Positions 1 through 64,000 of a DNA stretch of 64,000 nucleotides are shown piece after piece. Origin of the DNA: Klebsormidium nitens (Eukaryota > Plantae > Klebsormidiophyceae); the NCBI GenBank assembly GCA_000708835.1, contig DF236979.1, positions 186,001 to 250,000 of the forward strand, written 5' to 3'. Each line of letters begins with the position of its first letter. Position 1 is the first letter of the stretch. The position numbers and the translations under genes are program-made. Below the pieces are notes generated by a model. The model made no database searches. It saw nothing but the letters and a program-made list of their open reading frames with translations, and was not told the DNA's origin.

Positions 1-597
1 ACGTGTGCTGCACATGCAAGATGTATTGGGTCTTGTAGAAACGTCTCCAACGCTTCCGATCCCATGCACGCCCCCTCCAACTTTGCCTGGTCACAATTAG
101 TTGACCGCCGCGAGACACGAATTTTCATGCCTCAAGGGACAAGCATGCATCGATCCAACAAATGACCTTGCATCATCTTTCAATCAAAGTTGGATGCATG
201 CTCGCTAATGATCGACGCTTTCGATCCATTGCAGTCCCTCCCTAGTGGATTAACACACATATTGTATTGTCATGGTTTCCTGTCTATATTCCAGAACCAC
301 AAAGTCGCAGTTCTTTTATGATTCATATACAAAGACATTATCCATCACAGAGGCTCAGTTGAGCGGCCTTCGTGCCATTCTTAAACAACAGGCACGATTT
401 CGGTAAGATTGAAGTGGCTGCAGCGGAGTCCGAATGCATAATGTATCTTGAGCGCTGCACCTAATAATATTGTTCCTCTCCACATTCTGGGGAGTTGACA
501 AGCTTTTCCAACTTTACAGTAAAACGTTTTTATCTCGATGGTCGTAGTTGTTCATCAATTGATCAAAACCAACACGTGTATCGATCATAAACTTCCG

Positions 598-10983
<10,386 letters not shown>

Positions 10984-11675
10984 GTTGAAAACCCTCTTAC
11001 TGTGCCAAAAAGAAGGAAGAAACAGCTGGCAAATCAGCCACATGCAAGCTCAAATGCTGCCACTAACTTGGAACGTTGGGAAGAGAAGATCGCCTTGGTG
11101 CTCAACAAGACGTCTTGCGTGATGCTGGAGACACTGAATGCAACTGGATCATGTATCCAAGATCGATAGCTTCTTCTTCAAAGCATGACTCGGAAGAGCC
11201 TTATTCGCTGTTGTTCGCGGCAGTTTGTGAGATTTGGCGCGAAGAAAGGCTGGTGCACTCGTGGTAGAATCTGCGCCCTCAATCTAACTGGGTTCCTTCA
11301 CCATCGACGTCTTGAATTGAACGGACAGCATCAATCTCTTTCAAGTTTCTAGACCTCAAGGCTCAGTCAGACCTGCACTGCTGCAACGGAAGTCCGCAGG
11401 ATGTCCGCATTGACTATTCTGTCGGGGCGACGACTTCACAACTGATGGACCTCTGTGGTGACTGGTCAGTGACAGTGGTCGCCCTCGATACAGAGGAAGT
11501 GCGGGTGACGCCCGCGTTTTGCGGGATGCATTCCTGTTGCTATAGACATGATGCACGGAACCTGTGCTGTTGTGGCGCTGCAATCTGTGCATTCCCCTTC
11601 TCAAAGGCCTCAATTGGACGCACTTCTGAGCCTTGCGATCGTCGCTGTCAGTTGTCTGTGTGCTGCAGAATTCAG

Positions 11676-14600
11676 ATGCATTCCTTCGCTGGAGCTCTCA
11701 ACACGGCATGTGGCTCCTTGCTTGAAGAGACCACCATTTTTGCCGCCTCCCGAGCGCGCACCCGAGTACGCACCAAGGATAGTAGTCAATTGGTTAGTAC
11801 TGCATTCTACAAGCACATACAAGCCCCCTCTGGACATGTTGGACTTCCACTAGACTCGCTCTTGCGGCGCACAAGTCACACTAGCAAAAACCAGTTCACC
11901 TCACAGCAATCACATTCGGCACCACAAGCAACAAAAGCCAGAAAGCTTCACCAGAGTTTCGCGATGCAGACGCAAGTTGCGCCCAACCTGGATAATTGCC
12001 TGCCAGAGAGTGAGCTCTCTGACGAGGAGCTTCTAGGTTCTGACGCCGTTCCTGCCCTGGTCCAAGACGCGCTAATCTGGTGCAGTCTCCACGGCCTGCT
12101 TGTCGGAGATAAGGATGGGAAGAACTCGGGGGTGACTCCGGGAGTCGGACTTGTGCACGCACCGGTGTCTTTGTTGCCAACTCCTTTTCCAAGGTATTAA
12201 GTCTACTTTGTCTGCCTGTTTGTTGGTAGATGCATTCTCCCAAAATAAGTCCACTTTGTATGCCTGTTTGTTGATATATGCACTTTCCAAGGTAAGTTTA
12301 TTTTTTTGCCTGTTTGTTTGAATGTGTACTCTCCCAAGGTAAGTAGGCTTCTTTCTGACAGCCTCAGTCAACGTGTCAGCTAGTTGGCGGGTCAGCGTGT
12401 TGAAATTGTGCAAGTCATTAAGGACCGAAATGCGGTGGGAAGTGGGGGTAAAAGGACTCTTCAGCTTTGAAGGGGAAGCAGCCTCTTTCAACAAGCTGAC
12501 AAAGCGGACAGATGCTTGACAATGCCTGATTAAGATGTTCAAATGCAACAAATTGTAAAGTTGGTAGCTCTAAGCCCAAATTCTAAGTGTAAGGAATGGT
12601 AGGTAAAGTCACAGTTCGCAGATTTCTGTCTTTCCTGAAGTAGAGAATCTCAACCAGAGATCTGGGTTCCCAAATAGTCAGACCTGGATCATGGGCACTT
12701 TGTTGCAGAAACCCAGCTCTTGTTTCTTCAACAGGCCCCTGTTCGAACAAGCGGTTGAGGTTGCGCCCATCTTCAATGAGCTGGTTGACAAAGTCAGCCA
12801 AGACAGCGAGTTCCTCTTCAGTACGCTGGAAAGGTAAGACAGTAGGGCCTATCCATGACGTTCTTTCTCTGTAGAAGCTGCATTTCGCTTGGAGTGTTCG
12901 TAGACAAATAGTGCTGCCGGTCTTAACTGTCTGCCTTGACCAACATTACAGCCCCTTGTTATCTTGAACTCCTCTCTCCTCAGCAAGAATAGGAGACTGT
13001 TGTTGTCCAAACACCTGCTTAGAATGCAACTTCCTGTTACTTGGTAGAAGGGAGAACTGTCAACTTTCCAGGCGGCTCTAGATTGTCAAACCTGACCTTA
13101 AGGGAAGAGAGGTGCTGACCCATGCCTTCTTTAGGCGCAAACATGAAATTGGGCCATGCGCGCACTGCCTTGCCACCCTTTCTCTTGCTCAGCTTGGCAG
13201 TTGCGACTCACTGCTGGAAAAAGTCCTCTCAATGTGCGAGAGGCTCCGAACGAAGTAAGAGCTGACTCAGAGACATCTCCAATTCCAAAGAACCTGAATA
13301 CAAACGGGGCTCCCAAAGCAATGGTTAATCCACATTTGGTTGGACCTGGCCGCCTGACCAGAGCCTTATTTGAGCCGAACGCAGAACTTGCCCGGTGGGC
13401 AGAACTTGGACCCTGCAATGATTTGGATACCTCCCATCGAACGGTCCAGGTTCTGCAACTCGAGAAACGATCTGCAACTGGCTCGTTTCTGACTTGGGTC
13501 AGGCGGCCAGGTTTGACCGAACCTGCAGAATGACGAACAGAGTAGCATCTGAGTTTGTCTTTCCTGTACCTTGACGCCTCTCACTAACAATACCTTTCTC
13601 CGCCGCAGGGCAAGGAAGACAGACAGCTTCACAGCGGGTTTGTTGGACATATACCGTGCCACTCTGGACAAGGGGATCAAGGAGGACATTCGATTGGGGC
13701 TGCATCGGAGCGACTACATGCTCGACAAGGCCACCGGGGGCCTGTTGCAGATTGAGCTGAACACGATATCGTCCTCATTCGCGGCGCTCGGGACGCAAGT
13801 CAGCAGGCTCCACAGGCAAGAAGCTGACTCGCTCTTCTGGTTTGGGTGTGAGTTGTTCTTAGGTAGTGATGTGAGGCCATTTGGAAGAATACTGAAGTAC
13901 GTGAGGTAATAGGTTAGAAGGGGAATTCATGTGCTTTGAAGAAAGGGCGGACTGGCACTTTGGCCGTCGCCCTTCTTCGCAGGTTTGAAAACGACACGCC
14001 AACATGCTCCCACATGTTGGCAGGGAAAGGATTAAGCTTGCCGTGCTTCTCTCCGACTTTCTCTACATCACGAGGAAAGCTTTGGACGAGGAAAGCTGTG
14101 GACGATCGCTCTTTTGCTTTCCATCGGTTTCGAAGGGCCCGACAACCCACAGGCTCAAATCAGACACTCCCAGCTCCCACAGCCTTGACCCACAAAGCCA
14201 GAGTCAGCTTTCTGATTTTCATCGCCCAGAGTCCACCCTGCAGGGGCCTCGTTCCCAAATTGACTACTGTACAGACGAGTTAACAAGCGCCTCGAAGTCT
14301 TATCCCTGTCGCGGATCTTGGTTTTCGTCGCTTTGTTCTTTGTTTCTTCGGGGCCTCCTGTCGCCCACCTGACCCCCTGTTCTGCACCTCGTTCGATGTT
14401 TCTGCGCCATGCTTAGACTTCAACTCCACCCCGTCAGCCGTCCTAAAACACGCGCACGTAGTTTGGGACTTGACCCGTTGCTGCGCCTCATTCACTGCCG
14501 ATCTTGTTGTTCCCTGCGCAATCCAGTTGCCCACTGATCGAGAAACTCCGAAGGCTTTGCTTCCCCTGTTCCCGCTCTGTTTGGCTAATCCTGCAAAGAA

Positions 14601-17600
14601 TGCTGTCCAGGCACATTGTCAACCGCGCCGGGGCCAGATCGAAGCTGGAGCCTCAAAACGTACCCGAGAACGCGTCCTTCGAGGCTATGACAGATGGAAT
14701 CGCCGAGGCGTGGAGACAGTACGGAGACGACGAGTGAGTTCCAGTCCAGCTATCGAAGTTTTACTTTCGTCAACTTCCTTCAGCGACTTCGACGGGTAAC
14801 AGTTCTCCTTTGTTTGAATCAGCTGGACTCCTCTTCTTGTTGCGAACAAGCAAAGGTTCTGGTCGGTAATATGGGTTGACCCCTGTTTCCGGCTGCCTGC
14901 TCATTCCTTTCCCTCTGGTCTTTTGACGGGAACAGTGTCTTCTGCCAGAGAATACAGTCTCCTCTCAACAGGGTCCTAAATCCAGGACGGGAATCAGTCG
15001 TCTACGTTGTATCCCGATCCAAAATATCTTGGTTGAGCAGATTAGAAGTGAAAAGTCGTCTTTCAGATACTAAGGCTCTCCTTCGACCCGGTTACTTTTT
15101 GGAGCAAGATGGCATACGTTGCCAGCAATGTCAGGGCTGAATGTTCCTTGTCGATTAGCCAATCTCCATGAAGCTTATCTCACCGACTCCTGTAGATCCT
15201 CGCATAGATTCTACACTCGAAAGTACTTTGAACAAGGTTTCCTACGGCGATGCTTCTACTCGTGGTGCAAACGTCCACCGGACACCGGCCTCAGGTTGAC
15301 AACTTTTGTCGGCCTCAAACGGACACATAACCTCTTCTGAAAGGCTCTAAGCCCGGTTGGGTTATGCAGGGCGGTGGTTCTGTTCGTAGTGCAACCGGCG
15401 GAGCGCAACATGTACGACCAGCTGTGGATGGCGGACCGCTTATGGGACGCGCACGGGATTCGCAGCGTGCGCCGAACGCTGACCGAGATCGAGAAGGACG
15501 GGGCGTTGGACGGAGATCGCACTCTGAGCATGTGAGCCCACGTTGCTACAACTAAGGCGTCCCTTGAACTGGTTTGACTGTATATTGTTTGCAGTTCAGG
15601 GGGCAACAACAACTTGGGGCGCTTGAAGTGGGTTAGGTCAGAAATTTCGGAGCTAGTGTTGGGAGGTGTGGGCCCAGGTTCGAAGAAGGGTTTGAGCAAT
15701 TAATCTTATTCCGGCTGCCCAGGATGCTGGCGGACCATCGCGCAAGGTTGCAAACGGCTTTTCTGCTTGATATTTATCATGAAGCTTCATCGGGCTTCAG
15801 AATCTGCGTGATCTAGGGGTTTTGGTCATTGGTCAAAAATGCGGGATGGCATGCTGCTCAATACCAGTTCGGCGTCTGATGAGCACTCTTCCCATAAATC
15901 GAACCCATCAACCTTCTCGATCGTGGTAACAATGGACGTTCGCAACCTGAACCTTCCTGAACCTTTTTTGAGGCTCTCTAAAAGATGCTCCGATTCTCAA
16001 GAGAACCGCGGTGCTCTGCAGAAGCGGCCAACGGGTGAGCGTGGTTTATTTCCGGGCCGGCTACACGCCCACCGACTACCCGTCCGACACCGTAAGCCCC
16101 TCACTTTCGCGTTGCACTGACAACAACCATCGGTCACCTGCGTGTTGCCATGCTATGGCTTACGATTGGACTCAGGATTAGGCTACGGTTGTTGAGCGCA
16201 TGTATGTGGAAGCTGAGCACCGACCTTTTGCGGAGTGCACCCAAAGCTCGCTTCTGGAAAAGTCGGCTAACGGGGCTCGCTCAAACGGATGAAGAAGTAC
16301 CATTTCCAGCCGTGAAACTTTTATGCACCAGACACCGGGAATCCGCCTCTTGAATACATCTCGAAGTCTTGAGGGTCTCAGCCTTAGGGGCTTCTGACAG
16401 TCTGCTCTGCGGTCTGAGGTCGCCGGGTCGCGGGGTCGCGAGTCGCGGTTCTCGGTTTGCGGTTTGCGGTTTGCGGTTTGCGGTTTGCGGTTTGCGGTTT
16501 GCGGTCTGCGGTTGTCAATGTGCGGTTTGCCGCTTGTGGTCTGATTCATTGCTTGCGGTTCATGGGCTACAGATCATCCAGTATACGTCACATTTTCTAT
16601 TTCGACGAACCTTTTGTCGCAAAGCCCACATGGATTTCCTGCACCTGCAGGAATGGCGGGCCCGCCTGCTGATGGAGGAGTCGTCTGCGGTCAAGTGCCC
16701 GAGCATCTCGTACCACCTGACCGGCGCCAAGAAGATCCAGCAGGAGCTTGCGCGCCCGGGCGTCCTCGAACGGTATGCCACGGAAAAATCTCCTGACCGC
16801 TTTTCACCCCTGAAAATTTTTGCGGTCTACTAATTTTCGCACCGAAAACAAAATCCAGGCCATTGTTCTTTGCGCCAGCGACTACTTTCCGTGCAAGGGC
16901 AATTCGCCGAATAGCAACCGCTGTGATTCGAGCCGGGGACAGGTTCCGGCCGTTCCGTTCCTTCCGGCTGACTGCCTCCGACGACTTAGGGCTGCCCGGA
17001 GACTGGTTCCGACTGCTTGAAGAGCTTGATCATTGAAGCGGTTTAAAGCAGGCTTTTGAGCGAAAGCAACATTGCATGGGACTCTCTTGAACCCAGTGGA
17101 GTCGTCCAAGGCAAACACATCTGGCACTTGTTTGAACAATATCTCCCCACTATTGGACGTGGAGCTGGGACGGTAATACTGACGTTGTTTAAGGAAGTTT
17201 CTTGAACTCTAGAGAGTGCCAAACGAGAGAGATTTTAAGCGTATGGTTTATCCCGTAGCTGTCAAGATGACCATCGGTTTTCGTATCTCTAGCAGCGAAA
17301 GGAGATGAAGCTCACAGCTTTCAAAGTGCGGTGCTCTGGGTTGCAGATTAAGTCAATGGCCATCGTCCAGAAGAAGATGTTGCGAGTTTCTAGTAGCTTG
17401 CTCAAAAGTAGGTTACGTAAAGTTCTCGTGAGGACTCGTTCGCTGGACTAAGAAGAACGACGCTGGAGACTCAGAGCCGTGAGAGTCGCTTTCTTATTTT
17501 TATCTTCGTAGAATGCAGCTTCATCACGAACGAAAAGGACGCGGCTCTTCTACGGCGCCACTTCGCGGGACTCTGGGCTTTGGAGGGGGAGGGAAGCGAG

Positions 17601-19504
17601 GAGATCATCGAGAAGGCGATCGCGGATCCGGAGGGTTTCGTGCTAAAGCCGCAGCGAGAAGGAGGAGGTAAGCCTCACGATACAGTCTGCTTTTAGGTCT
17701 CATTGCCGAAAAAGGGAGTCGCGAGTCACAGTTACAGCTCTTTGCGTCAAACCTGCCATCGGGTTTCATATGTTCCGAGCATGGTTCCTGATCTTAGACC
17801 GTCCGATCGACGACGAGGAAGTCATCGAACGGTTCAAGATCAGGGACCGTGCTCGGAGAGATCGGAACCCGCTGGCAGGTTTGACGCAAAGAGCTGTATG
17901 TAGGACAGCTAAAAGGTGGTTCTGTGCAAGGAAGGGACTTTTCCAGGTGCTTTTGAAGAAAGCTTCGAGAAAATAAGACAAACGTTTTCTGCGGCCAGGT
18001 AAATGAAGTGAGCGTGGTGCTTGTTGCAGCCGCTTGGCGCAAAGGTTACTAGCGCGGCAAGAAGTTGCTCCGTAGCGACTGCTCGTGAGGAGCGGTTGAA
18101 CACCGCTCGAAACGTTCCGGCTCGCTTCCTTTTCCGCAAACAACTAGTTCGGGACTCAACACGTTTGGCGGTTTCCTGAATCCTCGTAGCCTGGTTGCGG
18201 GTCATGTCTTTTACGGTTTCAGGCATCAGCGTGTTGTGGCAGACCCTGAAAGTTACGATTGACGTTACGGCTCAGAACGTCCGCTAGACGAAATTCGGCC
18301 GTCCGATTCGCTGCAAGTAACGAATCTCTAAACTCATAACCCCTTCCGAAGTTGTAGAAATACAAGGTAATTACCACATTACCGTCTCAGACTGTACCCG
18401 TGTCTAATCCTAGCCACTCCGTTTTGCAGGTAACAACATCCGGAACTCAGTTTTTCAGGCGAAGCTGGAGAAGTTCGAAGTGATAACAACGTTCTTGTAT
18501 CAGGTGGCTCAGATTCTACCCGCGTGTATTCTTAGCTATTCGACTTTGCAGGTAACAACATCTCCGCCTCAGACTGTACCCCCGTTTAATCTCAGCCGCT
18601 CGATCTTTGCAGGTAACAACATCTACTGCTCAGACGTCCCGGCAAAGCTGCGAAGAATCAAAAGGATATGTCAACCTTCCCGTCTCAAACTGTACCCGCG
18701 TCTAATCTTAGCCGTTCGATATCTGCAGGTAACAACATCTACGGCTCAGATGTCCCGGCAAAGCTGCAGGAGCTCCAGGGCACGGACGGGCTCGCAGCGT
18801 ACATCCTCATGCAACGAATCTTCCCGCCAGTGAAGAAGTCGTACCTGCTGAGAGGGGGCGAGTGGAGCCAGCAGGATACGCTTTCTGAACTGGGCATCTT
18901 TGGGACTTATTTAAGGTAGGGCCCTGACTTCCGGGAACAAAACCCTCGGTTTCATCTCTTACTATCGCTTGCTCTTTCTTTGTTTCTTTTCTTGTTCATA
19001 CAGATTTCCTCGTACTCGAGTACGGTTTTGACACTTGGCTATGTGCTTTGCAACTGGTGGAGAGCTTCCCAGACCAGGACATTGTTTTTTGGTCCATTGG
19101 TGCTAGTCGAATGCGCGACTTATCATACTGACTGCTGAATCCATCCGGTGTTTCCCTTCCAACCGTAGATGGTGGAATCCACGGCGCTGACGATGGCTTT
19201 TTGCAGACGTGGATCTCGTTTGGGCTTTACCCCACTGAAACTCATAAAATAGAAAGACTACCTTGACGAATAGCCTTACGAGTGGTATGAACTCGAAAAG
19301 CACTTTCTTTTTTCAACGGGTATTTTAAAAAACCGGACCTGGAAAATAGCGACTGCTTCTCCTTTCTCTTACAGAAATGGGGAAAAGGTGGTCATCAACC
19401 AGCCCGCGGGCCATTTGTTGCGGACGAAAACGGCGTCGTCGAACGAGGGAGGTGTGGCCGCGGGTTACGGGGTGATCGACAGCCCGTACCTCACAAGCAA
19501 GTGA
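11676..19504 (+). CDS. GSH2: Glutathione synthetase (eukaryotic type), 10 exons (11676-12193, 12735-12833, 13609-13815, 14611-14733, 15370-15531, 16022-16091, 16651-16772, 17519-17667, 18729-18915, 19375-19504)
   Basis: Motifs [77 protein letters not shown] and [18 protein letters not shown]. Phases are consistent. Start is either ATG 11676 or ATG 11964. Confidence 0.93.
16453..16514. repeat. (CGGTTTG)n heptamer microsatellite in GSH2 intron 6
   Basis: 7 perfect units plus degenerate flanking units. Confidence 0.95.
17733..17898. repeat. Intronic inverted repeat forming a hairpin of about 165 nt
   Basis: TACAGCTCTTTGCGTCAAACCTGCCA pairs perfectly with TGGCAGGTTTGACGCAAAGAGCTGTA, and pairing continues with mismatches and G-U pairs towards a small loop. 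Confidence 0.85.
18361..18728 (+). repeat. Array of degenerate copies of the GSH2 exon-9 acceptor plus exon start
   Basis: TTTGCAG|GTAACAACATC at AG 18428-29, 18550-51 and 18611-12, weaker copies near 18365 and 18502, ahead of the in-frame acceptor at 18727-28. Confidence 0.9.
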
Positions 19505-20665
19505 GGCAGCGTCCTTATGCCAGGTCAGAAGATACCGAGTTAAGAACACGTATATTGCGGACTTGACAATCAGAGAAACAAAGCGTTGTCCGGCATTGCA
19601 ATGAACAGAAAAACTTGTCTTACTTTGTGGAGGAAAGATTTAATACTTACTTGGAGCTACTGGGTGCTTTTCAATTTAATCACAGCAGCGTTGGCAGTTT
19701 TTCAGTGCATGCAGACGTGACCTAGTTTTGCTGTGATTCTGCATGATCAATGCTATACAGAGATAAAGCGCCTTGGAATCAGCAATGGCACACTGAAGTT
19801 CTACGTGCGATCGGACGCTTTCGGTGCACAGGGCGTCTGCCTGCCAATTCAAGTTACATATCAATACTTAAGCATATATACATATGCGAACTAGTGTATA
19901 CGTGTAGGTAGCTGGTGCAGACATGTCACGCACTGAGGTGTATATACGTACTCGCATTCACCAAACTTGAAACCGGCCGCACTACATGGCCATATATGCA
20001 ATGATGGCATGCAGCGGTGCTGTACGTATACGCGCAGCTTCGCTTCGTCGCATCTACCATGCAACTCTTATATTGTAGCTGCGCCCAGACCGACGGTCGT
20101 GCGCGGCGGCCACGGCCGCAGCGATCAGAATGCATGGCATCTATTCAGTAATTTTGAAGCGCATGGCCCCTCGCGATCTAACCTGCCAACTGCCTACGCG
20201 TTGGATTGTTCGCAATACCCCTATGGTGTCAGTTGCACGCGTCACCTGTCGAGCTCCATTTTGAACTTAGCCATGTTTTGTGTTGGATGCACGTACGTCC
20301 TAGGCTTGAATTCATATAGGTATGGCCGTCGGAAGCGGGATCAACGACTCTTTAAAGCTTTGCTTATCCAAACTTATCGTCAGCTACGTGCAACCGAAAC
20401 CCAGGTAGCTTTACAGCACTGCTTTAAGGGGGTCACAAATAAGAGAGCACACCGCCAACCTACTCTTACGCGCGATAATCCACGCAGCTCCAGGGGGACT
20501 GATTCCGTGGATTTTATAGCCTATGCGCTTCGGACAATTTGATCTCTATGAAAGTTCTATGTTGAGCTGTATACAGTTGCTACTTAATAGTAACCACGCT
20601 CCTATATTATAACGCAGCCTCTCGACCCTTCTGAAACTTTTCTTGATCTCCGTTGAGATGTTCCA

Positions 20666-23600
20666 TTAAATCTCCTTTCTACGACTCCACTCCTGCTGTT
20701 CCCTCAGGCTCAGACTTCTTTTTTCGGCTACCTCCGCCAATCCACTCGTCGGCACGGCCTCGGACTTCTTGTTCCTCCGATCTTGCGAATCCCACACTTC
20801 AGTCTGCGCATCTTTGTACTCATCCTCGCTCCGCGCCCGCTTCATAGTCTTCCCCTCCACTTCCTCCTCTTGACTCTCCTCTCCCTCAAAGTCCTCTTGC
20901 CCCGTCCTAAAACTGCCGCTCGAACTGAACACTTTCTTCATTGGAGCCCCATCCGACTCCTGTTTCTCATCCCAAGCTCCTTCTGCTCCTTCTTCTGCCG
21001 ACTTCCCTTGTGCTTCGCTTCCCTCTTCTACTTCGCTTTTCTCTTCTTCTTCGCTTTCTTTCTCTCCTCCCGCGAGCCACGACGGCGCTCTCTCGTCCTT
21101 CTTATCTCCAACCTCCGTCTGCGGTGCTCCGGAATCAGTTCCGCCGGACCCCCACCCAGTTGCCATATCCCACGCCGCCCCTCTCGCAGAGTCACTGTCC
21201 TGCATTTCGGCGTCCTCTTCCGGCCCTCCTTTCTCTTTTTCCGCAGCGGAATCGCCGAACCCAGCACCAGCCTTTCCCGTTTTCCACCCGTTGTACGCCC
21301 CGTCATCCTTCTTGGTTCCGGCGTTCCCCACGAGATCCATCAATCCCCCTACACCTCTTCCCGCGTTCCCCCCCAAAAAGCTTCCGTACCCTCTTTCCCC
21401 ACCGCTCCGTCCCTCTTTCCTGGATCGCCCCCCCCCCTCGTCACCACCACTGCGACCCCCCATTCCCCAGACTCCCCGACGGGGGGTTGGGTCCTCAGGC
21501 GATCTTCCCCCCCTCGCTGCGCGCTCCCGCTCTCGCTCCTCCCTGAGTTTCGCCCGCCTCTCTTCGCGAGCCTGCTCCTGAGACGCCTTGCGAGCCTCCT
21601 CGTCAATCTCAATGAGCGGGAGTCCGAGATCGCGTGCGGCCTTCCGCCACGCCAGCCAGGCCGGCTGCTCGAACAGTATGAAGTGAATCTGCAAATAAGT
21701 AAACAATTGAAAACATTAGGCAGTCCTAGCTCCTGCAGCAGCACAGTAATCGCCCGGGAAACATTACGTCCCAACTTTGGAACTCGTCTGGGGCCAAAAC
21801 AGTCAAGATCACTCCGTGATGATTTCAAGTTGACCTTCGAAGTGCAGCAGACTTTCCTGCGAGTTTGACCAGCAAGTTTTTGTGAGCCCCCATTGCATTT
21901 CGAACAAGATTTTCAACACAATGTCTAAACAAGTTGGCAGCCTTCCGTCACTCCAGCCAGGCCGGCTGCTTGAACAATATAAAGTGAATCTGGGAAAAAG
22001 TAAACTTCTGGGAAAGTTCTGCAATCCTAACTCCTGCGACAGCACACAAATCGCACCGTTAAAGATTTGGCCGTATTCGGGCTGTTTTCGGATTGTAGCA
22101 ACTGAATGATATCACCCACTTGGTCAGATGATTGACTTCAAAGGGCCGCTACTTCTTCCTGGGTTCGGTCAACAATGGCTCTTGATCCCTTTTGAACATC
22201 GAGCAACAAAATCGCAAGGGGATAGACAACGAAACGCTTACCCGTCGCCACGAGAGCTGTGGGACTACAAAAGACATCTCACGCTGGACTCAAGACCAAT
22301 CTTTGCAGACTTCCTGTAAGCCGGCCACCGAAACGACTCCGCGTTTTCTAGTATGGCAATAAGCGCCGACTTCCCCGCTTGTCGAGAAAGAACACCGAGT
22401 TCCGCACTGATGACTTCAGAAGATCAGTGACCATCCGTGCATTCAAGTGTACAGTAACGACATTTTTTGCCAAAAATTCGAATCACTTGAGTCATTCTGG
22501 TTGAACTATCTGAGTCCCTGCCCGGACCTCACCTCCTTGAGCTTATCCGCATTATCTCTGCACGTTGTAAGAGCCACTCGCGCCCCTTCGTCGTATGGGT
22601 ACCCGTAGACTCCGCACGAAATTGCCGGGAAGGAGAGGTACTGGATTCCCTTGTCGGCAGCCAGAAGGATTGAGTTCCTGGCAGATTGAAATTACGAGTT
22701 TCTTTTAGCAGCCTCTCACAAATCCAAAGAAGCTCCCAATTACAGGGAGCCCACGCCATCAAGGCATTAGGACTTATATTGAAAGCAATCTATTACACGT
22801 CAACCAACTTCAGACCTTGAGGAATCATCTCGTGCTCGGGAGTCTGTTCGAACCGTTTTTCTGAGTTGCATTCGCAAGGATTTTGGGGAGTCACCAAAAT
22901 CCTTGCGAATTTTGGTGACTCCCCAAAATTCGCAAGGACTTGTAAAGGTCCCCGTCAAACCTCTATCGAACTTTAGGACTTGCCTCGCAGCTTGTATTAC
23001 AGCTCATCTCACTGTATATTGACCTACATTTCCAAGGTGCGACTTATCATACAGACAACACAACCCCACTGATACACTGCTTCCCAACGAGGTGTGTGAC
23101 CAAATCTCGCCGCAGAAACCTGACTTCATTGACGACCTGAATAGGTGATGAACACACACTTGCAATGCACTTGGCCACTGCAATCATGAGAAAGAAAACC
23201 AGAAAACGAATCGCACCTGTATGACGCAGCCAGCAGAGGCTCAGACTCCTCTTTGCCCTCGTAGATCGGACCCACAGTGTGGATGACGGCGCGGGCCGGC
23301 AGGCGGAACCCTTCTGTTATCCTGGCCTCTCCTGAAACAATTGGAAAAACGAAAGAATCAAAGAGTTTTACTGAGTGTTGACTAAAAGTGTTCCTGCAGC
23401 AAGGAAGGAAGTGTGAATGAAGTGTGAAGGCGTTGCACAGGCAGGCTCTGAGATGACGTCACTTGCGCGACGTGAACTGGTCGGACTCCATGCAGAGGTT
23501 CCTCTGTGTGCACAATGGTTTTGTTCAGCTTACAGAAGACTCGAGCGCTCTCTCGTCCTAGAACAGGGTCAGCAAAGAGAGAGTCGTGAGATCGTACCGG

Positions 23601-25093
23601 TAGGACAGCGCACCCCCGGCTCCACAGGCTGAATTGCTTTGCATGCGTAGTACAGGTCCTCTCCGGCAGCCCTGTGAATGGCACCATCCTGCGAGTCCAT
23701 GCGAACAGATGTTGCAACCACGCCTTACTGTGCCTACTTGACTTTTCACAATGGCGTCTCTTTTAGTCTTGAATGACGGACTAAAACATCTCTATCAAGA
23801 GCAACTTGCATCAAAATACGGATAACAGGGACTGCGAGCCCCATTTGCAGATGAATCAAGGTGTGTATAATTGTGAGTGTACATCACTGATCTCTCCTGG
23901 GCAAATCTCTCCTGGGCAACAAGAGCAGGAAGACTTGTGAATTATGGGAAGGACCAACTTTCAGACGACCTTATGCAGACTGTCAATAGACAAGGAGAAG
24001 AAATGTAGACCTTGTAAGCTGGTCTCCACTCCTACAAGTTTCCGCGCGAGGATTGAAAGAAAAGCGAAGAGTACTACATAAACCATAACTCACCACCCCA
24101 GCCCCTCCGAGCATCGCCCTGTTTGCGGCGTTCACGATCGCATCCGTCTTCATGTCCACGAACCACGTGGTTATGTCGCCCTTGTGCAACGCAAGCAAGC
24201 AGTCTTGTGACAATTTATACCACTGGCTTGGGGGGGGCACTTCAGGCTCCCTGTATTGAGAGCGGCTCGAATAGGAGCGCCCTCCAAAGGAGTCCCCGCC
24301 GAAAAACATCGAGTCTAAACGAGTCTGCCCTTTATTGAACATTCTGTGCCAGCTTCTAGCAAGCCTGGCGCCAAGTCTGAGACTGTCAAAGTGCGGACGC
24401 TCAAAGCGAGGCGTAAGAGCAGGGGCTTTGGGGTCGAAAGCCCCAAAGAGCAACCACTCTTGCGGAAGGTTGGTGAGGCCTGCAGGACATAAACAGCATC
24501 ACATTCAGGAGCTGCCCCCCTTATCCCATCTTTCATAAAGGCGACTAGCACAAAGAAGAAAAGCGATTGTTCAATGCAGTAAACTGCAATAAGCGAAAGG
24601 ATGGGCAGGCTCTTCCTTTCAATCCTCTCCTCTGGCAGACACGTCGCAGAACTTGAACAAAACCAACGTCAATCGTCGCAATTATCACACGCATATGTAG
24701 ATGAATATCAAAGCAACCAGCTCCTGTGGTACATATCATTCACTCCACAAACCACCTAAACAAAGTCCACCACATGCAATGAAGAAGGTTCAGTATAGTC
24801 CTTCAAAAAGCTAATCAAATAGAGAAGGGCATTCAGGACTCACATTTGTCCAGCTTATGTTCAGCTTTTGTTCACAGATGGTCAATTCCTTTTAAAGAAC
24901 ATCCTGTCCACAAAAGCAATGGCAATTGTGCCTGACAAGGACATGACAGCAGCAGAACTGACGCATATTCCAGAGATGAGCAATGAAAAAATTTCCACTC
25001 ACCAGAGATTGTACCACCAGGACGGTACAATCCCGCTTGCAGGGCCAGGCTACTAAAACCTGATCTGAGCCCACATGTATGCACAACGCTCAT
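20666..25093 (-). CDS. Macrodomain (MacroD-type ADP-ribose/O-acetyl-ADP-ribose hydrolase) protein with N-terminal extension and long low-complexity C-terminal tail; exons 25093-25003, 24479-24094, 23688-23598, 23331-23217, 22677-22533, 21688-20666
   Basis: Motifs [19 protein letters not shown]|[29 protein letters not shown] and [13 protein letters not shown]. Splice phases are consistent. Confidence 0.88.
22870..22940. repeat. Nested overlapping palindromes in a macrodomain-gene intron
   Basis: ATTCGCAAGGATTTTGG-ggagtca-CCAAAATCCTTGCGAAT (17-bp stem) overlaps ATTTTGGGGAGTCACCAAAAT-ccttgcga-ATTTTGGTGACTCCCCAAAAT (21-bp stem). Confidence 0.9.
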
Positions 25094-25447
25094 GGTGCGG
25101 AAACTTCAAGCTGGGGCGCCACAACAAAATTGGCAACTTCAATGTCTGCCTGGAATGCCACGGCCCACCATATCTCTGCAAATCACTGCATATCACTGCA
25201 TATCACTGCAAGTTCAACAGCATTTTGGTTTCTGCAGAGAAGTGGATGGAGAAGCCGGAGAATGCGACCGGCTAGTCCTCCCGGGTGCAACGAACGAAAG
25301 CCATCGAAGCGAAACATATAATATAAACAACTAGGAGTTCGACGGTTGGTATGAAGTATCATAGGGCGGGAGAATCCACCGGGGCAATTTCTGCGAGTTC
25401 CACACGAACGAGATAACTTTTAACTCAGGGATTTTGGGAGTTTTGAC

Positions 25448-25958
25448 CAGTGTTTCCCCTGCCGGCCCACTCTCTGGTAAAATGGCCGGCAATGGTCAAA
25501 TTGGGCCGGCAATGGGGGCCGGCCTCCGGCCCATCCGGCCGGCATTGCGGGGCACCGGCCGGCCTCTTGGGCCGGCAATGAAAGATTATTTCTGGCTCTG
25601 TCATCGTATTTAGAGAGCAGAAAGAATAGATTTTGATGACAATTTAAGGTTTTGGTCCCAATAAAAACTCTCCCCCGGGTACTTCATGCCAGAACTACCA
25701 CAAAATAAGCACCTCGGTAGGTGGGGTAGGAAGTTGGTCGATATTTCACTAGTTGAAAAGCTAGAGACTTATCAAAGACTACGAAGCTGGAGCAGATACT
25801 GTAAAAGTTCCAATATATGGGGTGCGCGCGCGAAACTTCCATATATTTCGGTGGGACTTGGGCCGGCAATGGCGACCTCGGCCCGGCCCAACGGGCCGGC
25901 AAACTCAGGCCCCGGCCGGCCCGGCGGCCAGCAATTAAAATAATTAGGGGAAACACTG
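25448..25958. mobile_element. Non-autonomous hAT-type MITE, 511 bp
   Basis: TIRs CAGTGTTTCCCCT (25448-25460) and AGGGGAAACACTG (25946-25958). Perfect 8-bp TSD GTTTTGAC at 25440-25447 and 25959-25966. Many subterminal GGCCGGC(AATG) motifs. No transposase ORF. Confidence 0.9.
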
Positions 25959-26269
25959 GTTTTGACTCTTGAGCCTTGAGGAGGACGACGGTGGACCAGT
26001 TGGAGACTCTCAGTCAGAGTCAGAGTCAGAGTCCTAGACCCATAGTAATACCTACTGGGAAGGCAGGCGCTCCCTTTCGTTGTGCACAGGGTTGAGCAAC
26101 TGAAGCCTGGATAATCAGGACGTTGAGCTTCTCAATGCTCATTGATCATTTACACTCTCTGCTTCTGGTTGCGGAAGGGGCTGCTTCTTTGAGTATCAAA
26201 ATGCTGGTGTTTGCAGGAACATTTTCTTGAGCACTTCAGAGACCTACCTGTATATCACAGCGCACCATC

Positions 26270-29200
26270 ATGGCAAAGTCGCCCGCTCCGTCTCGGTCGG
26301 GAAGCTCCTCCTACACCACCTCTGCCTCTGGTTCCTCATACTCTTCCAGTGTCAGCAGGAGCCCGTCGCCAACATCTAAAGCAGAGAAGAAACGGATTGA
26401 GACTGATAAGAAGAGGTAAGCTTTTGAGCGTCAAGCGATTTTCTGTTTCTGCTTGAGTTGATCAAAAGCAGCTCAATTGGAGGGGATTTGGAGTTAAGCA
26501 AATTCTGCAATTTACACCGACGGGGGATCGTTGTCAGAGTGAAGGAGTATCAAGTGGGTGCTCGGATGGATGCTAAGGAGCGTTTGATTGACTTGCTTGT
26601 TATGCATAGAAGCAAAAATTGACAGCTGCCTGTATTTAAAGAAAGCCTGATCGTAAGCAGAATGAAATTTCAGGATCTACGTATGTTTGGGCATAGCCAT
26701 TGGTAACTTTGTTTGGCCGCCAACGTTGTTGAGCGGCGACACAAATATGTGAATGACCACCCAGCATCCACCACTTCAGAGTCCGGCTCCATCATGGAAA
26801 TTCGTTGGAAGCCTGTTTGGAAAACCGGCATGTCGATCTGGAGCAAGCAGAAAATGCAAAGTTCCAAGCCACAATCCAGGTGTGCGAGAGGACACTTGGA
26901 AGTGGTCGTCATGAGATTTCACACGACAAGGAGAAGCTTCAGCAGTTGCAACATCTCCAGAAATATTGCCGAGCATAGTTCTTTCTAAAACCACAGTCGT
27001 CACTTTCTATTTTTGCTAGCGTCGCAGCCTTCAAAGTGCGTTTTTTGAAGAAAGAGTCAAGGAGAAGCGTCTTGTTGTTCCTTAGCGTTGAGGGTTCTTC
27101 TGACACCCAACTGATGTCAGGGTCTGGTTGAATGCAGTGCTGCACTGTTCATACCTCGAGCTTTTTCGATTCTGCAGTGCCGCCCCCCCCGTTGCAAAAG
27201 GCTCTCCTCCACCTGTCGCGGCCAGGCAGGGAAGGTCCCCATCACCGGCACCCAGGAAAGCAAGCCCCTCCCCTCCGCCGTGAGTTGTGACTGCCATTCA
27301 TCCATAATTATTCCGGTTGCTGGTTAGACCTCCCTTTGTAATTACAGAAATATGTGCGATTACTTGTCCCCCTGCCAAGCATCTTGCACAGGTCTGGTGG
27401 GGGGCTGATGATTCCCAAAAGTGGCATCACTCCAATGAGTGTTACATTGATATCAGAAGTGTTGTTAGTCGCGTACGGTGCCTGCCTTGGAAGAGGAGAC
27501 ATGTGCTTTGGGCACTTGGTCGCTTTGAGAATGCTCGACTCTGCAATCGAATTGTTGCGCTGGCTGTTATTTGCGGGCGCCCTCAATCTGTCCGTGCCCT
27601 GATGGGCGGGAGTGAATCCGGGTGTGTCCTCATGGTTCTTCGGCTCCTGCTCTACTTGCTGTACGGAGTCTGCTTTTTGTTGGGAGCAGATCGCTCTCAC
27701 TCGACAGACCCTCCCATACTATCAAAAGCAGCGGCTGACCCAATCCATATAGCAAACGTCGCTGCACAGAAGGGGGTAAGGGTTATTTTCTCCATTAGTC
27801 GTGTGCACTCCCTCTCTGCCCTCGATTTTAAGGCCCAGGAAATTCTCCACCCAACTTTGAATCTTTGAGAGCCATTGTGCACTCACTTTTGGTGTTTGCA
27901 AGTAGGGCGGAGACGCCCATGATACCTCTCTGAGAGTCAAATCGCATCGTTTTGGGTTTTTGCAGGAAGGCAAAGACGCCCCCTCCCCCCCAGCCGTCCA
28001 TCTTGCACGTAGGCTCGCTGACCCGCAACGTCAATGAAGCCCACATCAAGGAGATTTTCGGCAACTATGGGGAGGTTGTCAACGTGGAGCTCGCCATCGA
28101 TAGAATCGTGAGTAGAACTAGCTTCTTTCCTTTCTGCTCCAATTCGTGTCGTTTGATCAAGATGGATGCTGCTCCGAGCACTTGTTCTGCTTTGCCTCAG
28201 GCATCTGTTCGCACGACCGCAAGGGGAGCGGCTGTTTGCGGCCTTTGACCTGCAGTAGCCGCGGTTCCGGGAGCTTTCTCAGATCCTGGACAGCTGCTGA
28301 GCATCTTTGTTTACATCCAAACTCTGACACAAAGCATTGACAGCCATGAACCAAGCAGAGCTTATAGGTGCCAGCGGATTGTCTTTGCTCCAGATAGCAA
28401 GAACAGCAGAGTGCGCGTATGAGGCAAAGACCGCTGTGCGTGTGTGACCGGTGTGTCAACTGTATCGGGACGACCCTACAACATCTGACGGTCTCTTTCG
28501 CTACATTGAATGCAGGTGAACCTGTCAAAAGGCTATGGGTATGTCGAGTTCGCTAAGCGGGAGGACGCGGAGCAAGCGGTCCTGCACATGCACGGGGTAA
28601 GCAGCGGGCGCGTCTTTTTTCTCTTGCTGAGTTTGAGCAAGCCGAGAGAGGATCGACTCTGCTTCACGTTTCAGACTCGAACGGAAGCTCTGTGTCACCC
28701 GCATAGAACGTGTGCAGTGGTGAGCGTACGTCATCTGCTAGAGAACGGCGAGAATCTCAGAAGAGGCGTCGGCAGTTGCACGGACATGCTTTAAAAGTCT
28801 GGCTTCGGTAAACGACATTCTTTCTGAACGAGCCTCTCTTGCGTGACATGTTCTGGAAGGAACTGCTTGGATTCCACAAGGTTGGAGACCACTCTTTGCC
28901 AGAGCGACGTTAAAGTGGATAAATTCCTTTTGTCCCGCCTGCAAACAGTCCCTTATCAAAACAGTCTCCTCAAAATGTCCATGCCACTGTCACCTCTTGC
29001 AGGGCCAAATTGACGGTAATGTCATCACCGCCCAGTTCGTCCTGCAACCCCGGAAGAAGGCGTCCCCGCCCCCTCGACCCGTGTCCCCGCCAAACAGAGA
29101 GGGCGCCGTGAGGGGTCCTGGCGGTCCTCCGCCCCCTCCCAGGCACCGTTCCCGTGAGTCCCTTTGTTGTGTCCCTTCTAGGGGGCGGAAAACCGCTTCA

Positions 29201-31059
29201 TGGCAAGCGGCAGTGGATGCACTTTTGGGTGCTACGGGTTTATGTGTACGATTGTTTCAATGCGTCCAGGCTTTGGAACATTTCAGCTCCGAAGGTGGAG
29301 GCTTATCAAGCTTGAAAGTTGAAAGTTTTAGCAGGCAGCAGCCTCCATGGAAGCACTTGCTAGCGACGGCCTAGTTATCGAGTGTCAGTCTTAACAGCGC
29401 TTGGACTGGAGCAACACTTTACAGATGTGGAAGTGTGTGTAGACGACATTTGGAGTACCAGGTCACCGTGCGATTTAACTGTATTAACAACTTCCGCTGC
29501 AGCCCCCCCTCCTCGACGCCGATCCCCTGAACCCGCACGCCGCCGCCGTTCCCCCTCTCCGCGAAGGCGCCCCTCTTCACCTCGCAGAAGGGGCGCCTCG
29601 CCCCCCCCTTCCAGACGCCCTCTCTCACCCCCCCGCCCCGGAAGGTCCCGTTACCCGTCGCCCCCTCTGCCTTTCCGGGGGGGTCGGAGCCCACCGAGAG
29701 GGGCCAGACGTGCCCCCTCGCCGTTCAGGAAGAGGTAGGCTGTTCGCTAGGGCCAAAGTACATGTCACTATGATATTTCGAATTGAACGCACCGCCGTTA
29801 TCCCTTCCTGTTATATCCTTTAAACTTGAATGTCTGGACAGCTCTGTCTTAGAATTGTCCGCGAAAAGTGATGGAAGAAGACATCACCTGGAAAGTATCC
29901 CCGGCCACATGGTCACATTCTTCTGTGCTTCTCAGAGAACTCTCCATCTCTTGCTCAGCCTTACTTTAAAGTCTCTCGTACTTCTACCACATAAAACCCT
30001 CTTTGCCCAAAAGAACTACATTTTGATATGCATTTCTTTTCAGGTCCCCCCCCCTTCCTGCACGAGCCGGCCGCCGCTCCCCCCCTCCCCGACGGCCGCG
30101 CAGCCGGTCCCCCCCGCAAGGAAGCCGGCCTCTCGTTCACCCCCCCGCCGTGGCGGCCGCAGGCGCGACAGCCGAAGCTCGTCGTATTCCTCGGATGACG
30201 ACAGCCCAGTTCGACGGGTGAGTCCCTCAAGAGCAACGGATGGCGACATTAAGACACAGTGGTCTCGTTGGGGTAGTCTGGGTAGAGTAACATTCGTGTG
30301 ACGAGTCAGAATCTGGGATCTTACATTCGATCTTGAAATGGTCATGGGATTGACGTTTCTTCAAGGTGTACGCAAGCTTAGAAATGGGGAATCTGACTTT
30401 GGGGCCTCTGGATGAGTGTTGGCGGGTGCACCGGAGACGTGATGTTGTGTGGCTTTTGCCCATTCAAGATGAGGCGTTTCCCACCTTTGTTGTATGATGA
30501 AAGACGACTCCGTTCGGTGTACCTGAGCTTTTGGCCACGTCGAACCCTGGGCTTGGTATCGAAAGTACGAGTACCCTGGTGCCTAGAGCATATGTCCTTA
30601 CTAGTTACGAGCACCTTCACCGAGTATGCACGCGGTCATTCTGGCACACATCTCCTGCAAGCGGCAATGGTGGACGCATGCTGACGATACGCTGACGTTT
30701 TCCGCAGCCTGCTGCACCACCTGCGAAGCCGAGCGAGAAGGCGAAGGGCCCGACTCGGGGGCGGAGTCCCAGGTGAGAGAACAAACGGTCTCATATTCTG
30801 CCGCGTTTCGGAGTAGCACGTTCACATTGATTTTCAAGTGATGCTTATGGTCACGGCTTTGGTGGTCGCTTGCATGTCCAGTTAAGCCTAGGCGGGATCA
30901 GCTTTAAATCAATGTCGTTGGATACGAATGAAACCTTTTATCATGTTGACACAGACCAATGAGGAGGTTCGCAGCTGACATTTGCGCTTTGCCTGTTGTG
31001 GCTTCAGTTCTGGAAGCAGCGCAAGCGGCAGGAGTCGGTCCAGGTCGGGCAGCAAGTAA
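26270..31059 (+). CDS. SR45: SR45/RNPS1-like RRM splicing factor; exons 26270-26415, 27178-27279, 27966-28107, 28516-28596, 29003-29153, 29503-29734, 30044-30217, 30708-30772, 31008-31059
   Basis: RRM ILHVGSLTRNVNEAHIKEIFGNYGEV...KGYGYVEF...GQIDGNVITAQF, flanked by RS/SP-rich regions. Exon 7 needs one extra base to keep the RS-rich frame (see findings). Confidence 0.88.
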
Positions 31060-32100
31060 CGAGGAGCCAATCTAGTTGTACCTACCGCTGTGCACTTATC
31101 GTTACTCTAGTTTCTTCTGAGACCGTGGCAGATCGTTGGGTAAAGACAGTTTCGTCCTTTGGTGCTGTGTTGCATCGGAGCATCCCGAAGATCTGAGTTC
31201 TTGTAACATCTTGCCAGGACTTCAAATGCTCAGTGCTGAAACGCAACTGCATCGGTGCGCAATCTTCGCATTCCAAGACTTGCCAGAAAAAATGGTTCTT
31301 CATGGGGCCCATGGATTCTTGCATAGCGTTGGTGCTCAGGTCATGGATGCAGTATGTACTGATGTTGGCTCTACGAAATGGACCAATGGATTCGGACATT
31401 CTTGGTTCCAAGTTTTTCACCCGTGGATATTGGATAACCGTTCATCCTTTTCGGTTGCTTTTATCCTTCTATCCCTCAGCTCTTGCATGTGTTGCTACAT
31501 TGATATATGCCTGTTTCGCGTGGATTGCAACCATGCTGACTACGGGAGACTGGTGGATTGCAACCATGCTGGCTTATGGGAGACTGGTCAAGAAATGTCG
31601 CGGCGGCCAGCTTCATGAAAGCTAGCTGGAAGCTCAAGCTCTGCGCCTCAGGTGACCTAGCAGGCAAACTTGAGTCCTGCTGAAACTCCCATGCACCATT
31701 TTGAAGAATGCCAAATACCTACCCTAGCTGAATGAACCTCTTCCTACGACCTACAGCCCGTAGCCACCCCTGCATGAAATTCACGTCCGACAGCATTGTA
31801 CGTGAGCGACGCGCGCGCTGTTTCGGGTCTGGTTACCGGTATGACCCACATGTGCCATACCAGATATCGGCTCCGATTGGATTTTGCATGACGTCAGCTT
31901 TATCTGCCTATGTGGTCGCACGAGGGCCGCTTTTGCGCAGACCACTTTTCAGGAACCGTTCGCAAGGGAAAGCAGAGGAATGGCTTCCTGAACGGTGAGG
32001 AGGAAGGAGGCGATTCGAGGGTCATGTTTTAGGTCCCTTCTCTTCTGTGTGAGGAAGAGAAGAACAGTCCGTGGAGTTGTTTCTGATAAGAAGGAGACGG

Positions 32101-35100
32101 ATGGCTGCCACCGCAGTTTCCGTGGTTAGGGGTGGCCTTGCGTCCACATCTGGCTCAACATCAGCCTTTGGAGAAACAGTGGCTAATGCAGGTAAGCTTC
32201 TACTGCATTCCTTGACTTAGCAGAGTACCTTGCTGTATTGGGGGTCTGACTGCAAGCTGTTCGCTCGCTTGGAATTTGGAGGAGAATGGAATCCAGGTAA
32301 TGAGTGTAGAGTGTCATCAGTTGGTCTTCATTGCTTCTGCTGCATCTCCGTCTCTCCAGCAAGATGCTTTCGTCAACATCAAGACGAAGTGCTCTTTGAA
32401 GCCTAGAGGTTACTTAGGATGAGTTTTCAGACTTTCGAGCTGTTGCGGATGATCATCATGGAATGGGACCCTTTGGAGAGGAGGAATTCATGCTGTTAGA
32501 GAAGCAAACCTGATCCAGGGGTATTATTGCGCCGTGAGTTCCTATTTTGTGTGTAACGGTGTTTTGTGCATGGTAACGGCATCTGCAGTGCTTGAAGCAA
32601 CCGTGTCCGTGCAATGAACCTCTATTCATCCGAGTGCAAGGCATGTTCCCAGTCCTTCTACTGTGGTACTCTAAGCATCCAGAAGGGGTTCCTTCAGAAG
32701 GGCGTACGACATATCAGAGGACGCTGTGCACATCAGACAAAACTTTGACCTAGTAGAGGACTTCTCTGCTGAAAATTCTCAATGGAGTTCAAGAACATGC
32801 TAAACTTGTGCCAGAAGTCCTGGTTGCCAAGCAGATAGCATATAAGAATCTGGTCGGCACTTAACCTCTGGTCAATGCATCTCCTGTGCAGGCGGCAGGT
32901 TGGGCCGCAGCCAAGGTTACGACGTTGCGCATCTTGGATTGGATGGCTTGGACAGATTAGACTCAGGCAGCACTCCAGCATGTTGCAGCACAATCGGAAG
33001 TCAGATTGCAGAAAGGGGTCGAAGGCGTGGGGTGGAGAACAATGTGGCTAGGGGCCATGTTGTTGCATCTGCTGGGATCGCAAAGGGTGTCCTGGCAGAG
33101 GATTCGCGATGGCGGCGAAAGGAGATGCATGGCGCAAGGTGAGTTACAGAAACCTCACAAGTCCTTGCGCGCTTGCGGACGTTGGAATTCTATTGATTGT
33201 GTACAGAATGACATTGTTGAGATGGTGCTCAGATTGGAAGAGGTTGAGAGCAGTCTTTTGGAGGGCCGGTGACGCTAAAGGCCTAAGCATGTGTGTTGAA
33301 ACTGCAGGCAGTAAGCAAGCATTATGATTGTTATTTGACATCCTGAGAGGCTTCTGTATTTGAGCACCAGTCAAGTCGTCCTTGCTGTTAATGCTGCAAC
33401 ATTGTTGCTCTCATTTGACCTTGTCGTTCTTGCTTGCTGGGGTTCTGCCTAAGAAATAGAGCAAGAAGACAGTGGACAGGAAAGTATTGAGTGAATGCTA
33501 AGGGACAAGGGCACCAGAGATTGCACAGGCATCATCATTGACTGATAAGAAAAGCATTCATTTTGATTGTGTGGGAGCTGGTACTTTCTGCAAGAAGCTG
33601 TTTCACATTGGGTGTGTAGGCTCTGCTTCTAGCCCCTCATCAAATTGCATGATAGGTTGCTGAGGAGTGTCCCAACCACTCGAGCTGATTTAAAACAAAG
33701 GGGACACTGTCTTTGTATACTACGCTGCCACCTGTTTGCTCCAACCTTTTCGTTACATTGTGCTCTGCCGTACAGGTTGGATTCGTCAGGTTTCTTGCGA
33801 GGCACGCGGTTCTCTTCTCCCATCCGCTCATCCTCCGCTCTGCAAATGGTCATCGAAGCGCCCCCCCTCTTGGAGGAAGACTTGGCCGTTCCTCTCCCCT
33901 GGCACGTTCCTGATCTACAGGAGCGGATGAGCACTCTCTCAAGCGATGCTCGGAAGGGGGGGGCAGCATTAGAGGCACTCTCGGGCCAGGGTTTCCATAC
34001 GGACGGGGCGTTAAGAGAGGGCACTTTGGGGGTGGATAGGTGGTTGGACGGGGAGGGGGCCCTGCCGCAGCCCCATCCATGGCAAGAAGACCTGGATGCC
34101 CTTTCAGCTGTTGCCAAGGTGAGGGTTACGATCCTTTGAGCAGCCTTTGCTGGTGTTGCAGGTAGAAAGGTTCATTGGCTGCGTATTTGAACAAGCCCTT
34201 CAGTGTGAGCTTGGGCGTGCTTGGTGCTTCAGAATGCTGCTGCTGCATCCTTGGAATATTGCTTGACAAGCTGCACTACCGCTGGGTTGTTTGACAACTT
34301 GCGGAGTGTCTACGCCTCATTGCCAGGATGTGCAGGAAAGAAAGCTGGACTTGCTCAGATGGCTGGCGATTTATGCTGGGCCGGAGTGCCTGAGAAAAGA
34401 GCATTAGCAACGACATGGAAATGCAGAAATGGAGCTGTGCAGTATCCATGCCAGATAAGATCCAAGTGGAGAGCGGAGTGATCAACAATCACACCTAGCG
34501 ACCGCTAACTTGTTTCTCTACCCAGGTTGCTGAGCTTGCCAAGTTGGCCGTCAAGAGCGCTGAGGACGCGAGCATCGTCGAGGCGGAGCGAGAAGCGCTA
34601 GAAGCAGAGTCGGAGTTCATTGCTGCGCACCAGTACGAGGATTTGCTCACACCGGAAGATTACGCGCTGCTCCAGAAAGCACGCTCGCAGGACGTCGAGG
34701 ATTACAATGCGGAAATGAAGTCGGGGCCCGACCCGAGCCCGTTCAGGGTGGCCTTTGAGCAGGCTCTTCAAATGCCGTTGAAAAAGAAGACGGATGTGGA
34801 AAAGGGTGGCGTACGGGCGAAGCGGAAAGCGGCGGGGAAAAGAGCTGCGGGGGGCAGCGGAGCTCTCGAGACTGGGGTGTTTGAGGTCGAACTGGCGGGT
34901 AGTAGGGTTTTGAAAACGAAAGTGTCACAAGGGGTGTTGAAAACGAAAGCGTCACGACGGGTTTCGAGAACGAAAGCGTCGCAAGGGGGCAGAACCGCTG
35001 TGGTGGATGCGCCCCCCCGGAAGAGAACGGCAGAGGTGCCAATGCGGAAACAGACGGTAACGATGCCGGCTGAGAGGATCAAACCGGCAGAGGTTGATTC

Positions 35101-38015
35101 CTTAGGGAAGGAGTTTGCGGTGCCGTCTTCTCGGCGGGGAACTAGGTTGGCGAGGCGGGAGAGAGCGAAAAGGTGGGCGCACCAGCAGCAGCAGCAGGGG
35201 GGACGCCGGTGGCGGGATGAAAAAGGGGTTGGCGGGGCGCAACCGAACCTGCTGACGATGATCACGAGGGACGCTGTGCTATTGACACCCGAGGAGGAGG
35301 TGGAGTGCACGCAGCAGATTAGGGTGAGCGCCTGGTGTCAAACGCCCTGTTAAGGCTCCGTTTGGGCGGAGTGTGGTGTGCTGACTTCTCTGTTGGGCTG
35401 GTTTTCCGCGCATGCTTGTCCTATGCTCTCATTGATCTTAGCAATCACCATATCTGGTGTTGAGACTCCTCATCCCCTGTGCTCGTTACCCTTGTTCCAC
35501 GTGTCAGTAGAGCAGCCCTTTGCATATCGCAATCTCTGGGCGTTCGGGGAAGAGCTAGAGACTCTGGTCTCAACTCTACCCCACCCCATTGCTTGCCAGC
35601 AGCGTCTGTGATCAGCACGCATTCAGAATCTTCGTATTCTTCCTACTCGAAAACTCGAGCTTGATTCCTGGATGCTAAACGAAAGATCCCAAGCCCTCCG
35701 TCTTTCTCCTCCCCCCTCCCTTTCGAGTCATTGCCCATCCCTGCCTGCGGATGCTTCGCGCACCTCTAAACTTAGCGCTCCAAACGTCTAAAACCAACCG
35801 GATCTTTGCTTTGCAGGAGAAGCTACGGCTGGAGCAGGGCGCGGGACATCTGGCAACCGACCTGGGGCGGGAGCCGTCGATGGATGAGCTGGCCGAGAGT
35901 TACGGGATGACGACGGCAGACTTCCGGGAGGTGTGGGTGCGCGGCGAGAACGCCAAGGCGCGCCTCGTCAAAAGCAACCTTCGGCTAGTGATCTCGATTG
36001 CCAAGGCGTACCAGGGAAGGGGGCTGGAGTTGATGGACCTCATACAGGTCAGATATTATTGGTTTGCTTGCAAATGCTTTTTGAATGAGTTTTTCAAGTA
36101 TCGTTTCCTCGCTGTTGGACATTGTTCACTTCTGTAGTAGTGTTGGGCGGGAAGAACGTCCAGATATCAGGAATAGGACACACGAACATTGGTTTGTTTC
36201 CTGGTAGCATCCTGGTTTTCTATAATTGGAAGGGTGTTTAAATTCATCATCTGCCTTCTCTCACCGCACTTTGAGTTGCAGCATCCAAAGCTTTCCGAAA
36301 CACTGGAGAAACAGCGATTATAGCAAGAGTGGTGGGAAGACATTGCTTGCAACTCAAGCATCTTTTGCTGTTTTTGTCTGCAGGAGGGGAACGTGGGCCT
36401 GATGCGGGGTGTGGAAAAGTTCGACACCTCCCTCGGGTACAAGTTCTCGACTTACGCACACTGGTGGATCAGGCAGGCCGTCGCTCGGGCAGTGCAAGAG
36501 CACGGGAGGACCATCCGGTTACCGGTGAGTGACGTCATCAAGCACAAGCATTGGTATCCCAGCAATTTATGCCAAGCAGGGTCGAATATTTCAGTGATAT
36601 CATTGGGCATCAAGCAAACGTAGACGACTGAGATTCCCTACCAGATTGAGAAGCTTTGGCTTTGGCTTGGAAGATTTGCCCGCAGTTTTATGAGATATTT
36701 AAGCAGGTTCGAGGCAGAAGCAACGCTCTGGATATCAAGCTTTCGATTTGCATCCATGAGTTGTAAGTACTCACCGTTCGCCGATCTGAGTTCCAATTTC
36801 GTTGACAAAATTGAATCTTCGGCGCGTCGCAAGATCTGCTCCGTTTCAGAGATGTCCCTGTCCTCTTTGAGACTCTTCGTCCTCTTTCCTTCAGGCAGTG
36901 TCGCTCACCCTCGGTAATCGTTTGCAACCGGAACCATTCAATTCATCAATCATTGAATCCTCGACCTTGTCATGAACATGCTTTCATCCTCATTTCTACA
37001 GACCCACATGTACGAGGCGATCCCCAAGATCATTCACGCCAAGCGCCTGCTCAAAGCGAAGCTCCACCGGGACCCGACGGTCCAGGAGATTGCAGCGCTC
37101 ACTGAGTACGCCCCCGAGAAAGTGACCCTCGCGATTGCGGCCAACCAGCGGCCCCGCTCCGCGGAGCAGGTCGGCCGGTATGGCGGGGGTGGGGACGCAG
37201 AACAGGAACCGCAGGAAACGCTGCTGGTAAGTTTGTGCTGGTGTTCGGCTGCTGAACTTGGGGTCGTGTTGTTTCAAAGAGATGGTTCTTCCGGCGCCAG
37301 CACTTCATTCGAGTGCTTCGGAGTTTGGAATTGAGGTTTGGGCATCTCGGAACCAAAAGATGCAAGGTTTGGCGCGGACTCATGCGTCTGGACGTCATCG
37401 ATTGGTTGGTGATGGTAGCAATTCTGCCTGATATTAACATTCCATATGTTTCGTAAGCTTAGGCTCATTGAACAGGCCAAACAGTAAAGGGCAGCCCACA
37501 GTCGGTTGCTTCCTTCCAACGGCCTTCGGTATTTTATAATGAAGTTAGTGCTCTGCTCTTTCGGGCTCTACTCTTGGTCAGTTTAGTCGAAGGAGCTGGG
37601 AGTCGGTTTTTGGAGGGCTTTTACGGTTTCGAAGACTTCCTAATCCCACTACTGAAGCAGTTTCAACCGGATCTTGGTTGGGTCAGTCACCGAGTAAATT
37701 GCTGACCCTTCTTTGTGGTCCTTGCAGGATCAGCTCGTGTTGCCAGGCGATGACGAGACTGGGACCGCGATGCTTGCAGAGGATCATCTTCTTCGCAACC
37801 TTGCGGCGGCGCTTGAAACCCTGAACGGCAGGGAAAAGGAAGTTTTGTCCATGCGATTCGGCTTGGACGATGGGAGGCCGAAACCTTTCGAGGAGATTAG
37901 CATTAAGTTCAACGTCACCAAGGAGCGTATTAGGCAAATAGTTCTGAGGGCGCTTAGGAAGTTACAGGACCCGGCCATATTCTTGACACTGAAAGACTTT
38001 GTAGAGAAAGGTTAA
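32101..38015 (+). CDS. SIG: Nuclear-encoded plastid RNA polymerase sigma70 factor; exons 32101-32191, 32892-33138, 33776-34118, 34526-35323, 35817-36047, 36384-36524, 37002-37226, 37728-38015
   Basis: Region 2 ([53 protein letters not shown]) and region 4 ([36 protein letters not shown]). Ala/Ser-rich N terminus. The SIG subfamily was not assigned. Confidence 0.92.
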
Positions 38016-40044
38016 GAGGTAATTGAAGCCGGGGGGCATCATATCGGAGGGGCGACCGCAGGTTTTAGTTAGTTAGCCACATTGGCTCACGCTTTTGTGC
38101 ACAGTACCATACTAAGCAGGCTAATGCGCGTTGAGGGCAAATGTGGTGGTTTGAGAAGATGGACGAAACGCCGTCGTTCTCAAACTCCAATGTTAGAAGA
38201 CTCTCTAGATCGCAGGGATGTGGAGTATTCGAGGGTTAGGCCTTCTTTCCAGATCAAGGTTTCTCCAAGTCAACTTCTTCGGTGGCAGATTAGTAGTCAT
38301 GGCTTTACGACGATCTTTAGCTAATGGGCAGAGACCACTTGTGGACGCTCATGCATGCATGGCTTTCTAAGGAGTTTCACCAATTTTGGGACCCGTGCGA
38401 GGTCCAAACGAAGCCGGCGACTGAGCACAGTTCCACGCCCAATTTTTATGCATTGAGCGAGATTGCTCCATGACATTCTGCCCCTTGATTGAGATCAAAT
38501 ATGCTTTTCCGGGCAGCTTTGAATCGTTGCGTTGTGGGCATTGATCAGGTATATCTGACTCAAGCGTACCCGGAGCTTGGTCGTTCAACCATTAATTTGC
38601 CAGGCAGCTGCGGGGCATTCATGAATTACGCGTCCCTGATCGGATTGAACTTAAGTACGTGCGTGGCATGGTTTGTTTGCACTTGATTGGATTGCCTGCA
38701 GCACAGTCGTTTCATCTTATTTTTCTCACTACGCCGCCACACGTACTGATGCGCCCGGCTGGCCGGGGCGCTGCATATGTGGTCGTTAGAAGGATACTAT
38801 ACCATGTCTGGTAATCAATTCTTTATCGAATATAGGTATACCTTAGTATAATTATTTGACCGGACCAGTTGGTATCGCGAACTCGAGATCTTGCATGAGC
38901 GCCCTGCAGCCCGGCCCATGTTAGTTCCATATATATCGCCCGGGCAGCAGCTGTATATTTAAGCAAAAAGAAGCTCACTCTGCCTGAACTGCGACTCCCG
39001 GCAGAATCTGTTTATTGAATACCCTAATCCACCCTATAACCATGCACCATGTAAATCCCAAACCAACTGACTCGTTGCACGCGCGAGCGCGCGGCGCTTG
39101 CCTCAAGGCACACTGCGGCCTTGAAGTCAAGAATAGGGCACAGTGACTAGACTCGAATCAATTTATTGTCATCTTGTTCGACATGACGGTACCGTTGCAT
39201 CTATAAAATCGCTGGCAAGTTGAAACGGGTTGGCCCTCGATCATTGGATTTGAGCAGTGACCGTCGATCCATGATTCGATCATGTCAAGCATGCATGTGT
39301 CTTGATTGAAGCTTACCAGTCTAGCTAGCTCGCGACGTGTAGCAAAGTCAATAGGCTGCATGTTTGATGTCGTGCAAGCGGCCTGCATATGAACGGTTGC
39401 ACGCATGCTTCGCAGTTGGCTCCTTGAATGTCACGACACCAGCTCGAACAATCTACGAGAGTCAAAGTTTATATTAGAGCATTTATCTACAGTTGTCTAC
39501 TTAATCCTCAAGGAGGGCAAGTATATTGACGGTTTTCAGCGACTTTCTAGCTGTACAAAGTACAAAGTCAAGCCCCGGCGAGAACGCGTCCGACAAGCGC
39601 TGCAAACTGCAAACTTGCCCCTCCCCCTGTGAACTGTACACTCAACATTCTATATACAAGTCGCCTATACTGGATTTACAAAACTACATGTCTGCGTCAC
39701 TTTTGAGGATTTACCTTCTGCATCACCTTTTGAGGATTGTTGGCAGGATTTCTATGCATGTCTGGACTTTTGACAGCATGTGACGTCAACCAGACAGCTT
39801 TAACCCCGGCTGCCTGCCAGCAATCCTCGTCCTGAAATCAAACCCCCTTTTCAATTTCGCTACCGACTGTTCACGGCGTCTCCTATGTCACTACTGAAAA
39901 CACAATCCTAAGTTTCCGGGTTGATCCGCCCGTTTCAACCCAGAAGTCACCAGATTCTCGCCCAGTCCTCGGCCCCGGCGCCTAACCCGCTTACCCCGCC
40001 TGAGAAGTCGCCATCTCCTCTCAACCCCTTGCAAGATTCCGTTG

Positions 40045-43000
40045 TCAGGGCTCCCCCTGAAACGCGGCCGGAATGAAGAACGTGCTCGGAAACGTCCCGG
40101 CACTATTCGGCAGCAGCGTCAGAATGCATATGCTCAGCAGCACCCATCCGAAGAACGTGCGTCCCTGCCCCAGGGGGGTAATCTCATCTTCCGCGGGGAG
40201 CTCCTCCCCCCGCCGAAAAAGCAGGATAATGAACCCCCACGCGAGGCAAAGGATGCTCCCGGAAAACCCCCCCACTCCGAGGAGGGCCGCCGTGAAGATG
40301 GACACGCGGTTTGCGGGCGCGCGCCCGAAGAGCGCCTGGGCGATGCGGCCCCCCTCGAGGCGGCCGGTGGGCAGCAGGTTGAGGCTCGTGATGACCATGC
40401 CTGGGTGGAAGAACTTAAGAGATCGATGCGAATTTCTAACAAGGGGGGATTTGCAAAGTCCATGAAAAGTGTGGGGTTCCAATAGTAGGTCGGTGCTAAT
40501 GATGACCATGCCTAATGATAAACAGCACAAAAAGAAGTTGTGACGATAGTTGATGCAAACAAACGATAGGCGGAAACGATTTACGGAAGAAGTGAGTTCT
40601 TGAGTTCTGGGGATCCAAGAAAGGATTGAAGAGAGGTCAGGCCCGTGATGACCATGGCTGCTGGCATATACAGCGAGAGTTGAAAGTAAGAGGCTTTTGA
40701 TAGGCTTTTGCTAGGCTTCTGATAGGACTACTAAATGTTTCATCTGACCCATTGACGTCCCAGGTGGTGCCCAAGTTGACGTGCCTGCGCAAGCGATCAG
40801 GGACTCTAAAAACTGAAAGGAAACAAGTGCCCCACATAGCAGGCCTGCGAGAAAAACCGGGTTGAAAAGGAAACGGAAAAACTAGTTCAGCTCACTCATT
40901 ACACCCTGAGAGGCAATCGAAAAAAATGAACCGGGCAACAGAGAGGAAACAAAAGCTCACCTAGCAGGCCTGCGAAGACGAAAAAGTAGACCTTGGGATC
41001 AGGTTGCCAAGAACATCCTCAACGGCGATCGGGAAGTTTGAACCGGGCAACAGAGAGGACAGAAAAGCCCACCTAGCAGGCCTGTGAAGGCGACCGGGTT
41101 GACCGGAGCAAGAAATATATTCAACTCTCTTAGCACACCTATATTTGCAACCAGAAAGTCTTGAAGATATTCAAAGCAAAGAAAGGCGTAGTGTCGCCCT
41201 CTCTGCGAACCATCCACTTCTTTTCAATCTTGTCCCAAACCCTTTTCAAAAAGACGATTCGGATTAGCCCACCCAGCAGGCCTGCGAAGGCGACCAGAGA
41301 ATTCCAAACCGGGGCGGTAAAACGGAAAAAACAGCCCACCTAGCAGGCCTGCGATGGCGACCAGGAGAGTAGAAGCCGGGCTATCGAAACCGGGCTTCCA
41401 AAACGGCGGCAGAAAGAAGGTTCCAGCCCACCGAGCAGGCCTGCCAAGGCGAGCAAGGAGCCCTGACCGGCCAAAAGAAGAGGAAGAAGAGAGCCTACCT
41501 GGCGGGCCTGCGAAGGGGACCGGAATTAACTGGAAAACAAAGGTCCGCTCACTTAGCACACCTGTAATTGTAATCGGAACCTCTGAACCGGGCGGTCACA
41601 GGAAAGGCATAGCGTTGCCTTCTCTACGATCTAACGAGCCTTTGTCTAAGATTTCCGAGCCTCGAAAAAGAGAAAGCAAACAACCTAAATCAGCCCACCT
41701 AGCAGGCCTGCAAAGGCGACCGGGTTGACCGGGACCCCGAGCTCGGGGACTGCGTGCGGGAGCACGTTGCCCAGTTCGTCGGCATACGGGCCGATGACGT
41801 ACTGGATGAAGCTGAGCAGAAAGTTGGGCTGGAAGAAGTTGGGCTGTACATATCTGCAGGAAGAACAATCTGGGCTCAGGAAGAAGACGCAGTGTTTCTG
41901 CAGGCTAACCTCGTTCGGCGCCTTCTGTTCTCAACCACTGACGTACGGATCTCAGAATTACAGAAGAGGGACCAGATCGAGCAACAAAACAATCCGTCGG
42001 GCGCTCTCGCCTGAGGTGACGTCTCAGTGCCGCATCAAACGCTTTAGCTCACAACAGGGAAGGATGCGAATGTGAGCCACTCACGATCAAAATTGCTGGC
42101 GCCTCGAGAGAGACCAGCTCCTTGGTCGGCGAATAGCCGGTCTCATCCTTCCGTCCCTTCCCAAAACTTACACTTTCCCCGATCTACTCAACAGGAAGCG
42201 AGTAAAAAGTAAGCTCTCTTAGTGTATCTAAAACCCTAGTCCGAAAGTTCACGCCCTTTGGACCCATACCCAGATAAAGTTCCGTACGACTTCACCTTCA
42301 CGGCGCTGAAGTCTACTAAGCCAATCGGAATGAAACTTACAGGGGATGCGCGCCTCCGTTGACACCTCCATCTTGCAAGAAGGCGGCAATCGCGAGGGAG
42401 AGCGAAGAGAACCACCCGGCCGCGGCGCGAGACGCGGCCACGTCAAACAGCGCCTTGCGTGACGGCAGCACAGATTCGATCTCGGTGGCCACTCCGAGGA
42501 AGCCCAGCCAACCGGAGGGGATCAGGTAAGGTGGGCTGAGTTTGATGCCGTATTTTCTAGCGGTCAGTCGTTGGCAGATCTGCAAAAGAGGAAAATGAGA
42601 TCTGTTTGCTAACCTAACTGCATCTGACACATGGCGAAATAAAGGCTTATGAGATTGGGCGGGCTCAATTTTACGCTGTAGTAAGTAGCGGTCAGGCGTT
42701 GGCAGGTCTGCGGAACTGAAGTGAAGACTGTGTGCTTTCTGGCAGCGGACGGCGAATAAAGCCTTCTTTGTTACAATTCTAAGAGTTATACATCCGAGGG
42801 TTATGTCAAACGGCAGGACGACTTGCGCGGAACAGTTTTGCAAGGAAAAATGGATTCGTGACTGTCTTGGCTGCGTCCATAATCATGAGTGGCAGGTTGC
42901 GAGCGGAAACGTTGCAACGTAGAGCGTACTCGAAAGACCATATGATTCTGCCGGTGGCAAACTCGCTACGATCAAAGAGGTTAAGACATGAGCGGCCGAA

Positions 43001-46000
43001 ATACGCAATTTCGAGTGAGGCACTGGCGGCGGGTGAATTTTTGTCAGTATGGAGGTAGCATCTTCGAGGCGTTCAGACCCGGCGCTTCCCTAATCTTCCT
43101 TATCAATCTGCTGAAATACTCATAACCATAAACTCTCATAACCATCAACTCTAATAGTAATAAGGATCTCATAGTATACGAGAATAAATCTCCTGGTTAA
43201 CCGACACTAAGATCCTAAACACAGATTAAACTCATGTTAACATAAATCTTGCTCATGTGAATACTCGATGATAGAGAGAGTGACTCGGAGACTTTGTTTC
43301 CTTGCGCACCAGTCACGCGATTGATGCTCTAGCGTCGGCAAAACGGGGGTCGCGATCAGAAAAGGGATTAAACTCAATCGGAGGCACAATCAACAGCAAA
43401 GATCAGAAAAAGGATTAAACAAGATCAGGTCCAAGGAGCGGGGGAACGAACAGCTATCCTTACACGAAAAACAACCTCCAACAGTTGGGTTTAAGAGAAT
43501 CCAACAATCCTGGCCCAAAGGGAATGAGATGGACGGAAAATCAGGTGCGAATTTCCCGGAAACAGTTTGCAAGAACCAGAAAAACAACGAAGACTCCTCA
43601 CTTCTGACGCTCCCAGGAAGACGGTCAGGCCCCCGAGCAACGGAACCGCGTGTTCGAACCCCGCGTCCACTTCGCTGGGCCCCAGACTGACCCGGGAAAG
43701 GAAGACGGTGGTGAACATGGTCGCCGCAAGCAAGGCCAGCGAAAGGGGCCATCGGGCGACCCCCCCGAGGCGCCGCTGCTCGAGCCGCTCGTCAATTTCA
43801 GCCTTGGGCTGAACCACGCAAGCCTGCGTTCAACGAGAGTAACGGACCAATTCGTTTAATTCTTCTGGGGGGGATTCAGATTGTTTCGAATGATTGTTAT
43901 GACTGTCAATGCTTAGGCTGGACCACGCACGCCTGCGTTCGACGGAGTGTTTTGTGTCTTTATTTTCTTATTGAATTAAAATTATACCCTGTTTTCTTCC
44001 TGAGGTTTGCTTGGAGCGTAGTTTTGAGTATTGAGAGACTCCTGGATTTACAGATGCTGAGGCTCTAACGGTTCAAGATAGAACTTTGAAGAGTCATTCG
44101 TCGATCTCGGCCTTGGGCTGGACCACGCATGCCTGCGTGTGACGCGAGTTTTTCAGTGTTTCAGTGTGTTTATCTGCGATTTTTCCAGGGGGACGTTGAA
44201 GTGTTAGGGACTTTCTTAAGTCCGCATCGGACCTCATAAATCGTAAGGAAAGTGGAACAGACGTTTTTGATCTACCAAGACGGACGAGAGGGCTTGCTCA
44301 ATTCCCATCTTTCCTTGACTTTCAAGCAGGCAAAAATCTTGCTACGCCTCCCGCTGGTAGCACTGACTAACCGCCTTTGACAAACAATTTACACATTCCA
44401 GGTGCTTCTCGTAGGTAAAACACTCTGCTTAAGCCGCCCTTCTCGAAGCGATCCGGATCGTTGGAACTTCCGACAGATTTTTACCTGTTGTTTGAAAACC
44501 ATGAAAACGAGGCACAAGCCTAACTGATCTGAGCCAACGAAGTCATCTTACATGAAGATAGGAACTGTCATTTGCCTGCCTTATCAGCCACTAAAGAAAT
44601 TAGAGCTCTTCGAACTCCGATTGCAGTTGATAACCTGACTGTTTCTTTCTGCTCGTGAAACACAATCGATGACCCTGTTTAGACGCGACCAGAGTCCGAG
44701 GGCGGAGGAAATTGAAAGCTCAAATTCGTAATCCCATCCGACACACTGCACCCCGCTTTTCTCTCGCGACAAATCAGAAGCGGATGTCCTTACACCCGCC
44801 TCAATGAAAGGATCGACGTTGAGAAGATAGTCGTACCTGCTTGTCTGTGTACTCGTCAATGAGGAAGAAGAGCACAACCTCTACGCCCAGCTCTTCCGAG
44901 ATCTTCGCTTTGAGCTTGGGCGCAATATCCTCGATTGGCCCCCGCAGATTGCCAGGGAAGATCGCCCCCCTGCCATAGCGCTGCGAGTCTGTCGGGAAGT
45001 AGGTAGTGTAACTGAAGCACTTTCGAATCTGCATAGAGTTTGAAGAAACAGTCGTCAATGGGGCTGTGCGAGTGTCCCCAACAACATCCTAATCTGGGGC
45101 GTCTATCTGGAGGACTTCTCTTCTGCAGATGTGAGAGGGGGTCTTGTAATGCAATTGCGTCTATGGACAAACTGTGCTTCAAAAACGATTCACCCTTGAA
45201 AATGTTTTATGCACACGCTGCAAAACTCCAGTGACTTCCTCCAGAGCCTGAATTTATCACTTGCAAATCCGAACAATCAGGTATCAGGAGCTGTCCTGAA
45301 ATATACTTGCAGCCCGGGACTGTGTTCATTAGAATGAGATGCAGTTACATTGGTCAGCGCAGATGCCTCTCTACTTTGCAGTGATGGTGTCAGTCCGGTT
45401 TCAGCCTACAAACAAATGACTCCTTGTTGCTTCATACAACTCTCCTGATCTACTGCCCTTACAACCGGAGGTAGAGCTCTTGAAAAATCAAAATCAGAGC
45501 CTACACTTACCTCAGGTGATATTGGATCAGCCACCAGTCTCATCAGAGTAAGCCAGCTTTATGGCGCTCTTTTGATAAGTCAGTCTCCACGACAGACACG
45601 CCTCAGGTCACATCCAAACTTCTGTTTCTTGGGAGTCTTGTCCAATCGTCTACGTTTCTACAACGCACAGCCTTCTTTGACAAACAAGCTTGGTTCGCTC
45701 ACCTTAGCTATATCCAGGTTCTCCGCTGGCGGCCCCTTCTCCTTCCGCCCAAGCAAGACCGACGACGCCGCCAACGCTGCCTGGCCTAAGTCCTCTACTA
45801 GCTCAGCAAGCGTCCCTCCCACTGAATCCCTCTTTCCAGCAATAACTCGCTTCTGGCGCCACGTCAGGTTCTCGTACGACTGCTTCTCCTCGCTCGCTTT
45901 CTGCTTGACCTCCTCCAGCTCCTGAGCAAGCTGCTCCGTCTTGGCTGCCAGCTTGTCCGCTCTCTGCTTCTCCTGCCGCAATTGGCGGAAGACGGCCTCT

Positions 46001-46431
46001 GACGGCGCACCGGTGTCGCCCTTCACCTGAGCTTCAAGGTTTTTCTCAGTCTGCTTTGAGGTTGGCTGTTGATCCGGTGGGAGAGTTGGTCCTTTATTTT
46101 GCGAGTTTTCCGGCTTCTGCAAAAGTTCTGCCTCAGCTTTCCCATTTGTCTCTTCTTTCTCCTTCAATGCACTGCAGAGGACTCTGCGTGAGGCTCCTTT
46201 CTGACTCTGGCTTGTAATGCGACGCTCATAATCGCGAGAGCTTAGAAGAATTTGAGCTGGACGAGTGAATGAGCAGCTCTGCGCGCCATTCTTGCGCAAT
46301 TTTCCTTGAAAGCTGCAGGGGAATGACGGACAGCCGAAAGCAGGGCATCTTTTTGCTGGCAAGGAGCCGCCCAGGAAAGAAGTCGAAGGGTGCAGGAGAC
46401 TTCTTGCGGCCACTTTCCCGACAGACGCCAT
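40045..46431 (-). CDS. EGY3: EGY3-like chloroplast M50-family intramembrane pseudoprotease; exons 46431-45703, 45028-44837, 43823-43602, 42579-42341, 41853-41699, 40400-40045
   Basis: Motifs IRKCFSYTTYFPTD..GAIFPGNLRGP, ACVVQPKAEID, GIKLSPPYLIPSGW, GPYADELGNVLP..PVNPVAFAGLLGMVITSLNLLPTGRLEGGRIAQA and GEELPAEDEITP match EGY3 as recalled. No HExxH motif is seen. Confidence 0.9.
40830..41545 (-). repeat. Array of 7 degenerate copies of the EGY3 exon-5 3' end plus donor site
   Basis: Variants of GTCGCCTTYGCAGGCCTGCTAG|GTGGG recur near 40835, 40960, 41070, 41270, 41340, 41430 and 41497. Confidence 0.9.
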
Positions 46432-47316
46432 GCTTCTCCCGGCCCCTTCCTCGCTCAATCCCAGTGTGGAATCAGATCTGACGACTCTACACAGTAATTT
46501 CAGCCGTCAATGCAACAACCACCTTCATCATCATGGAATGCATATGGCAGGGAAGCTGGGGAAGGCTGAAACCATGGTGATCGCCCCTGGAGGTGGCTTC
46601 CACTTCAACGGCTGCGCCAGCTCAGCTAGCGGCCCTGGATGCGTGTACCTGTCATCATCATTTAGGTATCCCCTCGTACTGGACCTTCATCGAACGGTTA
46701 GAGCTCCTCAAAGCGTTAGTGTTAAAAGTTCCAATCAGATCGACGGCCGGCAGCGATTGTAACCGTTAGAGTGCCACGTGGAAGGACCGCAGCCAATCGC
46801 TTGCAATTTCAAGAGCGTCTTTTGCGCTGACAGCCTCTCAGACTGCTTTGAGAGAGCGACGCGTGGCGCCAGAGATGTGTCTTGGCGCCACAAACAAGTA
46901 GAGCGCGCACACTCAGCAAAACCGTGACTGCAGCACTTCGGAGATCCTCTGATGCTGAAGAACCTTCCCTCCCAACACCTTGGGAGGATATTCCATTCTT
47001 TGAAAATGTTCCTGATGGTGGCACCGTTGCAGGCGCAAGAAAGATGAAAGGAGGCCCTGCTATACTCTTCTGAGCTGTTCAGGTGATATTGCGTAGGTTT
47101 GAATCACCTAAACATCGCAACCGGCTAGCTACTTGGTGTTACCCTCGTGTTACCTATCACAAAAGAGCTTGGGAGGAATACGAGGTAATCTGCGCGTTCA
47201 TTTCCTTCCTTGGGGTTGCTTGGCTAGCCTCAAGGCATTTTGACGCGAGCGGTGATTGTGAGAGCAAGAGGGCTCAAGCCTCGCCGGTACTATTAGTTCA
47301 GGTGTTTGGAGGCAAG

Positions 47317-50300
47317 ATGCACCAGTCCTTGGAGGCTTCTCCCACCAACATGAGTATTCGGGAGAGTGACAACACACGGTGGATTGAACAGGGTGCTGAG
47401 GACAGCAAGTGGGAAGAGGTGAAGCAGAGGAGGCGGCCAGGGAGAGCCACAGAGCCTTGGCAAGCTGTGAACACCACAAGTTACCTTGGGGATATTCACA
47501 ATCTGTGGCTAGGGGAGAACAAGGAGACAAGTTTCAGGCCCTGGAGGGATCCACGTAATACTTCAGCCCTTGTTTGCTTTTCCGTCTGGCCTCCTTCAGC
47601 TGTTGATTCACCGCATTGATCAGTTGCATGCAAGATTCACTATTTGCGCAGGGGCATAATTATGATCTGCTTTTGAAGTGGAGGTGATGAATGAGCAGTA
47701 CTATCTTGTAACTCCCAGAAACCTCCGGTGACATATCGCGTTGGCATTTCAGTCTGGTGGCATTGAGCTTCTTTTATGCTTCGGGCTATATCTAGATTGC
47801 CTCCCACAAAGGGTGTTGTCAGGCTCGGATTCGGCTCAGATCAGGGTCGGAATTCGCGGAGCATCCTTGAAATGTTTCAATCTGCTTGTATTCAGGGAGG
47901 GCAGTCTGGCCGGAGGATCTGCAGACTCTTCAGAAGCTGCTAGTGCATAGGCGAAGGCAGGCCTTTAGGGAGTGCATCAGGAAGCAGTTTCAAGACCCGT
48001 TGCCTCCCGCTGGAGTCCCCAACAACTGGCAAGCTTTGGTCGCAAACGCAGCCTCAGAGAGATGCGGGAGAGAAGGGGGCGACGGACTGGCCTACTTGGA
48101 TCAGAATGTAGTCACAGAGGGAGCAGTGGCTGGTTTGGAAGCTGCTGAGAAAGATGGTTCCAGTGTGACGGTTGTCTGCCCTAACCAGGAAGCAGATGAG
48201 CCAGAAGCTAGTGCAGCCTCCTGTAGTGCGGAGCTGGTGCCAGGGAGAGCCGCAGGATCAGAGCACGATGTCAGCAGCGCTGATGTGAGCGGGAGCGCTG
48301 ATGCGAGCGTCCTGTATGGCAAGTACATCCCGCAGGCAGCGGCCACAGAGCCTTATCTGCTGCCCGAGGTGTGTCCCTCGCTGCCGCTGCAAATGGCACT
48401 GGGGAACAGGGTTGTAACCATTGTGACCACAGCCGCATTGCCGTGGTTTACCGGGACCGCCATCAACCCCCTGCTGCGAGCAGCGTACCTGGCGCTGAAT
48501 CACAGGGTGCTGGTCACTTTGATGGTGAGTGTCAAATGAGCACTCTTACAGGGCTTCAAATATGAAGATCATCCGTTTTTTAGGGGGGCAATCCGTGCTT
48601 GCTGTTTTGCAGTTACGAGTGAAGCATGCACTTTTTGAAGGCGTTATTTTGCAGGAAACGAAGAGTCTACAGGGAAAGATTGCGCGCCTGCGGTTTTGCT
48701 TCTGGAATTAAATCGCTTTCAGTTTGGCCCTTTGGAAGAGCCATATTGGGGTGCCCCATTTGGTTACAGGAGGGGGATTCAGCAATGCAGACATCTTATT
48801 TGCCACAGTGCCGTCAACAATATCCTTGATTAGACACCGAAGCTTGCTTGCTTGAAATTTTGCAAGCAGACATGGGGCAGGGCCCTTGCGGTGTGGGGCC
48901 TCTGAGGATGGATATATGGCAGTATCTGATTAGTAGCCTTCTTACAGACCCTTCACAGAATGCTTAGACTGATTGCACTTCACAGTTCGGGGCCATCTTA
49001 TGTGCTAGGGCTCATCTTCTTTTCTAAAAAGCATGGCCTGCAGAGAGGTTCTTGTGTACCCTCTGGTAAATCCGAAGGTTTGTGAGAGTCTGGAATTGAT
49101 CTGTAGGAAGACACTATGGCCCTGCCCATACAGGTGCCGTGGCTGGAGGTGGAGGACCAGAAGCAGGTGTACCCCAAAGGAGTGGTTTTTACACAGAGGC
49201 AGGAGCAAGAGGAGCATATGCGCAAATGGCTCTGGGACCGCGTCAAGCTGCCTGTAAGCACTTGCTGACTCGGTGACCTTCTAAACGGGCATGCAGAATC
49301 CAGGCTGTTAGGTAGTTATGTCTGCACATGCCAAGGAGCAATTCCTTTCGAGTTTTTGGGGCCAACTGCATGCACAAAAGGCACTTCCATATTTCATTGC
49401 TAGTGGGGATGAGTGGTTGTTGAGGCATGCCACTCAGGCCCCTGGCCTTTGCACTCTTTGGAGCTTTAGTCTAGACATTTACTGACTGAAGAGCACCGCT
49501 TGTTTCAGCATCAGGTGTGACTTTTAACTTGTAAGGTCGGGGCTTTTGACGCATTGTTGATCTGTCATGTAACAAGGAAATAAAGGGGATTTTATTGAAT
49601 AGGGTCTGGATTCTTCATCAACTGCCCCATTCCTACTTATTTCAGATTTTTTTTCTTATCTGGTTTACTGTTGAAAGGAGGCGTTGAATACACCCTTAAG
49701 AAAAACAAGGACCTTTATCTTCTGAGATGCATGCAAAGGGACTGTTGATATAGAACTGGTGTGCAGTCCGACGGCAAGGTTAAAGATTGTGACTGCAAAA
49801 TAGGATTTATAATTCTTTCATCTCTTGGGATTTCTACTTACTGGCAGACACTTCAGATAATAGACAATACTTCCAAGAAAAGCAAGAGAAAACATTCAAG
49901 AGAGGTACAGGAACAGAAGTGTGGGGCCAGAAGAGAAAAGGACAAAAGGACGGCAACTGGAAAAGGAACCTTCCCTTGAGCATTTCCTGAACATTCTCAA
50001 ACATTCTTCCCTCACTCCAGGTCCACTTCCGCATCGCCTTCTACCCCGCCGTCTTCGACCTGCTCAAGTTCGGCATCTTCCCCACCCAAAAGATCGACGT
50101 CACTGAGCTCATCCCCCTACGCGAGCGTGATGTCGTCATTCTAGAAGAACCCGAGCACCTCAGCTGGTTCAACTACCAGGGGAAATGGCGCTCCAAGTTC
50201 CGCTTGAGCATTGGGGTGGGGCACACAAACTACATGGACTATTTGCGGCGCCAGGCGGGGGAGGCGTTCCCGCCGTTGATCCCGCTGATGTGGACGTTGA

Positions 50301-53300
50301 ACGTGCTGCTGGTGCGGGCAAACTGTCACAAGGTCATCCGGCTGTCTCGAGGAGTTCAGGTAAGTCACAAGCGATGAGACGTTTTGAAGTGTCTAGACTT
50401 TCTCTAAGCCTGAACCCTTTTCTTATTCCTTTCTCTTTGTAATTCGTTCTCTTTGTAACTCTGCGAGAAAGTCTATTCTCAGAGAAAGACAGCCCTGGTT
50501 GCTGGAAGGAATGTGGGCGGAGTGAGTGTGCTTGAAAAGTTGGGGTGGTGTGCAGTTGGAGGCTTGTTGCTGCACTGTTATCCATCAACGTCATTTACTG
50601 CTGATCATCAAAGAGGGCGTATTTAGACGCATCTGAATGACATGTCACAGGGCGACTGCTCAACAGGTCCCTCTGCTCTGAAGTCGCCGGAAGGCACATG
50701 TCTCGGTTTGTGTCTCTTAGCGAGAAAAACTGTGAAGCGGTGACCGATGTTGACGTTCACATCCGATCCGGTGACATGCCTAGTTTAAGCGTGCCCAAAA
50801 ACCTGTTACCAAGTTTCGTTGATGGTCTGCATTTGTCTTGTATCCACGTCGAAAAAATGTTTTCGTCCCCTGCAGTGGTTTTTCGACTCCGTGGTCTGCA
50901 ACGTGCACGGCGTCAGCCCCAACTTCTTAGACATCGGCGATCGCGTGCGCGAGCGTGCGCTTTCTCTCCTGGAGGACGGGTTCAGCAGCGAGGATGAGGT
51001 CAGCAGTGCGCGAATCCAGCCGCAGGCGGTGGAGGGATCCCTCTCGATCGCGCCGGAGGAACGTGCACAAGAGGGAAGGCAGCATGAAAGGTCCGAGGGG
51101 AATAACTTGCGGGAGCGGCGTGGGGTTATATGGAGCAAGGGGAATGAGCTACAATTGAACGGCAGGCCGGCGGTCGAACTGGTGAAGGATGTCAGCTTGT
51201 CGAGGTGGTTGAACTCTTCGGCTGAGAGTAGAGAGGAGCAATTTGACGAGGTAGCGGAGGCGGGTAAGAGTGGACAAGATTTGCAGTTGACACCAAGCGG
51301 CAAAAGTGAGGCGGAGCGGACGCCAACGTCGGTTCTGCATGGCCGAGTGTTTGAGGAGCGGGGAAGGAGGGGGGAAGTGGGGACTGCCAGTCCGAGCATC
51401 AGCGGTCGATCAGCGGGAGTTCCAGTGTCGGGAGAGCGACGGAGCAGGTCGCAGTTCTCCGGGGGCTGCTACTTTATTGGGCGAGCGATTTGGGGAAAGG
51501 GCTACCACGAGTTGTGTCAGCTTCTCAAGAAACAGAAAGAGGAGCTTGAGCTTCGTGCAGGAGAGTCAGAAGCGGGGTTTTCGGCGACCAAGGAAGGGGG
51601 ACAGGGCGCTTTCAGGTCGCCGAAACACAAGGTGGTGCAGCTAGAAGACTTGGACGGTCAGGCACTGCGCCCCGGGGGGGAGAAAGTCGACCCTGAGGGG
51701 GGGGCGGTTCCGCTGGTGCAGGAACGGGGGGGCGGCAGCACGTTCCGCCTCCTGAACCTGTGCATGCGAAGCAAGTTTCTGTGGCACCTGCAGACGATGT
51801 GGCTGAGGCGTCGGTACGGTGATCGTCTGAAATGGTTGGAACACGGGCGGCGCGCATTTTGCGCGGTGCAGGGCGGGGGCGAGAGGGCCCAGCCAGGGAA
51901 CCCCCCTGAAAGGGGGATGGGCCAGCGGGCCCCCCTGGAACGGGTGCATTCGGAGACTGGGGAGGTGAACAGCATAGTGGGATTGGACCGAGCGCCATGT
52001 GGGGGGGGCTGTGAACGATCAGAAGAAGCAAGGGGGGAAGCATCTGAGGAGGAGACTGGCGGCCCGTGTGGCGGGAAGAGTTTTGCAAATGGGGGTGTGT
52101 CTGAGAGAGGCGCTGCAGGGGGGGGTTTGGCAGACTTGGTGCACGTTGACTGCTATGGGACGGGGCCGCATGAGGGGGAGATTGAGGCGTTTGCGAAGGA
52201 GCACGCGCTTCCGCTGACGTTTCACGGGAGGATCGACCACAAGGAGCTCGTTCAGTACAAGGTAAGGGAAACGCGTGTCTCTGTTTTCTGTGGGTAGAGC
52301 AGGTTCAAATACTGTGTTACATGGCCTATCGTCTTGATGATGGGCCACAACGCTTACACGGAACGCCATAATTCCTGCTCCTGGGTTACATCTTCCTCCG
52401 AGCGATTGGTGGCTGCCTTGATTAGAGGTGCCTTTTGTGTTGCGCTTTGTCCGAGCTTGCAAAAAGACCCGCAGCTTCTCGTTCTGCTCATACTGTCGCC
52501 TTGGGAGCTTGCAGACCCGTGCTTCAATCTTCCAGGTTGTTGTTCTTAGAAACGGTAGAAGATCACCGTGTTCCATAGTCGTTGCTCACGTACTGAAGCG
52601 ACCTCTCGTTGTAGCAGCTCCCATGAGGGTGCAGAGCTTTTTCCACATCCCAAAAGCTAGTATACAGTATACAGATTTACTTGAACGCTGCTATCAGTGA
52701 CGTGGTGTAGCTCGCATTAGGGGGCGGAGCTTTCTTGGCTTCCCGAAAGCTAAGTATACAAGTTGACACCTCCAGGTATACGTCAACCCTGCCATCAGTG
52801 ACGTGGTGTGCACGGCGACCGCGGAGGCGCTGGCGATGGGCAAGTTTGCTGTGATTGCGGATCACAAGTCGAACGAGTTCTTCAAAGATAACTTCTCGGG
52901 CAACTGCATCACCTTCCCCTCGGACGACCCCGGTAAGGACTCCAACCAAAGCGCACGGATTATTGTCTGAATTCCTCTCAAATGACCGGACATTTCAAAG
53001 ATTTGATTTTGCACTGTTTACGCTGGTTAACCCTATCAGCAACGCACTCGCCTATAAATGAAACTTTCTGCTGCTGGCGCTTGTTTTTATTTCCGAACAC
53101 TATGTGCTCATCTGCGCTGGTGTCCGACTTTCGAGCAGTGGCTGGATTAACCGTCTTCGAAGTGTTACCATTACAATGAAGAGTCTGACATGCTCGTTGT
53201 ATGTCTCCACAGACGAGTTCCTGCGCTGCCTCCACTTCGCGCTGGCGCACGAGCCCGCACCGCTGACGGCAGAGCAGAGAAGGCTTCTGACTTGGGAAGC

Positions 53301-53337
53301 AGCGACCGAGCGTTTCATGCAAGCGGCTGGGTTGTAG
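47317..53337 (+). CDS. DGD: Digalactosyldiacylglycerol synthase-like GT4 glycosyltransferase with large insertions; exons 47317-47554 (tentative), 47896-48524, 49134-49253, 50021-50359, 50876-52261, 52776-52932, 53213-53337
   Basis: Motifs [88 protein letters not shown] and [10 protein letters not shown]. The 5' end is uncertain. Confidence 0.85.
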
Positions 53338-53614
53338 GCAGTCGAGTCCACAGGTGATTCAAAGTTACGGGTGGGTAAAAGGGCAAAGGTATATTCTTTG
53401 GTATGTATCAAGGGGCGGTGGTATAGCTGCATCAAAATGCCATTGTAGAAAGGTTTTATGGCCCTTTTCGTTATGATCAAGCCGCGCTGAGCAGAATCCT
53501 GTACAGATTCACGAAGATACATAGGTCGAACTTACGAATGTACTTGGTACCGGAGAAACCACAGTAGGTACGTTATAAAGGCATTCAATAATAACAAGCT
53601 CGCACATGGTTTAA

Positions 53615-54335
53615 GGTGGTAAGACGGTATTCTACAGTGGGAGCGCATTCAAAACCCTAAAACTTGATGTACACATCATGGATTCACATTCCGTTTTTTC
53701 GAGGTGGTTAGTGCTATTGAGAAGCATGTTTGGAAGCCCCTCGAACCATGATACAACATGCCAAAGCAGAACGAAGCACATGAGAAGTTGGCAAAATGTG
53801 CAAAACCCCCTCGGCAAACATTTTCGTAGGAATAAATCTGAAAGATAGAATCCGTCCGAAAGGGACGAAATGTTCATGGGGGCAAGCTGGGATGTCAAAA
53901 TCAATTTTTGTAGCCCATTCCTCCAGAGGGTGTACCAAATACCACCATGCTTTTCCAGAAAACCCTGAAAACTGCGCAAAACTGTTGTTTTCCGGAAAAG
54001 CATGGTGGTATTTGGTACACCCTCTGGAGGAATGGGCTACAAAAATTGTTTTTGACATCCCAGCTTGCCCCCATGAACATTTCGTCCCTTTCGGACGGAT
54101 TCTATCTCTCAGATTTATTCCTACGAAAATGTTTGCCGAGGGGGTTCTGCACATTTTGCCAACTTCTCATGTGCTTCGTTCTGCTTTGGCATGTTGTATC
54201 ATGGTTCGAGGGGCTTTCAAACATGCTACTCAATAGCACTAACCACCTCGAAAAAACGGAATGTGAATCCATGATGTGTACATCAAGTTTTAGGGTTTTG
54301 AATGTACTCCCACTTTAGAATACCGTCTTACCACC
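53615..54335. mobile_element. Foldback (near-palindromic) non-autonomous DNA transposon, 721 bp, flanked by TTAA
   Basis: Two inverted arms of about 345 bp with few mismatches around a short central spacer near 53960-53990. Ends are GGTGGTAAGACGGTATTCT...AGAATACCGTCTTACCACC. TTAA at 53611-53614 and 54336-54339. Confidence 0.88.
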
Positions 54336-55099
54336 TTAAGATTCGTTTTGATCTGCATTGACCCTCTGCATGGCCGGCTGGGTGCGAAATCTGCATGCCA
54401 TTTTGTATCGATCAGAAAAAGCTCAAACTGATGATTCTCGAAGGAAGTGTATCATGCATTGCGTCATGTTCGCACATATGGCTAAGGGCCGGCTGTAGTG
54501 ACTACTTTCAAGTCGTGACAACAACCAGAGTGCATGAGTAGATCATGTACCAACACATATGCATACGCGCGAAAGTACAGTAACATGTGAAAACAAATAC
54601 TACACGGACAGTTGGATCAAGTTCCAAATTATACGACATTTATTGAAACACGACATATGGCCCGACGTTGCTGGTGCTGCCATGGGCGGGTCAATTTGTG
54701 CTGCCAATGGTCAATATTTTGAGCACAAAACGCAATGACCGCTGTTACTGGCACTAACCTCTACAAAAATCGCATCAAAATCAGCAATGACATCCATCAC
54801 TCCTTCAATGCGCCGCATAGAATCGATGTCCGAATCTGGATAAGGGCTGCATGGAGCACTCTTATGATGTGCAATTGCACCATATCCGCTTTGCGCACAA
54901 TTGACATACCACAAAACCCTTAAAATGTTTTCAAAAGTATCTTATACCGAGCAGTAAGCCCACCTATGACTCTCCAATTTCCTCAGTGCAAGTCCTGAGC
55001 CATGACTCTTCTGAAAATTGCTTCACGAACCTGACCTTTCAATACTGACTGCCCCTGCAGCATTATTTAGAATCTCAATTACCCTTAGCTACAGCACTC

Positions 55100-58000
55100 C
55101 TAAGACGTTGCGCCCCACAGACTGCTCTCCTTGAGCGACTTCTCATTGATGCCGATGAGTGACTCGAAGAAGCCCATGAACGCAAAGGCGGCCAGCGGAG
55201 ACAGGTCCAAGTTTCCGACGACTGGGATGATGGACTTGAAGCTGTACGGCAAGAGGGCAAATGGATCAGCAGAGCTGAGAGCAACAAAGCAGTTGTGTCT
55301 ATCGGGCAGAGAAAAATGACGCCTAGACTTGTTGGTCGCTGTGAAGCATGCTCGATTGTCACGTTTGGGGTAGGCTATCACGAAGTGGGAATAGGCTATG
55401 GCGAAGGGAGTAGCAAGCAAGCGCCTATGGTTGCCCATTGCCCTTCTCTCATTTTCAGTTTCATGAATGGCTCGTTGGCATCACCGAAGGAGATGGAAGC
55501 TTTTTTATTGAGCGCCAAATTCTCAAGCAAAAGGGAGAGCAAAAAAGAAAAAAAGGGGCAAGAGTGAAACGAAGAACGCCGATCTCATCTTTGAAAAATA
55601 CCGCTTTCGAAATATGTGTTGACTCTCAAATCGTGGTCGGGGAGCTTAGAGACACACTACCCTTTCCGGCAAAAACTTCTGCAAGGGGATCAGTAGTAGA
55701 GACGGACAGCTACCAACAGCAGGGTACCAACGGCAGACGGCAAGAGATGGTGTCCACTCGTAAGGAATCTTTCTTTACACAACTCCTCCAATCAATCCCT
55801 TGAAGCCTCACTACTCTGAAGATTTATCTAGCAGATCTGTAGGAAAGGCGCAAGAAAACATCCGTTGGACTTGGTTTCGGACTGTAGCTCAGACACCCGG
55901 ACGACAAGCCATTGTCAAGTTTTTTTCCCAGTAGGGTCCACCAACTTGCTCCGTATTAGGGTTATCCCTCTAAATTTCCCAGTCTTCCAAAAGCGCCAAC
56001 GAACCGTGAATAAACTGGTGTTCTCTCAAGTTGCGCGCTTGTCGACCAATCCGGTCTGCAGTTATCCCTATGTTACAAACCATGCCGAATTCGATATCAT
56101 GCGCGCTCGGAAGCTTTTCCGTGGTTTCGGACAGGTTGAAAGGAAACCGCTCCGCCCAGTCAACCACGGTTACGCTCAGAATTGCTGAATGCTAAGAGAA
56201 AGAAGTCAGAAGCCTTTGTGAAGCTCACAGATTGAGGTAAGGGTCCGTCAGTTCCCGGGACGCCTTGAGCGGGTGCTTGTCCCAGGGCAGGTTAGGGAAC
56301 CAGGTTAGCACGATCCGGAGGAGAAGCAGCCCACGGAAGATGAAGAGCACCTGCGGTTAAGAGATAACCCTGGTCTGTTTCTTGGTTGAAGAAGCCATAA
56401 AAACACGGAGCATGGCAAGATTCTTGGAGCGAATGGAGTTGAAAAGCAACTTGACCGCAAAGGTGGGAGGATTTGTCACTGAATCTCGGGGCTAGATTTG
56501 AGGGCATGCTTCAGAAGCTCCGGAGGCAGGCAGGTGAGTATCTTCGACAAAAGCAGCGCCCATTGTATAACATTCATTTCCTAAAGGACAAAAGACTAAC
56601 ACTGAGGACCATGTCTTTGTTAGGCTGGATTATGACCGGACCCTGAATACCCGAAAAGGATTAACCAGACAAGCCTAGCAGTGCTCGGAAAAGTGACAGC
56701 CTATCTCTTCGCTCATGCAAAAATTGAACTCTATGCCTTGATACAATGAGAAACAGACTGCTTTCAAAACCGAGATAAGCAGCTGACACGTGATCAAGCA
56801 TCCGCTCATGGCAGGAACCCAAAGCTGATGGCGTCTCTTGCAGCAGTGGATTCAAAGAAACTCCTAACATTCCAACACGGCACAGCATTGAAAGTGAAAA
56901 AGAGAACTTCATAGCAGCAGACCGGGCTGAAATCGTGAAAGCTGACAAGAGGCGAAGTTTTTGGCTATGAGTTATCCAATGAGCCTCCTGATTGATTATT
57001 ACGTCCAGGGGGGAAAAAGAGGGTCGGTGCTTTCAACTACGGTCCATCAAGTCATTGTTCACTTGCTGACAAAGAATCGGGGCAGCTATCCTCACAAGCG
57101 GGGGTCAATGTGACGCTCACAGAAAGAAAAGACTGACGTGTTCATTTGAGCAGCATAGATTCCTTCGGAAGCTGGTGCTTCAAACAGAAGTCCCCGCAGA
57201 GCGCAACTCAGGAGTTCCTGTAAAAAGTCAAGCACTCCAACAGTGCATCACAATAGAACAAATAGAGGACCAATTGGGGCCACAACCTATTTGCCACTTT
57301 ATTACCCGCCACACTTCAAGCTGCAACAAGCGCGATGAACAAGTCTATCACGAGGACTTTGTCGGAATTACCAATGATATGAAACATAGGTAAACCGCAC
57401 GACTAACCTGCTCAGCATACACGAGACTGCAGGAAACTGCGTGTAGATCGCTCCCAGCCAAAAAAAAGAACTCCGTATGCACTCTGTTATTGTCCCTTTG
57501 AAAAGAATGCGAAAGTTTCTGGCGGAACCTCTAGTGTTTCAGCTACTTGATAACCCTTGTCATCAATGAGCTGCAGACACCTCCGCTAGACCAAAAAGAA
57601 GAACGTTCTGGTGCCTTTCTACTCGTTAGGCAAGCTAAAAAAGAAACAATCGCTTGGGTAAGACTGGCTATATCCCATGTCAATTGCTTCAGGACTGCAG
57701 TCACAAGCTCTGTGCCAACCATGCATACACACGAGGCCAAAGTCCGCAGCATTACCTTTCTCGGAAAAGTACCGGGACACAGAGAAGCCATCTCATAACA
57801 ACAAGGTGGTGCGCAATGCTGTCAAATTAAGGAGCTGCGCACCTGTTCTACCTTAACTATCTAGGCTCGCATAGAAAAGCTCTGTTGATCTCTGGGGAAA
57901 CCACACAACACACCAGTCTTCTGGAAAGAAGACAAACAAACAGACGCGACACTCTAAATGTCACAAAGGACACAGCAGTTGACAATTCCATCAGAGAAAC

Positions 58001-58587
58001 GGGGCACGCACCTGCTTCACTGACACCAGGAGCGTCATGGCAAAGTACATGATACCCCGGGACGTCTGGTTCCTCTGGTACCTACCACCGGAAGCCGCAA
58101 GCGCCGACGGCACCCCCACGACACCGCTAAGCACAATTGGGAGAGCCGCGAACGCGAAAGCGACCGCCATCCTCTTGGCGGCCGCGCCATTCTCCCCCCA
58201 CCATTGCTGCTTCATTGTCTGTCCGAGCGCAACCGCAGCGCCCGCGACAGTCGCCGCCAGCTTTGAAAGTGGAGCAGAGGGTTCGACAACTGGCTCAGCT
58301 TCTATAGGGGTTTGCGATGAAGTTTCTGAAGCTTCCACAGACTCTGCGCGAACCCCAGCACTCCGATGTGACGCCAAAGGGAGCGTTTTCTGTGCGCGGC
58401 GCGCCTGTTCTACGTGAGCTGCGAATTGGGAAGAAGGAGTCCTGAAGGGGAGGCGAAGTGGTGTTGCTTTTCTGCAGGGGAAGACTGGTAAAGCGAGCGC
58501 CCTGCACGGGCGTGTCTGCGGAGCGATGTGCGTCGATGCTCCAAACACCGAGGCAGCCCCTCTCTGCGCAAGGACAGTGGATGCCAT
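55100..58587 (-). CDS. YLMG: YGGT/YLMG-family plastid membrane protein; exons 58587-58082, 57426-57408 (putative 19-nt microexon), 56350-56229, 55241-55100
   Basis: LLRIVLTWFPNLPWDKHPLKASRELTDPYLNLFKSIIPVVGNLDLSPLAAF matches the YGGT signature. Transit-peptide-like N terminus. Confidence 0.85.
55414..55933 (+). pseudogene. LAGLIDADG homing-endonuclease-like reading frame (degenerate or spliced), antisense within YGGT intron 3
   Basis: FQFHEWLVGITEGDGSFFI at about 55453-55509 fits the LAGLIDADG helix motif. Downstream segments loosely fit the domain. No clear ATG. Confidence 0.6.
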
Positions 58588-58873
58588 GGTGAACGGCAGA
58601 CGGAGCTCTCGCGAGGAGCTCTTGAGCGCACGTCTTTGGAAGCCCTGGTGCGCACCTCTTCCCTGCCACTTGTCGAAGATTCGAGATTGATTTTGCAGGT
58701 CTGTTCTCAGGCACCAGCGATGCAAAACGGACAAAACTTGTGAACTCCTTTCGATTTTTCGGACGGCGGACGCTTACTTTCCGCTGAATCGGAAGGTACC
58801 GCGTAGAAGGGATAAGCGTACAGTGTGTACCCCGTAAGGCACCTGGCCAGGCAACCGGGCACTCGCTGTGACA

Positions 58874-59018
58874 TTAGGGCTAAGTCACAACGTTAGTGAT
58901 GTTGTGTTAGGGTTACGCCACTCCCTCTGACAGTTTGTTAGGGTTACACCCCTTCCCTTCAGATCAGGGTTCCACTAACGGCTAAGCCATTGTTCTTAGG
59001 GTTTTGTTGTGTTTAGGG
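58874..59018 (+). promoter_or_regulatory. Cluster of telo-box-like TTAGGG motifs upstream of the YGGT gene
   Basis: TTAGGG at 58874, 58907, 58938, 58996 and 59013, plus TCAGGG at 58964, within 145 bp. Confidence 0.5.
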
Positions 59019-60132
59019 CTACCCGACTGTTGGGACAGAGGTACCACAGTCTGAAAGCCCCACCGTCCGGCGTCCGGAAAAACGAAAGGAGTTCACAAGT
59101 TTTGTACCTCTTGCACCAGCGATGGCAGGCCGACAGCCATTTTGCTAACTAGAAGAGAGCTTCCTTTATGGTGTTAACACCGGTAAGACTTATAAGGTCC
59201 GGTAATGGTGAAAGGGGCCGGGCCGCCCGCGAACGGAGGACAAGTGCGGCCGCGGTTTTTTTTTCTTTTTTTTGACACTCATATTCAAGCGCTATATCCT
59301 TTCACTCTTTCTGCTGCCGAAGCGTCATACTCTAGCGTCAGAATATAGATGCGGTGGTCCGCTCAGACGGCATGGCAGAAAGCTTAAACTTAAAGTTTAA
59401 AAGCTTTGCAAATTGCAGGCAGAATTGATGCATTTTGTCACCAGGCGCTTTCTCATGGCATGCACCGCCACAACCCATCTCAAGTGAAGCGCTTTCCAAG
59501 CGACAAAGTGGCTGACTGATTGATCTTCCAAGAAGGTGAGGGCCCGATTTTGCCCTCATTGACTTGCTTTTAGCAGGACTTCTTGGGCCCATCAGAACGA
59601 TTCGGATTCATACATCGTGGAACTTGTGATCAGGCACACATGGTGTGTGTATGGTGCTTCATACTACAGAACTTGAGTGAAGACGTTTCGACTGCCTTTC
59701 TCTGACCCCAAACAACGCTGAAGAGTTCCCAGCACTGTCCAATGGCAAGGTCCAGCTGTCTGGTTTTGAGCTGATCTCAATCAGTTCGGGTGATTGGATG
59801 TTTTCGTGACGCTTCGTCCAGGCTTAACAAACTCTCGGCTGCAGTGGTTGTAAGCAGCCATTTCTCCCAGTTCAATGCTGCTCTTGACAACTCATGGACT
59901 TGAATGAATGAACATTTCCATTCCATGATGTTCTGCCTATCTTCGTGCCGGCCTGATGTTTCTGGTGGCATTGATTGATTGTCAAAACTTACTGTTTTCT
60001 TACTGTTGGTACTGTCAACATGATCTACTTTGCTTTTATTCGCAGGCCCTCCAGCATTTGACCATCACAAATGCCAAGCTGGTCCTCACATTGATGTCCC
60101 AAGATGGTTTCGGTATCCACTGATCAATTAAC

Positions 60133-60477
60133 ATGTCAGGGGGGGATGATTCTAAGATGGCGCACCCTGCACCTGCTTGGTGGATCGCTATTGGTAGTGG
60201 GCTTGCACTAGTCGGTCTTTGTGGATTTTACGAGGGGTCATTAGGCTACTTAGAGTTCGTTCGCTCAATGATGCTATTGATATACCAAACGAAAGCAAAT
60301 ATTAGAATTCTTTTCATTGTTGCTATTTTGGCCCATGCTGCTGAGGCGTTGGTAGCTTGGAACATCGCCCGTAAGAAGCAACCTAGATTTGCCTTTGCAT
60401 GGTTCTTACAAACGTTTGCTCTTGGATACCCGTCCCTAAGGCTTCTACTTGAGAGACATAAGGAGAAAAGCACGTAA
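60133..60477 (+). CDS. TMEM254-like small membrane protein (114 aa, single coding exon)
   Basis: Hydrophobic segments plus AHAAEALVAW..AR and WFLQTFALGYPSLRLL, typical of TMEM254/DUF4499. Confidence 0.8.
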   Translation: MSGGDDSKMAHPAPAWWIAIGSGLALVGLCGFYEGSLGYLEFVRSMMLLIYQTKANIRILFIVAILAHAAEALVAWNIARKKQPRFAFAWFLQTFALGYPSLRLLLERHKEKST

Positions 60478-61913
60478 GGGCTTGTTACTAAGTAAATTGG
60501 TTTGAAGCTCAGCTTTCAATCAAGCAACTACAGATCACACGACGATAACTTACAAGAGTTGGCGCATTGAATGAGACCAGACTTCAATATGGTGATGGAA
60601 CCGGGCCTGTTGTTCCATGACGCCCCATGATCAGCTCAAGAAGGTATCTGGCTTTGAATCGGTTATCCTTAAGCATGAAATCGATGTTCAACTGCAAATA
60701 CTATCATGCAACCATACTCTAACTTAGTTGATTAGAGACGTCATTGACCGTCACTCTCGCCAGAGTTGCCGTTACTTGCATACGGTTACTTGCATACGAG
60801 TGATCATGCAGATAGCGTAGCGTGCTCGCCATGTACAGGACAGTGATCGATATTGAGCTCAGTGAGTGCCTCCGCGACTCGAACAAAACGAGTTGGGCCC
60901 CCAGGCCCTCGATGCTTCCGACAACGTAATTGTACAACTGTGATTCGCGCAAACTGCATTCTCTGGACAGCCATATTGACAAGCCCTGCAAACATAAGAT
61001 TATAGCCGGATACATCTGTCTTACCAAAACCTTATGGATAATGGCTGAGTATAAAGACACTTGCATGAGAAGTCAGACTTCTTATAGCCTGTGGACGAAA
61101 GAGACAGGCCAAGTGTTGCCGATTTGTCCGCAGTGTGCTTTAGATCTATAAATCTATTCTATACATGCCATAGGTCGTCAATAACGGGGCACGTTCAAGC
61201 ATTCTAACGGCTAGCTTAAGAACGCAATGAGCTCGATCTGATAAAATTGAGCTAGAGAACTCCGCCAAAGGATTAGCAATCCAGGAACGACTGGACGATG
61301 GAGACAGTAGTTACATCGATTCCGGGTTTTTGGGTTACAGCCATGCAGGTTGAGATAGTAGGTCGGTGCCCGCAGAACGGATGGGGTTAGTTCGGGGGTT
61401 AGGGTGGGTAAGGGTGCAAAGGGCGCCGTATAGTAGTGGGAATTTTGGATTACTTTGTGCTCCCGGGTTCTTATACTTGTGTATCTCAACCTGACTTAAC
61501 TGACCCATAATCAAGAACTTATGATGGAGGTGTGATGGAGACGCTAGTAGACAACAAAATCCAGTTCGTCAAGCTTGGCTCGACGGGTCTTGCCGATCGC
61601 ACGGAGGGGATGAGCCCCATGCATGAACGCTCGACTCTCAATCTGAAGAGACGGTGTCTCTCGCGCAAAACCAGGGGGCCGGCTGCTTCAACTGTAGAAA
61701 TTCAGACTGTGGAGCTCGTCTGCGGACAATCCTTTGCAGATGGTGACAGCAAGAGACCGGAGAAGATAAGCGCAGGGGCAGATGTGAGGTGGACGCGACG
61801 TTTTACTTTTCCATCTTTGCATGCTTGGTTAGGTATTCAGCCAAACTTCGAGACGTGGGAGCTGAAGATTTTTGCAGGAAGAAGCAGCGCCAGATTGCTT
61901 CTCGGAGCGAAAG

Positions 61914-63392
61914 ATGCCGGTTGTGAGCACGCACGTCTTCGTGAATCACAAGGGTGGTGTCGGCAAGTCCACCCTGTGCTATCATTTGGCGACAGCATAC
62001 GCAAAGAACCATCCCGACGAGAAAGTGCTCGTTCTGGACTTTACCGAGGTGAGTATTCATGGCGAAATTTTCTTTTTGCTCATTTCGAAAGAATCTTCTC
62101 GCAGCTTGTACTTTCTGCGTGGTAATATCGAGTACAAACAAAACGTGCGCAGGTTCATCAGTATGATATCGAAGGGAGAGTTTCCAGGTGTCACTTTCGA
62201 ATCCTTCGTGCATGAAGGTGGATTACCTTTCTTTTTGAAAGGATCTTGATAGGAGGTGACTCCGTTCCACCGACAACGTAAGAGTAAATACCAAGCAGAT
62301 ATTGATTTTGCTTCTCACATTGCTCCGTTTGACGTTGCTTCCGTATGGGTGGCAGCACGCTGCGATCACAGTCTGTTGCTCACTCTGCTTGAGTAGGCTC
62401 ACCTAGGCCGCGTGGTAACTTTAGCGGGGAACCGAGAAAAGTGATTCGAAGTTTTACCAAAACGCGAAATCTTACCTAGCCAGCACAATAGATTAAGCAG
62501 GATTGCCAGAGACTTCTTTGAACTTTATTTTACCAGCACACTATCTGCCAATGTAGGTGGGAGATGTGTCCGAGTTCTTTCTGGGAGGCGCTCACAACCA
62601 GCGTGGCAAGCGCCGCCAGAGAGCCATAGCTCCTGTCGTCAGCGCGACGAGCTACCTCCTGAAGGCGCTAGCGCAAGCCATTCCAAAGTAGGTCTCCCGG
62701 TTGTGGCCCATGGTTCTGCTTTTCTGTGCAAGCTAGGACGGAAGCAGAATCCCTCAGTTTGTGAGAGTAGTCTTTGTCTTGATTAAGGCCCTGGTAAACG
62801 GATAAGACCATACAAAGTAATCAACTTTAGAATCTGCCAGTCTTGTTAATTGCAACTTCACGATTGCATTCGCTTAGCGCCAGATCCTCTCTTGGTTTAG
62901 AACGTCAGCTTTGGAAGTTTGAGCTAGCTAAGGCGTGTTCGAGTTTACCTGGTGAATCACATGGCTCAGTATACCTACTCCTCACCCTTTCGGCCTTAGC
63001 GTAGAGTCCAAACGAAGAAAGACGTGTCCAAGAATTCGCGAGAGTCCAGTTTCGGAAAGGCTGGGTCCAGGCAGGATTAGGGCGGTAAAACATTTATTAT
63101 GTTCTTTGTTCCCTGCTCTCTGTAGGTTGCAACGTGCAGACTTTCATACCGTTCAGCAAAGCTCGTCTTCGAAGGCTGACCGGAGCGAATAGAAAGTAAG
63201 ACAGTCCACAATGTGAAAGCTCTCATTTCCGACCCTTTGCAGGTTCCAGCTCACGGACGACGTGCAGGAGGATGAGAAGGTCCTGGCCGCGCTCCTAGGG
63301 GCGCTGCCGCAGCCCAAGAAGGCGAGCAGCGGTGACCCCCCCCCGGGGCCCTTCTCGCAGGAAATCGCCTTCTCGCAAGAGATTACTGACAG
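61914..63392 (+). CDS. ParA/Soj-family ATPase with spliceosomal introns, partial (exons 61914-62048, 62557-62687, 63243-63392; continues beyond window; possible upstream exon from 61532)
   Basis: Deviant Walker A VFVNHKGGVGKST, then YAKNHPDEKVLVLDFTE|VGDVSEFFLGG. GT-AG junctions are phase-consistent. Confidence 0.8.
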
Positions 63393-64000
63393 GTACGGTG
63401 GGTAAGTTACTACTTTGCAGGAATTGGTAACTGCATTATTCGCTTTTGACTGTCTTTGCATCTTCCCCCGCTTTCATCGTACAGCCTTCTCCTTGTAGAA
63501 ACATCAGGCAATGCTTCCGCGGGTTTCTCTCACTGACCTTGATGATGGATAGTCAAAGCACCGACTGCTGTATTGATCGTCGACAGGATTGAGCAGCTTC
63601 CTCTGCTAATGGCACACAATTACTTGAAATGGGAAGACGAATGAGCCGCCTTGAGAAGCAGAAGCACACTATTACAGCAACTAGAGACTTAGTAAAGGTG
63701 TCAACTCGCAGCGGGGACTGACTACGCCTTTTCGTTCCGCAGCCAAAAGGACTCTGAGGAAGGTGGCGAGGAAAGCGGCACGTCGACTCATCACGAAGTG
63801 TAGGTTTTCCACGCCTCACTTTCCACTCCCAAGCTCAGCCTGCTGGTCGCGTAATTTGAGCTTTACTGAGACAGCAGATCGCCAATTCTCCTCGAGTGTC
63901 ACTGCTCTCATTAGATGATCATTATCTTTCGAAGACGGAAGCTGAACCATCGAGCCGTATTTTCACCTCTATGTAGTCAGCTGCCAAGCAGTTTGTCTGA

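Follow-up and report, generated by a model that had tools for sequence, protein, structure and literature searches.

An open reading frame with a LAGLIDADG motif lies antisense within a spliceosomal intron of a nuclear gene of Klebsormidium nitens, and the question raised by this locus is whether the frame is a nested gene, a piece of organellar or foreign DNA, or a chance resemblance. The locus is situated in a 64,000-nt stretch of DNA, referred to here as the window, from the K. nitens draft genome (GCA_000708835.1; PMC12472361). A first-pass annotation, made from the letters of the window, had listed as possible explanations an insertion of organellar or viral origin, a homing element in decay and a nested gene.

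The host gene, a member of the YGGT family, occupies 55100-58651 of the minus strand. RNA contigs delimit exon 1 (58008-58651), exon 2 (56229-56346) and a last exon of about 54860-55241, the coding part of which is 55103-55241, with the stop codon at 55100-55102. The joints in these contigs, 55241->56229 and 56346->58008, have CT..AC borders on the plus strand, corresponding to GT..AG in the direction of the gene, and the first of them is present in RNA contigs of four runs from four studies. In a Pfam search conducted one exon at a time, exon 2 (E = 5.7e-6) and the coding part of the last exon (E = 0.0045) matched PF02325 (YGGT), with profile positions 4-41 and 43-69 represented on either side of the intron. 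Because the RNA joint is present and the YGGT profile positions continue across the flanking exons, the 987-nt GT..AG interval at 55242-56228 on the minus strand is a real spliceosomal intron; it is, however, the second and last of the RNA-supported three-exon model, and not intron 3 as it had been numbered. RNA depth is 80-1008 over exons and junctions as against 4-12 over this intron. Contigs from separate studies run from one exon through the entire intron into the next exon, unbroken and with zero differences, which places the content of the intron in the nucleus, between two YGGT exons.

Two minor observations concern the flanks of the gene. At the 5' end of exon 1 (58650-58651) the RNA contigs of runs X1 and X2 stop in two differing loose ends of 25-32 nt, which have no counterpart anywhere in the window; alternative sequence upstream, trans-joining of contigs and artefacts of assembly are possible explanations. 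Downstream of YGGT, in an untranscribed spacer, a near-perfect long hairpin of approximately 170-200 nt is found at 53876-54074; it has no coverage in the RNA contigs, and its scores for plant miRNA-precursor families, on both strands, are under the gathering thresholds (MIR860, 69 bits versus 89). It looks like a MITE-type palindrome rather than a miRNA gene.

On the plus strand, antisense to YGGT, the intron contains a stop-free frame of 129 codons (55414-55800; translation start QASAYGCPLPFSHFQFHEWLVGITEGDGSFFIERQILKQKGEQKRKKGARVKRRTPISSLKNTAFEICVD) that includes CPLPFSHFQFHEWLVGITEGDGSFFIERQ. The strings read from this region by the first-pass annotation are indeed there: the 17-aa motif FHEWLVGITEGDGSFFI at 55459-55509, AFEICVD..VGELRDTLPF downstream of it in the same frame, the splice-like GTAAGG at 55760 and CTGTAG at 55838-55843, and an alternative frame with NLLRIRVIPLNFPVFQKRQ. 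The LAGLIDADG motif with its conserved acidic residue is WLVGITEGDGSF at 55468-55503. A generic LAGLIDADG regular expression has a single match in the window, and for the strict form of the pattern the analytic expectation is about 0.2 per 104 Mb. Two other candidates suggested by this region were rejected. An organellar LSU rRNA fragment, suggested by "GTTATCCCTA", received no support from an Rfam search of 53000-58500, in which no rRNA was detected. A retrocopy with a poly(A) tail, to which the A-rich tract after the motif might have pointed, was discarded because this tract encodes the lysine-rich insertion of a mitochondrial ORF.

That ORF was reached through protein comparisons. A word-based search with the 121-aa ORF gave no match, the related proteins having 2-3.5 times its length, and an exhaustive search of 1.84 billion representatives gave a single one (P0001, E = 2.6e-5). 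P0001 is a double LAGLIDADG_1 protein of 333 aa, and its gene is flanked by exons of cox1 on a mitochondrial contig from a metagenome. Closer Klebsormidium ORFs are members of the 50% cluster of P0001, and surfaced when P0001 was used as the query and its relatives were compared locally. One subgroup of these relatives (P0005-P0014) has, as in the window, both the motif and the lysine-rich stretch behind it. The closest named protein, found in the 90%-identity cluster of P0009, is AJF36700.1, annotated as 'hypothetical protein [Klebsormidium flaccidum]' (P0074); 48/50 residues are identical, the differences being Y>H and E>G, and its counterpart of the 17-aa motif is FYEWLVGITEGDGSFFI. In a local BLASTP comparison with P0014 the translation of the window segment was 90% identical over 50 residues.

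At the DNA level, 146 nt of the plus strand (55431-55576, piece 1) are a copy of part of the LAGLIDADG_1 ORF in a group I intron of mitochondrial cox1. Piece 1 spans 48 codons (C7-R54 of the frame), comprises the first LAGLIDADG motif and the lysine-rich loop, and represents approximately 12% of an endonuclease ORF of about 407-426 codons. It is identical at 143/146 positions (98%; E = 1e-66) to a segment of a mitochondrial contig that lies inside the P0014 gene (L003:10114-10259), and directly outside 55431-55576 the identity falls to random on both sides; both edges were reproduced against two other Klebsormidium-type mitochondrial contigs, L012 (89%) and L016 (93%/80%). The donor is represented in these comparisons by a congener's contig (98%) and the K. 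flaccidum protein, rather than by DNA of the same strain. The window as a whole has a GC content of approximately 51% and the mitochondrial DNA one of 42%, whereas 55450-55600 dips to 38-41%. Of the explanations put forward, the organellar insertion is the one borne out by the near-identical match to Klebsormidium-type mitochondrial DNA.

The source sequence is truly mitochondrial: the ORF is placed between cox1 exons, on contigs with nad, cob, cox2/3, atp, ccmF and rps/rpl genes and tRNAs. As ccmF, atp4, atp8, a ribosomal-protein (rps/rpl) cluster and a standard trnW(cca) are present, these mitochondrial contigs are of the streptophyte type, and they encode the same nad7 protein, residue for residue, as scaffold DF238763.1 from assembly GCA_000708835.1. 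The comparison covered 68.9 of the 72.5 kb of the mitochondrial contig and 21 kb of the 106-kb K. nitens scaffold DF238763.1, with cox1 outside these 21 kb. According to Turmel et al. (2013; PMC3814193), the mtDNA of Klebsormidium has nine introns and encodes a DNA methyltransferase (orf209); among the mitochondrial scaffold and contigs compared here, L010 and L022 have a PF00145 DNA-methylase ORF. As a side observation from L022:14346-16092 (mitochondrial contig_14844), L023:10013-11275 and L010:14436-14936, Klebsormidium-type mitochondrial genomes have a C-5 DNA methylase ORF adjoining an ORF with an Eco47II-type restriction-endonuclease domain, in effect a restriction-modification-like pair; for the K. 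nitens scaffold, of which 21 kb were compared, the methylase was the only one of the two to be called.

A second fragment begins at the first base after piece 1 and in the same orientation. This 39-nt piece (55577-55615, plus strand) matches the reverse-transcriptase/maturase ORF of a cox1 group II intron, with 34/39 positions (87%) identical to L004:7993-8031, inside an 836-aa RVT_1/Intron_maturas2 ORF, and all five differences being C>T or G>A. Its source lies 10.7 kb upstream of the source of piece 1 in the mitochondrial contig, again in the same orientation. Piece 2 is short, and it draws its support from its E value (1e-6 with the intron as query, 7e-5 with the whole window) together with its exact adjacency to piece 1. 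Pieces 1 and 2 were the only two matches of the intron in 334 kb of comparison DNA, which included the 21 kb of the 106-kb K. nitens scaffold; beyond 55431-55615 the intron gave no mitochondrial match in this DNA and no Pfam match, although additional small pieces peculiar to the K. nitens mitochondrial genome may be present there. A 27-nt match at 56191-56217 is colinear and involves the mitochondrial ORF at its 3' end; with E = 0.04 it is best taken as chance. We conclude that the last intron of the K. nitens nuclear YGGT gene almost certainly carries a non-functional, 185-bp mosaic NUMT, in which two non-adjacent mitochondrial fragments are joined. Only codons 7-67 of the open frame are of mitochondrial derivation, and the remainder of 55414-55800 is intron sequence that is open by chance.

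The explanation that would give this sequence a function is a nuclear LAGLIDADG gene, nested or domesticated, that runs antisense to YGGT within its intron and is itself interrupted by a small intron. The frame is open for 129 codons with the motif intact, GT and AG strings are available at 55760 and 55842, and language-model features associated the region with LAGLIDADG clusters at 0.87, a result of lead level only. However, the LAGLIDADG homology stops after 48 codons, exactly where the identity with mitochondrial DNA ends. Pfam gave no match at E <= 10 for the five plus-strand frames of the intron, PF00961, PF03161 and PF14528 included, and single-sequence AlphaFold2 gave no confident fold (mean pLDDT 38). 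The HMM and structure-prediction checks that had been proposed thus spoke against a domain: the family HMM aligned 24 residues and hhalign, at 98% probability, 31 columns, and the sole match of phmmer in the PDB was to the motif region of I-OnuI (E = 0.15). No complete alpha-beta-beta-alpha-beta-beta-alpha domain of approximately 100 aa is present and, with 48 of 407-426 codons, the intron encodes neither two domains nor one complete domain that could dimerise, and none of its frames contains the second motif, which in relatives reads WLAGFTEADGSF. The 48-codon piece is thus predicted to be incapable of folding into an endonuclease domain. The later stretches read as further strands and helices of the domain (AFEICVD.., IRWTWF.. 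and NLLRIRV..) are not LAGLIDADG sequence, because the mitochondrial homology stops at 55615. Nor does the locus resemble an expressible unit, whether a start codon with a transcript of its own or a host group I intron or intein: there is no in-frame ATG ahead of the motif, and Rfam detected no group I intron in 53000-58500. RNA depth in the YGGT intron is flat and on par with that of the neighbouring intron (about 8), as would be expected of pre-mRNA; the intergenic interval 53868-54787 has a depth of 0. The proposed plus-strand intron finds no support either, as no 55759->55842 joint occurs in the RNA contigs, which are strandless and blind to rare forms. Both differences from the mitochondrial protein are amino-acid changes. 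The insert is in all likelihood transcribed only within the YGGT pre-mRNA, antisense, and spliced out, although a faint antisense transcript is remotely possible. With a truncated ORF, no start codon and intron-level RNA, we consider a nested gene exceedingly improbable, and a homing element that decayed in place is likewise unsupported.

That a LAGLIDADG-like motif arose by accident in a random open frame might have been suspected from the empty Pfam and first word-based searches and from the PDB match, which is weak and limited to the motif; long stop-free runs are, moreover, common in the window (n = 70 of at least 129 codons). This idea can be dismissed altogether in view of the 146 nt of near-identity with mitochondrial DNA, the absence of the motif pattern from all of 300 shuffles, and the E value of 5e-10 obtained, among all 1718 stop-free pieces of the window, with a profile of cox1-intron LAGLIDADG ORFs built from relatives of P0001. 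We also regard as very unlikely that the segment was acquired from a virus, a fungus or another foreign donor, or that it is a chimera of assembly or contamination. Fungi too have cox1-intron LAGLIDADG ORFs of the same subfamily, and the DNA comparison was made with the cox1 of a congener and not that of the strain itself. Nevertheless, Klebsormidium-type mitochondrial genomes and the K. flaccidum protein (90-96% aa identity) match far better than anything else, fungal relatives being 35-40% identical over the ORF, and the lysine-rich insertion after the motif, which is specific to the Klebsormidium group, is found in the window. The viral insertion that had been suggested, with giant viruses to be checked, was not substantiated: neither the ORF nor a degenerate pattern of the motif found a match in scans of viral and metagenome contigs. 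A chimera is opposed by RNA contigs of four studies in which the insert is contiguous with nuclear exons.

Our current working hypothesis, drawn from general knowledge of NUMTs, is that fragments of mitochondrial DNA would have escaped into the nucleus, that two cox1-intron fragments of 146 and 39 nt would have been ligated end to end, and that the product would have been captured by end-joining repair of a chromosome break in the YGGT intron. The motif is intact because the transfer is recent (two amino-acid differences in 48 codons) and not through use. Since both fragments come from cox1 intron ORFs, in the same orientation and 10.7 kb apart, it is also conceivable that the insert was formed from RNA, a group II intron reverse transcriptase having switched template between cox1 intron RNAs before the cDNA was captured in the nucleus. 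We hold this to be very unlikely; cox1 plus its introns accounts for at least 15 kb of the 72.5 kb of the congener contig, so that two random DNA fragments could both fall in cox1.

The mosaic insert, understood in this way as a copy of mitochondrial DNA, is an ordinary organelle-to-nucleus DNA scrap and another instance of a well-known phenomenon. Like other NUMTs, it is a short nuclear stretch near-identical to mitochondrial DNA, with sharp boundaries, intronic and non-coding in its new place, and like mosaic NUMTs it consists of two non-contiguous mitochondrial fragments arranged head to tail. No essential difference separates it from these; its source is a pair of intron-encoded cox1 ORFs rather than a standard mitochondrial gene, and it is for this reason that the insert mimics a homing-endonuclease gene. 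With the cox1 group I intron LAGLIDADG_1 endonucleases (AJF36700.1 and I-OnuI, for which a structure has been solved) it shares 48 codons homologous to the N-terminus, including the first helix with its acidic residue. Unlike them, it has no beta-sheet DNA-binding core, no second domain or motif and no start codon, and it is nuclear, antisense in a spliceosomal intron and without a group I ribozyme by Rfam. The OTP51-type splicing factors are a further case of LAGLIDADG-type sequence located in the nucleus, yet these are full-length, expressed and organelle-targeted, with complete domains, whereas the insert is a 48-codon scrap without expression of its own. A search of the literature turned up no publication on Klebsormidium NUMTs.

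Recognition of the insert for what it is removes an attractive false lead, the 'nuclear nested homing endonuclease', and intact-looking organellar motifs in nuclear introns of K. nitens should be compared with the organelle genomes first. To a minor extent, it also documents recent, mosaic transfer of mitochondrial DNA to the nucleus in a streptophyte alga. A census of NUMTs across the K. nitens genome may be worthwhile, and useful for masking, because this one window of 64 kb appears, from sequence comparison, to hold at least two more small mitochondrial-like scraps besides the 185-bp insert. The 63 nt at 5106-5168 match, at 92-94% identity, the spacer that immediately precedes mitochondrial nad7 in K. 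nitens scaffold DF238763.1 and in related mitochondrial contigs; directly behind them, at 5170-5254, comes a tRNA-Tyr(gta) of 85 nt whose variable arm is long (organelle or bacterial type); the mitochondrial loci have no tRNA at the corresponding position, and 5106-5254 is probably a second mosaic NUMT. The 35 nt at 62251-62285 recur with 100% identity in the mitochondrial scaffold of K. nitens, DF238763.1 (L010:20066-20100), and may be a third, tiny NUMT or an element shared by the two genomes.
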